Shown: positions 1 through 64,000 of the stretch, in pieces | Layout of the letters: each line of letters opens with the position of its first letter | Numbering within the stretch: the stretch's first letter is position 1 | Source of the DNA: a virus | Virus record (IMG/VR): IMGVR_UViG_3300009388_000001 | Span: 1 to 64,000 of that record | Length of the DNA stretch: 64,000 nucleotides | Direction: 5' to 3' (one strand) | Program-made: the position numbers and the translations under genes | The notes under the pieces: model-generated | Seen by the model: only the letters and a program-made list of their open reading frames with translations | What the model was told of the DNA's origin: nothing | Databases searched by the model: none

Positions 1-687
1 GAGTTGGATGAATTGAAGAATCTTCCCGGCGACATGAAGCTCAAAGCTTTATTCAACCTGGAAAACCGCCAGCGCCGGAGAGTCCAGTGGAATCTTAAAC
101 TGGAACAGGAAAAAACCGTCGCCGATTATGTGCAGGCGGCCGGAACGTATGACGTCACACATAGAACTGCCCTAACCGGCAGCAATTGCTGGAGCGAAAC
201 AGGATCCACACCAGTGAAGCAAATCGAAGATGCCCGCGAAGTTATCCGTAAAGATATCGGCGCGTATCCCAATACGCTTGTACTCGGTGCCGATGCCTAC
301 GCACAGTTGAAATTTCATGCAGACTATACCGATAAGCTGAAACTGACATCCGACAAGGTTGTTCGTCCCGATCTTATCGCCCAGATGCATGACCTCAAAC
401 GCGTCATCATCGGTTTATCCATGAGTCTTGATTCCGATGGAAAATTCACGGACCTGTGGAGCGATAACGCGATCCTTTGTTACATTCCCGAAACCCAGAC
501 GCCGGATATCGATGAACCGAGTTTCGGTTACACCATCAGACCCGGTTTCTCCCCTATTCCGTATCCCTATGTCGATATTTTCACAGAGGAAGGCGGAAAA
601 ATCGTGAATGTGCGTTGTACTGATATGTATGATTCGCAGATAATCATGGCCAGTGCCGGATATCTGTTTAGTAACATCAAGAAATAA
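1..687 (+). CDS. major capsid protein, C-terminal part (gene begins upstream of window)
   Basis: Frame is open from nt 1 (the TTG at 4 is internal) and gives 227 aa ending at TAA 685-687. It lies directly upstream of connector and tail genes and resembles lambda gpE-type capsid proteins by eye. Confidence 0.6.
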   Translation, partial: ELDELKNLPGDMKLKALFNLENRQRRRVQWNLKLEQEKTVADYVQAAGTYDVTHRTALTGSNCWSETGSTPVKQIEDAREVIRKDIGAYPNTLVLGADAYAQLKFHADYTDKLKLTSDKVVRPDLIAQMHDLKRVIIGLSMSLDSDGKFTDLWSDNAILCYIPETQTPDIDEPSFGYTIRPGFSPIPYPYVDIFTEEGGKIVNVRCTDMYDSQIIMASAGYLFSNIKK

Positions 688-748
688 CATGGCTGCCGGG
701 GTCTCGGAGCAATTCGGGGCCTTCGGCACTTTTTAAAATGGAGATGTC

Positions 749-1180
749 ATGGCTTACTGTGCACTGGCTGACATGAAAAAACTGATACCGGAAACAATGT
801 TGATTAATTTGTCCAATGATACATCAGGCGCGACTGCCGTGAACAATGACAACATTGATGAAGCGATAGATCAGGCTGATCGTGAAATCGACGCCTACCT
901 TGTGCTTGCCGGCGAATCAGTCCCGTGTGATCCGGTTCCACCTCTCGTTGCCAATCTTTCCGCTAAAATGGCAATCTGGAATCTTCATCTGCGCAAATAT
1001 TTTGATTCGGCGATATGGAGCAACACTTACAAACAGTGTCTTCGAACTCTTGAAAAAATTGCCGAAGGAAAACTTACTTTGGGACAGGAAGAAGAAGGTG
1101 AAACCACAACCGCCAGCGGCGGATATGCCGCTTCATCGCGCGAACAGAAATTTACCGAAGCTTTCATGGAGGAATTCTAA
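749..1180 (+). CDS. head-tail connector/adaptor protein (Mu gp36 / DUF1320-like)
   Basis: 143 aa. The N-terminal pattern MAYC.LADMKKLIPE and its position after the capsid gene fit the DUF1320 family as I remember it. No search was run. Confidence 0.45.
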   Translation: MAYCALADMKKLIPETMLINLSNDTSGATAVNNDNIDEAIDQADREIDAYLVLAGESVPCDPVPPLVANLSAKMAIWNLHLRKYFDSAIWSNTYKQCLRTLEKIAEGKLTLGQEEEGETTTASGGYAASSREQKFTEAFMEEF

Positions 1181-1647
1181 TGGGAATTCTCGTTGAACGA
1201 GGTAATGTTATTACGTTGCTTTGTAATCATCTGAAAGCACACGTAACGGAATTGAAGCTGGTTAAGCCATATCACGGTGAACTGGACAGATATTCTAAAA
1301 AAGTCCAGATCAAGGAAAGTTCTTTTCCCGCCCAGGTCAACCTGACAACTCCATTTGCTCTGGTTATTTCTAAAACACGTGAACGCATAGAAGGCAAAGG
1401 AGCATCTTTACGTTATAAACATGATTTGTCTATTTATATCGGCGAATCAAACAACCATAATTTTAACAGCACGGAAGTCCCGTCTATCTTTTCTTTGTTA
1501 GACAAATGCGTCAATGCATTGAATGGCAAATCGCTTTTAAAAGGTGCGGGAGAATTAACTCTTGTCAATGATGGTGAATATCTGATCACAACCGATCAAT
1601 TCGTTATCTATGACCAGAAATACTATCAATTAGAAATAGGTTTATAA
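1180..1647 (+). CDS. neck / tail-completion protein (Mu gp37 / DUF1834-like)
   Basis: 155 aa. Its start overlaps the upstream stop as TAATG. It carries a YHGELD motif and sits in the connector position. Confidence 0.4.
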   Translation: MGILVERGNVITLLCNHLKAHVTELKLVKPYHGELDRYSKKVQIKESSFPAQVNLTTPFALVISKTRERIEGKGASLRYKHDLSIYIGESNNHNFNSTEVPSIFSLLDKCVNALNGKSLLKGAGELTLVNDGEYLITTDQFVIYDQKYYQLEIGL

Positions 1648-1658
1648 GGAGGTCTATT

Positions 1659-2228
1659 ATGGGAGCGCCCAGAACTTCACCTAGTCCCGATAATTACATG
1701 ATCGGTAAAGGTATTTTATCTATAGCGAAATGGGAGGGCGGTGTCGTCGGCGCTTATGCCGATGTTGGCAACTGTCCTTCTTTTGAATATGAGCCGACTG
1801 AAGAATCAAAGGAGCATTTTTCTTCGCGTTCCGCTGTTAAGGAACTGGATGCCGAAACAGTGGTAATGAGCGGTTATAATGTAAAATTTGCACTCGATGA
1901 AATTTCCGTTGAAAACCTGCGTATGTTTCTCAAAGGAACTATGAGCGGTTCGCGTATTATTTATGCAAACCAGAATACCAACCGGTATTATGCACTGAAA
2001 TTTATTGCTGATAATCCTGTCGGACCAAACTGCAATTATGAGTTCTGGAAAGTCAAGGTTACACCGAATGGTGCGTTTTCATTAATCGGCGATGAATTTA
2101 CCGTTCTGAATTTCAGCGGCAAAGGTATGGCGGATCGGGCAAATCATGCGTCCAGTCCGTTCTTTTCGGCAACATTCGACACGACAACCTCGACGACTAC
2201 GACTACGACTACCACGTCCCCATCGTAA
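1659..2228 (+). CDS. major tail (tube) protein with C-terminal poly-Thr tail
   Basis: 189 aa with AAGGAGG just upstream. It is the last gene before the chaperone and tape-measure pair, which is the lambda gpV position. It ends DTTTSTTTTTTTTSPS. Confidence 0.5.
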   Translation: MGAPRTSPSPDNYMIGKGILSIAKWEGGVVGAYADVGNCPSFEYEPTEESKEHFSSRSAVKELDAETVVMSGYNVKFALDEISVENLRMFLKGTMSGSRIIYANQNTNRYYALKFIADNPVGPNCNYEFWKVKVTPNGAFSLIGDEFTVLNFSGKGMADRANHASSPFFSATFDTTTSTTTTTTTTSPS

Positions 2229-2297
2229 AATTGTTGAGTCAATAAACTTCTCCCCCGGGGTAGCCCGGGGGATTTTTTTAAATTCATCTAGGAGAGG

Positions 2298-2714
2298 ATG
2301 ACAATGAGATTATCAAAAGAAATTAAAATCGGCGAAAAAACCGTTACTGTATACGAGTTAACGGTCAAGGATATCAAGAATCTTTGGAAAGATATTACCG
2401 GAGAGTCACCGGAAACAGCAGATATGCCAATGTTTTCCAATGAAGTTATTTTACGCAAACATTGGGACAAGTGCGTGCATGGCATTACACTGGAAGAAAC
2501 CGATAATTACGCTTTGAGCGAACTGAAACTTATTTACGACGCATTTGCCGAAGTTAATGAAATTTTTTTCGACCTGGCCCTCAAAATAGAGGGCGAAAAT
2601 CCATTTCTAAAGGGGATCAGGCAAGTGGTGTGGAACAAATTGATGTTTCTATTTGCCGCCTCATCGTCAATGGACATAGAGAAGCCTGGGATTACGGATA
2701 CACCTTCTTTATAA
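2298..2714 (+). CDS. tail assembly chaperone (gpG-like)
   Basis: 138 aa ORF immediately upstream of the tape measure gene. A -1 frame ORF overlaps its 3' end. Confidence 0.6.
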   Translation: MTMRLSKEIKIGEKTVTVYELTVKDIKNLWKDITGESPETADMPMFSNEVILRKHWDKCVHGITLEETDNYALSELKLIYDAFAEVNEIFFDLALKIEGENPFLKGIRQVVWNKLMFLFAASSSMDIEKPGITDTPSL

Positions 2715-2848
2715 CTGCATTGGAGGAAAATGCAAAACGAGAAAATGAATTATTCAGTCGTCTGAAGAAAACTATAGCAATGGGCGTAAAAATCGGACGC
2801 TTTATGAAAGATAAGGATTTTCAGCGATTTATACAGTCTAAGGACTAA
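2298..2848 (+). CDS. tail assembly chaperone, -1 frameshift fusion product (gpGT-like)
   Basis: The -1 frame is open from 2609 to the stop at 2846-2848. A slippery heptamer lies at 2609-2615. The arrangement is the classic G/GT layout before a tape measure gene. Confidence 0.5.
2609..2615 (+). promoter_or_regulatory. -1 programmed ribosomal frameshift slippery site A_AAG_GGG
   Basis: The zero-frame codons are cta|aag|ggg. After a -1 slip the P- and A-site tRNAs re-pair on aaa|ggg. The downstream -1 frame has no stop until 2846. Confidence 0.5.
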
Positions 2849-2851
2849 GTT

Positions 2852-5800
2852 ATGATGGATAAAAAACTTGCAGACTCGTTGGAGGAACGCGAACGACAAT
2901 TACGGGAATCAATTGCTGATTACGAGAAAGCAGCGGAAAAAGCAAAGAGCATTGCTGTTCTGACCAAAAAACAAGATTCCCTGCAAAAAGATATCAGTTC
3001 CTATTTAAACACTTCGCGCCCGGATGCCGGTACGATCAAACGATTGACTGCCGGCCTCGGCGCACTTTCGCCAGTCGATGCTATTTACAAAGCCAATGAA
3101 GGCGCATTGAAAGATTTTGTGACTAATTTTTCGAAGTCTTATGCGAAAAGTATCAGTGATAATTTACTTACTACCGCAACCGGCAAAGATTTTACTCTCA
3201 ATCATAAAACATACAAAGATATCATTACCAAACAAATGGGCATGAAAGACGGTGCGCTAGCAAGTATTCTCGGCCTCGCCGGTGACATTGCTGTTGATCC
3301 TGTTAATTTTGGCGCAATGAAGCCTCTTTTTAAAGGTATTGGTAAAATAGGTTCGTTCTCTGTGGAAATGGCATCGAAAATTCCACGGGTTGAGAAAGGT
3401 ATCGATGTCCTAAAAAGTCAATTCAATATTTTTTATGAAATTGAAAAAGCATTTCCAAAATCAAGTGTTGATAAATTTAAAGATGCGTTTCGCGTAGCCG
3501 CGGAATCGAAAAATTTTGACAAATTGGCGAAATTGGGCTTCGATGTTTCTAACTATACAAAAACAAATTTTCCAGCCAGTACAGTCAAGGCTATACCAAA
3601 ACAATTTTACGATGTCCTGAATAATGCCTTCGGACCGCAGGAGAAAGCCGGCTTTGTAGGCAAATCAATGGATTGGTCTGCTGATTTATTCAAACGCGTT
3701 ATGTCCTGGTCGCCTAAATTTCAGACACGTAATACTCTGGGTGCTCTGTGGCAAGGTATCGCCGAAGGTTCACATCTTGGGGATTACGCAAGTGCAATTA
3801 AATTGATCAAATCTAAAGGTGCGACCGATCCCGCTTTTTATAATCAGTTGAAAGAGTCCGGAGCATTATCGCAGACCGGTATGTTTGAACAAGCTATGTC
3901 TCGCCTTCCTGCGAAATTCGCCGCGTTAAATGAATCGGTTCATCGTACAGCTCTTGCCTTTGCTATGAAAAGACAAGGCAAGAATTTTCCGGAAATAATC
4001 GAGGCAACCGAGCATGCTTTCTATAAATACAACAAAGCGTATCTGACACCTTTTGAAAAGGATGTTGTTAGTCGCGTTCTTCCCTTCTACCAATTTCAAA
4101 AAGGTCAAATGGGATACTGGCCGGAAGCTCTGGGTACAAAAGCGCCGCTTTGGGCAGGTATGGGCAAGGTTAAGGAAGATACAGAACCTGATCTGATTAA
4201 AAAATTCCCTTTCCTTACTCCCGATTATTGGAAAGGACTGTATTCAGTCGGTCCTTTCGCCAATATTGGCTTCCAATTGGAAGACTTTACAAGAAATATT
4301 ACCGGTGACATCAAAAACTGGTGGTCTCAGCTTCATCCTGCACTAAAGATGATGTCAGAGGGCGCAATGGACTGGAATGTATTTTCCGGAAAACAGATTT
4401 CCAAAAATACAACAGCCGGTCAGTATGCAAATTTCGGTACCGGTAACAGTGTTAACCCATATGCGAAATGGTTCATGGAAACATGGTTCGGGCCTATATT
4501 GGATCCTATAAAAAATCTCATGGATCCCAAAAAATCATTCGCAAGTGTTTTTACATCAATCAGAGATTATGATCTCAGCCCGCGGGCATTGTCTATACAA
4601 TCAGAAATGACAAGACGACAGCCCAGTTTCTGGGATCATCTTGTCGCTAAATTCGGCATTGGTCCATCAAGCGTACAGGCAAGTACAATTCCTAATATCC
4701 CATCCAGTACTCCAGCATATTGGAATAGTGCTTACATAAATAACTTTAATACAAAACACGGTGCAGATGTTTTCGGTAAGCAATATGTATATGGAGGTGG
4801 AGGAGATCAGGGTGTCTTTTTTAATGCTTCACAGCGAGCCGGAGAAACACTAAAAAGCGCTCTTTCCATGGCTACACCAGATATCGGCAAAAACTTTGCC
4901 GCGTCCTTCATGCAAAATATTGCCAATTATAAGGCGACGGCCGGTTATTATAATTATGGTCCGGAAACGCAAAAGAAAATAGACGAAGCACTTGCCGGCC
5001 AATACGAAATGATGCGTCCCCGAAAAGTCGGCGAAACTCCGCGCTGGTCTCCCGGAGATCTGCAATACCGCAAAGCTGTCGGCGGCACATCCCTGGAACA
5101 GGACTATAACCGTGCGGTCGACGAGGTTGTTTCGTTCGGTACTAAGACAGCCAGCTTGTGGGAATCAGTCATCGGCAACTCTTATGATGCAATCAAAAAA
5201 AGATTGCAAATCGAATTTAAAAGTCTGGATACTCAAGTTTCCACTCAATACGGCATGATTTCCGGTAAAGATATCAAATCCAGGAAAGATGTCCTGATTG
5301 CCGCTGCAGAAAAATCTTTTCGCGAACTTGATGCAAAATTCGATGCTTCCTACAGCCATTTATTTGATGCCTTCGCTGCCGCTGAAACCGATGCAATGCA
5401 GAAAATCGAATACCAGCGTCAGGCTGATCTGAAAAAGTTTAAGGGTAGTGATGATTATAAACTGTGGTCTGAAAATAAAAAATATGACCTGATCAAATTA
5501 CAGGAACAGGCTATCAATGATAAATACGACAAGGAACGCCGTGAGCAACTGGCCAAAGAAGCTAAGACTCATATGGAAATTGTCAAAAATGTTACTGAAG
5601 AAGAAGCCAAAAATATTATTGCTGCGCTTGATAGCATTTACAAGCGTGGCGGTATGTCTATTGAAGAATATTATTCCGGAAAATTAGCGAAGCAAACAGA
5701 TCAATATATTCAACAAGCAACCGCCGGCATTGATGTCATGCAGACTAATATTGCCGTACTTAATAAAGATAATAAAAATGATAAATTAAACGAATCCGCA

Positions 5801-7159
5801 GCAATCTTAACAAACTTAAAGGCAGCCATATCCGGTGAAACTGATCCCGTTAAAGCCATAGAACTTATTAAAAACGCTCTTAATTTAATATCTGAAAAAT
5901 TACAGGGTATAGATGTAACCGGCCTGAAAGAAGCATTTTCCGCCATAGCCACGGCAGCAAACAAACTCGATCATGCTACCATCGATAATCAAAACGATAC
6001 CTTCAAGGATACTGAAACAGTAAATAAAGCAATTTCTGAAATAAACGAATATTCCGCAAAATTGCGTTATCAGATTTACAGCCAGAATTCTACGCAAACA
6101 CTAGGCGTTCGATCATTCAGCGGTGCTGATGTCAAATTCGGATATCGCACCACACCTTATGCTCCGGAAGGATTTAACGCACACGAGGAAGCATTAAAGG
6201 CTAATCTCGATCAAAACGCAGAAGTCGGCTATCAGAGAATAACGAAAGCATCAATGTTGCCAGGCGGAGATCTTGTCTCTCAAAAAGAGTCATTTGAATC
6301 TTCTCGTGAATATATGATGCGAGTGGAGATGGAGCTGGAAAGACATGAACAAAATAAACAAAATTTATCTGCTGCCGGACAACAAAAATTAAAAGCATTA
6401 CAGGAAGAATACGCTAATTATACTATTTCTTCCAACAACATTATTAAAAAATCAGACGAACAGATATTTCAGGACAGACTGCAAATAGCCAACGATATGG
6501 GAAGTATGCTTGTGCAGACTGCCCAGATAATCTTTAACGCATCCGGTAAACAGAGCAAAGAAGCTTTCTATGCCATGAAAGCATTGGCAATCATTGATGC
6601 CACGATCAAGGGATATCAGGCTGCTACTACTGCCTATGCCAAAGGTATGGAAGCGGGAGGTCCAACTCTTGCTCTTGCTTATGCTGCAATGTCCATGGCT
6701 TTCACCGGTGCTCAGGTCGGCGCGATCACTTCTCAAATGGTCAACGGACCGGAAGGAAAAGCCGAAGGTGGCCCGATCAAGGGTGGTTCCGGCCGCAAAG
6801 ATGATGTTCCGATTATGGCGATGGGCGGAGAATTCGTTATCAAAAAATCTTCCGTCCAGAAATACGGTGTAAATTTCATGGAAGCCTTGAATAAAGGACA
6901 AATTCCATTAAGTTCAATGAATTTTTCTATTCCGTCAATACCTCATTCAGACAGTTATAAAACTCACTATGCTGATGGTGGTGTGGTCTCGTCATCGCCA
7001 ACACCTATAACGGTACAATTAAAAAATGAAAGCGGTACACCGCTAAAGCAAACAAAATCAGAAACATCATTCGATGGCCAGCAGTATGTAGTGTCGGTAT
7101 GGCTAGATGCACTGCAAAGAAATGTCAGCGGGCTGAGAGATGTAGTCGGGGGTCAATAA
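2852..7159 (+). CDS. tape measure protein
   Basis: 1435 aa with long Ala/Lys/Glu-rich helical stretches. It follows G/GT and precedes the distal tail genes. Confidence 0.85.
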   Translation: MMDKKLADSLEERERQLRESIADYEKAAEKAKSIAVLTKKQDSLQKDISSYLNTSRPDAGTIKRLTAGLGALSPVDAIYKANEGALKDFVTNFSKSYAKSISDNLLTTATGKDFTLNHKTYKDIITKQMGMKDGALASILGLAGDIAVDPVNFGAMKPLFKGIGKIGSFSVEMASKIPRVEKGIDVLKSQFNIFYEIEKAFPKSSVDKFKDAFRVAAESKNFDKLAKLGFDVSNYTKTNFPASTVKAIPKQFYDVLNNAFGPQEKAGFVGKSMDWSADLFKRVMSWSPKFQTRNTLGALWQGIAEGSHLGDYASAIKLIKSKGATDPAFYNQLKESGALSQTGMFEQAMSRLPAKFAALNESVHRTALAFAMKRQGKNFPEIIEATEHAFYKYNKAYLTPFEKDVVSRVLPFYQFQKGQMGYWPEALGTKAPLWAGMGKVKEDTEPDLIKKFPFLTPDYWKGLYSVGPFANIGFQLEDFTRNITGDIKNWWSQLHPALKMMSEGAMDWNVFSGKQISKNTTAGQYANFGTGNSVNPYAKWFMETWFGPILDPIKNLMDPKKSFASVFTSIRDYDLSPRALSIQSEMTRRQPSFWDHLVAKFGIGPSSVQASTIPNIPSSTPAYWNSAYINNFNTKHGADVFGKQYVYGGGGDQGVFFNASQRAGETLKSALSMATPDIGKNFAASFMQNIANYKATAGYYNYGPETQKKIDEALAGQYEMMRPRKVGETPRWSPGDLQYRKAVGGTSLEQDYNRAVDEVVSFGTKTASLWESVIGNSYDAIKKRLQIEFKSLDTQVSTQYGMISGKDIKSRKDVLIAAAEKSFRELDAKFDASYSHLFDAFAAAETDAMQKIEYQRQADLKKFKGSDDYKLWSENKKYDLIKLQEQAINDKYDKERREQLAKEAKTHMEIVKNVTEEEAKNIIAALDSIYKRGGMSIEEYYSGKLAKQTDQYIQQATAGIDVMQTNIAVLNKDNKNDKLNESAAILTNLKAAISGETDPVKAIELIKNALNLISEKLQGIDVTGLKEAFSAIATAANKLDHATIDNQNDTFKDTETVNKAISEINEYSAKLRYQIYSQNSTQTLGVRSFSGADVKFGYRTTPYAPEGFNAHEEALKANLDQNAEVGYQRITKASMLPGGDLVSQKESFESSREYMMRVEMELERHEQNKQNLSAAGQQKLKALQEEYANYTISSNNIIKKSDEQIFQDRLQIANDMGSMLVQTAQIIFNASGKQSKEAFYAMKALAIIDATIKGYQAATTAYAKGMEAGGPTLALAYAAMSMAFTGAQVGAITSQMVNGPEGKAEGGPIKGGSGRKDDVPIMAMGGEFVIKKSSVQKYGVNFMEALNKGQIPLSSMNFSIPSIPHSDSYKTHYADGGVVSSSPTPITVQLKNESGTPLKQTKSETSFDGQQYVVSVWLDALQRNVSGLRDVVGGQ

Positions 7160-7569
7160 TGTCAACCACTACCAGTTCAACTACGACTACGACTACGACA
7201 ACTACGACTATTGATTACGATCTTGTAACTGTATGGCCGAACATCACTGAACCGGAATATCCGATTAAAGAATCAACATACCTTCCTTCGCATCATATCG
7301 AAAAAGAAGGTCCTTATGTTCAGGTTCGCAAAAAGTGGACAGCCGGGAAAAAAGAATGGACTCTTGAATGGACAGAAAAAGTTCCGTTGCCGGAATCGGA
7401 TTATCAAATCATTGAAGCATTCTTCCTTGCAAAACAGGGCAGCGCATTTACATGGATTCATTATTCAACAGGTATTTCATATACGGTAATGTTTGATCAG
7501 GATGAACTGGAAGATAACATTATTGTTCCCGGATACAGAACTTTAACTATTAAATTACAGGAAATATAA
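7159..7569 (+). CDS. distal tail protein (lambda gpM position) with N-terminal poly-Thr tract
   Basis: The ATG at 7159 overlaps the tape-measure stop as TAATG. The product is 136 aa and starts MSTTTSSTTTTTTTTTTIDYD. Confidence 0.5.
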   Translation: MSTTTSSTTTTTTTTTTIDYDLVTVWPNITEPEYPIKESTYLPSHHIEKEGPYVQVRKKWTAGKKEWTLEWTEKVPLPESDYQIIEAFFLAKQGSAFTWIHYSTGISYTVMFDQDELEDNIIVPGYRTLTIKLQEI

Positions 7570-8234
7570 TGTTGTCTTTATCATCCATTGCCATTCAGGA
7601 AAAAAACAAGTTAAACACAGATAGCGTTTTTCTTGTCTGTCTTAGAATTGTTATTCCCGGACTCGAAGATGTGGTTCGTCTTGTGGATAATTCAGAAAAT
7701 ATCACGTGGCAACATCTTGGTGACAGTAATCCCGAAACATGGGTAGCCTTTCCGTTTGTAATAAATGAAATAAGCGATAATTCCAGCGGCGAGGTACCGC
7801 TTGTTACAGTACAAATATCTAATGTTAATCGTATTCTTGATCAATATATCGAACTTTATTACTCGTATATCATGACATACGGATACTCTCCGATAACTGT
7901 TTCAATATGCGTTATTAATACCAAAGTTATTGCTGCAAACTCTGCTGCCGATCCGGAAGTTGATCATTTCTTTGAATTAAAACAACCAAAAGCAGATTCG
8001 GAATGGGCTACATTTATCTTGTCTGCAAATAATCCTTACAGCAGAAGATGTCCGCAAAATCTGATTCTACGTAATCACTGTCGTTATAAATTCAAGGGTA
8101 TTGATGGGCGTTGTGGGTATACCGGCGCGGAAACAGAATGCGATCATACATTGCTTCGCTGCAGGGAACTTGGAAATTCAATCAGATTCGGCAATGCGCC
8201 AGGAGTTGGACAAAGTGGATTCGATATTACTTAA
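7569..8234 (+). CDS. minor tail protein L-like
   Basis: 221 aa with a TAATG start overlap. The C-terminal Cys cluster (CRYKFKG..RCGY..ECDH..LRC) resembles the Fe-S-binding end of lambda gpL. Confidence 0.6.
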   Translation: MLSLSSIAIQEKNKLNTDSVFLVCLRIVIPGLEDVVRLVDNSENITWQHLGDSNPETWVAFPFVINEISDNSSGEVPLVTVQISNVNRILDQYIELYYSYIMTYGYSPITVSICVINTKVIAANSAADPEVDHFFELKQPKADSEWATFILSANNPYSRRCPQNLILRNHCRYKFKGIDGRCGYTGAETECDHTLLRCRELGNSIRFGNAPGVGQSGFDIT

Positions 8235-8661
8235 ACTTTTCACAAGCAAATACGAACGCAATTCAAAGACTCAGGGAACTCACGACTGTAAAAGTCTGTT
8301 TGTGGAAGTAATGAATCATTATGGCAATAATATTAAAGTTTCCGATATTGAAATAATGGCTATTGAACAGGTTGTTGCCATGAAAGCCAGAGACGAATAT
8401 CCATACACTGAAATTGACGCAAAGATTATTGAAAAAGAACTGGCGAGCGGAAGATGGCTTCCTTTATCAGAACCGGAAGTTGGATGCGCTGTAGTTATGG
8501 CGCTAGATCCTATGCATCCTGATTTAGTGCAGCATCTTGGCGTATATATCGGAGAAGGCAAGTTTATTCATATTCTTGAAGATATGGGAGTTATAGTAAG
8601 TCGTATTAATGACAGATTTTTTAATCGCAAAATAAAAGGGTTTTGGAAATGGAATCCTTAA
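8194..8661 (+). CDS. NlpC/P60-family tail peptidase (lambda gpK C-terminal-like)
   Basis: It has a catalytic-Cys context (THDCKSL) and downstream His residues (MHPDLVQHLGVYIG). The start is uncertain: ATG 8194 or GTG 8215. It sits in the gpK position. Confidence 0.55.
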   Translation: MRQELDKVDSILLKLFTSKYERNSKTQGTHDCKSLFVEVMNHYGNNIKVSDIEIMAIEQVVAMKARDEYPYTEIDAKIIEKELASGRWLPLSEPEVGCAVVMALDPMHPDLVQHLGVYIGEGKFIHILEDMGVIVSRINDRFFNRKIKGFWKWNP

Positions 8662-11600
8662 TACAGAAAGAAAATATTCATCTTACAAATATTCTAAATC
8701 CGTTTGATCCACGCGGTAGCCGCGAATTCAAAGAAATGCCACGTGGCCTGTCTTTAAAAGAATGTATTGATCTGAACAGGGATCCATTAACCGATTGTTA
8801 TAGTATATCGGCAGCAATAAATGGAGAACTTGTACCGGAAAATGCCGATTATTCCTTAATCTATCCGCATGGCAATGTTGTCATATGTGTTACTCCTCAA
8901 GGTGGTGGCAAGAAAAATACATTACGGCTTATATTGCAGCTTGCAGTTGTTGTTATTGCAGCCGCAGCCACATGGTATCTTGGCGGGGCTGGCGGATATC
9001 TTGTGGGAGCGGGATTTGCGTTAAATACAGCAAATGCAATAGCCATAGGCGCAGGTATGGCAGTCTCAGTTATTGGCAACACATTAATCAGCGCCCTTAT
9101 TCCATACGACATGGGCGATGCTAATGATTCTGAAGTATCTCAAACATATTCATGGGATGCATCAAACAACTCCAACCGCGAAGGTGTTGTCTGGCCTGTT
9201 CTTTATGGAACAACAAGAATTAAACCACCTATAATCGGCAAATATATTGAGATTGTTAATAATAAACAATACCTTAATATATTATATGCTATTGCTGATC
9301 ATGCCATTGATTCGTTTAACGAAACAAGTGTTTTGTTGAATGACAACCCGGTTGCTAAGGATTCCTATGATATTACATGGGAATATCGTACTGGATCTCT
9401 TGACCAAACACCGATTTCTTTCTTTCATGATACAAGATCAACAAAGGCAATAGGCCAGAAATTTGTTGATGGACAATACATAATAATTGATGTCGATGGT
9501 ACGCAAGTAGAGGCAATCGGTGTCGCTATTTCTTGTCCAATGGGAATATATATAGTCAATGATGATGGCAATAATGAAGCTCATGGCATTGATATTGAAA
9601 TAGAATATAAAGAAATCAATGATTCAACATGGGTACGCGCACAGCGTTACACAAGTTCAGAAACAACAATATCAACTGCGCGTTGGTCGGCAGGATTTGA
9701 AATTGGAGGTTCCTGGTATGAATATGAAGTTGGTTCGACCAATTCATCAGATCATATAGAGGGAGATTCTTATAATCCAACTATTTGGTTGTACAGTACT
9801 CGCCAAAGTCGTTTAATAAATAAATGGCACTGGGTTTCTGCCGGAACCAAAATAAACATAATAGGTGAAATAACTTGTAATCGTTATAATATTACTACAT
9901 GTACCAATAAAGCAATTCGTCGCGTTGTTTATATCGATAACCTTCCACCTGGGCAATATCAGGTAAGATTGCGTTGGTATAATGGTAATTTTCAAGCATC
10001 AAACGCAAGATTAATGATTGATACATACATTGATTATATCGAAGCAATCATATATGACCAATTTTCTTTTCCAGGTTCATCAGTATTCGGTTTGCGTGCT
10101 TTGGCAACTGATAAATTTTCGGGCAGCATACCATCATTTTCAATTATTGCCACACGATCAACCGTTCCGGTTTGGGCAGGTGCGGCATATGAAAATCTTC
10201 CAGCCAATAATCCGGCATGGGCATCATATGATATTTTACATGATTCCTTCTATGGTGGTGGTGTTCCTTATTCCAGAATTATTTACGAAGACTTTCTGGC
10301 ATGGGCCAACAATAATGACCTGCATTATATTTCTGATGGCGTTCCTTCGGCAGTACAATTCCGGTGCAATATTTATTTAGATTCTTCATCAAGCCTAAGA
10401 AAAGTCCTAAATACTTTCGGGCAGCTTGGCCGCGGGAATACTATTCAAATGGGTAGCAAATTCACCTGTTTTGTCGATAAACTGGAAACACTTCCAGCTC
10501 AAAGTTTCATATTTAACATGGCCAACATCAAGGCAAAGAGTTTCAATGTCGAATATATGGATATTGAAAACCGTGCCAATGCTGTTAATGTTACTTTTTG
10601 GGATAAAGAAAATAAGTACAAACAACGCACAATTGAAATTCATGCTTCGGACTTTGACTCCGCTACACAAGAGATCAAAAAAACACAACTTTCATTAAAA
10701 GGTTGCACATCTTTGGCGGAAGCGATCGCTCACGGCAACTTTGCGCTAAACTGCAATCGCTTGCTCATACGTACAGGAAATTGGGAGGCCGATATCGATG
10801 CAATCGGTTGTATGCCATGGGATGTTGTGGAAGCACAACATGATGTAACCATGTGGGGTGAAGGTGGACTGATTGTATCAGCTACATTCAGTCAAGTTAC
10901 ATTAGATAAGGAAATCACGTTATCTCCTGGTGTTGCTTACACAATCAAATTTCAATCAGCTGCAGATGACATAATAAAAGAATATACGTTAAATAATGTA
11001 GATTCTGAAGTCACAACTTCAACTGTATCAATAACCGATATATTCGATCCGCTTCCGGTAAGACACGATAAATGGATTATTACATCAATAGGATGTGCAA
11101 CAAAGTATTTTCGGCTTCTTAGAACAAGTCGCCTTAGTGACTTAACCAGAAAATTAATCTGCTTGGAGTACAATGCCAGTATCTATGATGATACAAAACC
11201 TGTGTCTGAACCAGCAACTATACCAACAATAACATACGAAGCCCATCTTCGTGCGCAGGAGGTCCAGCTATGGAATGGCAGTCCTGATACTGTCATTCAC
11301 TTATCCTGGACCGGATTCGCCATGATTTGGTATGTATTCTATAAAAGTTATGATGATGATGAATATACTTATATAGGAAGTACAAATAATCCATTTTTTA
11401 AAATCGAAGGCTTGCAACCTCGTAACGAGGCATATACTTTTTGTGTCAGCCATACCCGCCATGCCAATGACGGTATATCTACGACACTTGTTGTAGCCGG
11501 AATTGGCATTATCGCCGTACCTCAAGTACCTCTCAATTTTACAGCAACATTAATTGATAGAGTAATAAAGTTATCATGGGATGCGCCGACAGATATTACA

Positions 11601-13106
11601 GTTACCGGATATTCCATTTACTTGAATGATTCATTAAAGGCAACAAATATATCAGGAACTTCATATACTTACTCTGAAGTACTCACTGTCGGCACGTATA
11701 ATTTTACACTGGCAGCGCTGACGGTAGGCGGCGAAAGTGAGCAAACCGAAGTGGCTGGTATTACAATTACCGTACCATCAACGCCTGTTCCCACAGCCAC
11801 AGCAGTTAATGAACAATGTATCGTGACATGGGGAGACTGTAAAACATCCCTGCCCATTGCTTTTTATAAAGTAAATACTGTTAATATCGGATCCGCGCTC
11901 AGATACATGGAACGCATCAACTGGATAGGCGAAAGAACGTATACGGTGGTTGCTGTAGATATTGCCGGTAATGAAAGTGCTGAAGGATCGACATCTATAA
12001 CAACAAACGCAATAACAACCGGCACTGACATAACTACCACAGGTCTAACCTATGCCATACATCTTGTTTTGACTTATGCAGAGTTTACCGGTTTTAACTA
12101 TGTAGAAATATGGGCAGCAGAAACAAATAACCGGGCAACGGCAATAAATGTTGGAACTACAAAAACAGCAGCGTGGACACATAATGGCCTTGATCTTGTT
12201 GACAAACGTTATTATTGGATACGCCTTTGTGATATTTATGGAAACACAGGCAATTGGTATCCGTCATCCGCAACCGCAGGCATAGAAGGCAATACATCCA
12301 CAAGCCCAGATGATTATATATTGATTCTTCAGGGATACGAAAATCTCAACCAGATTGCCGGTTCTAATTTCCTTATTGAAGGTATTATTGACGGTCACAA
12401 TGTAGTTGGTGTCACGGGTGACCTAATTATTGATGGTTCGGTTATCGCGGAAAAGCTTGCATCCGGAATTATATATTCAAAACAAATAACTCTTGGTGTC
12501 TCTGATGGCAACGGTGACGCATATATTGCAGCAGGGAAAACTGATTTTAATAATACCCAGGCTGGTTTTATTCTTGGCATTGATGATTCAGACTCAAATA
12601 AGGCAAAATTATTTATTGGAAATGAATCAAATTACTTAAATTGGGATGGAAGTGCATTAACAATTCGAGGCGCCTTGAATGCTTCTGATATTACTTCCGG
12701 AACATTAAATGTTGATAGAATAAGTAGTGGCAGCATTTCTGTCCCGGTGACTGCATTTACAAGTGGTTCAACAAAATTATCATCCGGAACAATTACCTTG
12801 CAATCCGCCGAAATTACAACAATTGGCTCTGTTGTTTTTATTATATTTTCTTGTATTGGAAACAGTGACGGATCGATAGCGAATCCGGCAACACACGATA
12901 TAAAAATTTATCGTGATAGCACACTGATAAAAGAATATGAAGATATGGCATGGATATACAGTGATCACTATCACACACATGCTTTTAGTTTTTCAGATAC
13001 CCCAGCTGCAGGAACATATATTTATTACGCAAAAGCAACTTATGTATCTGGAAGTGCCGGTAATTTTAGCAATAGATCTTTGTTTTTGTTGGAATTAAGA
13101 AAATAA
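8649..13106 (+). CDS. central tail fibre / host-specificity protein (gpJ-like) with gpI-like N-terminal region
   Basis: About 1485 aa. The N-terminal 170 aa or so end in a Gly/Ala-rich hydrophobic segment (VVVIAAAATWYLGGAGGYLVGAGFAL), as in lambda gpI. The rest is J-like, with FN3-like repeats (LNFTATLI..LSWDAP). Confidence 0.75.
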   Translation: MESLIQKENIHLTNILNPFDPRGSREFKEMPRGLSLKECIDLNRDPLTDCYSISAAINGELVPENADYSLIYPHGNVVICVTPQGGGKKNTLRLILQLAVVVIAAAATWYLGGAGGYLVGAGFALNTANAIAIGAGMAVSVIGNTLISALIPYDMGDANDSEVSQTYSWDASNNSNREGVVWPVLYGTTRIKPPIIGKYIEIVNNKQYLNILYAIADHAIDSFNETSVLLNDNPVAKDSYDITWEYRTGSLDQTPISFFHDTRSTKAIGQKFVDGQYIIIDVDGTQVEAIGVAISCPMGIYIVNDDGNNEAHGIDIEIEYKEINDSTWVRAQRYTSSETTISTARWSAGFEIGGSWYEYEVGSTNSSDHIEGDSYNPTIWLYSTRQSRLINKWHWVSAGTKINIIGEITCNRYNITTCTNKAIRRVVYIDNLPPGQYQVRLRWYNGNFQASNARLMIDTYIDYIEAIIYDQFSFPGSSVFGLRALATDKFSGSIPSFSIIATRSTVPVWAGAAYENLPANNPAWASYDILHDSFYGGGVPYSRIIYEDFLAWANNNDLHYISDGVPSAVQFRCNIYLDSSSSLRKVLNTFGQLGRGNTIQMGSKFTCFVDKLETLPAQSFIFNMANIKAKSFNVEYMDIENRANAVNVTFWDKENKYKQRTIEIHASDFDSATQEIKKTQLSLKGCTSLAEAIAHGNFALNCNRLLIRTGNWEADIDAIGCMPWDVVEAQHDVTMWGEGGLIVSATFSQVTLDKEITLSPGVAYTIKFQSAADDIIKEYTLNNVDSEVTTSTVSITDIFDPLPVRHDKWIITSIGCATKYFRLLRTSRLSDLTRKLICLEYNASIYDDTKPVSEPATIPTITYEAHLRAQEVQLWNGSPDTVIHLSWTGFAMIWYVFYKSYDDDEYTYIGSTNNPFFKIEGLQPRNEAYTFCVSHTRHANDGISTTLVVAGIGIIAVPQVPLNFTATLIDRVIKLSWDAPTDITVTGYSIYLNDSLKATNISGTSYTYSEVLTVGTYNFTLAALTVGGESEQTEVAGITITVPSTPVPTATAVNEQCIVTWGDCKTSLPIAFYKVNTVNIGSALRYMERINWIGERTYTVVAVDIAGNESAEGSTSITTNAITTGTDITTTGLTYAIHLVLTYAEFTGFNYVEIWAAETNNRATAINVGTTKTAAWTHNGLDLVDKRYYWIRLCDIYGNTGNWYPSSATAGIEGNTSTSPDDYILILQGYENLNQIAGSNFLIEGIIDGHNVVGVTGDLIIDGSVIAEKLASGIIYSKQITLGVSDGNGDAYIAAGKTDFNNTQAGFILGIDDSDSNKAKLFIGNESNYLNWDGSALTIRGALNASDITSGTLNVDRISSGSISVPVTAFTSGSTKLSSGTITLQSAEITTIGSVVFIIFSCIGNSDGSIANPATHDIKIYRDSTLIKEYEDMAWIYSDHYHTHAFSFSDTPAAGTYIYYAKATYVSGSAGNFSNRSLFLLELRK

Positions 13107-13121
13107 AAAAAGGAATGGCTG

Positions 13122-13310
13122 ATGATAAAAACAATTGAAGAAATCACGCAGGAAAAAACTCTGGCTGAAATTATCGTGGCACGCGACAAAATGATTATTG
13201 TTTTGCATACACAAATGATGGAATTTCAGGAAAAAAACAACATGTTGACAAAACAACTTGAGGAAAAAAACAAGATTATCGAAAATCTTTTAAAAGAGAC
13301 GAAGCAATAA
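13122..13310 (+). CDS. hypothetical coiled-coil protein
   Basis: 62 aa ORF co-directional with the late genes, with AAGGAA upstream. Confidence 0.4.
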   Translation: MIKTIEEITQEKTLAEIIVARDKMIIVLHTQMMEFQEKNNMLTKQLEEKNKIIENLLKETKQ

Positions 13311-13338
13311 AAAATAAACTTGCAGGAGGTAACAAACA

Positions 13339-13614
13339 TTGGAACTTTTTACAAAAGAAGACCTCGAGAAAATTGTCGGAGATGCAGTTACAGATTCAAT
13401 GAAACGGGAATTTAAAAGTTTCTATATCCCACCTGAAAAACACTATAAGCAACATGAATTCATCGAAAAACTCATGGATATTTGCGACGATTGGAACAAG
13501 ACGAAACGGAATGTTATTTCGCGATGTATCTTGTATTTTATTGTCGGTTTATTGTTTCTTGGATTCTTAACATGGGGCATTAAAACATTCAATGTTCCTC
13601 AAATCAAAGGATAA
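13339..13614 (+). CDS. putative holin / membrane protein
   Basis: TTG start 9 nt after AGGAGG. There is a single C-terminal TM segment (ILYFIVGLLFLGFLTWGI). It lies directly upstream of the endolysin. Confidence 0.4.
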   Translation: MELFTKEDLEKIVGDAVTDSMKREFKSFYIPPEKHYKQHEFIEKLMDICDDWNKTKRNVISRCILYFIVGLLFLGFLTWGIKTFNVPQIKG

Positions 13615-13618
13615 AATC

Positions 13619-14053
13619 ATGCGGGAAAATTTCAACAAGGGACTGGATATTGTACTGGGACTGGAAAGTCGAACAACAACTAATGATCCTAAAGATCCTG
13701 GTGGTCTTACTGTGTGGGGACTATCTAAAAAATACAATCCGGAAGTTTATGACGGCATGCCGGAATCAGAAATAGAAGAACTTTATTATCGTAAATACTG
13801 GAAAGCGTCCGGCTGCGATGAAGCACCATTCCCTCTTGATATTTGCTTATTTGACGGCGCGGTAAATCCACAGGACGACAAGAAATTGCCCGGCGCCGGA
13901 AACAAGGAAATTCTTTTGCAGAAACCGAATGACTGGAAAGATTTTCTCTTTTTACGAATGGTACGTTACATGAAAAATTCTCAACGTGTTTATGTGCTCG
14001 GCCATATTCAACGCATCATTAAATTATACGAACAGATTTTGTCATTGAATTAA
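13619..14053 (+). CDS. endolysin, GH108-type lysozyme
   Basis: The motif LGLESRTTTNDPKDPGGLTVWGLS matches the GH108 EGG..NDP.DPGG.T..G signature. The ATG at 13619 follows the upstream stop. Confidence 0.7.
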   Translation: MRENFNKGLDIVLGLESRTTTNDPKDPGGLTVWGLSKKYNPEVYDGMPESEIEELYYRKYWKASGCDEAPFPLDICLFDGAVNPQDDKKLPGAGNKEILLQKPNDWKDFLFLRMVRYMKNSQRVYVLGHIQRIIKLYEQILSLN

Positions 14054-14061
14054 CTATCCCC

Positions 14062-14130
14062 TGCACGGACTGCCCCTCCGTGCATCTCGCCGCAGTGATC
14101 CGGTACTCTCCGCCGGGTCACTGTTTCTTA
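14062..14130 (+). terminator. two hairpins closing the late structural/lysis operon
   Basis: The first hairpin is TGCACGGA/TCCGTGCA (14062-14084). The second is GTGATCCGG/CCGGGTCAC (14095-14121) and is followed by TGTTTCTT. Confidence 0.4.
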
Positions 14131-14144
14131 GTCAATAAAAATAC

Positions 14145-14172
14145 TTGCACAATAAAAATTCTATGTTATAAA
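14145..14172 (+). promoter_or_regulatory. sigma70-like promoter candidate for the glycosylation island
   Basis: TTGCAC, 16 nt spacer, TATAAA, in the 250-nt gap upstream of the first glycosyltransferase gene. Confidence 0.3.
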
Positions 14173-14306
14173 GTGCAACTTATAAAACTTAGATAACTTA
14201 TAAATACAAGGAGGTGTCGCCATGAAATAACAAACATAAACAAAAGTAATTGCAGTTACTTGACCCTAAACTCTAAAACTTAATACTTCGCATAAGGAGG
14301 CAGCCT

Positions 14307-15593
14307 ATGGCGAAAATTGCTATTCTCACTACTTTCATGAAGTTCGATCCCTGGTATTCGCTAACAGGAATCGTCAAAGATCAGGTCAGAATGCTCACCG
14401 AATACGGAAACGAAGTTTTCCTGTTCGTTAATGAAAGATTCAATGATTCTGAAAATCAGTTTAACATTTCGAATTGTACCCTTCTTAAAAAAATACCTTT
14501 TGCCCATTTAAAAGATTATCAAAGCGGCCAACCGCTTTCCGAAGATCACGAAAAAACAGCCAGAGCAACGTGCGATATACTTGTTGAAACTATCAAAGAA
14601 CTGGAAATCGACACGGTCTTTACGCATGACTTCGTTTTTACCGGCTGGAATAAACCGTACGCCATCGGATTGCAATACATTCAAGATAAATTGCAAAAAG
14701 TTATCTGGCTGCACTGGATTCACAGCATACCTACCCAATTTTCCGATTGGTGGGATATGGCCTCTTATGGTCCGGGTCACAAACTTGTATATCCCAATGC
14801 GACAGATAAAATCCGTGTAGCGGAAAGTTACCGCACAAACACATCATCGGTTCGTATCATTCCGCACATCAAAGATCTGCGTGTCATGTTTAATTTTGAT
14901 GAAGCGACCTGCGAATTGATTGATAATTACCCTGCCATGATGTCGTCAGATATTATACAGATATATCCTGCTTCATCCGACCGCTTCGAAGCCAAACGTG
15001 TTTCTGAAGTTATCAGAATCATGGCCTACATCAAATCCATGGGTCATTCTGTTTGCCTTTTTATTGCAAACCAATGGGCAACGACACAAAAACATTACGC
15101 AAATCTGATGGATTATTACGAGATAGGAAAAAAATACGGTCTCGAACCCGGCAAGGATCTAATCTTTTCATCATTGTTTGAACGTAACGGTAAACAACCG
15201 TACAAAGTCGGCGTTCCTGCAAATATCCTTACCCAGTTAATGATGCTTTCTAACTTATTTGTCTTTCCGACACGCGAAGAAACATTCGGCCTTGTTCTTC
15301 CGGAAGTAGCGCTGGCATCCGGCGCTTTGTGCGTACTGAACCGTTCGTTGCACATGCAAGCAGAAGTGTCCGGCGGCAATACATTATTCTTTGATTTCGG
15401 ATCATATACGCATGATCATCATTGCAATGATCAAGACGACTATTTAAAGCAGGTAGCCATAGTGATCCTTGGCCGGATGAATGAAAACGACGGTATCATG
15501 ACGCGAACATTCATGCGCAAGAAATACAATTACGATAATCTCTACTCCAAATATTACGCTCCTGTCATGGCAGAAACGAGGATATATGTATGA
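14307..15593 (+). CDS. GT-B fold glycosyltransferase (GT1/GT4-like)
   Basis: EX7E-type motif FPTREETFGLVLPEVALASG. Strong AAGGAGGCAGCC upstream. Confidence 0.75.
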   Translation: MAKIAILTTFMKFDPWYSLTGIVKDQVRMLTEYGNEVFLFVNERFNDSENQFNISNCTLLKKIPFAHLKDYQSGQPLSEDHEKTARATCDILVETIKELEIDTVFTHDFVFTGWNKPYAIGLQYIQDKLQKVIWLHWIHSIPTQFSDWWDMASYGPGHKLVYPNATDKIRVAESYRTNTSSVRIIPHIKDLRVMFNFDEATCELIDNYPAMMSSDIIQIYPASSDRFEAKRVSEVIRIMAYIKSMGHSVCLFIANQWATTQKHYANLMDYYEIGKKYGLEPGKDLIFSSLFERNGKQPYKVGVPANILTQLMMLSNLFVFPTREETFGLVLPEVALASGALCVLNRSLHMQAEVSGGNTLFFDFGSYTHDHHCNDQDDYLKQVAIVILGRMNENDGIMTRTFMRKKYNYDNLYSKYYAPVMAETRIYV

Positions 15594-16738
15594 GACGACT
15601 TGTATATCTTTACGTATCGAACGGTTCTGCCGCGCCGGATAAAATTCCAAAATGGTCGCCGGAAATACAATCCAGAGATCCTTTTGCCGCACATTTTAAT
15701 GAAGAAGGGTTCTGTTATTTATTCAAGGAATTTATCAAAAAAAACTTATTTGATGAAATTCTTGTAATAATTGAATCTAACCGATCACCGGGATCCTTTG
15801 TCATCTCCAAAAACATCAACGGACTTGTCGTGCCTCATGTTGAATGTCTTTGGCCGTTTTTGCGTCCTGACGATATCATGTGGGCGCGCGGCGGTTGGCG
15901 GTCATGGTGGGCATTTTTGAATCAATGGCACGAAATGGATAGATGGTTGCTGTTTTACCGTGCCGCTTCGAATCGCGGAGCATGGACATTCTGGGACATT
16001 GTTCTCGATGATCTCATTGAGCAATGCGATCAAGATAGTATCGGCCGATTTTATTATCCGATCCGCAAACCGATCAATCCTGAACTTTTTTATTTCATGC
16101 CGAATGTTCAACGCGAATACGACCTGATGATCGGAGCGTCCCATGTTCATGATAAAAAGGGACAATTCAAAATCCTTCCCATACTGTTGGAATACAGAAA
16201 ACAATTCAGCAGACACGATCTGAAATGTATTATGCCCGGCAGTTTATCTCATGGAATCGGAACATCGCATATCACCGAAATGATAAACTGCTATGATCTG
16301 GATATCAGACTGACCGGAATGATCCCGCGCAATGAACTTTGCGAATTGTATAATCAATCAAAGCTTTTCGTACATTGTGGCGTTGCCGGCCAGAATGACC
16401 GCGGCCCGTTGGAAGCAATGGCCTGTGGAACGCCTATCACCTTATCGAATGAGCAATTCCATAGTCCGGCAATCAGGAGCGATCATACTGTATTTTCGTT
16501 TCATTTCGATGTCGATAATCCGGCGCAGGCGGCAAAGCAAATCGATTTTGCCTTGCGTGCTTCTTCCATATTCCCTTCTTTTAATGAAGGAACACGTGAT
16601 TATTTTGATGTTACGCATGGCATCGAAGCAATCTATCCGCAATACGCAGCCTTATTTAACCGAATTTTTCAAACTCCACACAAGGAACGCCAGAAGTGGT
16701 TCGATCTGCTTCTGGGAAAGGAAATATCATGGCACTAA
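15590..16738 (+). CDS. GT-B fold glycosyltransferase
   Basis: C-terminal motif LFVHCGVAGQNDRGPLEAMACGTPI. ATGA overlap with the upstream gene. Confidence 0.6.
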   Translation: MRRLVYLYVSNGSAAPDKIPKWSPEIQSRDPFAAHFNEEGFCYLFKEFIKKNLFDEILVIIESNRSPGSFVISKNINGLVVPHVECLWPFLRPDDIMWARGGWRSWWAFLNQWHEMDRWLLFYRAASNRGAWTFWDIVLDDLIEQCDQDSIGRFYYPIRKPINPELFYFMPNVQREYDLMIGASHVHDKKGQFKILPILLEYRKQFSRHDLKCIMPGSLSHGIGTSHITEMINCYDLDIRLTGMIPRNELCELYNQSKLFVHCGVAGQNDRGPLEAMACGTPITLSNEQFHSPAIRSDHTVFSFHFDVDNPAQAAKQIDFALRASSIFPSFNEGTRDYFDVTHGIEAIYPQYAALFNRIFQTPHKERQKWFDLLLGKEISWH

Positions 16739-17334
16739 AACATCCGATCATGACTAAAACAGCTTTAAGGGATTACGAAATAGGAGATTACACATATGGC
16801 GTACCAAAAATTATCGGAAAAGGAAGTCTTACAATTGGTAAATTTACCTCAATTGCCGATGATGTCACCATTCTTTTCAATGTCGAACATCGGCACGATT
16901 GGACGACAACTTACCCCTTTTCCGCACTTTTCGCCGACGCCCAACACATCGCAGGACACCCTCGAGATAAAGGACCTATCATTATCGGAAATGACGTATG
17001 GATTGGTCATAAAGTTACCATCATGTCAGGAGTTACGATTGGCAATGGCGCGGTTATCGGAGCAAATGCGGTTGTTGCAAGAGATGTCGATGCTTATTCT
17101 GTGGTTGCCGGAAACCCCGCCGTCCATAAAAAATTCCGATTCGATGAATCGTGGTGTGACTATTTACAGCGGAAGTTAAAATGGTGGGAGTTTCCGCTGG
17201 ATAATATTCTCGCCCATATCGAAGATATTCTCAAGCCTCCCGGCGAACATCTTTTTGGTCTGCGCAAAACAATTGAGGAAGAAATAGAAGCGGAAAGGAA
17301 AAGAAAGGAGGCTGAGCAGAATGAAGAGTCTTGA
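16729..17334 (+). CDS. hexapeptide-repeat acetyltransferase (left-handed beta-helix, Vat/CatB-like)
   Basis: Hexapeptide repeats IGNDVWIGHKVTIMSGVTIGNGAVIGANAVV. The ATG at 16729 overlaps the upstream stop. Confidence 0.75.
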   Translation: MALKHPIMTKTALRDYEIGDYTYGVPKIIGKGSLTIGKFTSIADDVTILFNVEHRHDWTTTYPFSALFADAQHIAGHPRDKGPIIIGNDVWIGHKVTIMSGVTIGNGAVIGANAVVARDVDAYSVVAGNPAVHKKFRFDESWCDYLQRKLKWWEFPLDNILAHIEDILKPPGEHLFGLRKTIEEEIEAERKRKEAEQNEES

Positions 17335-17905
17335 AATTACTTATCCGGAAAGATTCTTTGCAAGAAGATCTGGCATTGCCTGGCGCTCGGAAGTGTTGTG
17401 TCCGGTCATCATGGATATTCTGCAGCCAAAAAGCGTTATCGATGTCGGCTGCGCGATCGGAGATTTTGTTAAATGGTTCAATGACCACAAAATCGATTCT
17501 GTCGGCATTGAAGGTTCCCAGGGCGCGCGGAAATATGCCATGACCGATAAAATCATCTATCATGACCTACGCATTCCGATTCTTTCGCCTGTTAAAGTTG
17601 ACCTGGCCATGTCCATCGAGGTTGCCGAACACATTGAACCGGAATACGCGGAAATCTACGTTAAAAACCTGACTATGATGTCCAATAATCTGCTTCTGAC
17701 AATCGCCGGTCCCGAACAGAAAGGACATTCTCATGTCAACCTGCAACCAATAGAATACTGGGATGACCTTTTCTTCAAGTTCAATTTTAGTCGACGAAAA
17801 ATAATCGAATCAAAATTCAAAGGCGCATTGCATCTGCATCGGGCAAACAGATGGGTCAATGCGATCACTAATAATCTTTGTTTTTATCAAGGAGGCAGCC
17901 AATGA
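17321..17905 (+). CDS. class I SAM-dependent methyltransferase
   Basis: Motif I VIDVGCAIGDF, and later LLLTIAGPE. Confidence 0.7.
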   Translation: MKSLEITYPERFFARRSGIAWRSEVLCPVIMDILQPKSVIDVGCAIGDFVKWFNDHKIDSVGIEGSQGARKYAMTDKIIYHDLRIPILSPVKVDLAMSIEVAEHIEPEYAEIYVKNLTMMSNNLLLTIAGPEQKGHSHVNLQPIEYWDDLFFKFNFSRRKIIESKFKGALHLHRANRWVNAITNNLCFYQGGSQ

Positions 17906-18468
17906 AAACACCAGCAGAATATAGGGAAATGGAATTTATCGAATTATTTATTGCTCTGGCCAGATTATTCAAACCGAAAGTCTATGTCGAGCTTGGCACA
18001 AAGAAAGGTTACACGCTAAGGCGCATGGCTGATTATGTCGAAAAAGCAATCGGCATCGATTTTAATCATCTGAATCTCGGCATCAACAATGTAACGCATA
18101 TACAAAGTACAACACTTGAGTATGCCGAATCTTTAAAAGGCCGTGAACCTTTTATAGATATGCTTTTCATCGATGCCGATCATTCTTCGTTGCATGCTAT
18201 GAACGATGTTATCGCATACTTGCCTTATGTCAAAAACGGTACCGGTCTGATTCTCATGCATGACACTCACCCGATCATACCGGAATTGCTTGCTGATGGA
18301 TATTGCCATGATGCATGGCGCGCAGCTGACGATCTTTGGCATCTAACAAGTGCAATTTATCTGGAAATCGTCACGCTGCCCGGACCATGGGCCGGACTTT
18401 CCATTCTGCGAAAACGCGGAGATCATCATTTATCCTGGAAATCTCAGGAGGTCATGAATGAACTATAA
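17902..18468 (+). CDS. class I methyltransferase (O-methyltransferase-like)
   Basis: Motifs VYVELGTKKGYT and MLFIDADHS. GGAGGCAGCC upstream and an ATGA overlap. Confidence 0.55.
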   Translation: MKTPAEYREMEFIELFIALARLFKPKVYVELGTKKGYTLRRMADYVEKAIGIDFNHLNLGINNVTHIQSTTLEYAESLKGREPFIDMLFIDADHSSLHAMNDVIAYLPYVKNGTGLILMHDTHPIIPELLADGYCHDAWRAADDLWHLTSAIYLEIVTLPGPWAGLSILRKRGDHHLSWKSQEVMNEL

Positions 18469-19216
18469 ATCACCGGATATTCTAATTGATATTACAATGA
18501 CTGCCGTGCGCCGTCCGGAAACAATAAAGCGAACGTTGAATTCGTTTTACCGGAATATGCTCGCGCCGATCATTGATAAATGCCGTCTTATTGTCAATAT
18601 CGATCCGATCGGTGATGACATGGCCTCGCATGATATCTGTGAAATTTTTTCAGCGTACTTTAAGCACTACATGGTTAACATGCCGACGGAATCATCATTT
18701 CCTAAAGCCTTTCAATGGACATGGCTGCGATCTGATGCACCATGGGTTTTTCATCTGGAAGATGACTGGGAACTACTCAATGAAATCCCCATCGACTTTA
18801 TGATGGCACTCATGGAAAATTTTCCGCAATTGGCTTCCTTGCGCCTGCCATTTTTTAACGCTGCAGCAACAACAATGAAAAACTGGAATCTGTTCTTCCC
18901 ATGGAACGGACATTATTTTTCTTGTCCGCCTGATCTGCGCAAGACAGCGGGATTTTGCGGCCACCCTTCCCTGCTTCGTGGCGAATTTGTGCGAAGATGC
19001 GCTCCGCTTATCGATATCCGACTCAATCCGGAAAAACAATTTCACGGCGGCAACGATCCACTGGTCAAGGAAGTTCTGCGCTGGGAATACGGTGTTTTTA
19101 GCAGCCCGAATCATCCAAAGATGATCAAGGATATCGGCATTGAATGGAGAAACGCAAACAGATTTCAGAAGAAAGGCAGCAAGGCTTTCTTTACGGAATG
19201 GGAGAAAACATCATGA
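18458..19216 (+). CDS. putative GT-A-like glycosyltransferase
   Basis: N-terminal ILIDITMTAVRRPETIKRTLNSF and an acidic HLEDDWELL motif. The call is weak. Confidence 0.35.
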   Translation: MNYKSPDILIDITMTAVRRPETIKRTLNSFYRNMLAPIIDKCRLIVNIDPIGDDMASHDICEIFSAYFKHYMVNMPTESSFPKAFQWTWLRSDAPWVFHLEDDWELLNEIPIDFMMALMENFPQLASLRLPFFNAAATTMKNWNLFFPWNGHYFSCPPDLRKTAGFCGHPSLLRGEFVRRCAPLIDIRLNPEKQFHGGNDPLVKEVLRWEYGVFSSPNHPKMIKDIGIEWRNANRFQKKGSKAFFTEWEKTS

Positions 19217-20067
19217 ATATTTTAGTTACTGGTTCAAGTGGATTTATCGGAACGCATCTTATTAAAGAACTCATGAAACGACATGCCGTAACTTGTTACG
19301 ATCTTACGAATGGCAACGATATCCGCAATCTCCATGATCTTGACAAAGCATTCGAGACCTCGCAATGCTCCACAGTCGTTCACCTAGCTGCGCGCGCGGG
19401 CGTAAGGCGTGGCAATGACTATCCGCACGAATACATGACAACCAATATTGAAGGCACATGGAATGTCGGCAAGATGTGCGAGAAGTACGGTTGCCGGCTC
19501 ATTTCGTTCAGCTCGTCATCGGTATACGGCGATGCAAAACCGCCGACCAAAGAAGATGATCCCAAAAATCCAATTTCTCTTTACGGCATGACAAAACTTA
19601 TGGGTGAACATGTCGTCAATCAATTAACTATCCCCACAGTAATTATCAGACCGTTTACTGTTTATGGAGAAAATGGCCGCGGCGACCAGGTGTTCTACAA
19701 ATGGTTGAATCAGTACAAGGCCGGGAAACCGATAACTGTATTCGGTGATGGTGACAGTTTACGCGGATATACTTACGTCAAGGATATTGTCTGGGTAATT
19801 AACAGGTTGATCGAATCAAAGTGGAATACTTTGCATGATGATTTCAACATTGGTGGCCGTGAAGTTATGACACTGAACAATATATTAAACATATTTAAAA
19901 ACAACACCCCAACCTTGAAATTCAGTCATGTGGAAAGACCGAATCATGACATCAAGGAAAATTATGCAGATATCAGCAAGGCCACTTCGAAACTAGGATT
20001 CATGCCACTTAAAAAATTCTCGGAAAATCTCACATCTATTATCAACAAGGAGCTTCATTATGCATAA
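19213..20067 (+). CDS. NAD-dependent nucleotide-sugar epimerase/dehydratase (extended SDR)
   Basis: Motifs MNILVTGSSGFIGTHL, SSSSVYG and YGMTK. ATGA overlap with the upstream gene. Confidence 0.8.
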   Translation: MNILVTGSSGFIGTHLIKELMKRHAVTCYDLTNGNDIRNLHDLDKAFETSQCSTVVHLAARAGVRRGNDYPHEYMTTNIEGTWNVGKMCEKYGCRLISFSSSSVYGDAKPPTKEDDPKNPISLYGMTKLMGEHVVNQLTIPTVIIRPFTVYGENGRGDQVFYKWLNQYKAGKPITVFGDGDSLRGYTYVKDIVWVINRLIESKWNTLHDDFNIGGREVMTLNNILNIFKNNTPTLKFSHVERPNHDIKENYADISKATSKLGFMPLKKFSENLTSIINKELHYA

Positions 20068-20911
20068 AATAGGTATCATCGGCTGTGGTTTTGTCGGTTC
20101 CGCTGTCGCTGCCGGTTTCTCACTTAAAGCGGATATCAAAATTTATGACATCAAACCAGAAAAATGCACACATTCTTTTTCTGAAGTCTGTAATCAGGAT
20201 ATTTTGTTTCTATGCCTTCCTACCCCGATGCGCAAATCAGACGGTTTGCCGGAAATGTCTTTCATTTACAATGCTGTCGCAGACATTAACAGGGAGGTCG
20301 CGCAAGTAAAAACCCTGATTCCCAAAATCGTTGTCATCAAGAGTACAGTACTTCCCGGAACAAACAAAACATTGCAGGCAAGTTATCCTTACCTCAGTTT
20401 TGTTTCCAATCCGGAATTTCTGACCGCCAGATCCGCGCGGCTTGATTTCATTAATGCCTCGCGCATTGTGCTTGGTGGCATTGATCGTAATTCAATACAC
20501 GCAGTTGCGGACCTCTATCGGACAATATGCATACACACTCCGATTTATTATTGTACATGGGAAGAAGCGGAACTGGTCAAGTACATGGCCAATTGTTTCT
20601 TTGCTCTTAAAATTTCCTATCTCAATGAAATCTACAAGATCTGTCAGATTATCGATTGTGATTACAGTTTTTTAAAAAGAATGTGGCTGGCGGATGGTCG
20701 GATCGGAAATTCGCATCATGAAGTTCCCGGGCATGACGGAGATTTCGGTTTCGGCGGCACTTGTTTTCCAAAAGACATTGCCGCTTTTGTTGAATATGCA
20801 AAATCGATCGGAGCTCCGATCGAGACACTCAATGCCGCGCACAAGGTTAACGAAAAAGTACGCAATAAAAAAGACTGGCAAATATTCGACGATATGGAGG
20901 ATAAATCATGA
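20060..20911 (+). CDS. UDP-glucose/GDP-mannose 6-dehydrogenase family protein (short form)
   Basis: Motifs IGIIGCGFVGSAV and NPEFL, and the catalytic-Cys motif GGTCFPKDI. At 283 aa it appears to lack the usual C-terminal domain. Confidence 0.7.
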   Translation: MHKIGIIGCGFVGSAVAAGFSLKADIKIYDIKPEKCTHSFSEVCNQDILFLCLPTPMRKSDGLPEMSFIYNAVADINREVAQVKTLIPKIVVIKSTVLPGTNKTLQASYPYLSFVSNPEFLTARSARLDFINASRIVLGGIDRNSIHAVADLYRTICIHTPIYYCTWEEAELVKYMANCFFALKISYLNEIYKICQIIDCDYSFLKRMWLADGRIGNSHHEVPGHDGDFGFGGTCFPKDIAAFVEYAKSIGAPIETLNAAHKVNEKVRNKKDWQIFDDMEDKS

Positions 20912-21783
20912 AATTGCTTTTTGTTTACGACAACTCAATCGGTATTCATTATCTCAAACAGGCCTTATCCTGCGTTCCGCCGGAAAAAGCGGAAATCAAG
21001 ATCATCAAGTTATCTGAATATCCGGCATTCGATGACTCGCAATTTGATGGCCTGATCTACAATACTTTCCCTGATGAAAGTCATCGGCATAAATTCCGGA
21101 AAGATCTGATCGCCGTGACTGACGAAAAATTCATAAGTTTCGCATCTAAAAAGAAATTCCTGTTGCTTGATTCCCACGATGACGGCAACAATGATGCTTT
21201 TTGCCGTTTTGGCTATCCGAAATATCCTCGAATCAAGCTTGCGCCAGGCACAAAAATGCAATCCCTGCTTAACATTGCGATTGAAGTCCCCTTTGCCGTC
21301 AATGTGCAATTCATGAATACCACGAAGCAAAAAAGCGTACCGCTGGTTTACTGCGCAAAACTCGACGGATACGAAACCGATATCCGGAAAAAAGTATTCG
21401 ACGCGATTGCACCGTTCAACCCATTTATCAGCCGTCTTGATCTTTACGCTTATGCCGACGTATTGACTAAAGCAAAAATCGTTGTCGTTGCGCCCGGATG
21501 GGGCGAGGTTTGCTTAGCGCATTACGAAGCGCTGGCGGCCGGCGCCATGCTCTTCGCGCACGAATCCGTACGCAACTACAAATTGTTTCCTTTTGCCGAT
21601 CTGATAGAAGACAAACACTACGTCCTCTATAACCTTGAAAACATCACAGAAAAATTGACTGATCTCATGGCCAATTCGTTCAAAGTAGCCAGGATTTCCA
21701 AAGCAGGAAGCAAGGCGTTTTACAAAGGATACAATCTCAGCAAAACAGCCGAACAGATTATCGATTTCTTTAGTGAGAGGTGA
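20908..21783 (+). CDS. putative glycosyltransferase (GT-B C-terminal-like)
   Basis: Motif VVVAPGWGEVCLAHYEALAAGAMLFAHE. The call is weak and rests mainly on context. Confidence 0.3.
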   Translation: MKLLFVYDNSIGIHYLKQALSCVPPEKAEIKIIKLSEYPAFDDSQFDGLIYNTFPDESHRHKFRKDLIAVTDEKFISFASKKKFLLLDSHDDGNNDAFCRFGYPKYPRIKLAPGTKMQSLLNIAIEVPFAVNVQFMNTTKQKSVPLVYCAKLDGYETDIRKKVFDAIAPFNPFISRLDLYAYADVLTKAKIVVVAPGWGEVCLAHYEALAAGAMLFAHESVRNYKLFPFADLIEDKHYVLYNLENITEKLTDLMANSFKVARISKAGSKAFYKGYNLSKTAEQIIDFFSER

Positions 21784-21787
21784 ATTC

Positions 21788-22030
21788 ATGACTCAAGCCA
21801 TGAATTATCATAAAAACGATGAAAACACTTTAACAACAAAACTTTTAAAGGGAGCAAAATACCATATGAATATTATTGAATCTCTAAAATCTTTTTTGCA
21901 AGGATCTGAAGAAAGAGCAATGCATAAACTTCTTGCTTCTATGAAAGCACAGCAAGCAAGCAATGGTTGGTATCGGCGCTTTACCGGTAGGTCTAAAACA
22001 TTCAAAAAGAATCAAAGAAAAGGTCTGTAA
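21788..22030 (+). CDS. hypothetical small basic protein
   Basis: 80 aa ORF between glycosyltransferase genes. No motif recognised. Confidence 0.3.
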   Translation: MTQAMNYHKNDENTLTTKLLKGAKYHMNIIESLKSFLQGSEERAMHKLLASMKAQQASNGWYRRFTGRSKTFKKNQRKGL

Positions 22031-22041
22031 AGGAGTAAAAT

Positions 22042-23049
22042 ATGATATCAGGAAAACTCTCAATTATTATTCCCTTTGCTCAAGAACATCCCCAAATCGC
22101 CTTTACCGTACAATCCATATTTGCCGAACTGCATGACCGCTGCGACTTTGAAATCATTGTCATTGATAATCATTGTAATGAGTTGCAAGAACAACTGGAT
22201 AAACAGGGCAATAAACGCGACAAAGGCGGAGAATATATGAAGTCACTGGCCGGAGGTTCGCGGCCATGGCTAAAATATCTGGCCTATGACACAAAACTTT
22301 CCCACTGGCAGGCAAAGAATATGGGCGTGGCCAATTCTGATGGTGAATTTCTGTGGTTCGTCGATTCACATTGCATCCCATCACGAAACGCATTATTTGA
22401 TATGTTTTCTTATTATAGAGAGCATCACAAAGAATTGCATGGCACTCTGCATATGCCGCTTGCCTATATGCTCGAAAAACCTGGCGTCGAACTCATTTAT
22501 AAACTTGTCACTCTGCCGGAAAACGGCGTAGTGCATTACAGTTTCACACGCTACAAGCAATCCGACAAACCGTATCAAGTACCCTGCATGTCCACCTGTG
22601 GAATGATGATGTCCCGTGAGATCTATGATAAACTCGGCGGCTGGCCGGAAGAACTGGGAATTTATGGAGGCGGAGAACATTTTATCAACTTTACCCTGGC
22701 TGTTTTGGGATATTCCATTAATATTTTCCCTTCCTGGCCGCTTTACCACTATGCCGCTCCGCGCGGATATCATTGGAATTACGACGATTATCACCGCAAC
22801 CGATGCATAGCAACATTTATGTTCGGCGGCGATGCGTGGGCGTACAAATATATCATGAACATCAAACCGCACGGAGCAAAGCATGATGATTATAAAAAAG
22901 CTATTTTATCCACAATTATCGGTTCGAAGTCATGCATAAAACATCGTGAATTAATTAAAAATAGACAGGTTACGACGATTGCTTACTGGTTACAAAATCA
23001 AGCAATCATTCTCCCTGATGATTTGATTGATATGAATTATGTGGAGTAA
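22042..23049 (+). CDS. GT-A glycosyltransferase with DxH and Gal/GalNAc-T-like motifs (GT2/GT27-like)
   Basis: Motifs LSIIIPFAQE, EIIVIDNHC, FVDSHC (DxH) and YGGGEHFINFTL. Compare FLDSHCE and WGGENLEISFR in animal polypeptide GalNAc-transferases. Confidence 0.65.
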   Translation: MISGKLSIIIPFAQEHPQIAFTVQSIFAELHDRCDFEIIVIDNHCNELQEQLDKQGNKRDKGGEYMKSLAGGSRPWLKYLAYDTKLSHWQAKNMGVANSDGEFLWFVDSHCIPSRNALFDMFSYYREHHKELHGTLHMPLAYMLEKPGVELIYKLVTLPENGVVHYSFTRYKQSDKPYQVPCMSTCGMMMSREIYDKLGGWPEELGIYGGGEHFINFTLAVLGYSINIFPSWPLYHYAAPRGYHWNYDDYHRNRCIATFMFGGDAWAYKYIMNIKPHGAKHDDYKKAILSTIIGSKSCIKHRELIKNRQVTTIAYWLQNQAIILPDDLIDMNYVE

Positions 23050-23055
23050 GTAATT

Positions 23056-23712
23056 ATGCAAATAGGCGTTATTATTCCTATTATTCAAGATGTTTTCATA
23101 AATGGATTATTGAACAATATTAAAAATAACACAGTCCAACCTGCTAAAATAATTATCGTTGACAATAGCAGGAATAATATTATATTAAGCACAAAGAAAA
23201 TGCGTTCTAGCATTAAAGTCTTTAGACCAAACATTCCTCTTGGCGTAAATGCATCATGGAACTATGGCATCCATGAATTGGTACAGGATGTTGATTTAGT
23301 TTCGGTATTGAATGACGATTTGTTAATTGAAAATTATTTTTTTGAAAAGTTAACAAAATTGGTGTCGCTGCATAAGGATGCAGCCGTGTTTTGTCCGGAA
23401 ACGGTAGAAACACCGGAAATGATGTTAAAAACTCCGGCGTTGGGGCTGGAAAAACGTGATGTGATGTATAGAAGGGAGGGGTGGGCCTGGACGATCAGGT
23501 CATCGGTTGCGGTAAAAATTCCCCCTATACCTGAAAAGCTCAAGACATGGTTTGGCGACGACTGGTACTGGACACATTGCCAGAGACTAAAACAGCCGTG
23601 GATAAAGATGCTTAATAACTGGTGCTATCATTACGTTGGCCAGAGTAACAAAATTGTTAAAGCTCACAGTACGCTTAAGGCTGAGAGAGAATTGTTTAAA
23701 GCCTTGACATAA
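23056..23712 (+). CDS. GT-A (GT2-like) glycosyltransferase
   Basis: Motifs IGVIIPII, KIIIVDNS and VLNDDLLI (DxD-like). Confidence 0.55.
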   Translation: MQIGVIIPIIQDVFINGLLNNIKNNTVQPAKIIIVDNSRNNIILSTKKMRSSIKVFRPNIPLGVNASWNYGIHELVQDVDLVSVLNDDLLIENYFFEKLTKLVSLHKDAAVFCPETVETPEMMLKTPALGLEKRDVMYRREGWAWTIRSSVAVKIPPIPEKLKTWFGDDWYWTHCQRLKQPWIKMLNNWCYHYVGQSNKIVKAHSTLKAERELFKALT

Positions 23713-23740
23713 ATAATCGGTGCTGCCTCACCGATTATGG

Positions 23741-23787
23741 AGAAGATATTCATGGTTTACCTGCAAGTTTTCCATGAATCTTTCTTC
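23741..23787. terminator. hairpin between the convergent late and early gene blocks
   Basis: Stem ATTCATGG/CCATGAAT (23748-23779) with extended flanks, followed by CTTTCTTCT. A second small hairpin AATCGGTG/CACCGATT lies at 23715-23736. Confidence 0.45.
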
Positions 23788-24024
23788 TCAAAAATGGGCG
23801 CTCATGGGTTTCCTGTGAGCGCCTTTGTTTTTTCTATTATATATTTGAATCCATTCTGCACGAAAAGTATCCTGTTCGATAATAGATAATTTTTGTTTTA
23901 GCCTGAACCAATTGTATGTTTTTTCGAAATTATGCCATGACGGATCGCATCCCATGGCAACGATAGCCTGCTGCTGCTCTTTGATGATTTCGTTTAATGA
24001 TTTACCTGTTTCCACTTTTGCCAT
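23788..24024 (-). CDS. hypothetical protein
   Basis: Last ORF of the minus-strand array. ATG at 24024. Confidence 0.4.
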   Translation of the reverse strand: MAKVETGKSLNEIIKEQQQAIVAMGCDPSWHNFEKTYNWFRLKQKLSIIEQDTFRAEWIQIYNRKNKGAHRKPMSAHF

Positions 24025-24054
24025 GATTAATTCCTGCAAAGAAAATTGTTTTAA

Positions 24055-24399
24055 TTATATTTCAACGTCGTGATTTCGAAATAAGATGCGCGTGGACTCG
24101 ATATCCTCAACCCTGCCGGAAATTGCTCCGCACTCTGCCCAATCATTAAGCCATTTCTGCTGCAGTGGAGTTAGTTTTTTCCCGGGCTGCTTGACTTCCA
24201 GTTCGAAATGCCGGCCGTTGATACAACCCAGAATATCAGCTCCGCCTTTAATACCGTATCCTGTCTGCGTTCTTATTTCGGCCTTACAACCCGGAACTGC
24301 GTTTAAATAATTAACAATTTTACTTTGCCTTGTTTTTTCGAGAATCCGTAACGGCTTTGCCTTGCCAACTTTGATTCTCTGCAATCTTCTTTCCCACAT
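24055..24399 (-). CDS. VRR-NUC domain nuclease
   Basis: Motif GGADILGCINGRHFELEVKQPG (PD-(D/E)xK type). GGAGG upstream of the ATG at 24399. Confidence 0.7.
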   Translation of the reverse strand: MWERRLQRIKVGKAKPLRILEKTRQSKIVNYLNAVPGCKAEIRTQTGYGIKGGADILGCINGRHFELEVKQPGKKLTPLQQKWLNDWAECGAISGRVEDIESTRILFRNHDVEI

Positions 24400-24418
24400 G
24401 ATATCCTCCTGCAAGTTT

Positions 24419-26038
24419 TTAATCTAATTTTACACTTAATGATGAATTAGGCTGACAGATAACCAGTGATTCTTTGGCCCGCGTCATGCCTACATAAAAT
24501 GTCCTGATAATAGAATCCTTGTTTGTCTGATATTCCTCCATGGCCGCGACCGACAGATCCGGGAAAAGAATAACGGTAGACGCTTCGCCGCCCTTAACTG
24601 AATGAACCGTACCTATTGTGATTTTCGGTCTTGCTTCTAACGCTTCCCTACCCTGCTTCTCATAAACCTTTAAAGGATATTCGACGGCATTGAGCTTTGA
24701 TGCAAGAAGCACATTTCGAAACCATGTAACATCACGCTGCATTGCTTGCTGCAGCGCGAACTCTTTGAATATCTCGGCATAAAATTCTTTTTCGTTGAAA
24801 ATTACGCCTTTGTTTTCTTCAATGACAGACTGGATTTTGTCCTTTGCGCCGCGCTTCAAAACATCGGACACTTTGACCAGTTCCATCCATTTAAGAAGAT
24901 CCTTGGCATTCCAGTAACCATTATTAGGCTTTCCGGATATTTCATCGAGAAATGATAATATTCTTTCTCTTGTACTGGTACGGCCGCCCTGCCCTCTGTG
25001 GAAACTGCCCATCGGATTCCAGTCGCCTCGTGTTGCCCTGTAAGGATTATGAAACGGAAGTCCGGCCTCACGTAGCTGTTTTTGAACATGCTTAAGAAAA
25101 AATCCGCAGCTGGCCAGAATCATGACTGTCTTGCCGTCACGCGCATGGCGCTCGGCCAGTTCGATCGCCATTTCCGGTGTTCTGTATGTCGCCTTGATAT
25201 GCTGAATGGATCCTTCTTCTTCTCTCGGATAGAATTCCTTGATTTCCCGCTTCTTGATCTGCTTTATCCATTTCTGCGAAAATTCATGAACGACCTTCGG
25301 CAAACGCCATGACCGCTGCAAAACCCGATTATTTTCAGCCGGTATATTTACATCGATGAACGCGTCCGGACTTGCTCCACAGAAATCATAGATTGTCTGA
25401 TCGTCATCGCCTCCCAGAATGATGTGATCCTGAAACTTCGACCAGTGTCTGATCAGTTGAAGTTCCAGTCTGTTGAAATCCTGAACTTCATCATAGATTC
25501 CTACCTTCGGTTCGCCGGGAAACGGTTCATTCATGGACGCTGTAAGTGTGATCATATCGGTAAAATCGATATAGTTATTTTCCGACTTCCATTTTTCCCA
25601 CTGCTTTACCCAGAAAATCGTCGGACGTTTCATTAGATGCAACGGAAGACATTTTGCGCGAAACAAATTGTACTCATTGAGGTGTTCATCTCCGGCTGTG
25701 CCGAAAACAGCATCAACGGCCATTTCATCCATCGGCGACTTACTATTAATTGTGATTGCTGATCCGGGATACTGCTCATTGAACTCCTGTGCCTTAACTT
25801 CGGCAATTTCATAATTATAATTTTTCAATGCGCGGTAACAGAGCGCATGGAGCGTGCCGACATTCTCTCTGGGAATCGGCAGATTACGACGGTTGAGTTC
25901 CGTTGCCGCTGTTTTGGTATAGCTGGCAACAATGACATTTTCCGCTCCATGCTTCGCGGCGGCGTTTTCGATCTGCTTGGCCAGATAAGTAGTTTTTCCT
26001 GTTCCGGGCGGTCCAAGCACATGAAATTCATTTTTCAT
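24419..26038 (-). CDS. SF1 (UvrD-like) DNA helicase
   Basis: Walker A GPPGTGKTT, Walker B-like GIYDEVQD, and C-terminal TVHSVKGGEA. Confidence 0.7.
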   Translation of the reverse strand: MKNEFHVLGPPGTGKTTYLAKQIENAAAKHGAENVIVASYTKTAATELNRRNLPIPRENVGTLHALCYRALKNYNYEIAEVKAQEFNEQYPGSAITINSKSPMDEMAVDAVFGTAGDEHLNEYNLFRAKCLPLHLMKRPTIFWVKQWEKWKSENNYIDFTDMITLTASMNEPFPGEPKVGIYDEVQDFNRLELQLIRHWSKFQDHIILGGDDDQTIYDFCGASPDAFIDVNIPAENNRVLQRSWRLPKVVHEFSQKWIKQIKKREIKEFYPREEEGSIQHIKATYRTPEMAIELAERHARDGKTVMILASCGFFLKHVQKQLREAGLPFHNPYRATRGDWNPMGSFHRGQGGRTSTRERILSFLDEISGKPNNGYWNAKDLLKWMELVKVSDVLKRGAKDKIQSVIEENKGVIFNEKEFYAEIFKEFALQQAMQRDVTWFRNVLLASKLNAVEYPLKVYEKQGREALEARPKITIGTVHSVKGGEASTVILFPDLSVAAMEEYQTNKDSIIRTFYVGMTRAKESLVICQPNSSLSVKLD

Positions 26039-26391
26039 GAATCCAATCCTTTCTCATTTTTGACCCTTTTTGCGTTATACAGGCGCAGGAGCATGTTAAA
26101 AGCGACCTGGGCGGCATGGTAACATCCCGTTTCCTGATCAATCGCCAGAGGGTCAATTTGGCAGGCCTCAAGGTGCCTTATAGTGGCATCCCAGAATCTT
26201 CGGTCTGAATCCTGAAACGGTTGAAGACAATTAAAAATTGCATATTTCTTTTCTCCGGCAACAAAAACATCGGCTAGTGGCGTTAAAATACAAAACGGTA
26301 AGGCGTACCATTGCTGTTTTCCCTGGTCGTGTTTTAATCCCTCGGTTGACGGATTCTCCACAACATTGATTTTATTATCTTTATTCTTCAT
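26035..26391 (-). CDS. DUF5664 / dATP-dGTP diphosphohydrolase N-terminal-like protein
   Basis: The pattern HDQGKQQWYALPFCILTPLADVFVAGEKKY resembles the D.GK...L.P..AL..LA.VL..G..KY signature I recall for this phage family. Confidence 0.4.
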   Translation of the reverse strand: MKNKDNKINVVENPSTEGLKHDQGKQQWYALPFCILTPLADVFVAGEKKYAIFNCLQPFQDSDRRFWDATIRHLEACQIDPLAIDQETGCYHAAQVAFNMLLRLYNAKRVKNEKGLDS

Positions 26392-26398
26392 GATATTA

Positions 26399-26720
26399 CC
26401 CCTATATAAGGAAAATAATTTTAATAATATTTTTTAATTTTTTTATTATGGTGTCTTATAGAGCGAAACTATAATAGTCATAATAATGATTATTAATTAC
26501 ATTTAATAAGATAAATATCTGTATTTATTAACTTAATAGTCATAATAATGAAATATAGATATATTTCTGTGTATCTAATTATATTTTTCATTAAAATTTC
26601 CCTTATATAGGGGAATTGCCTGAAAAAAATTCGCGATTTTGATTATTATGGCTATTATGAGTGGCCGTTCTGTGGCTAACTTTCCGAAATAATTCAATTT
26701 ATTCATAATAATTATCGGAC
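26399..26720. repeat. AT-rich structured repeat element, copy A
   Basis: CCCCTATATAAGGAA (26399-26413) and the inverted TTCCCTTATATAGGGG (about 26598-26613) flank multiple CATAATAAT/ATTATTATG motifs. The element is colinear with 60794-61167. Confidence 0.8.
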
Positions 26721-26752
26721 TTTTTTGATTATTAATTGCCATATATCTAAAA

Positions 26753-28546
26753 TCATTGAAGATTATCGACTGCTTCCTGGTCTTTGAGCATTTGTGCTTC
26801 AAGTAACAGTTTGTTGGCATTATTGAGCAAATCCCAATCAACAAATTCCTGAGCAATCTTGTCTTTAGATATTTCTATTTTCCAGACTGATCTTGAAACA
26901 TACCCCTTTTCCTTCTTTATATTGAGCGTAAGAGGCGTAAATCCGTATTCTTTGAGCATGATACCCATTGTTTTGGAATTAATAAGCTCCTTCCAAAACA
27001 TGGCCACATAATTTCGCAGATCGGGACCGAATATATAGAGTGAATCACGGTGATAAAACGGCTTGTGAGCAATGCAACCATCCGTCATATTATAAAGCGG
27101 TTTGAACTGATCGAGAAAATGCCTCAACCAATGACGAATCATTCCTTTGTTGGAAGTGTCATCGCCGGCAGAAACTTCTTCACAGAGATTAAGAAGTGCC
27201 TGAGCGACATGGCGCCACTTCTTTGTTTCCACTGACGGCATATAAACGCCGACCGCATCGGCAATCTTTCTTTTAAGATAAATCTGATCGATTAAATTCT
27301 GAATTCCGCCGAGATGAATACAAGCGCCTTCGGTTTCCAATTTATATTCCGGTGGATCAACCATGTATTTTAAAACGCGTCGAACTTTGATTTTGATTAT
27401 TTTTTCGAGAATTTCTTTTGCTTTAGTTACAATTTCAGCGCGTTTATTCGGATCCTTTATACTTAAAGAACGATCAAAAACGATTATCTCCAATTCTTCG
27501 AACGCTTTCTGATTTTCCAAAGCATTGGACGCCGCCTTTAGCGTCCGGCGGTAATACTGCTCAACAAGTTTCTGTGGAAGTCCATTCACTCTGCGAAACG
27601 CTATCAGTAAATCGACGACTTCCTGATCTGACCATCCCGCGCCATACGCAAAGGATGCCAATGAAAGATCGTAAGCTGACGCTGATTCGTCGCCGGACTT
27701 AAAATCTTTTCTTCTCCGTTCCCAGGAAGCCGAAAATTTCGGCTCAAAAGTCATCAGAGCTTCGAATTTGTCTTTGGGCGGATCTGCATTGGGATCGAGT
27801 TTAAAAATCTCGCCCTGAACCACTGTGGCGCTCGGCAGCGATATTTTTTTACGCTCTCCGATCGGAGTGGCATCATCACCGAGATTTACCCGGAATGCGT
27901 TCAGCGCATCTCGGAATTCTACCGGACTGTAGTAATTCTGGGTACACGATTCCAGTGTAATCGGCAGAGGTGGATTATCCTTGAAATTCTTGCCTCCGGG
28001 GATCCGGAAAACCCGCGATAGGTCAAATGTCATATCCAGATCATATCCCATCGACCGTGCGCAATCCCTCATTGTCCATGTAAAATGGTGAAGAAGATCG
28101 GCCGCAGCTTCATGGTCGCGCGCATTATTGATTTTACCGAACTGCTTGAATACCCACCAGAACTGATAACCATGACCGCTATGCACAATAATTGTCGGTT
28201 TCAATGGAAATGGTTCGATAACTTCAAGAGCTCTTTGGTTGGTTTCCGGAAGATTTAATTTTTGATGTGCGGTAGGATTAAGGACATCAACATCAATCCA
28301 TGCTGCGGGAATACCTGATATTTCCTCAGCTTTGCATCGACGATGGGCTGGCAGCGCTTTAGCGCTTGTTCCACAGCCTATATAAGTATCCTGTTTTTGT
28401 CCGTGAGTATTAAAATGTTTTATGGCATCCGACACATGATCGAACCAATAGGAAAGTTTTTTTTCTTTTCCCTTTTGCCATATAAGGAGATATTCTTTTT
28501 CAGGTTTATTATGAAATAATGTATTTAAAAATAATTCTGCACTCAT
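26753..28546 (-). CDS. primase-polymerase (AEP family)
   Basis: Motifs AAWIDVDV and IIVHSGHGYQFWW. The ATG at 28546 is preferred over the upstream extension. Confidence 0.6.
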   Translation of the reverse strand: MSAELFLNTLFHNKPEKEYLLIWQKGKEKKLSYWFDHVSDAIKHFNTHGQKQDTYIGCGTSAKALPAHRRCKAEEISGIPAAWIDVDVLNPTAHQKLNLPETNQRALEVIEPFPLKPTIIVHSGHGYQFWWVFKQFGKINNARDHEAAADLLHHFTWTMRDCARSMGYDLDMTFDLSRVFRIPGGKNFKDNPPLPITLESCTQNYYSPVEFRDALNAFRVNLGDDATPIGERKKISLPSATVVQGEIFKLDPNADPPKDKFEALMTFEPKFSASWERRRKDFKSGDESASAYDLSLASFAYGAGWSDQEVVDLLIAFRRVNGLPQKLVEQYYRRTLKAASNALENQKAFEELEIIVFDRSLSIKDPNKRAEIVTKAKEILEKIIKIKVRRVLKYMVDPPEYKLETEGACIHLGGIQNLIDQIYLKRKIADAVGVYMPSVETKKWRHVAQALLNLCEEVSAGDDTSNKGMIRHWLRHFLDQFKPLYNMTDGCIAHKPFYHRDSLYIFGPDLRNYVAMFWKELINSKTMGIMLKEYGFTPLTLNIKKEKGYVSRSVWKIEISKDKIAQEFVDWDLLNNANKLLLEAQMLKDQEAVDNLQ

Positions 28547-28619
28547 GTCAGCCTCGCGAAGTAGAATTAATGGAATACAGGGCGGATTGCTCCGCCCTGT
28601 TGAATCAAACATGCATCAA

Positions 28620-29372
28620 CTACTGCATGTCTTCGCGAGCGACTGTCACTTTCTCCATTGATTCGCGGAAAGCTTTAATATAAGAGTCGATTTGGGACTT
28701 TGCGCTATCCGGAAGAACCGCAAGCAAACGCGGTTTTAATTTTGAATATTTGATACCGCCTTTATTCTGATCAGGCTGCAAACCAATACTCAAAATAGCG
28801 TTGGAGTATTTAATATCTTTGCTGGCCAGAGAAAGCATGAATTTCTTTAACGGACCAACCGATGCTACCGGAACAGGCACGACAACCGGCAGAGATTCGC
28901 CTGGTTTCATGACAAACAATGTTCCGACTACCTTGCAGGCTTGACCGCCTCCGCCTTTGGGATCACTTTCCCACTGGGCGTACGGACAAGTTGCGCAAAG
29001 GCCACCGGGATTACCCACGCCCGACTTTAAATCCTTGGAACGGCAATCCGGCATTGAACCTTCTCCGGAAAATTCTTCACGCCAGAAATTGCGCGTAATG
29101 TTATACATCAAAATAATGCCGTCAATTGTTTTAACTGCTTCTGTTTCGCCGTCAAGACCGCAGACTTCCCAATTTGTTGCGCCACCACTGGGGAATTTAA
29201 TGCGCTCGAAATCGGACGGCTTGAGATCCTGACCGCCGAGATTTTCCCTAACGATTGCCAGAGCATTTTCATTAATAAATGCAAAATTATTAATGTCATC
29301 CTGTGTTGCAATAGGGAACTTTCCGTTTTCTTGATTTACAGGCACTATTGCCCCTTTTTCTGCTTTTGCCAT
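28620..29372 (-). CDS. hypothetical Cys-containing protein
   Basis: GGAGGCAGCCTT precedes the ATG at 29372. It contains CATCPYAQW..C. Function not recognised. Confidence 0.5.
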   Translation of the reverse strand: MAKAEKGAIVPVNQENGKFPIATQDDINNFAFINENALAIVRENLGGQDLKPSDFERIKFPSGGATNWEVCGLDGETEAVKTIDGIILMYNITRNFWREEFSGEGSMPDCRSKDLKSGVGNPGGLCATCPYAQWESDPKGGGGQACKVVGTLFVMKPGESLPVVVPVPVASVGPLKKFMLSLASKDIKYSNAILSIGLQPDQNKGGIKYSKLKPRLLAVLPDSAKSQIDSYIKAFRESMEKVTVAREDMQ

Positions 29373-29400
29373 AAGGCTGCCTCCTTTTTTTTGGCTTTTG

Positions 29401-29898
29401 TTACTTTCGTATACGAATGTCAATCTTCTCCGTAACCCTGATCATTTTATTGAAAGGTTCCGGTAACACTGCCGCTATTTCTTCCGGAGTCGCAATAACT
29501 TCTCCGTTGGAATCAATTAAATTGGAATTTTGCTGGATTACTTCACGAACGTACGATGAAAGTTTCTGCGTGCCGAATGAAATATAATCATCCATATCCA
29601 AAGCCATCATTGCGGATACTACTTCTTTTTTATCGACTTCTTTTTCAATACCCGCCCAGATCTGCTTTGCTATATAGACATTCTTGCCACTGGACTTCAT
29701 GGACCTGACGCCCATTTCGATAAACAGGTTTTTTACCTGCTCTTTAACCAATGTCAATTCTGTATCAATATCATCCAGAACTTTTTGTGCTGCTTTCTTT
29801 TCTGAATCAAGTTGTATACACTTTGCTAGTAATGTACTGGCGTCTACTACCGATCCCGCTGCAACGGGAGTTTCCTGCGGTGCTGCCTCACCGTTCAT
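29401..29898 (-). CDS. hypothetical coiled-coil protein
   Basis: 165 aa with AAGGAG upstream. Part of the replication module. Confidence 0.5.
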   Translation of the reverse strand: MNGEAAPQETPVAAGSVVDASTLLAKCIQLDSEKKAAQKVLDDIDTELTLVKEQVKNLFIEMGVRSMKSSGKNVYIAKQIWAGIEKEVDKKEVVSAMMALDMDDYISFGTQKLSSYVREVIQQNSNLIDSNGEVIATPEEIAAVLPEPFNKMIRVTEKIDIRIRK

Positions 29899-29902
29899 AA
29901 TA

Positions 29903-30163
29903 TTACTCCTTTCCTAAAATTGGTCTTTTTTGCATCCACTCCTGATATTTTTCCTGCAAGTTTACGATATTCATTAATTTGGATAATTTGTTCATATGTT
30001 CTTTCTTTGGTTCGGACATTCCGTTTTCCCATTGATAGACCATGTGATACCCTACCCCTATTGCCGTGCCTACATCATCGAGAACCAATTTCGATTCTTT
30101 CCTCCACTGCCTTAGAGGATTCGATGCGAGCCATTCTTTTTTCTGTTCTTTATAATTGCTCAT
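29903..30163 (-). CDS. XRE-family HTH protein
   Basis: HTH motif LDDVGTAIGVGYHMVYQWENG. ATG at 30163, preceded by AACAACAACAACAAAGGAGG. Confidence 0.6.
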   Translation of the reverse strand: MSNYKEQKKEWLASNPLRQWRKESKLVLDDVGTAIGVGYHMVYQWENGMSEPKKEHMNKLSKLMNIVNLQEKYQEWMQKRPILGKE

Positions 30164-30245
30164 ATCGAACCTCCTTTGTTGTTGTTGTTTAATATCTGCA
30201 AACAACAATGTCAAGGTCAATATGAAAACAGAATAAAATCAATTA

Positions 30246-32060
30246 TTAGTGACTGTGAAGACCGACTTCTATTTCACTGCCAAACTTCTTGTCATCAAAT
30301 TCCGGAACGTCTTCGATGTCATTAATGTCTTTATATTGATTGAGAACCGAAGCAATAACTTCCTGTCTCTTTTCCAGAGCTTCCATAACTTTGAAATCAA
30401 CCGTGTCTTTGGCCAGAAGATGCAGATACATGCCTTCCCGCGTCTGTCCAGGACGATCAACACGTTTGATTGATTGCTCATAATCACCCAGAGAAAATCC
30501 CAGAGAATAATAAATTGAATATCTGGCGCGTGTAAAATCGACCCCTTCCCTGCCCGATTTGATCTGTACGCCGAGCACATCGCTCTTGCCGCTCTGCCAC
30601 TGCGACAATTCGTTTGCATTACCGGATAATTCCGCATAACGGCGTCCCTGTTTTTCCGCAACTTCCTTGATTGCTTTCAGATCATTGGTGAACCTTGCAA
30701 AAATAACCAGTGGTTCTTGAAGTTCAAAATCTTCAAGTGTATCAGCTAATAATTTTTTCTTGCTGTCACCGATATGTTGCTTATCAATATAACCGGAAGT
30801 AATTTCCTGTAATCTAAGTAACTTGACTAACGCGTTCGCTGCGGTTACTTCGCCATTATTCACTTCAGCCATAAATTGCGTGTCCATCTGCCGGTAAATC
30901 TTGCGTTCTTCATCGGATAATTCGCATGTTCTTATTTCCGACTGGAATTTCGGTAAATCGAAAACATCGGCCGACTTGACTCTGTGGGCAATGAGAAACA
31001 TTTTATCATGCAGCATTTCGCTATTGCGATAACCCAGAACTACACCATATTCATGCGTCTTTTCCTCATATTCTCCCTGATCGTTGATCTTGCCTGTTTT
31101 TTGAGTACGCATATCGATAAAAGCATACTGGGAACGGAACTTGGTGAATGATGTACCGAATATTCCCGGATCCGCAAAACGGTACTGACCGTATATATCC
31201 AGAGGACTATGCGGTAATGGCGTGCCGGTCAGTTCCAGCCGGCATCTTGCAGTCTTGGCCAGTTTCGCGAAGAACTTGGAAGCCACGCCTCCCGGAGATT
31301 TTATTCTATGACTTTCATCAAGCACGACCAGATCAAATCCGACTTCCATTGCCCACGATGCAAACGGTTCGCGCCATGCCGATTCATAATTAACAACGCA
31401 TACAAACTGTTTGTTCAGATTGGCGGCGCGGTATCTGGCCAGTTCGGCGCTATGCGTCTTTTTCTCTACGCTGATTTTGCTGCCAATAACCGGATGAATA
31501 ATTAGATTTTTGAATGCTTTCGGAACTGCGTGAATTTCAAATTGTCCGATACGATCTTCGTTTCCGGTCCATACTTCAATGACCGGTTGTGGACAGACAA
31601 TCAGTACAGCATTAATGCTTTCCGGATAATTGCAAACCAGATCCACAGTGACTTTTGACTTTCCGCATCCCATGTCCAGTGCTGCCATATATCCGCCACC
31701 TATCGACGAATTATCAACGAGACCGAAAATATTAATCATCATGTTGTATGTGATTAACTGATGATGCCAGCATGGTATATTTGTAACCGGATTTGTAAGC
31801 GGATGTTTTCCGTTTCGGATGGATTGGGCGACAAAGAGACGATCGGCAATTTTTTGAAATTTTTGCCGGTCATCTTCTTTGATTTGACAATTGAAAGATG
31901 ATTGTAAAATACTTGCTGCAGTTGCCGGAGTTAATAAATACTCCCAGGCACGTTCCCGGGGAACCCAACGTCCCCCGGGAATGGCTGCACAACGGTCTTT
32001 TTGATCATAGTGCGTTCTGATACGTACAATATTCGCACCAGAAAAGTCGAATTGAACCAT
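30246..32060 (-). CDS. SNF2-family helicase
   Basis: Motifs MGCGKS, VVLDESHRIK and C-terminal VDRPGQTR. GGAGGCAGCC upstream. Confidence 0.8.
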   Translation of the reverse strand: MVQFDFSGANIVRIRTHYDQKDRCAAIPGGRWVPRERAWEYLLTPATAASILQSSFNCQIKEDDRQKFQKIADRLFVAQSIRNGKHPLTNPVTNIPCWHHQLITYNMMINIFGLVDNSSIGGGYMAALDMGCGKSKVTVDLVCNYPESINAVLIVCPQPVIEVWTGNEDRIGQFEIHAVPKAFKNLIIHPVIGSKISVEKKTHSAELARYRAANLNKQFVCVVNYESAWREPFASWAMEVGFDLVVLDESHRIKSPGGVASKFFAKLAKTARCRLELTGTPLPHSPLDIYGQYRFADPGIFGTSFTKFRSQYAFIDMRTQKTGKINDQGEYEEKTHEYGVVLGYRNSEMLHDKMFLIAHRVKSADVFDLPKFQSEIRTCELSDEERKIYRQMDTQFMAEVNNGEVTAANALVKLLRLQEITSGYIDKQHIGDSKKKLLADTLEDFELQEPLVIFARFTNDLKAIKEVAEKQGRRYAELSGNANELSQWQSGKSDVLGVQIKSGREGVDFTRARYSIYYSLGFSLGDYEQSIKRVDRPGQTREGMYLHLLAKDTVDFKVMEALEKRQEVIASVLNQYKDINDIEDVPEFDDKKFGSEIEVGLHSH

Positions 32061-32108
32061 GAGGCTGCCTCCAAATGGATAACTCGCGTTAACGAAAAAC
32101 GCGGCTAG

Positions 32109-32136
32109 ATTAATATGAACAAAATGTTTATGTCAA
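32109..32136 (-). promoter_or_regulatory. sigma70-like promoter for the SNF2/replication operon
   Basis: On the minus strand this reads TTGACA, 15-16 nt spacer, TATTAAT. A CGTTAACG palindrome lies downstream. Confidence 0.4.
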
Positions 32137-32204
32137 GAAAAAAGTGTTACTGACAGTTAAACAAAATGCATTATCAGTTATAGTGAATTGAAAAATAAAA
32201 AGAA

Positions 32205-32609
32205 TTATTTAGAATTTTTTTTGATTTTATCAAGTCTGTCATTGATACTTTTAGTCATGTCTTTAAGTGTATTCATGATATTGTTGTGAGAACCTTCTTT
32301 ATGTTTTGATAATAAATTCATGGCACTAACATAACTTAAGTAAAAATGTTTTAATACTTTATTGTCGCTTTTTAAAATCTGCAGTACGCATTTTATAATC
32401 TTTTCTTCTTTAACGGTGTAGATAGAAAAATATTCTTCTATATTAGTACCTAATGCTTCGAGGATTTTTTCAAAGGATGGTTGTATAAGCTTTTTCTTGC
32501 CGTTTTCCATTTGGCTGATCTGTGTAATGGATAGTCCGGTCTTTTTGGCAAGTTCAATCTGCGTCATGCCTTTTGCCTGACGCAGTTCTTTTAATCTTTT
32601 ATGCAGCAT
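32205..32609 (-). CDS. XRE/CI-like HTH regulator
   Basis: Motif LKELRQAKGMTQIELAKKTGLSITQISQMENG, with a C-terminal domain of about 70 aa. Confidence 0.65.
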   Translation of the reverse strand: MLHKRLKELRQAKGMTQIELAKKTGLSITQISQMENGKKKLIQPSFEKILEALGTNIEEYFSIYTVKEEKIIKCVLQILKSDNKVLKHFYLSYVSAMNLLSKHKEGSHNNIMNTLKDMTKSINDRLDKIKKNSK

Positions 32610-32616
32610 AACGCAC

Positions 32617-32874
32617 CTATGCATTACAGAATGCTATTTTATCCAGACCAGACGCTGCTTCAAGTACTGCTGTAGTAAATTCAGGAGTATATCCGTTTTC
32701 TGAATTCATCTCATTAGCCCAATCTATAGCATGTTGCAAATCATGTCCACAAAAGAAATTTGTTCCATAGGTTCCACTCAACCCTGGCCAGACAGTACTT
32801 AGTTCATAACCGCGCGCGGAATCGTACATTTCAGGAATAATAACAAAAAGACAACGTGTTTTCTGTCCTGGCAT
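32617..32874 (-). CDS. hypothetical protein
   Basis: 85 aa with GGAGG upstream. First gene after the iteron region. Confidence 0.45.
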   Translation of the reverse strand: MPGQKTRCLFVIIPEMYDSARGYELSTVWPGLSGTYGTNFFCGHDLQHAIDWANEMNSENGYTPEFTTAVLEAASGLDKIAFCNA

Positions 32875-32906
32875 TATTTTTTAAAAATCCTCCTATAAAA
32901 ATTAAA

Positions 32907-32944
32907 AAGACTTAAAAAGACTTTTAGAAGACTTTAAAAGACTT
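32907..32944. repeat. four helically phased AAGACTT repeats
   Basis: AAGACTT occurs at 32907, 32917, 32928 and 32938, giving spacings of 10, 11 and 10 nt. Confidence 0.8.
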
Positions 32945-32988
32945 CATTACAAAAAAACAGAATAAAATCAATTAATTTTATGTTAATT

Positions 32989-33092
32989 GGTCAATAGACG
33001 GCACACTTTTGCCGGTACATGGCATTATCTGGTCGGTAGACGGCACACTCCTGCCGGTATGTGGTATTGTTTCAGTCGATAGATGGCACTAT
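32989..33092 (+). repeat. iteron cluster 1 (three direct repeats, about 42-bp units)
   Basis: GGTCAATAGACGGCACACT (32989), GGTCGGTAGACGGCACACT (33031) and AGTCGATAGATGGCACTAT (33074). Confidence 0.8.
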
Positions 33093-33253
33093 TGTGTTTC
33101 CTTATATATTTTATTGGCTTGATCAAGAACTTCTGCAGACAAACATGCTCCTACCATATCAGTTAATCGACACACATCATGGGTATAATCAATTTTAAAT
33201 AAAAATTGCCTTATAACATTTCTTAATTTTGTTATTTTCTCTTTATCGTCCAT
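33089..33253 (-). CDS. hypothetical small protein between the iteron clusters
   Basis: 54 aa from the ATG at 33253, with AAGGAG upstream. Confidence 0.3.
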   Translation of the reverse strand: MDDKEKITKLRNVIRQFLFKIDYTHDVCRLTDMVGACLSAEVLDQANKIYKETQ

Positions 33254-33279
33254 ATAAAAATCTCCTTTAAAATCAATCA

Positions 33280-33349
33280 GGTCGATAGACGGCACACTCT
33301 AAACAGTCGATAGACGGCACAGTTTTTGTCGGTCGGTAGATGGCACAGT
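33280..33349 (+). repeat. iteron cluster 2 (three direct repeats, 25-26 bp spacing)
   Basis: GGTCGATAGACGGCACACT (33280), AGTCGATAGACGGCACAGT (33305) and GGTCGGTAGATGGCACAGT (33331). Confidence 0.8.
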
Positions 33350-33374
33350 TTACAAAATAAGTTTACTTATAAAA

Positions 33375-34319
33375 CTAAGTGTTCTTATTTTTATAAGTTA
33401 GTGTCTTTGCGTCACTTCCTTTTTTTCTGATTGTAACTATGTCGTCGCGACTTAGATCAAAAAATTCCAGATATTCTTTTTCCTGCAGTTCTTTCAGGCC
33501 AGTTTTGATAATTGCCCGGATGTGTTTACGTTCCTGATTTGTATTAATATTAATGGCTACAACCAGTTTATCGATATGAATTTGATAGTCTTTTCCTTGA
33601 GATTCCAGAAATCGATGAAGTGACTTGGATATCGGTCGTGTTAATGACATTCTAAAATTAACGTCGATAGATGTCACCATTGTTTCCAGATAAGCTTCTT
33701 TGAAGTAAGGATTCAAAGTGACCGTTATTTTGCCGGTTCCGGTTATACTGTAGCCGGTTAAAATGGTATTTCCCATTTTAATCATCGGATTTTTAGTCTT
33801 AATATTATCCCATACCTCAATAGTAACCAAAGTGCCGGTAAGCCGTTCTATGGCCTTGTCCATGGCCACATTAGTATTCTTGCCCCTGCCCTTCCCTATT
33901 GAATCACAAATGTCCTTACGGGACACTGTAAGCGTTAATGCCTGGCGTTTTTGAAAGAGACGAACCAATGCCAGCAATATATCTTCATCCTGAATGGACA
34001 ATTTAACGCCCTTGATAGACATTCTGCCCCATGAATTCTCCCATGTAAGTTCCTGGTATTCACGTTTTGCTTTGTCGCTGAGCGGAAAAAATGGAGATAA
34101 TCTGGTCATTTCAGTGGGAATGAAACTAAAAGTGGCCTGATCCGGTGGGCTGGGCCGGTTAAAAATGGCCTTTCTTACTTCATCGACAGTGCATTGCACG
34201 ATCTGGTTTTCTTCAACTACCTTTTTTACCGCATTGGAAAAAGCAGGATCCTGTGTTGCAAGTTCATAGCTTTTCTTTGCTTTGTCAATGATGCTCTGTA
34301 ATTCATCATCTATCGGCAT
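33375..34319 (-). CDS. plasmid-type replication initiator (RepA / RPA-family-like)
   Basis: Motif MTRLSPFFPLSDKAKREY...IQDEDILLALVRL, as in initiator protein A families. Iterons lie immediately adjacent. Confidence 0.55.
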   Translation of the reverse strand: MPIDDELQSIIDKAKKSYELATQDPAFSNAVKKVVEENQIVQCTVDEVRKAIFNRPSPPDQATFSFIPTEMTRLSPFFPLSDKAKREYQELTWENSWGRMSIKGVKLSIQDEDILLALVRLFQKRQALTLTVSRKDICDSIGKGRGKNTNVAMDKAIERLTGTLVTIEVWDNIKTKNPMIKMGNTILTGYSITGTGKITVTLNPYFKEAYLETMVTSIDVNFRMSLTRPISKSLHRFLESQGKDYQIHIDKLVVAININTNQERKHIRAIIKTGLKELQEKEYLEFFDLSRDDIVTIRKKGSDAKTLTYKNKNT

Positions 34320-34542
34320 GAAGTTCTTCCAGCTTTCTTATGATGTAATCATGCAGTCCCAAATCATCAGGATGCGAGGTTGCTGCGATTTTTAACTTTT
34401 TATGCAATTGTTTTGGAATATACAAAAGAAATGTTTTTACATTTTCCGGAGCAGATTTGGACTTTGTTTCTTTGGAATGCGCATCAATAACATTGAACAA
34501 TTTATTATCTTTCGCGTCTTCTTTCTTTAGTTTCATAACCAT
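34306..34542 (-). CDS. small ParG/RHH-like partition or regulatory protein
   Basis: About 78 aa. The segment FLLYIPKQLHKKLKIAA is compatible with a ribbon-helix-helix strand. It overlaps the end of parA. Confidence 0.4.
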   Translation of the reverse strand: MVMKLKKEDAKDNKLFNVIDAHSKETKSKSAPENVKTFLLYIPKQLHKKLKIAATSHPDDLGLHDYIIRKLEELHADR

Positions 34543-35174
34543 ATGCAGACTTCCTCCCATAATGCTTCAATTTCCCGGACTGCCTCCCGATCTTTATATT
34601 CGATAACGCCCTTCCCTTCCGCGAAACTGCGCTTGTATGCCTGTCTGTAATGCAAGATCGTACCTAACGAAAGCGCTCCTATGTTTTTAAGAATTTCTAC
34701 AGTTTCCTCCCCTATAATAGTATTTCGTACTTGTTGATTAAGCAAGCAAAATATATGCATTGCATTGGGACGCGCCTTTTGGATTTCCTGTGCAATCTTG
34801 ATTGTCCCCTGTGACGCCCACAGATCGGGCGCTGATGGCAATAAGGGAATCAGTACAACGTCAGCCGCGGCCATGGCCGATCGAAATGCCTTGGAATCCC
34901 TGCCCCCTGTATCGATAATGGCCATATCATAAGTTTCCTTGTATTTCTTAGGAAGCTCAGTATGAATGACATCCGAAGTAATATTCGCAACCAGAATTGT
35001 GGGTTTGATATCGCTTTCCGCCCGGACCAGAGCCACGTCAAGCGCAGTTTGTTGCAGATCGGCGTTAACAAGCAATGTTTTCAGCCCATCGCGCATGGCG
35101 GCAATCGCAAGATTGAACGCGATCGTGCTCTTGCCGGTACCGCCCTTCTGGTTGGCAACTGTGATAACTTTCAT
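34533..35174 (-). CDS. parA: ParA partition ATPase (small, type Ib-like)
   Basis: Deviant Walker A VANQKGGTGKST. 213 aa. Confidence 0.8.
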   Translation of the reverse strand: MKVITVANQKGGTGKSTIAFNLAIAAMRDGLKTLLVNADLQQTALDVALVRAESDIKPTILVANITSDVIHTELPKKYKETYDMAIIDTGGRDSKAFRSAMAAADVVLIPLLPSAPDLWASQGTIKIAQEIQKARPNAMHIFCLLNQQVRNTIIGEETVEILKNIGALSLGTILHYRQAYKRSFAEGKGVIEYKDREAVREIEALWEEVCIWL

Positions 35175-35193
35175 GTTATTTTTGTTATATTCC

Positions 35194-35296
35194 TAAGTTT
35201 AGTAAGAACACTAAATTTAGTTAGGAAACTAAGTCACCATTGATAACTTATGTTTCTTTTGAAACTTAAATAGCTTAGAAAAATATGTTTTGTCAA
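35194..35296 (-). promoter_or_regulatory. parA promoter with palindromic operator region
   Basis: On the minus strand this reads TTGACA, 18 nt spacer, TATTTA (35296-35267). Downstream lie the palindrome CTAAATTTAG and the CCTAA...TTAGG inverted repeat (35192-35226). Confidence 0.4.
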
Positions 35297-35302
35297 GGAA
35301 AT

Positions 35303-35569
35303 TTATGGAGCAATTTGTACCGGTGCACGATAATTATTAATTAACCGAATAAGCATTTCGTTTATATTCATATAATCAGTCGTACAAAAAATTGGCAATC
35401 TCTTTTCATTTACGGATAAAGGTGTTTGTGAATATTCTTCAGTTTTAATACTGAAAGGCATATTAAAGTCATTCGTTGAATTCTTAACATGCATATAAAT
35501 TCGATCAATACCTTCTTGAACATCAACAAATGTTCCATCACTGGAACCACCTATTAATAAAATATTCAT
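35303..35569 (-). CDS. hypothetical protein
   Basis: 88 aa with GGAGGCATAAA upstream of the ATG. Confidence 0.5.
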   Translation of the reverse strand: MNILLIGGSSDGTFVDVQEGIDRIYMHVKNSTNDFNMPFSIKTEEYSQTPLSVNEKRLPIFCTTDYMNINEMLIRLINNYRAPVQIAP

Positions 35570-35570
35570 T

Positions 35571-35786
35571 TTATGCCTCCACGACTAATTTTCCCCTGCG
35601 CTCGGCAGGATGATGACTGGTCCAGTATTTTTGTTTATGCTGTTTTTCCGTCAATATCAGCATGTGATTTACTTTGGGCAATGGGGCAGGGCGGACATGG
35701 CCATCCAGAGAAGTATGTGTCATTTCCAGATCGCCGTGTTCTTCCTGTATCTCGCGCAGAAGTGTTATGTAAGTTGATATGTTCAT
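35571..35786 (-). CDS. hypothetical protein
   Basis: 71 aa, co-directional and tightly packed with its neighbours. Confidence 0.45.
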   Translation of the reverse strand: MNISTYITLLREIQEEHGDLEMTHTSLDGHVRPAPLPKVNHMLILTEKQHKQKYWTSHHPAERRGKLVVEA

Positions 35787-35789
35787 TTT

Positions 35790-36158
35790 TTAATCCTCTG
35801 GTGATGATACATACGGATATGTAACATCTACCCAATCAGGACAACCCTCAACTTCATCTTTATCATCAGTAAAGACATCAATAATGACATTGCATTGTTT
35901 GCACCCGGTTGATTTCCACCAATAACCACCACCATAAGATGAATATATTTCAATGATTTCCGGTTCTTTGCCGCAAGTACATTGTTTTTGGCGATCTTCT
36001 TCACGCCAATGTTTATCAACTTCTTCGGAAGTGTCCCATAATTTCGGACAACAAATATCGGATGTACCGTCGTATTCAAAATGTTTTATTGTTCCATCCG
36101 GAAATTTTACCAGACCATGCGCGTGACTCACAACAAATCCCTCCTGATTTTTATCCAT
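35790..36158 (-). CDS. hypothetical Cys-rich protein
   Basis: 122 aa with several CxxC-like pairs. No clear SD. Confidence 0.45.
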   Translation of the reverse strand: MDKNQEGFVVSHAHGLVKFPDGTIKHFEYDGTSDICCPKLWDTSEEVDKHWREEDRQKQCTCGKEPEIIEIYSSYGGGYWWKSTGCKQCNVIIDVFTDDKDEVEGCPDWVDVTYPYVSSPED

Positions 36159-36202
36159 GATATAACAGAACCGATAAATAAAATCAAAAGCAGCTTTTAT
36201 TA

Positions 36203-36553
36203 TTACAACATTCTTATGATACGCGTAGAAGAAAAAGAAACAACGTCTCTGGTACGCTTGATTTCATTCATAGCATTTTCAAGTTGAGTTTTTGTTGTAC
36301 ATGGCAAAACAATAAAATTAAACCATGCGCCTCCGGGACCAGCCAAACCCCATGTATAATAGACACCGAAACTTTGCTGATCGGAATATAGTCGGATCAT
36401 ATCAGCATAGGAATCCTTAAATGCAACATTGCCGCGAGTACATTCCTGCGCAAACTCTTTCTGTATCTTGCCGAATTGTTCCGATGTTGTGTCTTTGGTA
36501 GATAATTCAATAATCTTTCCAATGCCATTGAAATGAATAAGGTATTTATTCAT
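36203..36553 (-). CDS. hypothetical protein
   Basis: 116 aa with TAAGGAGGAAC upstream of the ATG. Confidence 0.5.
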   Translation of the reverse strand: MNKYLIHFNGIGKIIELSTKDTTSEQFGKIQKEFAQECTRGNVAFKDSYADMIRLYSDQQSFGVYYTWGLAGPGGAWFNFIVLPCTTKTQLENAMNEIKRTRDVVSFSSTRIIRML

Positions 36554-36595
36554 GTTCCTCCTTAGAATAGGGTAGGGCGGTTAAGAAAACTTATT

Positions 36596-36940
36596 TCACT
36601 TAGTTAACAAAGCTTGCTTTGCCTGCTCTTTCTTGAGTGCTTCTTTCTTTCTGAAGTGCCAGCGGATAGCACTTGCAACATCAAAACCGCTAGGAATTCT
36701 TTCCCAATCTTTAATCATATTTCCATGCTGATCTGTTGTACGTCCTGATCTGGGAAAAGAAGGATCCATATCACATACTATCTGCCATAAAGTCATACCT
36801 GTACCGGTAATCATAGAATGACACACTTCGTCCCAATCTTCGGAAGCAGGGCAGGGGTTTTCAATGTACGATTTTATTTTGTCCTTTACTGTTATATCAA
36901 GCGATCCAAACGGAGTGGCGCACTGTTTTAATAATTTCAT
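36596..36940 (-). CDS. hypothetical protein
   Basis: 114 aa, co-directional. Confidence 0.45.
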   Translation of the reverse strand: MKLLKQCATPFGSLDITVKDKIKSYIENPCPASEDWDEVCHSMITGTGMTLWQIVCDMDPSFPRSGRTTDQHGNMIKDWERIPSGFDVASAIRWHFRKKEALKKEQAKQALLTK

Positions 36941-36958
36941 ACTTAATTACCTTTTGTC

Positions 36959-37144
36959 TTAATATAGTTCTAATGCTTGCCGTGCCATGCATGGTTCGCA
37001 TTTGCATACAGTTCCGCAATTTCTTTTTACACATCTTTTTTTAGCCATATATTCTAAAACTGCTTTCGTGGCTCTTTTTCTTTTAGTTCGCCATTTTGAG
37101 CAATCTTGACATGTGCATATTTTTTGATCGTGTTCCTCTGACAT
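36959..37144 (-). CDS. small zinc-finger-like protein
   Basis: 61 aa containing CTCQDC...CGTVCKCEPC. AAGGTGG upstream. Confidence 0.45.
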   Translation of the reverse strand: MSEEHDQKICTCQDCSKWRTKRKRATKAVLEYMAKKRCVKRNCGTVCKCEPCMARQALELY

Positions 37145-37169
37145 ACTTAGCCACCTTACAAAACTTAGT

Positions 37170-37700
37170 TTAATTATTCGCCGTATATGGAACAGCGTCG
37201 CCGCGTTGTTCTTTGCCTAACTTCCTCATGTAATAACGGATCCAGACAAACCATTCCCGGTGCGTAAGTTCATCTCCACATAAGCCCGCATTGCCTGTCT
37301 CTTTGCGGTATTCAGATAATTCTCCGGACAGCCAGGCGCGAGGCAGATAAAACCACCATGGATCGTACAAAATGCTTAATTTGTCCGCCCAACATAGCAG
37401 GGAAGGGGGCATACCGTTATCTCGGGCATAGTGTCGTGAGTGGTAAAGACAAAAATATGCCCATTTTGGATCATCAAAAAGATATAATGCGATAGTCCAT
37501 GCAAGTTCTGGATGTTTTATACCTTCAACACCATTCATATTTTCTTTGCCCCAGTATCCCCAATCATGAATAATGATACAGACCACTTCGCGCCAGTTTG
37601 GAAACTTACCGTAAAGTTTGTACCACGCAATGATCACGGTAATTGGATGCCAGATGAATTGATGTACGCCGAATAAAAGACTTTTAGTTCCTGTTTTCAT
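37170..37700 (-). CDS. hypothetical protein with N-terminal hydrophobic segment
   Basis: 176 aa with an IIHDWGYWG motif (possibly HD-like). Not confidently assigned. Confidence 0.45.
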   Translation of the reverse strand: MKTGTKSLLFGVHQFIWHPITVIIAWYKLYGKFPNWREVVCIIIHDWGYWGKENMNGVEGIKHPELAWTIALYLFDDPKWAYFCLYHSRHYARDNGMPPSLLCWADKLSILYDPWWFYLPRAWLSGELSEYRKETGNAGLCGDELTHREWFVWIRYYMRKLGKEQRGDAVPYTANN

Positions 37701-37721
37701 GACTTATATTCCTTATCAAAC

Positions 37722-38387
37722 TTAGTTTTCTTTTGATTTTAAGTTTACTAAAATATCACCGAATATTTCCGGCAATAAAATTGTCAGTTCTTCCAGTAAT
37801 GGAACCATGATTTCCCGCATTTGCGGATGTGCTGTGTGAGAAGTCCGGAGTTTTAATACATGGCGCCACTCGCGGAGATTCGCCGTCATGACGATCTCGG
37901 TCTTGAGGCTGTTCGGCAATACCGACCGTGCCTGCTGTGGAGAACAGTTACCTTTTAACAATTCACAATAGGTTTCCTCGGCGGTTGCCATTGCAAGATA
38001 CCATTTCCATGTATTGTTATCGAGATTTGCATTATCCAATAACCAATGAACGCCAGGTTCAATGTTTATCCACGGTGGAATAATGAATGTTACTCCGCCA
38101 TTATAATTGCAATATCTCGTCGATTCCTGACTGAATGCGACCAGGCGATGCCTCGCCATTTCATGCGTGACGCCGCGATCCACAATAAAACGGACAGAAA
38201 TAGATTCGTGCTCGATGACAGACTCATGACCTCGTTTGATTACCATGGTAATAAACTTAGACGCTGAGTCTTCGGTCATTTTATCTTCGGATTTATAACA
38301 TGTACGGCCGGCAGCTTCGATGCGCCGAAGCAGGACAGGGCGGTTAATTTCCGTAAGAATTTTGTAACTGGGTTTGACAAGAATCAT
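37722..38387 (-). CDS. thyX: FAD-dependent thymidylate synthase
   Basis: ThyX signature ARHRLVAFSQESTRY (RHRxxSxxxxSxR). Confidence 0.85.
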   Translation of the reverse strand: MILVKPSYKILTEINRPVLLRRIEAAGRTCYKSEDKMTEDSASKFITMVIKRGHESVIEHESISVRFIVDRGVTHEMARHRLVAFSQESTRYCNYNGGVTFIIPPWINIEPGVHWLLDNANLDNNTWKWYLAMATAEETYCELLKGNCSPQQARSVLPNSLKTEIVMTANLREWRHVLKLRTSHTAHPQMREIMVPLLEELTILLPEIFGDILVNLKSKEN

Positions 38388-38576
38388 TTATTTCTCCTCC
38401 ATATTTAATAAATCCTGGACATCACAATCGACAAAAACCGCAATACCTTTATCTTCTCCTTCTGGTGTTACGAAATATGCAATATCCGGCATTAGTTTAT
38501 GATCATGTACTTCATGACCAGCTTTTAATATCTTTGCGATTTCTTCATCATCTGCCAAACCGATTATCCATGCCAT
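38388..38576 (-). CDS. hypothetical protein
   Basis: 62 aa with AAGGAG upstream. Confidence 0.45.
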   Translation of the reverse strand: MAWIIGLADDEEIAKILKAGHEVHDHKLMPDIAYFVTPEGEDKGIAVFVDCDVQDLLNMEEK

Positions 38577-38589
38577 TATTTTTCTCCTT

Positions 38590-38784
38590 TTACTTTAACT
38601 GCACAATTACATTGCCCAGAACGGCCTCGATATCTTTCTTCAGGCTGCCGCGCATTTTGCCCAGTTCTTCTTCCAGTTTATGCGTGGCATCCAGGATGGC
38701 CCGGGCGTCGGAATGCGCGAGTACGGTATAAATGTAATTTTGTCCCTGATAGGGTAGGTGGACGACTCTTTCTATTTTGGGCAT
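38590..38784 (-). CDS. hypothetical protein
   Basis: 64 aa with GGAGGCAGCC upstream. Confidence 0.45.
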   Translation of the reverse strand: MPKIERVVHLPYQGQNYIYTVLAHSDARAILDATHKLEEELGKMRGSLKKDIEAVLGNVIVQLK

Positions 38785-38829
38785 CTTAACAAGGCTGCCT
38801 CCTTATTAAAATAAGTTTACTTAGTTTTG

Positions 38830-40413
38830 TTATGCTGCTGTTAATAATAATTCATTTTGCTTCGTGGCGAATAACTGCTTGCCGACATGCTTGCAGTATT
38901 CCAGGGATCCCTCGAATGAATCAATGACGTCCTGTTCTTCCTTGCTGCAATCCTGATACGGTTTGTCGCCATAATCAAAAGGAAGAAAGTTCTTACCGCG
39001 GCACGCTGTAACATTGAACCGGCGCAAGATATCATCACTGTTAAAAGTCAGATGAAGCGTTCCCTTTTTGTAGGCTGTAAGGGTAAAATATGTGCTCCAT
39101 ATTTTACTATTTATCTGATTGTGTAACGCACTGTTTAAAGCTGCATGAATAGAACAATATTTGGACATGCCATCAAAATAATTCATGACAATATCGATAT
39201 CGTTTAGTTCTTCAAGACCATACGCTAATTTCCATTTTCCGGAATAATCATTACAAAATGGACCGCCTTTATATCCACCATAGACAGGAATAATCACTTT
39301 CTTGTTGACATAAAATGCCTTGTTTGTTTTCCAACCATTGAAATAATGAATATTATCGTTATCCAATTCCTTTGAATAAGAATGTTTGATCGTAAATTTA
39401 TCGAAAATTTCCAGAACGGCTTTCGTCAATGTATCCTCGTAACCGCCGATAAAATTAATAACGAACTGTCGGATATTACTTTCAGTAAAATTCATGTTGC
39501 AGTGTTGCGTTAGTTGCACCTCAAACTCACTTCGTCTTTTTGATGTCATGCGCTTCCTAACCTCATCAAGATCAAGCGTCCGGCGCCAGAAATCAGTTCT
39601 CACTCGTTTTAGCAAAGTATTCAATTTGGTCTTCATCATTGCAGTCATATCACCACCATGGGGTTCCCACTTGTCTAACTCACGATCCAGAGCGATATAC
39701 TGACCGACTTTTTTGTAATTTTTGTAATAACCGATGATTGTTTCGGTACCGATTTTAATGACCTGATTATATTCAGCTACCAATTCCGCAATAGTCTGCC
39801 TTGTCGATACTTCATAATTTTCCTTGAGCTCCGGATCCCTATCATGTGTCTGATCACTGCAGCCCTCGAAAAGATCATCTTCGACCTTGCGTTCAATGTT
39901 TATATAAATCAGTGCAATTTCGACACCGGTCGGACGTTCAGCATTTTTGAAAGCACCCTGAATGTATTCAATATCAGCATTTAATTTGGATAGTTTCTTG
40001 ACAAGAGCTTTCCGGTAATTTGTGTGCGGATTCTTGATTGTTTCAGCATTGAGAAGAAAAATAATTTCTCCGCAATACATGATATCAATTGCCTTCAGTA
40101 AATGCAGTTCGCCATCGGCAAACGGCGGGTTGGCAATAATGAGATCGAATTTATCATGTCCGGAAAAATCAAGAAAATCCGTGTCAATAAGTTTATAGCC
40201 TTTTCCGCGCAAGGTGGCCTGCAGATCAGGGTCCTTCTCAATGACGGAAATACAATCGCCGCCTCGACTATATCTGTACCGTTCACAAAGGGCCTCGATA
40301 ATATCACCCTTGCCGCCTGATGGTTCAAGAATATTACCTGGATGACCTTTAATTTTGTCGAGCATTCGGTTAATCAATTTCAATGGTGTCGGATAAAAAT
40401 CTTTATTGATCAT
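38830..40413 (-). CDS. N6-adenine DNA methyltransferase (orphan; no cognate nuclease seen)
   Basis: Motif I ILEPSGGKGDII and motif IV IIANPPF. The ATG at 40413 is preceded by GAGGCAGCT. Confidence 0.75.
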   Translation of the reverse strand: MINKDFYPTPLKLINRMLDKIKGHPGNILEPSGGKGDIIEALCERYRYSRGGDCISVIEKDPDLQATLRGKGYKLIDTDFLDFSGHDKFDLIIANPPFADGELHLLKAIDIMYCGEIIFLLNAETIKNPHTNYRKALVKKLSKLNADIEYIQGAFKNAERPTGVEIALIYINIERKVEDDLFEGCSDQTHDRDPELKENYEVSTRQTIAELVAEYNQVIKIGTETIIGYYKNYKKVGQYIALDRELDKWEPHGGDMTAMMKTKLNTLLKRVRTDFWRRTLDLDEVRKRMTSKRRSEFEVQLTQHCNMNFTESNIRQFVINFIGGYEDTLTKAVLEIFDKFTIKHSYSKELDNDNIHYFNGWKTNKAFYVNKKVIIPVYGGYKGGPFCNDYSGKWKLAYGLEELNDIDIVMNYFDGMSKYCSIHAALNSALHNQINSKIWSTYFTLTAYKKGTLHLTFNSDDILRRFNVTACRGKNFLPFDYGDKPYQDCSKEEQDVIDSFEGSLEYCKHVGKQLFATKQNELLLTAA

Positions 40414-40729
40414 AGCTGCCTCTATGTTTAAGCCCGGAGCGACCGCCACTTCAACACATACCCCTATGCGTCAAAAAAAGTGCACTCTTGTACAGCAGTC
40501 ACTCCGGGAAAATTTTAGAAGAGAGCAATAACGCGCCCCTCGCGAATAATTCCATGATCCTGGCTTGTATTATCTTGCTCATTCAGTAGTGGTCATTACT
40601 GGTTTTACGTTATGCGCTTTCCGCAGTTTTGCAAGACAGGTAAAATTTTAATCCGTACCTCTTTGTGGAACCCCGATCATTTGTTTATTTATCCGTGAGC
40701 CGATAGGCCTGTTATCCCCATAGTCGGAT

Positions 40730-41005
40730 CTAAGCGGCTTTTGCTTGCTGGCTTGGAAGGTCATTTATTCCTTCATTGGCTTGCTCGCTATTCGCCGCCG
40801 CTCCCTCTTGATTATTTTTCTTTTCATCCCAAAGTTCATTCATCTTGGAATGAAATGCTTTGTTCCACTTGGCACTCCATTTTTCAATTTCTTCATCTTT
40901 TTGATGATGTTTAGATGATGCAAACGGTTTAGGACCGGCAACTTCATCCGCATATTTTTCCGCAATGGGGATCAGTTTATTTCTTTCAATTTCGTAATTT
41001 GTCAT
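40730..41005 (-). CDS. hypothetical protein
   Basis: 91 aa with AAGGAA upstream. Confidence 0.45.
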   Translation of the reverse strand: MTNYEIERNKLIPIAEKYADEVAGPKPFASSKHHQKDEEIEKWSAKWNKAFHSKMNELWDEKKNNQEGAAANSEQANEGINDLPSQQAKAA

Positions 41006-41023
41006 GTTGTATTCCTTTCTTAC

Positions 41024-41869
41024 TTATGTTATTGCATTACTTTGAACATTGTAATCTTTCATAACTATTCCATCTTTATTTTGACCACGAACATGAGGTT
41101 GCCACCAGAATAAACCAGTAATTCTTCCAAATAATGGATGTTCTTTTGTGAATTCCTTAAAATGTCCTCGACAAAGATGAACACGATTATGATCAATAGG
41201 GACTATCCCCGGTCGATAATCTTTTTTATTTTTATTTGAAATATCTATGTTTAAAACATGATAATTAAATATTGGTTGTTTTTTATTTCGTTGTCTCTTT
41301 TTGTTTAGCTTTTTGGAAGCAATGATCTTTTGAGAAATAATATTTTTGCAATTAAGTAATACCAAAAAACGTGACACAAGAGAGGCAAAATATCTTAACA
41401 TTTTGTCAGAAGTTTCCTCTAAATCTTCCCATGGAATCTGTTGAACAGGATCTTTCGATATATCATATGCCCATTGTGTAGTACGGTTGGCGCTAAGCAA
41501 TATTCCATATTGATAAAAAGTCCACAGTCCTTTTTTTTCACCATTTGTCTTAAGATGTAAAAATGGAATTATGAAAAGTTGATCATTTTCAAATTGATTA
41601 ATAATAGAAATTTGAAATCCCATTTTAGAACAAATAATATTTTTCACTCGATTGTTTTTAATACACTTACAATCCACCCAACAAGCATCATGAGGTAATT
41701 TGATATATTTGTAAAAAGAAGAATCATTCGCCGTTTTTCGGGTAAGATTAAAAATATTATCAGTATCACCTATATGGTAATGTTCAATTTCTAATAAACT
41801 ATTAATACAATCCCTAATGAATGGAATTTTTATATTAGGAAAATCTTCAATTACTTGATGTGCGTACAT
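41024..41869 (-). CDS. hypothetical protein (visibly AT-richer coding region)
   Basis: 281 aa. Its start overlaps the upstream stop as TAATG. No motif recognised. Confidence 0.5.
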   Translation of the reverse strand: MYAHQVIEDFPNIKIPFIRDCINSLLEIEHYHIGDTDNIFNLTRKTANDSSFYKYIKLPHDACWVDCKCIKNNRVKNIICSKMGFQISIINQFENDQLFIIPFLHLKTNGEKKGLWTFYQYGILLSANRTTQWAYDISKDPVQQIPWEDLEETSDKMLRYFASLVSRFLVLLNCKNIISQKIIASKKLNKKRQRNKKQPIFNYHVLNIDISNKNKKDYRPGIVPIDHNRVHLCRGHFKEFTKEHPLFGRITGLFWWQPHVRGQNKDGIVMKDYNVQSNAIT

Positions 41870-42936
41870 TATGCTGCCAACCTCGTAATTATGCGCCAGT
41901 CTGCCGGACGAAGATCGATGATCTGACCGCCGATCTTTTCCAATTCTGTGGATCGGTCATAATCATCGAGCTCGCCGGCCAGGTTCGTTACTGCCGAAGA
42001 CAATCCCCACTGCGTAAAGTCCTTGCTTTCCAGAAGCCGGGCCAGAATATCCTTGCCTTCATTCTGAGTCATGGAATAACGCTTGGTAACATCTTCGATG
42101 GTATCGGTGATCATGCGCGGATTGAGCGGGTTCTCTGCAGCCGCGCGGAATTTTGCCAGTTCTTCATTGAATTTCTGGCGATTCAGCGCATGTTTCAATG
42201 TGTCGCGAACCTTTAACTTGAATGCGTGTTCATCTGCAGCAATGGTCTCAGCGGAATATATCGGACTGCTGCTTTCTTCGTTTTCATTGACCTCAATGCG
42301 CTTGCCAACATGATATTCTTTCATACTGTGTTCACGCATCATGCCGTTCATGCAGGAAAGCGTCAGAACAAACAGCGATAAATCGAATGCTCCACAGCCG
42401 ACTTCAGAATTACGGAGCGAAAAACCGCCCTTAACAACCTGACCGACCCGTACCTCGCCGACAAGCAGATCTGAAACAACCTTAACGAACATCTGTTTTT
42501 CAGAAAGGTTGCTGGACATTATTTCCAGTTTATTTTCCGGATTGAGCATGAAGGGTAGGGCTTCCGTGAGAACTGTTATATTTTCCTTGCGTTTGTATCT
42601 ATCCGACAAGATTGCCCGGACATTGCCGTCAACCGTTCGGACAAGCCGTCTTTCCGGTATACGGTGCAGCCAGTTGTTGACATTCTGATCCAGAAGGGCA
42701 GGGGCTTCTTCCTGCATGCGCTTGTAATAATCGCGGGGAATTTTTAACCTTGCGCCAATCTGTTCATGGGCAAGCTGACTGACCGTATATTCACTGCTAT
42801 TGCCGTTATCGCCGATCATCAGTGTCTTGCCGTCTTTCATGGCCATTCTGGTCGACGGTACTACCAGATCTTTCTTGCCATCCTCGATTATCTGAATACG
42901 GGCGGCAAGTTCAACTATAGATATGCCTTTGTTCAT
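41869..42936 (-). CDS. DUF932-like protein (family common on plasmids, ICEs and phages)
   Basis: 355 aa. The central segment VRAILSDRYKRKENITVL resembles the DUF932 pattern I recall. GGAGGCAGAC upstream. Confidence 0.4.
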   Translation of the reverse strand: MNKGISIVELAARIQIIEDGKKDLVVPSTRMAMKDGKTLMIGDNGNSSEYTVSQLAHEQIGARLKIPRDYYKRMQEEAPALLDQNVNNWLHRIPERRLVRTVDGNVRAILSDRYKRKENITVLTEALPFMLNPENKLEIMSSNLSEKQMFVKVVSDLLVGEVRVGQVVKGGFSLRNSEVGCGAFDLSLFVLTLSCMNGMMREHSMKEYHVGKRIEVNENEESSSPIYSAETIAADEHAFKLKVRDTLKHALNRQKFNEELAKFRAAAENPLNPRMITDTIEDVTKRYSMTQNEGKDILARLLESKDFTQWGLSSAVTNLAGELDDYDRSTELEKIGGQIIDLRPADWRIITRLAA

Positions 42937-42960
42937 AAGTCTGCCTCCTTATGTTATATT

Positions 42961-43434
42961 TTATGCCGCGAGCTGTTTTTGTTCCTGAAATTCCGGTAAG
43001 ATCTTGTACGATTCGGACATAAGTTTTATTTCTTCAGTGAGATTTTCAAAAATCTTCTTAACATCATCGCCGGCACCCATGAGTTTGATCTTTTTCAAAG
43101 CATTCTCCTGAGCGATTTCAGCTTCAACCAATGGTGTAAACATTTCACGAAGTCGCCGTTCTACTTCACGATCGACCTTGCAGAGATTTTTGCTATTACT
43201 CCAATAATTGTTATTAAAATCTGCAAGTTTATCCTTAATTTCTTCACGGCGAATCTCGATGGCCTCATATTCAGCTAACAGATCATAAATACCGAAATCT
43301 TTCTTAACCTGAATTTCAATGTGACTTTTCATCGCTTCAGATTTAGCTTTCAGCATATTGATCAATGGTTCATATTCTTTTTTAACTAGTTCAATGTACA
43401 TCTCAATCATTCCCAGACTTAATCCTTTGCCCAC
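42961..43434 (-). CDS. hypothetical coiled-coil protein
   Basis: GTG start at 43434, 8 nt after AAGGAGG. The longer upstream extension has no SD. Confidence 0.45.
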   Translation of the reverse strand: MGKGLSLGMIEMYIELVKKEYEPLINMLKAKSEAMKSHIEIQVKKDFGIYDLLAEYEAIEIRREEIKDKLADFNNNYWSNSKNLCKVDREVERRLREMFTPLVEAEIAQENALKKIKLMGAGDDVKKIFENLTEEIKLMSESYKILPEFQEQKQLAA

Positions 43435-43538
43435 GTTGCATTTCCTCCTTGAAATTAATTTTACGGAACGGGCAGGGGAGAATTCATATCCGTTGCGACA
43501 AAACACGCATCAAACATGCGCCCCTGCCCATAAAGTTA

Positions 43539-45233
43539 TTACTTTTTATCTTCGCTTGATTCCATTACAGTCGTCCGGTAAACTTTGTCGTATTTACCAT
43601 TGGCGACAGCTGCAATTTCATCTGGAATAATACCTTTGAGATCTTTCTTCAAAAACATATCGACAAGACCGGTTTTCTTGTATTTACTCAAAGCTTCCTC
43701 GGTTAAATTCAGAATCTTGGATTTCTTGTTCATGGCGATCAATTGATCTTTGGACTTGCGGCTGAGATAATCCTTGTTCATCACAAAAGATTTCTCAATG
43801 TGCAGACCGAACATTTCAGCAATTTTTCTGCGTTTGCTGAGACGGAAATGTCTTTGCGACATGATCATCTTGATTGAAATTTCCCTGATATAGGCCTGAA
43901 CTTCTGATAATTTCATGGTAAATATGGACTCGATGAACTTATCGTCAACTCCATATTCTGAACTTTTTATCTTCCGGTCTTTCAGCACAGCGCTCAATGC
44001 TCCGGGATTATTGATACTCAACGCTAGCAACTGGACTCTGGCAAGTTCTACGCCCTCCGGTTTCTTCATGATGACAGGCGGCAGATTTTCGAAGTAGAAT
44101 TTTTCCGCCGTATCGTAGGCCAAATTTTCCGATTTTACTTTCTTTTTTTTCTGAGAAGCCTTTTCGCTGACTTCAGCGGACGGAGTAGTTTCGGCTGTTT
44201 TCTTGCTGTATGTCTTGGCGTAACATGCCTTGTCGCCGTTACAAACCGGATAAATACCTGAACTGCATTTATCATCGAATACCGTGACGAATTTATCGCA
44301 TTTCAGACAAGCAGCCTTGGTTGTGTAAATAACAAACAATTCAGCCTTGTCCATTTTAAGGACATATCCATTTGTTTTCTGGCTTTTAACCGATGAATGA
44401 TTTTTCCAGTTATCCGGCAACGCTTTCATCTGATTGGCGTTAAAACAACCAGGATTGTTGCATGTAGCTTTTTTGGCTTCACTGATATTATTGCCGAAAA
44501 GTTTCTGCTGATGTTTTGTGGAGCATTGGCATGCTTCGCACCCAACTATCTTAGTGTCGAAGATAGCGTTAGTAAAGTTCATACTGTTTCGATCAATCCA
44601 ATGTTTGAGATCAATAACGGTAGCCTCGTCTTCAATAACTTCCTTGACTAATGACTTTGCCTGTTCAGCATCGACTCTCAGTAATTGTTCGAGGTGGCCA
44701 AAAAGCAATTTTCCATTTTGCCATAGTTTCAATATCGATTCCGGAAGATCGAGGATCCTGGCGCGGCGCTGAATGTAATGAATATTGATACCGGTCTTTT
44801 CCGATAAATCATCAATGGCCTGCGAATCTTTGAATCTTGCGAGATAATCCTTAAATGACACGGCCTGTTCGTAATCGGTGAGATCCTTGCGCTGCAGGTT
44901 TTCAATAAACATCATCTGCAAAGCGGTTTCATCATCAACATTTTCTATAAGGCACGTCGGCTCGTAATCTTTGGGAAGGTCTCCCAGGTCAATTGCTTCC
45001 ATGATAGCCGTGATCCTACGTTCACCCGCGATCAATTCGAGCTTGCCGTTGTTTTTATACTGCCGAACCCTGAGCGGCTGGATTAAACCGTCGCCATTTT
45101 TATTGAATAGACTGACGATTGACTGACGCAATCCGGTCAAATCGCCCATTTCATTCCGGGGATTAAGTCCATTAACTACAATCTTTGCCACCGGAACCTT
45201 CTGCAATACTGCTACTTGCTGTTCTTCTGCCAT
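43539..45233 (-). CDS. ParB/Srx N-terminal-domain protein
   Basis: Motif LIAGERRITA. 564 aa with central Cys clusters. GGAGGCAGCC upstream. Confidence 0.7.
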   Translation of the reverse strand: MAEEQQVAVLQKVPVAKIVVNGLNPRNEMGDLTGLRQSIVSLFNKNGDGLIQPLRVRQYKNNGKLELIAGERRITAIMEAIDLGDLPKDYEPTCLIENVDDETALQMMFIENLQRKDLTDYEQAVSFKDYLARFKDSQAIDDLSEKTGINIHYIQRRARILDLPESILKLWQNGKLLFGHLEQLLRVDAEQAKSLVKEVIEDEATVIDLKHWIDRNSMNFTNAIFDTKIVGCEACQCSTKHQQKLFGNNISEAKKATCNNPGCFNANQMKALPDNWKNHSSVKSQKTNGYVLKMDKAELFVIYTTKAACLKCDKFVTVFDDKCSSGIYPVCNGDKACYAKTYSKKTAETTPSAEVSEKASQKKKKVKSENLAYDTAEKFYFENLPPVIMKKPEGVELARVQLLALSINNPGALSAVLKDRKIKSSEYGVDDKFIESIFTMKLSEVQAYIREISIKMIMSQRHFRLSKRRKIAEMFGLHIEKSFVMNKDYLSRKSKDQLIAMNKKSKILNLTEEALSKYKKTGLVDMFLKKDLKGIIPDEIAAVANGKYDKVYRTTVMESSEDKK

Positions 45234-45306
45234 AAGGCTGCCTCCTTTTTATTTAGTTGTATAAGTTTACTTAGTTTTATAATATTGCAAAAATAGCAGA
45301 ACAAGA

Positions 45307-45501
45307 TTAATTGATTTTTACATCTGCTATTTTATAAATTTCCGCCCATAATTGATTGCAATCACCGCATTGATTTATTACTTCAATGACATGATCGTAA
45401 AATCTTCTATTATAAATACTGATATTCTTTTTGTTGCAGAACGGACAATAATTCGGACTTCTTAAATAGTTCTGCTTTGCTTTTTCAGATAAATCCGGCA
45501 T
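45307..45501 (-). CDS. zinc-ribbon protein (paralogue of the next gene)
   Basis: 64 aa containing CPFCNKKN...CGDCNQLW. Confidence 0.5.
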   Translation of the reverse strand: MPDLSEKAKQNYLRSPNYCPFCNKKNISIYNRRFYDHVIEVINQCGDCNQLWAEIYKIADVKIN

Positions 45502-45698
45502 TAGACACCCTCCACGTCTGTTAGGTTATATACTTCGCGCCATTCGTTTTCGCATATATCGCAGCAAGCACTCTGAAATAATTTGCCTAGACCATTAGTG
45601 ATGTCACGGAAAAGAATATCCGTGCTACCGCAGAAAGGGCATTGATATGGATTATCGAGATAAACTATCTTATTCTTTTCAAGAACTTGCTTTGCCAT
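45501..45698 (-). CDS. zinc-ribbon protein
   Basis: 65 aa containing CPFCGSTD...CCDICENEW. GGAGGCCGC upstream. Confidence 0.5.
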   Translation of the reverse strand: MAKQVLEKNKIVYLDNPYQCPFCGSTDILFRDITNGLGKLFQSACCDICENEWREVYNLTDVEGV

Positions 45699-45718
45699 TA
45701 TGCGGCCTCCTTGATGAA

Positions 45719-46639
45719 TTAACCGAAAATTTTATCAATAATACTGATCAAATAAGGCGTGGTAACCTTGAATTCCGGATTTTCCTCCTGCTTCTTTTTG
45801 CAATAATCGATAACCTGAAAGAAATATGCGGCATCCACACCAGTTAATTGTTCCTCGAGCACCGCGACATTGGTAAGATCGAGTTCGGCAACTTGAAAAA
45901 GCATTTTGAGGATCTGGCCGGCATTGATATACCATCCTTGTTTTAAAAACTTGCGTGTGCGGATGACCGAGCAAACCGGATACAAGGAACCCTGATAGGA
46001 AAGCTGCTTTGCCAGAATACTTTCAAGTGCTGCGGGATGCAGGACCAGTTTTTTTGTATCCGAAGTCCAGTAATTACAGCAATGAATGAAATCATAGTTC
46101 TTATGGATTTCATCCGGGTCACCGTAAAACCGGATAACAAGCTGAATTTTGCCGGAAAGAGTTATGGCATTGGAAGACATGAAAATCGGACGGAAAGGCG
46201 GTTTTGCATTGTCCATTTCTTCTGCCGATTGTTCATCGAGTACGCCGGCAACATTAGCGAACCATTCCTGGCCGATTTCATCAGGTAAATTCTCAAAATA
46301 CCGATAATTGTCATCACCTTTTTCCGAGCAGACACCAGCTGATTTAATGTGAATTTTTACCCTGTTATTATCGTGCCATAAAACTGGCTGTATTTTGTTT
46401 TTCGGATTCAGTTTTTTGAATTGATTAATGTAATATTTGGCAACTGCCTTGACTGTTTCGATATCCCTGAAATAATAATCATAATCATTGACTTTTTCTT
46501 TCAGCAGCAGGGAAACAATGGATCCTCCGGTAAGAATACTGTTCTTATTAACCAGATCACGAACTTTAGGATCTTCGATCGACGCAACAAACTTGTTATG
46601 TTTTTCAATGAGAATCTTTTCAATTAGTCTTCGGTTCAT
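45719..46639 (-). CDS. Pol-beta-superfamily nucleotidyltransferase-like protein
   Basis: Motif LTGGSIVSLLLKEKVNDYDYYF fits hGGx9-13DhDh, as in the head of CCA-adding and poly(A) polymerase enzymes. ATG at 46639 after GGAGGAGC. Confidence 0.4.
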   Translation of the reverse strand: MNRRLIEKILIEKHNKFVASIEDPKVRDLVNKNSILTGGSIVSLLLKEKVNDYDYYFRDIETVKAVAKYYINQFKKLNPKNKIQPVLWHDNNRVKIHIKSAGVCSEKGDDNYRYFENLPDEIGQEWFANVAGVLDEQSAEEMDNAKPPFRPIFMSSNAITLSGKIQLVIRFYGDPDEIHKNYDFIHCCNYWTSDTKKLVLHPAALESILAKQLSYQGSLYPVCSVIRTRKFLKQGWYINAGQILKMLFQVAELDLTNVAVLEEQLTGVDAAYFFQVIDYCKKKQEENPEFKVTTPYLISIIDKIFG

Positions 46640-46835
46640 TAACAAGCTCCTCCTTCTTTATTTCATGCGGATCAAAACATAAATATCCCTGACCCTTTTG
46701 GATCCTTTCAACGATTTTATCTTCCACTTTATCAACCAGAACTTTCCAAAGAAAAGTCTTGGTACCGACTGTTCCCTCGCTATCAACGATTTTTCCGGAA
46801 CCGTAAGGTGTTATTACACGATCACCAATTTTCAT
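46620..46835 (-). CDS. hypothetical small protein (SH3/KOW-like start MKIGDRV)
   Basis: 71 aa with GGAGGGCAAT upstream. Confidence 0.45.
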   Translation of the reverse strand: MKIGDRVITPYGSGKIVDSEGTVGTKTFLWKVLVDKVEDKIVERIQKGQGYLCFDPHEIKKEELVNEPKTN

Positions 46836-46942
46836 ATTGCCCTCCTATATTTTAATGGCTGCGTAGATCAGGAAGTAGAAGCCTGCTTCGGGCCTGACAA
46901 CCCACCTTCTCCGGTTTAACTCTCCGGCACAGCCGTTATTTT

Positions 46943-47146
46943 TTATTGTGCATGCTTCACTTTGTCTTCTGCCTCCGACTTAAGACTTTTGATTAATTCA
47001 TGAAGTATCGGTAACTTACGTTTGAGAATTGTCTGTTTTTCGACAATTTTTTTCATTTCATATTTATTGTGCCGGATTTCTTGCCGGATATTATTTTGTT
47101 CTTTTATCAGATGATTCTTAATTGCAAGCTTTGCTGCTTTTTTCAT
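46943..47146 (-). CDS. hypothetical coiled-coil protein
   Basis: 67 aa with GAAGGAG upstream. Confidence 0.45.
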   Translation of the reverse strand: MKKAAKLAIKNHLIKEQNNIRQEIRHNKYEMKKIVEKQTILKRKLPILHELIKSLKSEAEDKVKHAQ

Positions 47147-47147
47147 A

Positions 47148-47297
47148 CTAAACTCCTTCTTTCTCTGGTATCTTAAAATGTTGAATGACCATGTTTACCT
47201 GAATGTTAAGCGTTCGCTTCTTTGTTACAAGGTGCATAAAAATACACTTGCGCTTTTTTAACATTCCGATTGTCAGTTTATGATTGAAGAAATTCAT
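47148..47297 (-). CDS. hypothetical small basic protein (below the ORF-track size cut-off)
   Basis: I read a 49-aa ORF, MNFFNHKLTIGMLKKRK..., from the ATG at 47297 preceded by GAGGCAGCC. Its stop lies 1 nt before the next gene's ATG. Confidence 0.3.
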   Translation of the reverse strand: MNFFNHKLTIGMLKKRKCIFMHLVTKKRTLNIQVNMVIQHFKIPEKEGV

Positions 47298-47437
47298 GGC
47301 TGCCTCAATTAAACATTAAAAAGCTACCTGCGCCGACCTGAAATATCCGGCAATTGTGTATGCCCATTCTGATTAACTTGAACATAATCTCCCACATCAG
47401 GGGCTCATGTTCTCTTGGAAAGTAATATGTCATTCAG

Positions 47438-47632
47438 TCACTCCTGCTTGTTTAGCAATTTAATGATTTTATCCCGTAATATTCTGTCACCAAAAATTTC
47501 AATTTTATTGGTGTGAATGACTGTTATTCCTTTTCCTAATGCTGACACTGATTCAGTATCAGTGATACCATAGGTTTTTAAATCATTACCCTTGTCTTTG
47601 TAATCATTACCTTTAACAAATCGTTCTGTCAT
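47438..47632 (-). CDS. hypothetical protein
   Basis: 64 aa with GAGGCAGCC upstream. Confidence 0.45.
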   Translation of the reverse strand: MTERFVKGNDYKDKGNDLKTYGITDTESVSALGKGITVIHTNKIEIFGDRILRDKIIKLLNKQE

Positions 47633-48150
47633 GGCTGCCTCGCATCAATTAATATAGTGCCTGAATCTTTCATTGAAATTACTTTGCCGGTTACAATCCG
47701 GCCGATATTCTTGCCTTTAACAATGATGCGGCCGTTTCTATAAAGCGACAAACCATCTCTATCGATTTCTTCTTCCTGCGGGGTAAATGTAAACGTAACA
47801 ATCTCACCGATGAAACATTCGGGACATTCGGCAAATAATTTAGCTTTTGTTGCATCGATCCACTCCCTTTCGGCAGCAACGTATCCGTTATAAGCAACCC
47901 AACCAAACGGATTAAGCCAACCGCCTATGTTATTTATAGTACGTAGTGTGGAGCGAAGTTTTTCCTGAATAGCTATTTCTTTCTTTATCAATCGATACTC
48001 TCTAGCTTCAAATGCTCCCCACGAACCGAACATTACTGTTTGAAAAGCTTCCTCTAAAATAAAACAATTAAAACCGATCAAGCCGACCAAACCTAAATAT
48101 AGAGCAAACCATTTTGGAAATTCTTTTAAAAATGTTTTCAGTTTTTTCAT
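47629..48150 (-). CDS. membrane protein (one TM)
   Basis: The ATG at 48150 (MKKLKTF...) avoids overlap with the tRNA-like gene. TM segment FALYLGLVGLIGFNCFIL. Confidence 0.5.
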   Translation of the reverse strand: MKKLKTFLKEFPKWFALYLGLVGLIGFNCFILEEAFQTVMFGSWGAFEAREYRLIKKEIAIQEKLRSTLRTINNIGGWLNPFGWVAYNGYVAAEREWIDATKAKLFAECPECFIGEIVTFTFTPQEEEIDRDGLSLYRNGRIIVKGKNIGRIVTGKVISMKDSGTILIDARQP

Positions 48151-48167
48151 TTTACTCTCCGGTATTC

Positions 48168-48286
48168 TGGTGGACATGGCCGGATTCGAACCGGCTTCTT
48201 CCGCATTCTCGTCAGATAGTCGGCTTGTACTTCGCCGTAGTTTCCGCTTACTGTAAGCGAATGCACTGCCATTATGCTACACGTCC
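48168..48286 (-). tRNA. tRNA-like gene of aberrant length (119 nt, encoded CCA)
   Basis: On the minus strand the acceptor stem is GGACGTG/CATGTCC, followed by U8-A9. The D arm is GCAT-AATGGCA-GTGC and the T arm is GCCGG-TTCGAAT-CCGGC, ending ACCA. There are 52 nt between the anticodon-stem halves TTCGC/GCGGA. Confidence 0.5.
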
Positions 48287-48290
48287 GTCA

Positions 48291-48378
48291 GCCACCGGAT
48301 TTTCTTGGTGAATATCCCCACAAGGGTTCTGTGATCTTATCTCGTCCCTTGCTTCGTGTTTCCCTCACATCCGGTGGC
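48291..48378 (-). ncRNA. long nested stem-loop between the GHKL gene and the tRNA-like gene
   Basis: A perfect 10-bp closing stem GCCACCGGAT/ATCCGGTGGC encloses inner helices GTGA/TCAC and CAAGGG/CCCTTG. Confidence 0.35.
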
Positions 48379-48383
48379 GGTTT

Positions 48384-49544
48384 TTAGTCAACATTTCTTA
48401 TTTTCCATTGCCTTGCCAACGGCAGCAATTCCTCCAGAATTCCGTCCCTGTTTTTTTTATTGTCCTTGCCCGACAGAAATCTTGTGATAATGCGCTTAAC
48501 GATTAAATACGGCGTGTCCTGCGTCGGTACTTTTGCCTTTGAGGAAGCGATATACGCGGAACTGCCGGTAACATATTCATAGACAATTTTTTCCAGAACA
48601 ACCGGTTCAAGATTATTGTATTTCTGCTTGACGAAATTGGCTTCTTCTTCGGATTGTACCGGAATGACATGCTTGCCGTACTTAGCGACAAAATCATTAT
48701 AATGAAGTGAGCAAAGAGCTTTATAAAGAAGATTGTCCTTATTATAAGCATGCTGCTCGTAATAAGAGACATCTTCGTATTTATCTTTTTGAAGTGAATA
48801 AATGAGATTGGCATAGGTAGAATCAAGATCATTGAACATTTGACCGGTTATCCATTTCAAATTGAACGCACCAACTTTCTGGCGATCACGGTCAAGTGTT
48901 ATGTATCTGGATTTTAAATTGTAGCCATAACGGAATTTTTCTTCAGGTTGAAATTCACAAACAAACAATCCTTCGACAAACAATTTTGATTTGTACTGGT
49001 CATCAAGAAGGATATCGCCGTAATGAGTAGTTAATTTTGATTCAATCTGATTAAGATAGAGACAGTTATTCTTAAAAGTTTTGTAATTTTCCGGAGTGAT
49101 GCCATCCAATTCAAATAATAAATTATCCGAAGGCTTTGAAGGGATAATTGAGATTGTCAGGAGCTCTGTTTCATACAAAGGAGAAAACTCAATCGCCGGC
49201 GCCCATATTTCGTTAGATGTGCGGATCCGGACTCTTGTTCCCATGCGCAAGAAAACAAGCAAAGCTAGCTTATAGCCTTCACCATACTTGCCTATGGCAT
49301 CCCGATTTTCAGCTTTGGTTGTTTCGCCCAGAAGAAGTGTTTTCTTTTCAAGGGAAGAGAGCTTATTGCCGATCGTAATGCGCTGTTTTTGCGGATTATA
49401 CGTAAAAATGATTTCAGCTTTATCATATTCATGATTGCGATCGATGACATTCTGCATTAATTCACGGAATGCCGCCCATTTTGTCCAGTGTGGAATGTAC
49501 TTGGGGCTTAGAGTAAGATAAAATTTTTCATTGCTGTTTTTCAT
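48384..49544 (-). CDS. GHKL (Bergerat-fold) ATPase-like protein
   Basis: N-box-like FRELMQNVIDR and a Gly-rich IGKYGEGYKLAL. 386 aa. Confidence 0.5.
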   Translation of the reverse strand: MKNSNEKFYLTLSPKYIPHWTKWAAFRELMQNVIDRNHEYDKAEIIFTYNPQKQRITIGNKLSSLEKKTLLLGETTKAENRDAIGKYGEGYKLALLVFLRMGTRVRIRTSNEIWAPAIEFSPLYETELLTISIIPSKPSDNLLFELDGITPENYKTFKNNCLYLNQIESKLTTHYGDILLDDQYKSKLFVEGLFVCEFQPEEKFRYGYNLKSRYITLDRDRQKVGAFNLKWITGQMFNDLDSTYANLIYSLQKDKYEDVSYYEQHAYNKDNLLYKALCSLHYNDFVAKYGKHVIPVQSEEEANFVKQKYNNLEPVVLEKIVYEYVTGSSAYIASSKAKVPTQDTPYLIVKRIITRFLSGKDNKKNRDGILEELLPLARQWKIRNVD

Positions 49545-49778
49545 TGTAAAATCCTTTCTGCCTAAAAGATTTTTATGTTGTGTGAGGGGGCCGCCGACTT
49601 GCTTTTTCTCCTTTGCTTACGACTGTTTCCTGTTTCCTACCCCCTCTGAATAAAAGAACACAAAGAAACAGAGTAAAATGAATACTACTATTTCATCAGT
49701 GGATAATGCCTCTATCACCCACCTTCCACTCCTTAAACAGCGGCTGAATCTTTTTTAATAGTTCAAGTTTTTCTGGTG

Positions 49779-50153
49779 TCATTTCCCCTCCAAAAACTCA
49801 ATCGCCTTCTGTAAAAGAGCAGGGGTGTTGAGGATGTATTTATAAATAAACCAAAGTATTAACGAAGTTGCATCATAGCCACTTAATCTACTATCTATTA
49901 TTAATTTTTGAACAAATTCTTTAACCCTTTCCTCCCCGCACTTCTCTTTCATCCGGTTGAGGATGTCTGCGGGATTGGAGTAGGTGGGGTTGTCTCTTAG
50001 TTTAAATTCTTTGCCACATTTAATACACTTATAAGATGTGCATTGATAACGACCGCCATATCTGTCATCTGTGATTATACGACAGTATGGAGACAGTTCT
50101 GGTTCATGCCAGCACCCACCGGTCAGTTCTGTAAATTTCTGTGCGTCAGTCAT
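49779..50153 (-). CDS. hypothetical Cys-containing protein (paralogue of 50382-50738)
   Basis: It shares MTDAQKFTELTGG at the N-terminus and ALLQKAIEFLEGK at the C-terminus with the paralogue. Confidence 0.5.
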   Translation of the reverse strand: MTDAQKFTELTGGCWHEPELSPYCRIITDDRYGGRYQCTSYKCIKCGKEFKLRDNPTYSNPADILNRMKEKCGEERVKEFVQKLIIDSRLSGYDATSLILWFIYKYILNTPALLQKAIEFLEGK

Positions 50154-50385
50154 GGCTTGCCTCCTCTGGCTCTAACTCAACTACGACAGGAGCGTTCACC
50201 AATTCAAATATTAACTCTTTATCTTTTGTATAACCACTATACAGGGAAAAAATTGAGTCTGGAAATTCTGAAGAATGGTCAACTATTTTGTCAAGGAGTA
50301 ATCCGTTATAGGAAGTCCCAACACAAAAGATTTGTGGAAACCCCACTGACTTAACTACCTCTATCTGTTTTATTTTAGTTTTCAT
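50146..50385 (-). CDS. hypothetical protein
   Basis: 79 aa. Its ends overlap both neighbours. Confidence 0.45.
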   Translation of the reverse strand: MKTKIKQIEVVKSVGFPQIFCVGTSYNGLLLDKIVDHSSEFPDSIFSLYSGYTKDKELIFELVNAPVVVELEPEEASHD

Positions 50386-50738
50386 TCCCCTTTCCCCTCC
50401 AAAAACTCAATCGCCTTCTGTAAAAGGGCAGAAGGGTTGAGGATGTATTTTTCTTCAATAGAATATATGGGTGGCTCATCAAACAATGGAGTAATAGAGC
50501 CAACGGTACAGATAAAATTTTCATATTTATCTACTCCGCAAAACTCTTTCATCCGGTTAAGGATGTCTGCTGCGGTCGAGTAGGTGGGGTTTGCGTAAAA
50601 TACAGTTCCGCACCTGTCGCATACGCCATCTATAATATTTTCCCACTTCCCGCCTGTTAGTTCTGTAAATTTCTGTGCGTCAGTCATACGATCTTTCTCA
50701 TCACATGCTTCGCACTCATGGTCAAATGTATCACTCAT
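50382..50738 (-). CDS. hypothetical Cys-containing protein (paralogue of 49779-50153)
   Basis: 118 aa with GGAGGCAAGCC upstream, the same sequence that precedes the paralogue. Confidence 0.5.
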   Translation of the reverse strand: MSDTFDHECEACDEKDRMTDAQKFTELTGGKWENIIDGVCDRCGTVFYANPTYSTAADILNRMKEFCGVDKYENFICTVGSITPLFDEPPIYSIEEKYILNPSALLQKAIEFLEGKGE

Positions 50739-50944
50739 GGCTTGCCTCCATATCTTTTATCCAATTTTTTGAGTCTTTTCCATTCTCCCTTGGTTATAAG
50801 CACGACTTTAACAACTTTATGATAATCAGCACTTACTTCTTTTTCCATCTCTGACTTGTAATGCGAAAAACAATAGCTCAAATACGGCAGGCAACCACCG
50901 ACCCTTAATCCATATCCATGAGCAGCTTCTGCTGGTTTTCTCAT
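50735..50944 (-). CDS. hypothetical protein
   Basis: The ATG at 50944 after GGAGGAAAGG is preferred over the ATG at 50968. Confidence 0.4.
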   Translation of the reverse strand: MRKPAEAAHGYGLRVGGCLPYLSYCFSHYKSEMEKEVSADYHKVVKVVLITKGEWKRLKKLDKRYGGKP

Positions 50945-51058
50945 TTCCTTTCCTCCTTTAATCGGCATGGGGCAGGATTAGTGCTGACATCTTGCGAGTT
51001 TGTCATTATGTGTATTCTCAGGTACACTACTCCTAACCCCGCCACCCATGCCTTTTTA

Positions 51059-51265
51059 CTATTGGTGTTTTGCTAATGTCCGTTCTACTTGTTGCATTGC
51101 CCAATCAAGTTTTTCTGCTGGCATATTGTCCACAACATCATCTACAGGCAATTCTAAATTTTTATGAGAGTACATTCTTTTAAATAATAACTGTTCTTCT
51201 GCTGTGCATTGAGCTAATCCTATTTTTAATTCATTTCTTGCAAAATCTTGTAATTTATTATTCAT
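51059..51265 (-). CDS. hypothetical protein
   Basis: 68 aa with GAGAGG upstream. Confidence 0.45.
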   Translation of the reverse strand: MNNKLQDFARNELKIGLAQCTAEEQLLFKRMYSHKNLELPVDDVVDNMPAEKLDWAMQQVERTLAKHQ

Positions 51266-51388
51266 GCCTTATTTCCTCTCATCCTGTGTCAGGGGTCTTA
51301 ATGTAATAAGTCCACTTCCTTCTTAACTACTTGTTTTATAGCTATTATTCATTCGTTCCAGCAAAAAACCAAGTTGGTATATTGTGTG

Positions 51389-51625
51389 TTAGCGAATACA
51401 TCTTTCGAGAGTCCATCGACCATCAGGACGTTCCCACATCTCAAACCCTGGGTACTCATCGCTATTCACTTCAGAGACAACCTTTAGAATATCTTCTCGC
51501 CGGACAGCATCAAAAGCGGAATCAAGATACGCTTTGGCAGAATCTCGAATATCGTCATTATCAAGAATAACAGCCTTTCCCTTAGGCAATCTTGCAAGCC
51601 ATTCACCAACTTTACCGACAACCAT
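51389..51625 (-). CDS. hypothetical protein
   Basis: ATG at 51625 after GGAGGGCAGT. Confidence 0.45.
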   Translation of the reverse strand: MVVGKVGEWLARLPKGKAVILDNDDIRDSAKAYLDSAFDAVRREDILKVVSEVNSDEYPGFEMWERPDGRWTLERCIR

Positions 51626-51706
51626 ACTGCCCTCCAATAATTAAAGTTTCGCTAACAAGTCGCTGCACCCGATCGTTCGCTCCGCTCACTCCTGGTGAGC
51701 TTGGCG

Positions 51707-51982
51707 TTATCTGTTAACCAACTTAAGCCAGTCTTGGAATCCTTTTTCTCCTAATGCGACACACAAAGCATTTAAAAGAATATCAGACAATTCATCCCAT
51801 CCAATATCGGCAGCACTTAAGTGATGTTTACGGTAACTTTCTTTCACAGCTTCCAAAATGATATTTTCACGGGTAATGTAATCAGTATAAAGAACATAAT
51901 CACCTTCTTTATCAGTCCACATTCTCAATTCATTACCACCCGTAAGGCTTGGTTTAATTTTAGGTGTCCATCGTTCAATCAT
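51707..51982 (-). CDS. hypothetical protein
   Basis: ATG at 51982 after AGGAGAG. Stem-loop repeat SL1 lies just upstream. Confidence 0.45.
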   Translation of the reverse strand: MIERWTPKIKPSLTGGNELRMWTDKEGDYVLYTDYITRENIILEAVKESYRKHHLSAADIGWDELSDILLNALCVALGEKGFQDWLKLVNR

Positions 51983-52008
51983 TTTTACTCTCCTTTTAAA
52001 ACCCAGAT

Positions 52009-52056
52009 AACCAGTCAATCCAGCCGATCGCTACGCTCCGGCTGATTTTCGTTATT
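52009..52056. repeat. intergenic stem-loop repeat, copy 1
   Basis: AACCAGTCAATCCAGCCGATCGCTACGCTCCGGCTGATTTTCGTTATT, with stem CAGCCG/CGGCTG. Confidence 0.8.
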
Positions 52057-52071
52057 GGGCAGAAATAATAA

Positions 52072-52230
52072 TTACCTTAAATCTCGTTCACATGTCCGCA
52101 AGATTTTGTTAATTTCTTCCAAAACAATTAATATCTCTTTATTAATAATTTGTTGGGTGTCGGGGCTTCCATCGTTGGCTAAGATAGCATCCCTTGTTCT
52201 GTCGATTAGTTTGTCTATTCTGTTTTTCAT
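52072..52230 (-). CDS. hypothetical small protein (below the ORF-track size cut-off)
   Basis: I read a 52-aa ORF, MKNRIDKLIDRTRDAIL..., co-directional with its neighbours and lying between two stem-loop repeats. Confidence 0.35.
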   Translation of the reverse strand: MKNRIDKLIDRTRDAILANDGSPDTQQIINKEILIVLEEINKILRTCERDLR

Positions 52231-52276
52231 GTTATTGCCTTTCTCGCAGCGTGTTTTATAGAAAGCCCAACAAGGG

Positions 52277-52309
52277 CAATCCAGCCGATCGCTACGCTCC
52301 GGCTGATTT
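52277..52309. repeat. intergenic stem-loop repeat, copy 2 (shorter)
   Basis: CAATCCAGCCGATCGCTACGCTCCGGCTGATTT. It overlaps the stop of the 52292-52483 gene. Confidence 0.8.
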
Positions 52310-52483
52310 ATTAAAATATGTGTTTACATCAACGCCGCATTGTATTGCCCAATCGCGCATATTTTCGTAGGCATCCTTCCATTTTTCAATTTCATCTGCC
52401 GCCGCAAGCCTAACCTCACGCATTTCTTCTGGACTTTTTCCGTATGGGTTCCTTAAAAAACTTATAATTTGGTTAGTTTTCAC
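52292..52483 (-). CDS. hypothetical protein
   Basis: 63 aa with a GTG start after GGAGAGG. Confidence 0.4.
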   Translation of the reverse strand: MKTNQIISFLRNPYGKSPEEMREVRLAAADEIEKWKDAYENMRDWAIQCGVDVNTYFNKSAGA

Positions 52484-52584
52484 TTTCCTCTCCTATAACC
52501 TGCTAATTGATATACGCTTTCACATTCTACCCGCAAAAAGCCCGGAGGTTGGCGTAACAGCAGAGGGTCCGGGTATATTATATG

Positions 52585-52782
52585 TTATGGTAACGCAATC
52601 TCGAACACAGGGATATTACCGTCCTTAATTGCTTTACCCAATTCAGCGGCATCTTCGTCATCAAGAAGAATTACCCCGTTAAATGTTGTGCCTGAATGAA
52701 ACTGCCCTAAAGTTAAATCCGTTCCGTAAATACTGAGTCCTTTTTTGTCACGCCAATCATTGAAAACTAATTTAATCTGCAT
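52585..52782 (-). CDS. hypothetical protein
   Basis: 65 aa with GGAGG upstream. Stem-loop repeat SL3 lies 17 nt upstream. Confidence 0.45.
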   Translation of the reverse strand: MQIKLVFNDWRDKKGLSIYGTDLTLGQFHSGTTFNGVILLDDEDAAELGKAIKDGNIPVFEIALP

Positions 52783-52798
52783 AAAATAAAACCTCCAT

Positions 52799-52846
52799 AA
52801 CCAGCCAATCCAGCCGATCGCTACGCTCCGGCTGATTTTCGTTATT
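52799..52846. repeat. intergenic stem-loop repeat, copy 3
   Basis: Identical to copy 1 except for one base (CCAGCCAATC versus CCAGTCAATC). Confidence 0.8.
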
Positions 52847-53050
52847 AGTACCCCCCCAATTTATACTTACCAATATACTTACTCGCAGAGTCCATTGAGG
52901 ACTCGTAGCTTTTGTCTTTAATCTTTGGATGTAACTTATAAGGCCTTAATTTTAGGTGAAAATCCGGTATCTGCTTTGCTACTATCCGGCCAAGTTCAAT
53001 CTTCAATGTGCTGGACGCTTCTGCTTACCGGTACTCCTGATGTATAGTTT

Positions 53051-53215
53051 TTAATCATATTTTTCCTTTGATAATTTTTCCCATAATTTTTTAAATTGGC
53101 TGTGATTATTTTTTGTATATTCTTCGTAGTCGGCAATCATCCACATGACGCCCCCCATGAAAAACATTAATAAAAGAAATAAGAAATCTAATAGCGTAAG
53201 TGACGGTTCATTCAT
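53051..53215 (-). CDS. small membrane protein (below the ORF-track size cut-off)
   Basis: I read a 54-aa ORF, MNEPSLTLLDFLFLLLMFFMGGVMWMIADY.... Its ATG overlaps the stop of the upstream gene (AATGAATGA). Confidence 0.35.
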   Translation of the reverse strand: MNEPSLTLLDFLFLLLMFFMGGVMWMIADYEEYTKNNHSQFKKLWEKLSKEKYD

Positions 53216-53480
53216 TAATTACTACCCTTTCTTCACCTTGAAATTTATGTTTGAATCTGGCGAGATATTTGCGCGCCTCGATTATTGATTGTGGTTCCTT
53301 GCCGATGAAATATATTATTCTTCCATCAACTATCATCGGATATTCGACGGGCTTTATATTTATTTTGAAGTATGCAAAAATCAGCGTTGTAAGGAGGATC
53401 AACAGAAAAAGACTGCGTACAACATTGAATGGCATATAAATATACACACCGGGGCGTTGTCGTAGGAATAATTCTAGCAT
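53208..53480 (-). CDS. small membrane protein
   Basis: ATG at 53480 (MLELFLRQ...). TM segment SLFLLILLTTLIFAYF. Confidence 0.4.
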   Translation of the reverse strand: MLELFLRQRPGVYIYMPFNVVRSLFLLILLTTLIFAYFKINIKPVEYPMIVDGRIIYFIGKEPQSIIEARKYLARFKHKFQGEERVVINE

Positions 53481-53683
53481 GACGATACCTGCTGAGCATC
53501 CTGAAGCTGAGCGGCCTGCAGCGCGCATCTTGATGTGCATGTACCTAATGCGCTAATGAATATGCAGTCTGTGTTGTCATTTTCTTCAGAAAGAAAAAAC
53601 CTGCAATCTGTTAACGGTTCAACATCTTTACAGATACCGTTTTTGTTACAATAATTAGCTTTTAATTTGTTTGCTGCTGACAT
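53474..53683 (-). CDS. small Cys-rich protein
   Basis: ATG at 53683 after GGAGG. The product is 69 aa with 7 Cys. Confidence 0.4.
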   Translation of the reverse strand: MSAANKLKANYCNKNGICKDVEPLTDCRFFLSEENDNTDCIFISALGTCTSRCALQAAQLQDAQQVSSC

Positions 53684-53698
53684 ATAAAAAACCTCCAA

Positions 53699-54007
53699 TT
53701 ATTGAATATTGCTTTTTATAAAATCGTTCTTGAGAATATCCAGCCCTCCGAGAAACCGGAAAACATTAACTTTGCCTGGTGATGTTATCGTTAAGCATGT
53801 GTCATTTTCGCAGAAAAGCATGATTGCTCCGCCTTCTGCGTTGTGTTCATGTGCCAGTTTTATGGCTTTTTTAAGGGATTTTTCGATGTCCGGATGAATG
53901 CTTTTTTCGGTTTTGATTAAAGTGAGATTGTTGTGTCTGGTAAGGATAAAAGTCCTGTTTATATATTCAAAACTTTTATGTAAATTAGCAAGAGAATGTA
54001 AGTTCAT
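53699..54007 (-). CDS. hypothetical protein
   Basis: ATG at 54007 after GGAGGCAGCCCG. Confidence 0.45.
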   Translation of the reverse strand: MNLHSLANLHKSFEYINRTFILTRHNNLTLIKTEKSIHPDIEKSLKKAIKLAHEHNAEGGAIMLFCENDTCLTITSPGKVNVFRFLGGLDILKNDFIKSNIQ

Positions 54008-54226
54008 CGGGCTGCCTCCCTTTGAATAATTAAGTTTTGTATAGCAATGCGCAAAGCGCAATTATTTCAAAAATGTAATAGGGAAGGGCGCATTGATTCC
54101 AATGCTTGAGGCGCTCGATTTTTTCGAGTTTAGAATAGATGAATCATGTTGCATACGGGCTGCCTCCCTCCGCAATGATGATTTTCAATACGGTAAAATG
54201 GATTTATCTGTCAAGAAAAAAAATTA

Positions 54227-54817
54227 TTATTTTGCTACTTGTAATGATTTTAATTGATTAGAGTCGATGCGCTTAAGATCGTAATACATGATCCGGGTAT
54301 GCTTCCTTGCATCTTTGTTATGAAGAAAGTCGAATCCGTTTTTCTGATAGAAGTTTATTGTTCCAGGTGTATTGTACGCATCAACCGTGATAAACCGGCA
54401 TCCGGTTCTGTTATCAGTAAGAAAAAGATATTTCGATACGGATAAAAGGAATGTGCCGATTTCGTTGCCCTGATACTGACATGCCACACCTAGTCTGGCA
54501 ATCTTGACGGCTGGCAGCGATTTATAATGAGCTTTCTTTTCCGGCAGAAATTTTTTTCTTTCTTCAACCGGAAAAATAATCGCGTCATTGCAGAAACTAA
54601 TCAGTGCTATATTCATGATATTATCTGAAAAGGATAATGAATATGTTTCTGCCAGTAATTCTTTTTTGTGATTGATTGCGTCTGTTCTGAAAAAATCGTT
54701 CAGGTCGTCTTTCTTGCAGTCGAAAGATTCGGTTTGGTTATAATCGTTAATTTCTAATTTTGATAACTGCCACTTTCCAATATCGAGTTTATTTCTTCTT
54801 TTGGAGAGCATGCGCAA
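54227..54817 (-). CDS. GNAT-family acetyltransferase, TacT/KacT toxin-like
   Basis: N-terminal FDCKKDDLNDFFRTDAINH resembles the FDCG...L..FL pattern of GNAT toxins. Acetyl-CoA region ARLGVACQYQGNEIGTFLL. Confidence 0.55.
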   Translation of the reverse strand: MRMLSKRRNKLDIGKWQLSKLEINDYNQTESFDCKKDDLNDFFRTDAINHKKELLAETYSLSFSDNIMNIALISFCNDAIIFPVEERKKFLPEKKAHYKSLPAVKIARLGVACQYQGNEIGTFLLSVSKYLFLTDNRTGCRFITVDAYNTPGTINFYQKNGFDFLHNKDARKHTRIMYYDLKRIDSNQLKSLQVAK

Positions 54818-54953
54818 GAACTCGCTTTTCTGCTGTACGCAGACTTGGAATCTTGAGACTGTCCAGATTTTTCAGATCTTCATTGACTTTCTTAAAAAAC
54901 TTTCTTGCGTCTTTGGAAGTCAAAGGCGGTGTAGAAGTAATTGCGATAGCCAT
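54789..54953 (-). CDS. small upstream partner of the GNAT gene (putative antitoxin)
   Basis: I read a 54-aa ORF, MAIAITSTPPLTSKDARKFFKKV..., from the ATG at 54953 after AAAGGAGAAAAATC. It overlaps the GNAT start by about 29 nt. Confidence 0.4.
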   Translation of the reverse strand: MAIAITSTPPLTSKDARKFFKKVNEDLKNLDSLKIPSLRTAEKRVLAHALQKKK

Positions 54954-55061
54954 GATTTTTCTCCTTTCTCTTTATGTGAAAATCCTATTTCACTCGTGAA
55001 ACGACTGTATTATACCACGCTTGTCAAGTATTTTATTAACAAATTAGTTAAGTATATGTGA

Positions 55062-55259
55062 TTATGACATTTTACGGAATATGCACTGCCCGCAAAAAGA
55101 GTGGTCCTGGCATTCCTGGCATACTTTGTATGGATCAGCCATCTTTGCAACATGGTTGATAATTTCAATGATTGTTGTTGTCATAGGCATTTGTGATGCC
55201 CATGCTATCCGGCGCAATATGCGTGATTCTTGAAGTGGTAGTTCCGGTGTGTAGGCCAT
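55062..55259 (-). CDS. hypothetical Cys-containing protein
   Basis: 65 aa with GAGAGG upstream. Confidence 0.45.
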   Translation of the reverse strand: MAYTPELPLQESRILRRIAWASQMPMTTTIIEIINHVAKMADPYKVCQECQDHSFCGQCIFRKMS

Positions 55260-55270
55260 AATATCCTCTC

Positions 55271-55606
55271 TTAAATCTGGCAGAATTGCTTTGTTAATCT
55301 TTCTACCATTTTCTGCATGTATACAGAGTAAGGGAAATTATAATTCTTGATGATTGCTGCTTGATTATCGAACTGATCAAGCGGGACTTCTTCGTCGCAG
55401 AAAAACGTGCCGCCATGATTTACCCGTACATGGCGTTCAAGTGTCGCGCCGCAATGTATTACCCACGCGGTGTCGCCATGCCTGATGTCATATATAAATT
55501 TGCATTCCGGCTTCCGGTCTAATGCATCACGGCGCATTTCAGTATAATATCCGGTTATTGTTTTTCCGGATTCCAGTGTTATTTCAATTTTGCGCAGGTC
55601 GTTCAT
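55271..55606 (-). CDS. hypothetical protein
   Basis: 111 aa. First gene after the terminator at 55621-55676. Confidence 0.45.
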   Translation of the reverse strand: MNDLRKIEITLESGKTITGYYTEMRRDALDRKPECKFIYDIRHGDTAWVIHCGATLERHVRVNHGGTFFCDEEVPLDQFDNQAAIIKNYNFPYSVYMQKMVERLTKQFCQI

Positions 55607-55620
55607 ATTGCCTCTTGTTC

Positions 55621-55676
55621 AAAAAAAATCCCCGAACGGTTAGAGTTACGCATGGCTGACGTACCGTCCGGGGATT
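55621..55676 (-). terminator. rho-independent terminator
   Basis: On the minus strand the stem is AATCCCCGGACGG/CCGTTCGGGGATT (one mismatch), followed by T8. Confidence 0.6.
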
Positions 55677-55700
55677 ACCGGCATTAAAAGTGGAGCTTGG

Positions 55701-56030
55701 TTAAATTATTTCCAGTATTGTGTAACTTGTGCTTCCGCGGTATTGCTGTTCTGTAGCGATGGCATTGAGTGTTTGGCCTTTTTTATAGGTTTTGGCTTTT
55801 TCAACAGTATGTCCGAATGCCATTACGCTTGCATCTTTTTTATAACTGATACCGTTAAGCGTGCGGGTTTCACTGACAACAAAACGGACATACTCTTTGT
55901 TGTTCTTGTCCTTTTTGATGGTTACACTTTTGATTTCTTTCGTTAATTGCACATCCTTGGCGAATGATACAGTAGCGAAACAAAACAGCATTGCCGCGAT
56001 GATAATTACTACAAACAAACTTTTTTTCAT
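55701..56030 (-). CDS. secreted protein (signal peptide)
   Basis: ATG at 56030 after GGAGGAAGTC. N-terminus MKKSLFVVIIIAAMLFCFATVSFA. Confidence 0.5.
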   Translation of the reverse strand: MKKSLFVVIIIAAMLFCFATVSFAKDVQLTKEIKSVTIKKDKNNKEYVRFVVSETRTLNGISYKKDASVMAFGHTVEKAKTYKKGQTLNAIATEQQYRGSTSYTILEII

Positions 56031-56043
56031 GACTTCCTCCTTT

Positions 56044-56385
56044 TTATTTTTGTGATTTTTCAAGTTTGTATTCTTCGAGATCTTCATAAAGCACTTCATC
56101 CAGAATTTCATTACGATATGAAAACAGAATACGATCAATTTCCTGTATCAGTTTTAAGCTTACTAAAGCGCAATCCATATCAGTTATGTCGTGGTCAATA
56201 TCATTGTAACAATCGATTTCAAATTGAGCGTATGCTTCGTAGATTTTTTCTGTCATTTCATATTTCCAGTCAGGTTCCGGAACTGCGTAATCCACAGTTG
56301 CAAATACTTGCGGGCCAAAAACCATAAAAATGAATAACAGAAATATAATGCCGACGATTTCAATGAAATATTTTCTGGTGAACAT
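56044..56385 (-). CDS. membrane-anchored or secreted protein
   Basis: ATG at 56385 after GGAGGCAGCC. N-terminus MFTRKYFIEIVGIIFLLFIFMVFGPQVFA. Confidence 0.5.
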   Translation of the reverse strand: MFTRKYFIEIVGIIFLLFIFMVFGPQVFATVDYAVPEPDWKYEMTEKIYEAYAQFEIDCYNDIDHDITDMDCALVSLKLIQEIDRILFSYRNEILDEVLYEDLEEYKLEKSQK

Positions 56386-56451
56386 GGCTGCCTCCATGAA
56401 AAAGTAGGTAAGGCAGTTTTGAGTGATGCCTAGCACTTTAAAAAGTGTTGC

Positions 56452-56838
56452 TTAAAACGGAACGCTATCATCAATACTAACGTCTTGATGTGTTTCGTTT
56501 TCTTCCTGTGCTTTCCTTGCGGAATCCAGCATTTTGATATTTGTAGCAACGATTTCGGTACTATACCGTTCAATATTATCCTTGTCAGTCCATTTGCGGG
56601 TTCGAATTTTACCTTCCACAAGTACGAGTCGTCCGGTTTTCAGGTAATCGTTAGCTATTTCTGCCAACTTGCTGTACGCAACGACACGGTGCCATTCTGT
56701 GCGGGCAACCTTTTCGCCGTTCTGGTTTTTATAGCTTTCATCTGTGGCAACTCTCATATTTGTTACCATTCCGCCGTCACCCATTAAGTTTGTCTGGGGA
56801 TCAGCGCCCAACCTTCCGATTAATGTTGCTCTGTTCAT
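56452..56838 (-). CDS. ssb: single-stranded DNA-binding protein
   Basis: N-terminus MNRATLIGRLGADPQ, an OB fold, and an acidic tail DDSVPF. Confidence 0.85.
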   Translation of the reverse strand: MNRATLIGRLGADPQTNLMGDGGMVTNMRVATDESYKNQNGEKVARTEWHRVVAYSKLAEIANDYLKTGRLVLVEGKIRTRKWTDKDNIERYSTEIVATNIKMLDSARKAQEENETHQDVSIDDSVPF

Positions 56839-56886
56839 GATGTTTCTACCTCCCTTGGTTAAATTTGTTTTAAAAACAGAAAAGAA

Positions 56887-57228
56887 TTAATTAATATTTA
56901 ATGTTACCGGCAATACCTCCCATATCTTGGCATTGGCGAATCCTGTTTTTACGGTGAAGCCAGTATCTTTAAAGAACCCTGACTGCAATGCGGCTTGTGC
57001 GAACTGCTCATTTTCCGACCAGTCTTTGATGTAGGCTTGGTTTACTTCAAGAACACCTGAACAATCAGGAAGATTTACAGTTAAAACACTAAATTCTTCG
57101 CCGTTATCACATATTCCAATGATGGCCAACCGTCCGTTCTGGTATTTCTCAGCAATTAATTTGACATTGTAAATTGTCTTGCCGATAGGTACTTTGATGA
57201 TCTGATTTTCAAATTTGTATTTAGCCAT
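56887..57228 (-). CDS. hypothetical protein
   Basis: 113 aa with CAGGAGGG upstream. Confidence 0.45.
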   Translation of the reverse strand: MAKYKFENQIIKVPIGKTIYNVKLIAEKYQNGRLAIIGICDNGEEFSVLTVNLPDCSGVLEVNQAYIKDWSENEQFAQAALQSGFFKDTGFTVKTGFANAKIWEVLPVTLNIN

Positions 57229-57373
57229 GATACCCTCCTGATCTTAAATTCATGATGAAGCAGAAAAGAATTAATTGATTTATCGCAGTTCGTGTTCCGG
57301 TTTAATTCGGCAGTGCGGCGAACGATAAAAAAAGGGGGAAGGGCGGTATCATTGAAGATACCGCCCAGTTAAT

Positions 57374-58651
57374 TTATTCTTCACAACCGGCAAATTCGTT
57401 ATAGTCAGAAGAATAATCAAAGTCGATTTGCTCCGGCGGCATGGGGCTTTCTTCGCGTGCCGGAGCGTAGGCTTGTTTGCATTTTTTCCATGCGTCCCAG
57501 ATTACAGATTGTTCGTGAGCATTCAGCAGTGTCTTGCCGTTGCTGTATAACCAGTTAGCAACTTTATTTAGATTGCAGTTTTTATCGGCAAGGCGTTCCA
57601 GTGCTTTGAGAGCAATAGGACGTAATTTTGGCGACAGGTTGTGTTTCCTGCGGTTGTATTCATCCCAGATTACGGTTGTCTGGATTTTATTGAACTGCTT
57701 GTCGTTAAATAGCGCCTTGCCGATAGCTTTTAGCGAGGTAATATCCTTTGTTTCGCGGATTTGCTTTAAGATTTTTCTGAAAGCAATCGGTTGTCTATCT
57801 TCCCAGAGGATAGGTCGACCCAGAATCGGATCATTAATATCTCTGGGGTCATCGAGTTTGTGCCAGCCTTCGGATTGAATCATCTGAATATCAGCAGGAT
57901 TGTCAGCATCCACAGTCTTGATTGAGTTAGTATCTTCTTCGAGAGATTCAGTGATGTCGATGATTTTCGGCTCGCCCTCGTCGGTCACTAAGACCATTTG
58001 AGAAGCGAGATTTTCAAAATACCGGAATCCGGCATTGAATTTATCGGGAATGGACAGCCATTTTTCGAATGTACCGGCCATGCGCGGTGTTGTGTCGAGA
58101 ATTTTAAAGGCGAGGGCGAGCGTTTCAGCTTGCTCTATTGTGCAACCGAATTTCTTGCGTATACCGCCTGCGTGCCTGAACCATTCACGTTGAGACTTGA
58201 CTGTGTGCGGCAGAACCGCGTCGCCCTGCGCTGTCATGCCGGCTTCACGGTAGATTATTTTATCAAGACCGGATAATCCTTCGCCGCTTTGCATGTAGCG
58301 GATTCCGCGCTTATCTTTGAATATCTTGGCAGGCTTTGTTTCGCCCAGGTGTTCGGAAACCGCGAATGAACCTTCAAGGTGTGTGAAGTCGGGAATCATG
58401 ATTGCCCTGTGTTCGGGTACGGGAATATCGGAGTCGTATTCCATGAATTCAAGCGGCAGGGCGGGCTGCTCAGCGCGCAGTTTTGGTTCGAGTTTAGCGC
58501 GTCGCTCTGCGAAGTTGGCCGGATTGCGAATGTAGTCCCTATTGTCAAGCGCGTCGATCATGCCTTGCAGCATGTCGAAAGTGATCTGTAAATTGGGCTT
58601 TGCGTTTTCCTTGACGTAGACTGGTTTATCGGTGTAAATGAACTTAGCCAT
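57374..58651 (-). CDS. hypothetical protein
   Basis: 425 aa with GGAGAT upstream. No motif recognised. Confidence 0.5.
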   Translation of the reverse strand: MAKFIYTDKPVYVKENAKPNLQITFDMLQGMIDALDNRDYIRNPANFAERRAKLEPKLRAEQPALPLEFMEYDSDIPVPEHRAIMIPDFTHLEGSFAVSEHLGETKPAKIFKDKRGIRYMQSGEGLSGLDKIIYREAGMTAQGDAVLPHTVKSQREWFRHAGGIRKKFGCTIEQAETLALAFKILDTTPRMAGTFEKWLSIPDKFNAGFRYFENLASQMVLVTDEGEPKIIDITESLEEDTNSIKTVDADNPADIQMIQSEGWHKLDDPRDINDPILGRPILWEDRQPIAFRKILKQIRETKDITSLKAIGKALFNDKQFNKIQTTVIWDEYNRRKHNLSPKLRPIALKALERLADKNCNLNKVANWLYSNGKTLLNAHEQSVIWDAWKKCKQAYAPAREESPMPPEQIDFDYSSDYNEFAGCEE

Positions 58652-58767
58652 GATTCAAATCTCCTATATTTGAGTTAAGGTTAGACTCCGTTCGGTGCTC
58701 GTTACACCTTGCGGAGTCGTTAAATTAATTAATTCAATCAATTACAGAATTAAATTAATTAATTACT

Positions 58768-59082
58768 TTAAGTATTTCTTATCCATTCAATCGCTGCTTT
58801 AATCACGTCACCATGACAATCTTTTGGTTTACAACAACATATCAGGGCGATGTCTTCAATTGAGTTTGCAAGTTCATACAATGCTTTTCGCAGTTTCGAA
58901 CTTGGTTGGTTCAATTCTTTCCATAAATATTTCTTATAATTTTCAATAACTCTTTTCCTTTCATCATCACTATCATTCATCATTTTAAATATATTTCCAT
59001 AAACACTACCTCTCATAATATTAATATACTTAAATCCTTCAATCTTCTTATCTCTTACATTCACAACAATAATCTTATTCAT
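58768..59082 (-). CDS. DUF4326-like protein
   Basis: C-terminal LICCCKPKDCHGDVI matches the C.P..CHGD pattern I recall for DUF4326. ATG at 59082. Confidence 0.45.
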   Translation of the reverse strand: MNKIIVVNVRDKKIEGFKYINIMRGSVYGNIFKMMNDSDDERKRVIENYKKYLWKELNQPSSKLRKALYELANSIEDIALICCCKPKDCHGDVIKAAIEWIRNT

Positions 59083-59151
59083 AATCTTTTCTCCTTTCAA
59101 AAATAAAAGTAAAAGGCACCCAGCTTGAGCCAGATGCCTCCTTTGTAGATA

Positions 59152-59259
59152 TTAAAACACTGCGTAATCTTTACATTTCTTACATTTCTTCCTACAGTTA
59201 TAAATACAGGGTAAAGTCCAACGTTGTTTTCTCCGCTTTTTCGTTCTTCTCTTATTCAT
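59152..59259 (-). CDS. very basic Cys-rich micro-protein (below the ORF-track size cut-off)
   Basis: I read a 35-aa ORF, MNKRRTKKRRKQRWTLPCIYNCRKKCKKCKDYAVF. It is preceded by the same 34-bp SD and start cassette as the DUF4326 gene, and a hairpin plus T-tract follows it on the minus strand (about 59108-59140). Confidence 0.3.
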   Translation of the reverse strand: MNKRRTKKRRKQRWTLPCIYNCRKKCKKCKDYAVF

Positions 59260-59455
59260 AATCTTTTCTCCTTTCAAAAATAAATTAATAATTAAACTCC
59301 TCGCTCTCTTTACCCCACCTGTAGCGCAAAGCGGGATTCCTTGAAGTCAAGAGTCGGAATAAAAAATAATTACCTTTAAATTTATTGATGATATTATTTT
59401 TTATGGAGCCCGCAGGGTTGAAAAGAAATTAAAAGTTTTTTGCCTCGGTGAACGA

Positions 59456-59520
59456 GTAAAAAAGACAGCACATCGAGCAATGGAACAAAGTACGAAACCG
59501 AGATGTGCTGTCTTTTTTAC
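59456..59520. repeat. perfect 19-bp-stem hairpin
   Basis: GTAAAAAAGACAGCACATC pairs with GATGTGCTGTCTTTTTTAC across a 27-nt loop. It is nested in imperfect 25-nt outer arms (59418-59442 and 59527-59551). Confidence 0.85.
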
Positions 59521-59647
59521 TACCTTCAAAAAAGTTTTAATTTGTTTTCAAACTCTTTACTTTAAGGGTCTTGCGCTATAATTGGGGTACAGAGAGAGTT
59601 CCTTAAGGGTCTTTATGGAATGGAGGCTTTTCGCGGAATGGAATATA

Positions 59648-59708
59648 TAACAGACCAAAAAAGACAATTTATTATAGATTTACTCCGCTTGTCTTTTTTG
59701 GTCTGTTA
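59648..59708. repeat. perfect 20-bp-stem hairpin
   Basis: TAACAGACCAAAAAAGACAA pairs with TTGTCTTTTTTGGTCTGTTA across a 21-nt loop. It shares the AAAAAAGACA core with the first hairpin. Confidence 0.85.
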
Positions 59709-59924
59709 TGGTTGGCATTAGCGAAGCGGGCAGCCTCCAGTCTACCTTGATATTGTGTAATAGTTTGCAATCTGTGAAGTGTTATCCTTTGTTGTTTCAT
59801 ATATGTTAGATCATATGAATAGTGTTAAGCGTACGTATATCAGTTTATTACGTCTTTGATTGCTGACAAAATAGAAAAGATAATTTCCAGAAGTGTACAA
59901 ATGTAATGTATGTTAATCAATGAT

Positions 59925-60683
59925 ATTGAATGCATAGCGCATGGCAGCATAGGGAGTGTGAGATAATGAGGCAGGGCGGCGTAGTGACCCACCTCACAGC
60001 AGCATAACACGATATTCTAAAAGCGTAGCACTCTGCCGGTGTAGCGCCTTGCTTCCTGAATGCGTAGCATGATATTGCAAGATAGTGTTACTGCGATGTG
60101 CCGTGCATAATGAAGGCGAGGTCATGGCGCAAAGCGGCGTAGCTGCTAAGCGCCATGGGCGAGCCGTACCTTGCAGCAAGGCAGCATGAATGCTCTGCGC
60201 TTGCCGGCATGGAGCTGGGCAAGTGAAGGCGTGACTCTTGCGCGCGGAGCGCAATAGCAAGAGGCATGACTGAACGGCATAGTGCGCTAAGCAACAATGA
60301 ATGCTCTGCGCTTGCCGCCCAAAGCAACGTGGCTATGATGCGCTAAGGTAGGTCGGCAAGGAGCTGGGCAGCGAGGTCGCCGAGCTGCGGAGCGAAGCGG
60401 AGGGCGAGGCGGGCGAGCGTGTAGTGCATAGCGAAGCGTAGCCGCAGCATAGCACGTTGCCTCAATGAGATCACGTTGCCCTGCAGCAAAGAAGCATATC
60501 GCCAGCCCCTTAGCCGCCGCGCGGCGACAGGGGCAGTACCGCAATGAATAATGCGCGAAGTCGCTGAGATCTCGGCTGCATGAGCGAGAAGTCCATGCCC
60601 CAGAGCTACCCGGGGGCGGCTAAATATCCCAGTTCTATGAGGTAAGGTAGTGACCCTCTCTACAAGGCGCACTATTTTTTTTC
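59925..60683. ncRNA. GC-rich, hairpin-dense non-coding island (candidate large structured RNA)
   Basis: Stops occur in all three plus frames. Only mutually overlapping Ala/Arg-rich minus-strand ORFs are present. G+C that I counted is 46/60 at 60361-60420, against 12/60 at 60841-60900. There are many local GC hairpins, and the island ends at a T9 run (60675-60683). Confidence 0.3.
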
Positions 60684-60793
60684 AAAAAACTGTAAAAATT
60701 CCTGATCTCATTATGCTTTTATCTAACATCTTGTAAATATTAGCACTTTTCCCAACCACTTGATTTCCTTGTTTTTTTTCCACAGAATTCATT

Positions 60794-61167
60794 CCCCTAT
60801 ATAAGGAAGATTTTTTTAATAATTTATTTTAAAAGATCTGGATAGTATCTTATAGAGCGAAACTCATAATAATCATATTAATAATAAATAGTAACAAATT
60901 AGTGTGGATATAGTTGTTTTTATTAACTTAATAGTCATAATAATCAAAATAGATATATTTTTTAAATTCAGTACATATAAATCATAAAATATTTCCTTAT
61001 ATAGGGGAATCAAAAAACAGGGCTTAAAAATTTTTATCTGTATGATATGATTCAGATTTCCCCCATAATAATAATCGCGATTTTGATTATTATGATTATT
61101 ATGCTTTGCGCCTTGCTGCCCTGAACTATGCGGAATGATTCAAGTTGTTTGTATTAACTATCGGAGC
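60794..61167. repeat. AT-rich structured repeat element, copy B
   Basis: It shares blocks with copy A at the same offsets: CCCCTATATAAGGAA, TCTTATAGAGCGAAACT, TTATTAACTTAATAGTCATAATAAT, ATAGATATATTT, TTCCTTATATAGGGGAAT and TCGCGATTTTGATTATTATG. Copy B carries one insertion of about 49 bp. Confidence 0.8.
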
Positions 61168-61316
61168 GCAAAACGGCCGGTTGCTATTATGGACGTCTCT
61201 TTTTTCTATTTAACGTAGCATTATTGTTTAGGATTTTTTATAATAATTACTCATTTTCCGGTGATTTCCGGCTGGCATGATCTTTGCTTTTTCGGGATTT
61301 GAATTCATTATGCAAT

Positions 61317-61343
61317 AATTCGTTTAATTCGTTTAATTCGTTC
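61317..61343 (+). repeat. three tandem 9-bp repeats AATTCGTT(T/C)
   Basis: Read directly. They lie about 180 nt upstream of terS. Confidence 0.8.
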
Positions 61344-61371
61344 ACGCGCGCAAGTGACAGTCGGGACAAAT

Positions 61372-61406
61372 AAAAAACCTCCGTTGGCGGATACCGGAGG
61401 TTTTTT
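61372..61406. terminator. bidirectional rho-independent terminator
   Basis: A6, stem AACCTCCG/CGGAGGTT, then T6. Confidence 0.6.
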
Positions 61407-61450
61407 ACTGCTAAGCTATAAAAAGGAGAATAAAATGCAGCTTTTTAATA

Positions 61451-61474
61451 CTTGACATTTTGCCAATTGTCAAG
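61451..61474 (+). promoter_or_regulatory. inverted repeat CTTGACA(N10)TGTCAAG upstream of terS (possible late promoter/operator)
   Basis: Each arm contains a TTGACA hexamer. No convincing -10 element was found. Confidence 0.25.
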
Positions 61475-61519
61475 CATTTTCTAAACAACAATAACAACAA
61501 CAATAACGGAGATTAAAAA

Positions 61520-62482
61520 ATGAATGAAATTACCGAAAACACAAAATCTCTAAAAATTGATCAGATCGACTGGCAGCGGCGCGAGAAGTTGGCTTTATCC
61601 AGGCTAACCGATAAGCAGAAATTATTCTGTGAGGAATATGTCCGGTCTTTCGATAAGATCAAGGCTATGAAAGCGGGCGGTTATGCCTTGCCTAAGCATA
61701 CAACCGGCGGAGCGCAACGGAAATTAATCGAACAGAATTTTGAGAAGATTATGTCGAGTGAAGCCGTACAGGAATACATTCTGCTGTTAAAACAGGATGT
61801 GGCTTCGCGGCTCGGTGTTTCCGTCGATGATATAATCGATGAATATAAATTAATGGCTTTCGCGAACATAGAAGATTATGTCGAGTGGGATAAAAACGGT
61901 TTTACTAAATTTAAAGATTCAAAGAAACTCACCAGGGCGCAAAAAGCCGGAATTCTTGAGATTACCGAAACGACCACGGTAAAGGGTACTACAATTAAGA
62001 TAAAACTGCATCCCAAGCAGCCGGCGCTGGACCGCCTGTTTGAAATCCTGAAAGAGCTTGAAGAATTTGAATCAAGTCATAAGGGTCAGGCCAATATTTC
62101 ACAGACACAAATTAATGTCATGTTGGGAGATCCACTGATGCGCAGGGCTATTGAGCTTATTGCCACAAAGATGTTTCCCGAACAGATCAAATTAGTCGGA
62201 GTGGATAAAAACCAGATTGAATTCAACAAGCATCTCGACAAGATTATGCATAAATTGGAGGCTACCAGTGGAAGAAAAGGCACGCGAAGCTTTGGAGAGG
62301 CGCAACTCCCGGCGCCGGAAAGCACAGGAGGAAAAGAAAAAGACGGAGGAAATCCTGCAGAAGTCATCAACAACATCGGAGGAAAAAAAGAAGTGTCTCA
62401 AGACGAAAGCTGCGGGGCTGCCGCCGCCGATACTGAACCCGCAGATCGATACGATTTCAATGGGATACGACCGGTTTCTTAG
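61520..62482 (+). CDS. terS: terminase small subunit
   Basis: N-terminal LSRLTDKQKLFCEEYVRSFDKIKAMKAGGY is typical of Terminase_2-type small subunits. It lies directly upstream of terL and overlaps it. Confidence 0.7.
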   Translation: MNEITENTKSLKIDQIDWQRREKLALSRLTDKQKLFCEEYVRSFDKIKAMKAGGYALPKHTTGGAQRKLIEQNFEKIMSSEAVQEYILLLKQDVASRLGVSVDDIIDEYKLMAFANIEDYVEWDKNGFTKFKDSKKLTRAQKAGILEITETTTVKGTTIKIKLHPKQPALDRLFEILKELEEFESSHKGQANISQTQINVMLGDPLMRRAIELIATKMFPEQIKLVGVDKNQIEFNKHLDKIMHKLEATSGRKGTRSFGEAQLPAPESTGGKEKDGGNPAEVINNIGGKKEVSQDESCGAAAADTEPADRYDFNGIRPVS

Positions 62483-64000
62483 CCAACTGCCCTCTGATAC
62501 ATGGAAATATCTGCCTCATACCTTTGCTGCAAAAATGAGTGAAGGTAAATGGATTGCTTTTAATTATCTGGTAATACTCAGCCATATAATCGCCTCGGTT
62601 ATTGTGCGCGGGGGAGGGCGCATTCTTGTTTCTATCCCGCCGCGGCACGGTAAAAGCTGGTTTATATCGCAGTGGATCCCCGTGTGGTTTTTATCAATGT
62701 GGCCAGGATTGAAAGTAATTCTGACAACTTACGAAGCGAACTTCGCGGCAACATGGGGAAGGCGCGTCCGGAATATTATCAAAGAATCGGGGCATGAGGT
62801 AAAACTGCAGCTATCCGACGATTCCACAGCTTCGAATAACTGGGAATTGACGACCGGCGGCGGCATGATTACCGCTGGCGTCGGAGGACCGATAACAGGG
62901 AAGGGCGGTCATTTGCTGCTTTGCGATGATCCGCATAAAAACTGGCAGGAAGCGCAATCGGATACTATCAGGGAGTCAATTAAGGACTGGTATGATTCCA
63001 CTTTCTACACACGTGCCGAACCTGGCGCGACGATAGTTATATTGCACTGTATGACTGGCGACACTCCGGTATTAATGGCGGATGGCACAGAAAAAAACCT
63101 AAAAGATATCAGGGTTGGAGATTTGGTAGCGACATATAAAAAAGGTCGTCTCGGAATATCAAAAGTTGAAAATTGGATAAATAATGGTCTTAGTAAAGTC
63201 TTAACAATTAAGACGACTTCTGGTATTGTTGTTAAAGCAAACGAGAGACACCCATTTCTTGTCAATAAAGAAGGAGTTATAAAATGGAAACGAGTGAAAG
63301 ACTTACGCCCGGGCCACGAAATTTACCGGGTCAATGGGGAAAATGGAAAGGTAAGACATGCAAGTCAGAAGGATGTGATAAACCGGCGTTTTGCCGAGGA
63401 TACTGCAATCACCACTATAATGCAAAACGATGGGCTGATGGAATCCGTCCGCCATCTTGCAATACGATGTCGAGATTTATTGGTAAACTTAAATATCGCT
63501 ATGGCATCTCATTGGAACAATATAATCAAATGTATAAAGCGCAAAATGGATGCTGCCCTATCTGTGGTCGACATGCAAGTCAGGCGAATAACCCATCCAG
63601 TTGGCGCGAAGTCTTGTGCGTCGATCACTGCCACGATACGGGAAAAGTACGAGGCTTGCTCTGCAACGACTGCAACCTGCTCCTTAAACGATACGCAACA
63701 ACAAATATCTTCGAAAAAGCGATTAATTACATCAGACTTCATTCTGGAAAAAATTGAATCAATTACCTATTCGGGAATTGAGGATGTGTTTGATGTCCAA
63801 ATTGCGGAAACCGAAAATTTTATTGCTAATGGTTTGGTGAGTCATAATACCCGCTGGCACGAAGACGACCTGATCGGGTATTTGATGCGTGAGAAAATAG
63901 AGGATGGGTATTTTCATATCAGGATGCCGGCGATTGCCGAAGATGATGACGATATTCTCGGCCGTAAACCCGGCGAGGCGCTTTGTCCGGAGCGTTATGA
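62460..64000 (+). CDS. terL: terminase large subunit, 5' part, interrupted by an intein (runs off the window)
   Basis: I checked the frame codon by codon and it is open from the ATG at 62460 to nt 64000. Walker A VSIPPRHGKSW, Walker B HLLLCDDPH, and the motif IVILH|intein|TRWHEDDLIGY. It is absent from the ORF track because it has no stop in the window. Confidence 0.8.
   Translation, partial: MGYDRFLSQLPSDTWKYLPHTFAAKMSEGKWIAFNYLVILSHIIASVIVRGGGRILVSIPPRHGKSWFISQWIPVWFLSMWPGLKVILTTYEANFAATWGRRVRNIIKESGHEVKLQLSDDSTASNNWELTTGGGMITAGVGGPITGKGGHLLLCDDPHKNWQEAQSDTIRESIKDWYDSTFYTRAEPGATIVILHCMTGDTPVLMADGTEKNLKDIRVGDLVATYKKGRLGISKVENWINNGLSKVLTIKTTSGIVVKANERHPFLVNKEGVIKWKRVKDLRPGHEIYRVNGENGKVRHASQKDVINRRFAEDTAITTIMQNDGLMESVRHLAIRCRDLLVNLNIAMASHWNNIIKCIKRKMDAALSVVDMQVRRITHPVGAKSCASITATIREKYEACSATTATCSLNDTQQQISSKKRLITSDFILEKIESITYSGIEDVFDVQIAETENFIANGLVSHNTRWHEDDLIGYLMREKIEDGYFHIRMPAIAEDDDDILGRKPGEALCPERY
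63048..63848 (+). mobile_element. intein (Hint domain) inserted in terL
   Basis: It begins CMTGDTPVLMADG, has a block-B-like KANERHPFLV, and ends NFIANGLVSHN followed by +1 Thr. It is 801 nt (267 codons) in the terL frame. Confidence 0.75.
63284..63757 (+). CDS. endonuclease VII / HNH-type homing endonuclease, nested in the intein in a different reading frame
   Basis: AAGGAG lies 8 nt upstream of the ATG at 63284. Motifs: Zn finger CKSEGCDKPAFCRGYCNHHY, then CCPICGR...LCVDHCHDTGKVRGLLCNDCN. The ORF start 63284 falls at codon position 3 of the terL frame, which begins at 62460. Confidence 0.75.
   Translation: METSERLTPGPRNLPGQWGKWKGKTCKSEGCDKPAFCRGYCNHHYNAKRWADGIRPPSCNTMSRFIGKLKYRYGISLEQYNQMYKAQNGCCPICGRHASQANNPSSWREVLCVDHCHDTGKVRGLLCNDCNLLLKRYATTNIFEKAINYIRLHSGKN

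Follow-up and report, generated by a model that had tools for sequence, protein, structure and literature searches.

The GC-rich island at positions 59925-60683 of the window, the whole stretch of 64,000 nt of viral DNA that was analysed, is real: it is an array of small stem-loops that evolves fast and carries the heptamer GCGNAGC on one strand only. We think that the array is an accessory element which is diversifying rapidly and that it is more likely to act as DNA, when its plus strand is single-stranded, than as RNA. The reading that we favour, with slightly less than even confidence, is that the island acts as plus-strand single-stranded DNA (ssDNA) near the packaging site, where it would provide 3'-end protection or an initiation signal.

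Location and composition of the island

The island lies in a gap of 2.3 kb without genes in the genome of a phage-plasmid with 41% G+C. The left limit of this gene-free region is a leftward early gene, whose counterparts in relatives are found at the same place and carry PF14216. On the other side lies the terminase small subunit gene (terS), whose homologues carry PF03592. The locus contains the following features.

58768-59100, minus strand: DUF4326-like gene, the last leftward gene before the gap (open reading frame with a phrog_464 match)
59455-59521, no strand assigned: perfect 20-nt inverted repeat with A6/T6 flanks (100% complementary)
59647-59709, no strand assigned: perfect 21-nt inverted repeat with A6/T6 tracts (100% complementary)
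59856-59884, plus strand: weak sigma-70-like TTGATT-N17-GATAAT upstream of the island (9/12 match)
59925-60607, plus strand: GC-rich island body (composition, internal repeats, non-coding, syntenic islands in relatives)
60608-60683, no strand assigned: conserved terminal block ending in T8 (alignment of 11 relatives)
60690-61110, no strand assigned: AT-rich control region (composition, repeats; conserved with relative L001)
61124-61143, no strand assigned: 20-mer AACTATGCGGAATGATTCAA, shared without any change by the window and a 54%-identity relative
61520-62482, plus strand: terS, the first rightward late gene (phrog_51, phrog_2606)

The G+C content of the island is 57.2%, compared to 40.8% for the whole window. 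Local G+C counts given in the initial annotation (46/60 at 60361-60420, 36/60 at 60181-60240, 29/60 at 60001-60060 and 12/60 at 60841-60900) were found to be exact. The inverted repeat at 59455-59521 looks like a bidirectional terminator, and the one at 59647-59709 adds another terminator-like hairpin to the stretch that separates the early genes from the island. Matches to miRNA models at this site were spurious and reflect nothing but the hairpin.

Elsewhere, the phage encodes ParA-like and ParB-like proteins as well as a plasmid-type Rep gene with six iterons at 32.9-34.3 kb; the par genes, rep genes and iterons lie approximately 25-27 kb from the island. A primase-polymerase-like protein of 619 aa (26753-28612) matches phrog_2478 and has no Pfam match, and the window contains no gene for an RNA polymerase of the N4 type. 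Relatives of terS are found in Clostridium and Bacillus phages, those of Rep on Desulfovibrionales plasmids. The sole Rfam match in the whole window at the gathering threshold is a tRNA at 48171-48286.

Conservation and variability among related phages

Close relatives were found by protein search and contig look-ups. The same layout, consisting of a GC-rich island, a conserved block of approximately 85 nt that ends in a T run, an AT-rich region and terS, was observed in thirteen related phage contigs. With one exception, every relative with enough upstream sequence carries an island with the same motifs at the same locus, and the G+C content of each island exceeds that of its own genome by 15-20 points. 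The exception is L231, in which the island is absent and the terminal block and terS region are kept. With MAFFT, blastn and tblastx, alignment across relatives was confined to the final ~85 nt and some short modules; outside the terminal block the islands consist of lineage-specific tandem modules. Their length ranges from about 0.3 kb to more than 1 kb, with copy-number changes and frequent assembly breaks inside the islands. Near-identical strains differ almost only within the island, several times at the N of GCGNAGC or by making or breaking a motif. The islands also cause metagenome assemblies of this phage family to break.

Scans of viral contigs with the conserved 20-mer and the block pattern returned only one known relative, and a looser block pattern gave mostly chance matches and two true ones. 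Scanning metagenomes and genomes with the terS alignment yielded, besides the known relative, distant terS sequences (≤37% identity) without islands. No match by DNA similarity was found among GenBank phages.

Invariant parts of the terminal block are ACC.GG, AA.ATC, ACC and CAA..CGCA..A.TTTTT, and RNAalifold predicted no consensus pairs in it. The terminal T run, initially annotated as T9, is in fact T8 at 60675-60682. After the block come phased A/T tracts. The AT-rich control region has a G+C content of 17-30% and contains long inverted repeats, repeats of the CATAATAATCA type that face either way, and the DnaA-box-like sites TTTTCCACA (60776) and TGTGGATAT (60903), with sites at matching positions in relatives. 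It is probably a pac or terS-binding site, a lytic origin, or both. A replication origin at this locus was considered and rejected: DnaA-box-like sites number just two, one in each orientation, and the idea is weakened by the plasmid-type origin with iterons 27 kb away. A lytic origin here is still conceivable.

Stem-loop modules and their covariation

The island body is made up of degenerate stem-loop modules of approximately 110-130 nt, with purine-rich linkers between them. The following elements were located on the plus strand.

60023, 60062, 60137, 60244, 60387, 60392, 60431 and 60436 (starts), plus strand: eight copies of GCGNAGC (pattern count)
60111-60170, plus strand: module M1 (covariance model R1)
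60186-60206 and 60297-60317, plus strand: exact 21-nt direct repeat pair (repeat search, module alignment)
60366-60425, plus strand: weak M1-like second copy (R1 score of 9.7 bits, E about 6, full length)
60500-60540, plus strand: module M2, a two-tier hairpin GCCCCT-TA-GCCGC-CGC-GCGGC-GAC-AGGGGC (recurrence, covariation)

Many stems are perfect over 13-18 bp. The hairpins named in the initial annotation exist, with coordinates 1-2 bases away from those first given; they lie at 60200-60223, 60237-60261 and 60505-60534. Its direct repeats were recovered as well (ATGAATGCTCTGCGCTTGCCG at 60186 and 60297, GGAGCTGGGCA at 60211 and 60360), as was GTAGTGACCC near both island ends (59981 and 60647). 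The 21-nt repeat pair marks two adjacent modules. TRF and a repeat finder detected no regular array in the window. A CRISPR array was rejected, as there are no regular repeats and the module flanks are conserved while the stems vary, which is the reverse of CRISPR.

M1 runs from the 5' flank GGCGAGGT through a stem of 8 bp (CATGGCGC/GCGCCATG), which bears a GC-GTA-GC triloop hairpin at its apex, to the 3' flank GGCGAGCC. Using R1, full-length plus-strand copies were found in L124, L131, L129, L255/L259 and L266. Pairing holds in 48 of the 51 cells of the basal stem, where each position shows 2-4 types of pair. The M1 model was built on two sequences and the hits were aligned to it; MAFFT misplaced the stems of unequal length. 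At 60366-60425, AGCGAGGT is followed by a short stem enclosing GCGGAGC and GCGAAGC and then by GGCGAGCG, a layout that, at this R1 score, no more than suggests a second M1 copy. Further copies of M2 were found in L257 and L266 and, as four tandem units, in L135. Over its 13 pairs, 94.9% of the cells are paired, and two-sided changes were observed in 5 of the 13. The covariation score of M2 is 0.42 versus 0.15 for shuffled alignments and was matched by none of 500 shuffles. The stems of M1 and M2 are kept by compensatory substitutions across lineages, a result obtained from few sequences, some of them tandem copies, in an alignment fitted to the model.

In its general form, the module has conserved short purine-rich flanks (AGCGAGGT ... 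GGCGAGCG or GAGCGG) and a stem that opens with a C-G pair and is otherwise free to vary, and a GNA triloop with GC/GC closure usually forms the apex. Lineages with common modules have terS proteins that are only 43-60% identical. GNA or GNRA loops as a universal rule were rejected, because the loops of the perfect hairpins are diverse and a second hairpin class has C-rich triloops. Reading the sequence by eye also led us to reject K-turns for the GA-flanked hairpins (no matching C-stem), a CsrA-type GGA sponge (GGA is too sparse, with about six occurrences) and TRAP-like (N)AG repeats with a 5-nt step (runs of just 2-3 units).

The GCGNAGC motif on the plus strand

The recurring GCATAGC and GCGTAGC motifs of the initial annotation belong to a single motif, GCGNAGC, whose signal is stronger than was first seen. 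Within the island it occurs eight times on the plus strand and not at all on the minus strand, with 0.38 copies expected (P about 8e-9). A ninth copy lies at 59721. The islands of relatives show the same strand bias (13:1, 8:1 and 5:0, plus to minus), and in 2 Mb of unrelated loci comparable clusters were found only in two very GC-rich contigs. Extra heptamers are located between the modules, and the commonest spacing from one AGCG core to the next is 5 nt. Across 40 copies from eight islands, the central base is A in 13, G in 11, C in 8 and T in 8. The position before the motif (-1) is A in 27/40 copies and the position after it (+7) is G in 25/40. As A and G cannot pair, such copies can form only a 2-bp hairpin or act as a linear motif.

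The motif satisfies the sequence definition of the d(GCGNAGC) mini-hairpin, with any base at N. This DNA structure is very stable, resists 3' exonucleases and is poorly bound by SSB. It has been described as an "extraordinarily stable DNA mini-hairpin" with any base at N, the reported order of stability being A>G>C>T (PMC13037366). AGCGG, a Chi-like motif of B. subtilis (PMC8022716), was ruled out as a Chi here because the island of the window has two copies only, which is about chance level.

RNA families, folding and transcription signals

An intergenic region with elevated G+C in an AT-rich genome is a classic signature of structured RNA, and the initial annotation proposed a large structured RNA on this ground. 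A covariance-model search against Rfam, including GOLLD, ROOL, HEARO and OLE, gave no match at the gathering threshold or at E≤10. Scanning 59300-61300 against Rfam 15 at E≤10 returned nothing inside the island, nor did the islands of nine relatives match Rfam. The proposal held up in that the region is non-coding and conserved in position and has covarying stems; a single conserved architecture and an Rfam match were lacking. Because the islands cannot be aligned outside the block, are lineage-specific and strain-variable and are absent once, we conclude that this is not a GOLLD/ROOL-type RNA, and on this comparison of sequences the island is judged not to be one large ornate RNA.

Compared to dinucleotide shuffles, the plus strand of the window's island folds only slightly better (z = -2.2 or -0.8 in two runs). 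In six of the seven relatives' islands that were folded, the plus strand is 2.7 to 6.5 standard deviations better than shuffles, and in the seventh 2.0. Relative to shuffles, the plus strand folds better than the minus strand in 7/8 islands, a predicted advantage that also fits RNA. The promoter-like TTGATT-N17-GATAAT is present as initially annotated, but it is weak: it matches at 9/12 positions, and 18 such sites occur in 2.6 kb versus 8 expected. The left edges of the relatives' islands share no conserved promoter-like site, and no canonical terminator was found at the island end, since the U run lies 15-18 nt from the nearest hairpin. The ratio of G·T to A·C mismatches is 55:45 in stems of at least 9 pairs, 10:6 at 10 pairs or more and 3:1 at 12 or more. 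The excess of G·U over A·C expected of RNA was not found in the stems, which is a weak negative given the small numbers.

A proposed model for the island as plus-strand ssDNA

We infer that the terminase cut lies at the conserved block, the A/T tracts or the AT-rich region ahead of terS. The array would then be directly to the left of the cut, and at a double-strand end formed there the plus strand would be 3'-ended. Resection of this end by a host helicase-nuclease or exonuclease would allow the plus strand to fold into nuclease-resistant hairpins, which might buffer the end of the concatemer or genome. Hairpins are not known to stop AddAB or RecBCD. In a second version of the ssDNA reading, the modules would be initiation signals of the ssiA or N4-promoter type, with synthesis running leftward into the early and replication genes. 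What speaks against this initiation reading in its promoter form is that two terminator-like hairpins separate the island from the early genes.

The ssDNA reading is favoured because GCGNAGC is found 8:0 on one strand, with the same bias in relatives and a free middle base, and because the flanks of most motifs do not pair, so that a 2-bp hairpin is left, which is stable in DNA. It is also favoured because the stems carry no RNA signature (G·T is about as frequent as A·C) and conserved transcription signals are absent. The neighbouring elements are of the DNA type, namely a block that is conserved in sequence and unstructured and the phased A/T tracts, and the island itself is accessory and variable, being missing from one relative and different between strains. 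Precedents are provided by the Chi clusters of LLS and MD8, RSF1010 ssiA and the N4 promoters. More tentatively, the island could represent an undescribed class of element, in which a one-strand tandem array of flank, variable stem and GNA triloop beside the packaging site, as ssDNA or RNA, would neutralise a host nuclease or defence factor or start synthesis, with a fast turnover as in an arms race; we regard this as possible and somewhat doubtful.

Alternative explanations

It is conceivable, with a probability well short of even, that the island encodes a modular non-coding RNA transcribed rightward in the sense of terS, either as an RNA of its own of approximately 0.8 kb or within an extended leader that precedes the late operon. 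Its stem-loops would display the single-stranded purine motifs AGCGAGG, GAGCGG and GCGNAGC and form a multivalent platform that binds or titrates a host or phage protein, in the manner of sponge or decoy RNAs such as CsrB/RsmZ or the ToxI-type repeats. The G+C content raised by 15-20 points in every relative, the covarying stems of two modules and the folding of the plus strand in relatives (z of -2.0 to -6.5, stronger than the minus strand in 7/8 islands) agree with such an RNA. A transcription unit could be delimited by the upstream terminator-like hairpins, the promoter-like site and the U run at the end, and sponge or decoy RNAs typically have tandem modules whose copy number shifts. However, no Rfam family matches, no promoter is conserved among relatives, the distance of 15-18 nt between the U run and the nearest hairpin is non-canonical for a terminator, and G·U does not exceed A·C in the stems. 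In addition, the flanks of most GCGNAGC copies do not pair, and a 2-bp hairpin is meaningless in RNA. That the island is protein-coding (on the minus strand or with a reassigned stop), a pseudogene or a foreign high-GC fragment is highly improbable. The four overlapping minus-strand ORFs of 79-109 aa, and a minus frame with just two stops within the island, could speak for coding. Their products are rich in Ala, Arg and Leu, as initially described and as expected of GC-rich non-coding DNA, and no frame is conserved among relatives. The plus-strand stops noted initially are borne out: each of the three frames has its even share of TAG, TAA and TGA, and the plus strand is therefore non-coding even with a reassigned stop. 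In tblastx comparisons of eight islands, frame-consistent conservation was absent, and the short matches that were seen fell on either strand and in every frame. The alternative offered by the initial annotation, foreign high-GC DNA or a gene fragment, is rejected, as the islands of relatives occupy the same locus, share the motifs and have no conserved ORF; GenBank phages gave no match.

An array that binds protein as double-stranded DNA, with the terS protein, a ParB-like protein or another organiser as partner, would make the island an auxiliary part of pac or a centromere-like site. We consider this improbable. The island directly adjoins the conserved block and the AT-rich repeats before terS, the phage has ParA-like and ParB-like proteins, and all motif copies share a single orientation, all of which would suit such an array. 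Against this, the AGCG cores are mostly 5 nt apart and thus fall on opposite faces of the duplex, and the stem arms change in a complementary manner with no fixed sequence, which fits nucleic-acid pairing and not a fixed protein site. Moreover, the island is dispensable in L231, where the block and the terS region are kept, and the par genes, rep genes and iterons are distant. Quite improbable, too, is a neutral, functionless GC-rich minisatellite that expands and contracts by slippage and duplication at a tolerant spot of a genome packaged by the headful mechanism. Tandem repeats, copy-number changes, the frequent assembly breaks, the range of island lengths and the absence from one relative would be expected of it. 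Yet modules with compensatory stems and conserved flanks are common to lineages with 43-60% terS identity, and the extreme bias of the 7-mer for one strand recurs in most lineages.

Comparison with known systems

Like GOLLD, ROOL, HEARO and OLE, the island is a long GC-enriched non-coding phage region with many local helices; unlike them, it has no covariance-model match and no conserved multi-helix architecture, and its tandem modules are lineage-specific. Sponge or decoy RNAs with repeated motifs include CsrB/RsmZ, the ToxI-type antitoxin repeats and phage pseudo-ToxI. With these the island shares tandem stem-loop units that present a short motif, fast changes of copy number and low conservation outside the motif. 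It lacks the GGA-in-loop pattern of CsrB/RsmZ, with GGA counted about six times by eye, and in contrast to ToxI and CsrB its units are irregular and no partner protein or toxin gene is evident. REP/BIME elements are GC-rich imperfect palindromes in intergenic clusters. The island likewise clusters GC-rich imperfect palindromes in an intergenic region, in both cases often with GTAG in front, whereas its units have one orientation and occupy one phage locus, and no RAYT-type transposase was found among the ORFs scanned. If the island acts as RNA, it would add a phage RNA that is modular, evolves fast and has a defined unit suited to searches. Whether it acts as DNA or RNA, AGCGAGGT, a stem, a GNA apex and GGCGAGCG, together with GCGNAGC, offer a handle for metagenome searches, and simple biochemical tests can be based on the module motif.

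RSF1010 ssiA and the N4 virion RNA polymerase promoters are built as a hairpin that has a GNA apex and is flanked by a single-stranded segment, and mini-hairpin or GNA-apex elements also occur in the complementary-strand origins of G4, St-1 and alpha3 (PMC13037366). M1 resembles ssiA and the N4 promoters, as far as its sequence tells, in the single-stranded flank, the stem starting with C-G and the apex closed by GNA. Common to the island and the known mini-hairpin elements are the identical heptamer with a free middle base, the strand specificity, the occurrence in a phage and the position beside a control region. The known cases, in contrast, have 1-3 sites, whereas here 8-13 copies form a strain-variable array of 0.3 to more than 1 kb, and unlike N4 the window encodes no N4-type RNA polymerase. 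If the island acts as DNA, this would be the first natural bulk use of the mini-hairpin motif, with 8-13 oriented copies in a dsDNA phage.

The lambdoid phages LLS and MD8 carry oriented Chi clusters next to cos, gathered towards the genome's right end (PMC12315714). The island differs from these in that GCGNAGC is not a known Chi, has a free middle base and is partly palindromic, and in being a dedicated non-coding, hairpin-rich stretch. As in LLS and MD8, many short G-rich oriented motifs lie just left of the putative packaging site, in an accessory and lineage-dependent arrangement. All GCGNAGC copies are on the plus strand, to the left of the block and terS, which agrees with the geometry of the Chi clusters, and this would be the strand whose 3' end faces the predicted cut. 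As DNA, the island would be a hairpin-based counterpart of the terminal Chi clusters by which some phages manage host helicase-nucleases.

Genomic setting of the GC-rich island

The window belongs to a siphovirus-like phage genome of ~73.6 kb. A tape-measure protein and a J-like tail fibre are encoded on the + strand, and the products of a long leftward block at 24-59 kb include helicases, a primase-polymerase-like protein, SSB, a methyltransferase and proteins resembling ParA and ParB. Because a Rep initiator of plasmid type with six iterons is encoded, the phage is probably a phage-plasmid. The island (59925-60683) sits inside a 2.3 kb gap without genes, where two perfect inverted repeats, the GC-rich island and an AT-rich region follow each other from left to right. 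Both inverted repeats, which separate the island from the early genes, look like bidirectional terminators.

Features of the plasmid-type replicon and of the gene-free gap (window coordinates)
32881-35174, plasmid-type replicon
32881-32942, AT-rich repeat of the replicon
32990-33352, six 21-nt iterons GTCGATAGACGGCACAC
33375-34319, - strand, Rep initiator (Pfam RPA and Rep3_N)
34533-35174, ParA-like gene of the replicon
58768-59100, - strand, DUF4326-like gene, left border of the gap
59455-59521 and 59647-59709, perfect inverted repeats of 20-21 nt with A6/T6 flanks
60690-61143, AT-rich control region, 17-30% G+C, good sequence conservation
within 60690-61143, CATAATAATCA repeats in both orientations
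60776, DnaA-box-like TTTTCCACA, position matched in relatives
60788-60820 with 60981-61013, 33-nt inverted repeat
60903, DnaA-box-like TGTGGATAT, position matched in relatives
61124-61143, invariant 20-mer AACTATGCGGAATGATTCAA
61520-62482, + strand, terminase small subunit gene (terS), right border of the gap

The initial annotation had reported a GC-rich, non-coding island in AT-rich surroundings, and this observation was confirmed: the island has 57% G+C compared to 41% for the window. The listed G+C counts and repeats are all present in the sequence, as are the named hairpins, although three of these lie one or two bases away from where they had been placed; the terminal run is T8 rather than T9. 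Stop codons are spread evenly over all + frames, and thus a reassigned stop codon cannot restore a gene. On the - strand, the ORFs overlap one another and show no conservation among relatives, and a - strand gene was rejected. A foreign DNA piece, the alternative offered originally, and a gene remnant were likewise rejected.

Several neighbouring features were also recorded. The adjacent - strand ORFs at 58768-59100 and 59152-59277 share their first nine residues (MKGEKIMNK) and are preceded by an identical sequence (TTCATAATCTTTTCTCCTTTCAAAAATAAA as read on the + strand); a gene start appears to have been duplicated at 58768-59277. Neighbours of phage SSB genes are often recombinases; here the SSB gene (56452-56838) adjoins a 425-aa protein (57374-58651), both on the - strand, and the latter has no PHROG or Pfam match. 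The Rfam tRNA model gives 50.9 bits for a tRNA gene (48171-48286, - strand) that ARAGORN did not report; its anticodon loop is ~45 nt longer, which could be an intron or insert. Selfish elements have a hot spot in the terminase region: an endonuclease VII-like gene (63284-63757) directly follows terS in the window, and six relatives (L122, L127, L131, L132, L135 and L257) carry inteins or LAGLIDADG inserts in the terminase large subunit gene.

Conservation of the locus

No similar sequence was found in GenBank phages. A terS protein search yielded 33 relatives (39-64% identity); from look-ups of their contigs and from two pattern scans, 13 distinct loci related to the window were obtained. With one exception, all loci with sufficient upstream sequence share a common layout: a GC-rich stretch, exceeding its own genome by 15-20 points G+C, an ~85-nt block ending in a T run (60608-60683 in the window), an AT trough and terS. 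The exception is L231, where a gene begins ~160 nt from the block and the island is missing.

Alignment between islands fails everywhere except in the block. Tandem units of 96 nt (2.3 copies), 62 nt (3-4 copies) and ~70 nt (two copies) were found in L126, L135 and L257, respectively, and the window's own units are degenerate and about 110-130 nt long. Among three near-identical strains, differences are almost confined to the island's final 350 nt. Rfam 15, the check proposed for GOLLD, ROOL, HEARO and OLE, gave zero matches in the island or the loci of nine relatives. Taken together, the missing Rfam match, the failure to align beyond the block, the lineage-specific units and the island-less locus rule out a GOLLD/ROOL-like RNA with fixed architecture.

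Eleven independent terS contigs from metagenomes (L127, L128, L129, L130, L132, L133, L135, L255, L256, L257 and L259) end within the island, at distances of 260-1100 nt upstream of the block. A similar CCCTGC sequence starts L255, L257 and L259. Likely causes are repeats, internal or inverted, that break the assembly, or variation among strains; true DNA ends are a conceivable alternative.

The block is alignable in 11 relatives, and RNAalifold on this alignment predicted zero pairs. Phased A/T tracts come after it. We interpret the block as a site on DNA, which may be part of a pac or terS-binding region. The AT-rich region beyond it, with one forward and one reverse DnaA-box-like site, may serve as pac, as a lytic origin or as both at once.

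Hairpin modules and the GCGNAGC motif

Two stem-loop modules recur across lineages. M1 (60111-60170) is flanked by AGCGAGGT and GGCGAGCG; C-G always opens its stem, and the apex is usually a GNA triloop. Searching with a covariance model made from two copies recovered M1 at full length on the + strand of five more lineages, along with a second, weak copy in the window itself. The two-tier hairpin M2 (60500-60540) is common to the window, L257, L135 and L266. In the basal stem of M1, 48/51 pairs are kept with 2-4 pair types per position, and M2 shows two-sided changes in 5/13 pairs, a covariation reached by no shuffle; these values come from a small number of sequences, in part tandem copies, and from an alignment fitted to the model. 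A simple M1-like descriptor gave 21 matches on + versus 1 on - in the family loci, and 14 in 2 Mb of controls (both strands), mostly in contigs of ~70% G+C.

The + strands of the relatives' islands fold better than dinucleotide shuffles by 2.0 to 6.5 sd, and the - strand folds more weakly in 7/8 islands. In the window itself, folding is weaker than the original description implied, and the island barely beats shuffles (z = -2.2 and -0.8 in two runs).

The island carries eight copies of GCGNAGC on its + strand and none on its - strand, compared with an expectation of 0.38 (P about 8e-9); only 6 further + strand copies lie in the remaining 63 kb. Most relatives show the same bias, every copy lying left of the block. 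Outside the family loci, one-strand clusters of at least five copies within 800 nt appeared in just two contigs, both very GC-rich, among 2 Mb of unrelated control sequence. With its neighbouring bases the consensus reads A-GCGNAGC-G, and AGCG cores are often spaced by 5 nt. The L123/L001 island (about 1.1 kb) has a single GCGNAGC and other repeated motifs confined to the + strand, for example GCCTGGCAC(AG) (GCCTGGC: 6 on + versus 0 on -) and TGCCCTT; the oriented motif may therefore differ by lineage. The element is genuine: an array of hairpin modules that is specific to this family and asymmetric between the strands.

Single-stranded DNA or RNA

With any middle base, GCGNAGC is DNA's "extraordinarily stable mini-hairpin", which melts at 70-76 C (A>G>C>T), resists 3' exonuclease and binds SSB poorly (PMC13037366). 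We lean, tentatively, towards a role of the island as single-stranded DNA. This leaning follows from the free middle base (A13, G11, C8, T8) and from the flanks of most copies, which are unable to pair and thus suit a 2-bp DNA mini-hairpin or linear motif but make no sense for an RNA helix. Many stems are perfect across 13-18 bp, and G·T shows no excess over A·C (55:45; 10:6 in longer stems), which points the same way. So does the lack of a conserved promoter at the left edge and of a canonical terminator at the right edge; the promoter-like site noted originally is present, but is a 9/12 match where such matches abound. A role as RNA is somewhat less likely; the GC enrichment and the better + strand z-scores lean that way, and the upstream terminator-like hairpins could insulate a separate transcription unit. 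The "large structured RNA" of the initial annotation is only partly supported: covarying hairpin modules exist, but neither an Rfam match nor a fixed architecture.

Candidate roles and comparison with known systems

The right end of the array is the conserved block in front of terS. If terminase cut at the block and packaged rightward, the left free end would carry a 3'-ended + strand, and an oriented array of exonuclease-resistant, SSB-excluding hairpins would buffer it; we regard this as the likeliest of the candidate mechanisms. Multiplicity, fast turnover and dispensability would fit such a role. Alternatively, the same module anatomy would fit ssiA-like or N4-promoter-like initiation signals, with the + strand as template for leftward synthesis toward the early and replication genes. 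The large number of copies speaks against this, as do the two terminator-like hairpins that intervene before the early genes and the location of the plasmid-type origin elsewhere.

The end geometry of the buffering model has been described for lambda, LLS and MD8, the latter two carrying 20-32 Chi sites in active orientation at that end (PMC12315714). Chi-like motifs are AGCGG in B. subtilis and GAAGCGG in S. aureus (PMC8022716). AGCGG is no more frequent in the window's island than chance predicts, and we cannot claim a Chi function. Mini-hairpin sites are found in the complementary-strand origins of phages G4, St-1 and alpha3 and in RSF1010 ssiA, and the GCGGAGC form in the N4 virion RNA polymerase promoter (PMC13037366). 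We could not assign the array to a family described so far. Among known systems it comes nearest to GNA mini-hairpin initiation signals in its anatomy and to terminal Chi clusters in its position.

Follow-up and report, generated by a model that had tools for sequence, protein, structure and literature searches.

TerL inteins with an out-of-frame EndoVII-like homing endonuclease have been reported for actinobacteriophages (Gosselin et al. 2025 preprint, bioRxiv 10.1101/2025.01.02.630785). The survey in that preprint covered PhagesDB only and makes no mention of metagenomes, start codons or ribosome-binding sites. In its inteins (Angelicage, Affeca, Keitabear and Sedona), a contiguous intein holds an EndoVII-like open reading frame (ORF) in frame 3. 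The same arrangement is found in our window, i.e. the whole 64,000-nucleotide stretch of viral DNA that was analysed, with the same host gene (TerL), the same insertion site and homologous sequence. The initial annotation had offered a previously undescribed organisation as one reading; this has to be given up, since the architecture is present in the 2025 preprint and its inteins are homologous to that of the window. Hence, the window represents a non-actinobacterial example and not a new kind of element. It falls outside the actinobacteriophage hosts of the survey, which is a matter of scope and not of structure: its GC content is ~40%, and 24 kb of the window had no megablast match among phage genomes, with no DNA-level kinship to INPHARED records.

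For the gp6 TerL6-f intein from the Mycobacterium phage Chandler, Kelley et al. (2016, mBio, PMC5050341) found efficient splicing with a reporter in E. coli. The window shares with it the ATPase C-motif site (TerL6-f, as defined in that paper), a homologous Hint domain and the nested EndoVII ORF, which is 152 aa long in Chandler. In term searches, neither this paper nor Pope 2011 (PMC3029335) was found to mention a nested gene, and the former returned no endonuclease test for TerL6-f.

Other known systems are similar in part. In the fractured genes (Dassa et al. 2009, NAR, PMC2677866), as in the window, the endonuclease is a polypeptide of its own, apart from the splicing domain, and its gene is placed between the coding parts of Hint-N and Hint-C. 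The nuclease is VSR-like in the fractured genes whereas it is of the EndoVII type in the window, where moreover the host gene is unbroken: its frame passes through the endonuclease gene without meeting a stop and thereby connects the two Hint halves, so that splicing would take place in cis. The ShiLan-type HNH insertions in phage DNA methylases (Arsenault et al. 2025, Genes, PMC11855218) are likewise in-frame and stop-free and hide an out-of-frame HNH-superfamily endonuclease. However, the ShiLan insertion has no splicing domain and forms a loop that stays part of the host protein, and its authors found no ribosome-binding site and proposed leaderless initiation, whereas the window has a full Hint domain along with a conserved Shine-Dalgarno (SD) sequence and ATG. 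Canonical bifunctional inteins (LAGLIDADG or in-frame HNH) share with the window the location of the endonuclease DNA between blocks B and F and the presumed homing life cycle, whereas the intein polypeptide of the window does not include the endonuclease among its domains and the in-frame translation has no fold. T4 endonuclease VII (gp49; 1E7D, 1EN7, 2QNF) has the same ββα-Me core, four Cys zinc ligands and D/H/H/N residues as the nested protein, which differs in an extra ~65-aa N-terminal Cys/His module and in its biological context.

The terL gene and its intein

The genes and their segments described here lie on the plus strand. The small terminase subunit gene (61520-62482; an ORF with a Pfam Terminase_2 match, E=5.5e-18) overlaps with its 3' end the start of terL by 23 nt. 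From the ATG at 62460, terL reads in one frame over 513 stop-free codons (62460-63998) and stays open to the window end; the translation thus bears out the earlier statement that the host gene is one continuous ORF reading without a stop through 63048-63848. It is translated as a single precursor. The N-extein (62460-63047) is the ATPase domain with the Walker A (PPRHGKS) and Walker B (LLLCDD) motifs and ends with …ATIVILH, and the C-extein (63849-64000), which is cut at the window end before the terL stop, starts with TRWHEDDL, the ATPase C-motif. Joining of the two exteins gave a single contiguous Terminase_6N match (residues 58-239, E=1.3e-7), in agreement with the proposed insertion in a conserved TerL ATPase motif. 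Removal of the intein restores the host motif, and intein-less homologues, among them the closest TerL proteins (~60% identity), read contiguous …ILH-TRW….

The intein itself (63048-63848) is a class-1 intein of 267 aa in the terL frame, which runs from Cys1 to His-Asn and is followed by Thr+1. It reads CMTGDTPVLMADG…KANERHPFLV…WKRVKDLRPGHEIY…ENFIANGLVSHN, then TRWHEDDL. The Hint/intein ends recognised by the initial annotation were confirmed by the translation and by Pfam Intein_splicing (E=1.4e-18). The Hint-N half (63048-63338, intein residues 1-97) has blocks A and B and the WKRVKDLRPGHEIY segment, with pLDDT of 93-97. Its N-terminal nucleophile Cys at 63048-63050 (…VILH/CMTGDT, the slash marking the junction) is conserved across all relatives. 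Block B, KANERHPFLV, carries the His, with Asn replacing the Thr of the TxxH-type motif; the whole family has this ANxRHPF variant, and the homologue from Chandler, where it reads ANDRHPF, splices. The Hint-C half (63738-63848, intein residues 231-267; pLDDT 91-96) holds blocks F and G, ends with …VFDVQIAETENFIANGLVSHN as His-Asn before the +1 Thr, and is conserved across all relatives. The AlphaFold model of the intein resembles the mini-inteins Ssp and Npu DnaB, Mtu RecA and gp41-1 (target TM 0.8-0.9, E down to 1e-9), which predicts a HINT fold; residues 1-97 and 231-267 together are modelled as a complete HINT splicing domain.

Between these halves lies a terL-frame linker (63339-63737, intein residues 98-230) with pLDDT of 34-67 and no domain match, as expected from the earlier remark that the middle of this frame is without a recognisable domain. 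A degenerate LAGLIDADG remnant was sought in the linker and gave no Pfam match. The ~130-residue linker is a shadow translation of the EndoVII gene, a by-product which is kept only stop-free. The nuclease motifs are in frame +3 and not in the intein frame as in canonical bifunctional inteins, and the element differs from split inteins in that its terL frame is open without interruption from 62460 up to the end of the window. The intein is best read as a probably splicing-competent mini-intein with a junk linker.

The nested endonuclease VII gene and its start site

The nested gene (63284-63757) encodes 157 aa and, as claimed initially, lies in a different frame, +3 relative to the intein ((63284-63048) mod 3 = 2). 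It matches Pfam Endonuclease_7 (PF02945) with E=2.1e-18 and 66.4 bits (cut-off 23.6 bits) over profile positions 3-81 of 82, and this upholds the endonuclease VII/HNH-type motifs noted earlier. The match covers residues 68-151, the catalytic core (63485-63736), with zinc ligands C91, C94, C127 and C130 and catalytic D114, H115, H117 and N131. The four Cys and the D/H/H/N residues are invariant in alignments A1 and A2 and align with CxxC…DHxH…CNxCN of T4 endonuclease VII. A profile match to the T4 enzyme (1E7D) had E=4e-8 and extended over T4 residues 9-71 only. The model of the nested protein (pLDDT 86.6) has 2QNF, 1EN7 and 1E7L as top PDB fold matches (probability 1.0, E ~4e-3), with 32-33% identity to T4 endonuclease VII over 85 columns and TM ~0.3, the significance being local only. 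Upstream of the core, a Cys/His-rich module (63338-63418; G19…C26, C31, C41, H43/H44) is present, of which G19, C26, C31, G39 and C41 are invariant across alignment A1, and a more divergent subgroup has a second N-terminal Cys/His module. This is presumably a zinc-binding, DNA-recognition module. The motifs and profile matches identify the nested ORF as a predicted ββα-Me endonuclease VII-type nuclease with an extra N-terminal Cys/His module. An exact-sequence look-up of the nested protein found no record.

The nested ORF overlaps the confidently modelled Hint sequence at both ends, by ~55 nt in Hint-N (~50 nt of genuine Hint sequence had been estimated) and by ~20 nt in Hint-C, where its TGA stop sits. 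The AAGGAG sequence noticed before the nested ATG is indeed present (63271-63276) and forms part of the Hint codons GAA-GGA-G (Glu-Gly-Val), but its spacing to the ATG is 7 nt and not 8. The ATG (63284-63286) overlaps TGG (63285-63287), the codon of a conserved Hint Trp. An ATG or GTG is found on this Trp codon in 58 of 59 distinct relatives, and an SD-like 4-mer at -16 to -5 in 43 of the 59 (73%), compared with 124 of 854 control Trp codons (14.5%); a recognisable SD 4-mer is absent in about a quarter of the relatives. The Gly codon upstream of the nested start is GGA in 38/55 relatives (69%) against a background of 13%, and the four-fold-degenerate third bases before TGG are purines at 13/13. 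These counts indicate that the nested gene's own initiation site is written into Hint codons. Separately, a σ70-like site was seen at 63201-63229 within the intein DNA; as such sites occur at chance frequency, no internal promoter is claimed.

Conservation, selection and rival explanations

The comparison with homologous terL inteins suggested by the initial annotation has shown the same nested arrangement, with the same frame, intein and TerL site (…ILH/CMTGDT…VSHN/TRWH), in 73 of 75 distinct full-length nested-ORF relatives. These come from IMG/VR contigs, from genomes or metagenome-assembled genomes (MAGs) assigned to many bacterial phyla, and from Gordonia and Mycobacterium phages. The arrangement was counted in ~58 loci of IMG/VR and in 16 of genomes or MAGs, and the GC content of the loci ranges from 35 to 68%. 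The genomes and MAGs are assigned to Firmicutes, Proteobacteria, Chloroflexota, Verrucomicrobiota and Saccharimonadales, and the nearest relative of the window is in a bin labelled Clostridiaceae. The frame offset, insertion site and intein are common to phages Phlyer, Chandler, Vivi2 and Angelicage. In the phage collection, the best matches of the nested protein are the Angelicage and Charming TerL (44-48% identity, full length), and DNA and protein matches were obtained to the Angelicage, Keitabear, Affeca, Sedona and Vivi2 TerL, with junctions identical in type. Between Phlyer and the window, identity is 51% over Hint-N and 43% over EndoVII; the inteins of Phlyer and Chandler are 99.9% identical at the nucleotide level. 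The family spans phages and prophages in genomes and MAGs with assignments to many bacterial phyla and is not an actinophage curiosity.

The initial annotation held that the stop-free overlap is unlikely by chance. On the window alone it is moderately unlikely: in synonymous-codon resampling of the nested ORF the terL frame was stop-free in only 0.3-4% of the trials, and the third frame has 13 stops. Family-wide the case is overwhelming, as the terL frame is stop-free in 73/73 nested-type relatives but in only 1/40 free-standing relatives, whose equivalent frame has 4.4 stops per 100 codons. A chance open frame was therefore rejected on the resampling and the comparison with free-standing relatives. 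In comparisons with relatives, substitutions in the Hint parts fall at the third terL codon position and those in the overlap at the third position of EndoVII codons, and within the linker they peak at terL codon position 2. This wobble periodicity, together with the conserved start codon and SD, supports the claim that the endonuclease is a real gene selected in the other frame, and the nested EndoVII gene is under purifying selection. The further claim of selection on both frames stands for EndoVII, where it is of the ordinary purifying kind; the linker in the terL frame experiences only stop-avoidance, since identity to relatives over the overlap DNA is 21-56% in the linker frame versus 38-81% in the EndoVII frame.

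An assembly artefact, in which two compensating indels displaced a normal in-frame endonuclease domain, would find some support in the in-frame Hint-EndoVII or EndoVII-Hint fusions of four contigs with long-read-style names (L035, L098, L127 and L128). However, terL is broken into at least three frames in these contigs, and hence they are erroneous or decayed; they were also rejected as evolutionary intermediates, their several terL frameshifts being indel errors or marks of decayed copies. The intermediate between bifunctional and split inteins that the initial annotation suggested is speculative: a search for clean in-frame or split relatives yielded only these frameshift-ridden candidates, and among the 120 listed of 217 homologues PF02945 and an intein domain occur in one protein only in P0228, from the frameshifted contig L128. 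Moreover, 73 distinct sequences have the +3 offset; they were obtained in independent projects, and finished genomes of isolated phages are among them. The nested ORF also brings a conserved start, SD and stop of its own. Sequencing error is excluded by the recurrence of the arrangement in over 70 independent assemblies and isolate phage genomes, and the probability left to an artefact is negligible. The nuclease may instead be made by programmed -1 ribosomal frameshifting, as a TerL-N/Hint-N/EndoVII fusion with no internal initiation. The EndoVII frame is exactly -1 (= +3) relative to terL, a formal X_XXY_YYZ heptamer (C_CCG_GGC) occurs at 63308, and L004 has A_AAA_AAA just upstream of the start, with the near-match T_AAA_AAA in L006 and L007. 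But a formal heptamer lies in the usable interval of only 26 of 61 distinct inteins, at a position never conserved family-wide, and 24 relatives have an EndoVII-frame stop at most 5 codons upstream of the start. With the start codon conserved in 58/59 relatives, the SD enriched, and no match to an Rfam frameshift element or other RNA family, frameshifting was rejected as highly improbable.

Two other explanations concern the role of the nested ORF. It may be what is left of a free-standing nuclease gene that once inserted into a mini-intein and is now dead or decaying, unexpressed, with the intein being inherited only vertically; the preprint terms the phylogenetic distribution of EndoVII-type inteins 'ambiguous' and some relatives are without an SD. 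Against this, the ORF is open with catalytic and zinc residues invariant down to 38% identity, the EndoVII frame has wobble-position periodicity, ATG/GTG and GGA-G are kept at synonymous Hint positions, and the distribution is patchy, with some pairs having a near-identical intein and divergent flanks. A relic is thus quite improbable. T4 gp49 clears branched DNA for packaging, and the nested EndoVII may similarly resolve Holliday junctions or branches for the benefit of the phage, co-expressed with the terminase. The closest solved relative is the junction-resolving T4 endonuclease VII, the position within the packaging ATPase gene would give late co-expression, and free-standing EndoVII genes of phages are commonly annotated as resolvases. 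However, the gene is confined to one intein at one site, its presence co-varies with the intein and the closest TerLs are without both, whereas nothing would be expected to bind a beneficial enzyme to a selfish splicing element. Further, the T4 similarity spans only the short segment given above, and extra N-terminal Cys/His modules are typical of modular homing nucleases. Such a resolvase role is considered unlikely.

Proposed mobility and significance

The locus is, in our judgement, likely a composite mobile element in the terL ATPase C-motif, consisting of a mini-intein, a linker and a separately translated homing endonuclease. The intein would splice out, restoring …ILH-TRWH… and an active terminase, and ribosomes would initiate independently at 63284 on the terL mRNA to give a free nuclease. 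In a co-infected cell or an infected lysogen, this may then cut an intein-less terL within or close to the conserved TRWH codons, and repair would copy the intein and the nested gene into the cut allele, which is homing. A point against this is that T4 endonuclease VII is structure-specific and not sequence-specific. As a spliceable precursor is needed by the host, a terL-frame stop within the overlap would be lethal, and the terL frame would in this way be kept open through the codon choice of the nuclease. As regards transfer, the inteins of L053 and L054 have 99.2% nt identity with C-flanks at 70%, and those of the window and L084 have 83% identity with flanks at 67-71%. The higher conservation of the intein than of the flanks could partly come from constraint rather than transfer, the L053/L054 pair being exempt.

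These observations add to the 2025 preprint the hosts across many bacterial phyla, the conserved internal initiation signals and one member already shown to splice, and with these the idea that the homing nuclease is translated independently can be tested directly. For annotation, it matters that gene callers miss the nuclease or truncate TerL. The locus is also a clean natural overlap of two proteins, one fully under purifying selection and the other only stop-free, and reflects the tolerance of an intein for ~130 arbitrary linker residues. It is also relevant to the origin of the association between inteins and homing endonucleases.

More tentatively, it is possible that the element belongs to an old dual-coding family which has spread among very different tailed phages as a stable stage, with its start hard-wired into Hint codons. 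Such a start would tie nuclease synthesis to the late terL mRNA, and loss or relocation of the nuclease would damage the intein. If true, the SD would be carried by a Gly-Glu/Val codon pair and the ATG by a Trp codon, and the family would represent a stable 'caught in the act' stage of mini-inteins acquiring endonucleases and not a short-lived accident. It would then provide a tractable system to test the 'splicing first' model of intein origin.

The terL intein and the nuclease gene nested in it

The frame of terL, the large terminase subunit gene, was found to run on the + strand from the ATG at 62460 to the window end, giving 513 codons without a stop on translation, and its intein lies at 63048-63848 (+), residues 197-463 of the frame (Pfam intein splicing domain, E=1.4e-18). 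The intein starts with CMTGDTPVLMADG, contains KANERHPFLV and WKRVKDLRPGHEIY and ends with ENFIANGLVSHN, followed by TRWHEDDL; the stop-free frame, intein ends and motifs of the initial annotation were thus all correct. The small-terminase gene upstream (terS, 61520-62482; Pfam Terminase_2, E=5.5e-18) overlaps the terL start by 23 nt. As the frame of terL is already open from 62196, the start at 62460 is judged by similarity to homologues only. Terminase_6N matched residues 58-185 of the unspliced protein (E=2e-4) and, with the exteins (the flanking TerL parts) joined, became contiguous over 58-239 (E=1.3e-7). The intein structure model, built from an 18-sequence alignment, showed pLDDT of 91-97 for residues 1-97 and 231-267 and of 34-67 for residues 99-229, and resembled the mini-inteins Ssp DnaB, Npu DnaB, Mtu RecA and gp41-1 (target TM 0.8-0.9).

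The 157-aa out-of-frame ORF with endonuclease VII (EndoVII) motifs noticed earlier is present at 63284-63757 (+), in frame +3 relative to the intein, as it begins 236 nt beyond the start of the latter, and scores 66.4 bits with Pfam Endonuclease_7 against a cut-off of 23.6 bits. Best PDB matches of the nested protein model (mean pLDDT 86.6) were T4 endonuclease VII entries, followed by Hpy99I and Cap5 HNH domains. Its zinc ligands and catalytic residues align with those of T4 endonuclease VII, and C91, C94, D114, H115, H117, C127, C130 and N131 are invariant among relatives.

Relatives and earlier descriptions

The phage, of about 40% GC, encodes tape-measure protein, helicases, primase-polymerase, methyltransferase, ParB, TerS and TerL; no tRNA genes were found in the window, and megablast against 50,697 phage records gave no match. 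Sensitive blastn of the region gave matches limited to DNA encoding …VDHCHDTGKVRGLLCNDCN…, in genes for the large terminase of Gordonia and Mycobacterium phages and for hypothetical proteins of four Stenotrophomonas phages. The intein of Phlyer TerL is already annotated, and the comparison with homologous terL inteins proposed in the initial annotation, when run, showed that Phlyer, Vivi2 and Chandler each carry a 152-153-aa EndoVII ORF in frame +3 within a contiguous TerL intein. The suggestion of a previously undescribed organisation does not hold, as it is already contained in the PhagesDB survey of Gosselin, Arsenault and Gogarten (bioRxiv 10.1101/2025.01.02.630785); phages of that preprint are among our direct matches, which places the window element in their family. 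Metagenomes, start codons and ribosome-binding sites go unmentioned in the preprint. Kelley et al. 2016 (PMC5050341) defined TerL6-f as an insertion site within the C-motif of the ATPase and found that the Chandler gp6 TerL6-f intein spliced efficiently in E. coli; as the Chandler intein includes the nested ORF, this result lends indirect experimental support to the splicing competence of a contiguous intein with such an ORF. Split inteins with a free-standing homing endonuclease gene between the halves (Dassa 2009, PMC2677866) are one related concept; a second is the 'hidden' out-of-frame HNH in the ShiLan methylase, for which no RBS was found and which is without a splicing domain (PMC11855218).

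Scanning IMG/VR with the nested protein gave 114 relatives and scanning GTDB genomes with the nested-protein alignment gave 42, with locus GC of 0.35 to 0.68. The genome or MAG labels of the GTDB matches, for which phage-contig binning is unreliable, were Clostridiaceae, Oribacterium, Dysosmobacter, Bradyrhizobium, Sulfuritalea, Oleiphilaceae, Anaerolineae, Opitutaceae, Saccharimonadales, Microbacteriaceae, Geobacteraceae and Caulobacteraceae. All members have one insertion site in common, …[IV][ILVM]x|C[ML]TGDT…ENFIANGLVSHN|TRWHxDDL. A divergent subgroup (L051-L063, L094-L100) has inteins of ~300 aa and nested proteins of ~190-200 aa with an extra N-terminal Cys-rich CxxxGC…CxxC module, which may be a second DNA-binding module altering target specificity. 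In locus L004:2-2833 (IMGVR_UViG_3300029288_006457; protein P0121) TerL has two inteins, seen as two Pfam Intein_splicing stretches, and the one besides the C-motif intein ends …NNFFANGILCHN|CDLGIIDDPHK, just upstream of Walker B. Automatic gene calls at L129:2027-3838 and L130:2003-4366 give an EndoVII ORF and a TerL cut to its C-terminal fragment; the terL frame is open throughout in both despite these calls. Among the matches listed, most protein-database EndoVII homologues of ~155 aa are on contigs <3 kb, and at least some of these may be nested copies.

Open frame, selection and translation start

When synonymous codons of the nested ORF were resampled and the terL frame scored for stops, no stop arose in 1% of trials under the codon usage of the window, in 0.3% under uniform usage and in 4% after own-codon shuffling; the third frame across the ORF has 13 stops. 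These odds by themselves are suggestive, short of overwhelming. It is the comparison across relatives that settles that the open frame exceeds chance, as earlier proposed: the terL-type frame is open across the entire nested gene in 73 of 75 distinct full-length-type ORFs versus 1 of 40 shorter, free-standing relatives, which average 4.4 stops per 100 codons. The two exceptions are L076, a free-standing-type relative of low identity (37%), and L035. In L035, L098, L127 and L128 terL is split into several frames on each contig; these are probably long-read indel errors in indel-ridden assemblies, or decayed copies in decaying prophages. Indels at L035:1900-3400, L098:2000-4210, L127:2970-5300 and L128:600-1310 fuse Hint-N with EndoVII or EndoVII with Hint-C (Hint-N and Hint-C being the halves of the splicing domain) in one frame, and they show that a single indel would make the nested gene an in-frame domain.

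Selection on both frames had been suggested, and the EndoVII part of this claim is borne out. Between the window and 13 relatives, substitutions cluster at the third terL codon position in Hint-N and Hint-C and at the second, the EndoVII wobble position, in the overlap (L004, positions 1/2/3: Hint-N 13/10/39, overlap 17/61/34). Overlap DNA is 38-81% identical read as EndoVII versus 21-56% as intein linker. This periodicity, the higher EndoVII-frame identity and the invariant residues argue that the nuclease gene is functional; the terL frame across it is kept free of stops, and nothing more.

AAGGAG, a Shine-Dalgarno (SD) sequence, is present at 63271-63276 (+), with a spacing of 7 nt to the nested ATG and not the 8 nt first reported. 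Of 59 distinct inteins, 58 have the start codon (ATG 47, GTG 11) placed exactly on a Trp codon conserved in Hint (xxA/G-TGG), and the divergent subgroup starts at this position too. An SD-like 4-mer was found 5-16 nt before it in 43/59 inteins, compared with 124/854 for the remaining in-frame Trp codons in these genes. GGA serves as the SD-supplying Gly codon in 38/55 and makes up 13% of Gly codons in the same ORFs, and four-fold-degenerate third bases before TGG are purines in 13/13. As to frameshifting, no slippery heptamer is conserved across the family (any heptamer in 26/61 inteins); the Rfam family search also gave no match. With the conserved start and SD enrichment, this makes independent internal initiation the best-supported route by which the nuclease would be made. 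A formal X_XXY_YYZ heptamer, C_CCG_GGC, does occur in the terL frame at 63308-63314 (+), 24 nt past the nested ATG, at a site encoding Pro-Gly in both frames; it recurs (CCCGGGC or CCCGGGT) at the same position in 11 relatives of one sub-clade and is absent as a family-wide feature. A σ70-like promoter match (TTAACA-17-TATTGT with upstream TG) lies at 63201-63229 (+), 55 nt before the nested ATG, and shuffled sequence predicts just as many such matches for the region.

Mobility and significance

The closest TerL proteins (~60% identity) are without an intein and read uninterrupted …ILH-TRW…. In most comparisons Hint (~50-65%) and EndoVII (~40-58%) identities are above that of the N-extein (~25-40%). 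The nearest relative of the element (L084, on a contig binned as Clostridiaceae) has 81% identity in EndoVII, 92% in Hint-N and 74% in the N-extein, and in its DNA the intein is 83% identical versus 67-71% for the flanks. Between the IMG/VR loci L053 and L054, nucleotide identity is 99.2% in the intein, 94.8% in the 400-nt N-flank and 70.0% in the C-flank, which looks like a recent transfer or a recombination boundary at the intein. Such contrasts fit homing or recombination at the intein.

Hence, the original observation is real, and its reading as an uninterrupted, splicing-competent intein whose putative out-of-frame homing nuclease of EndoVII type would be translated separately is well supported by sequence comparison. 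The organisation is not new in kind, the kind having been described very recently. Our study adds a range well beyond actinobacteriophages, initiation signals placed within Hint codons and the frame-specific patterns of selection.
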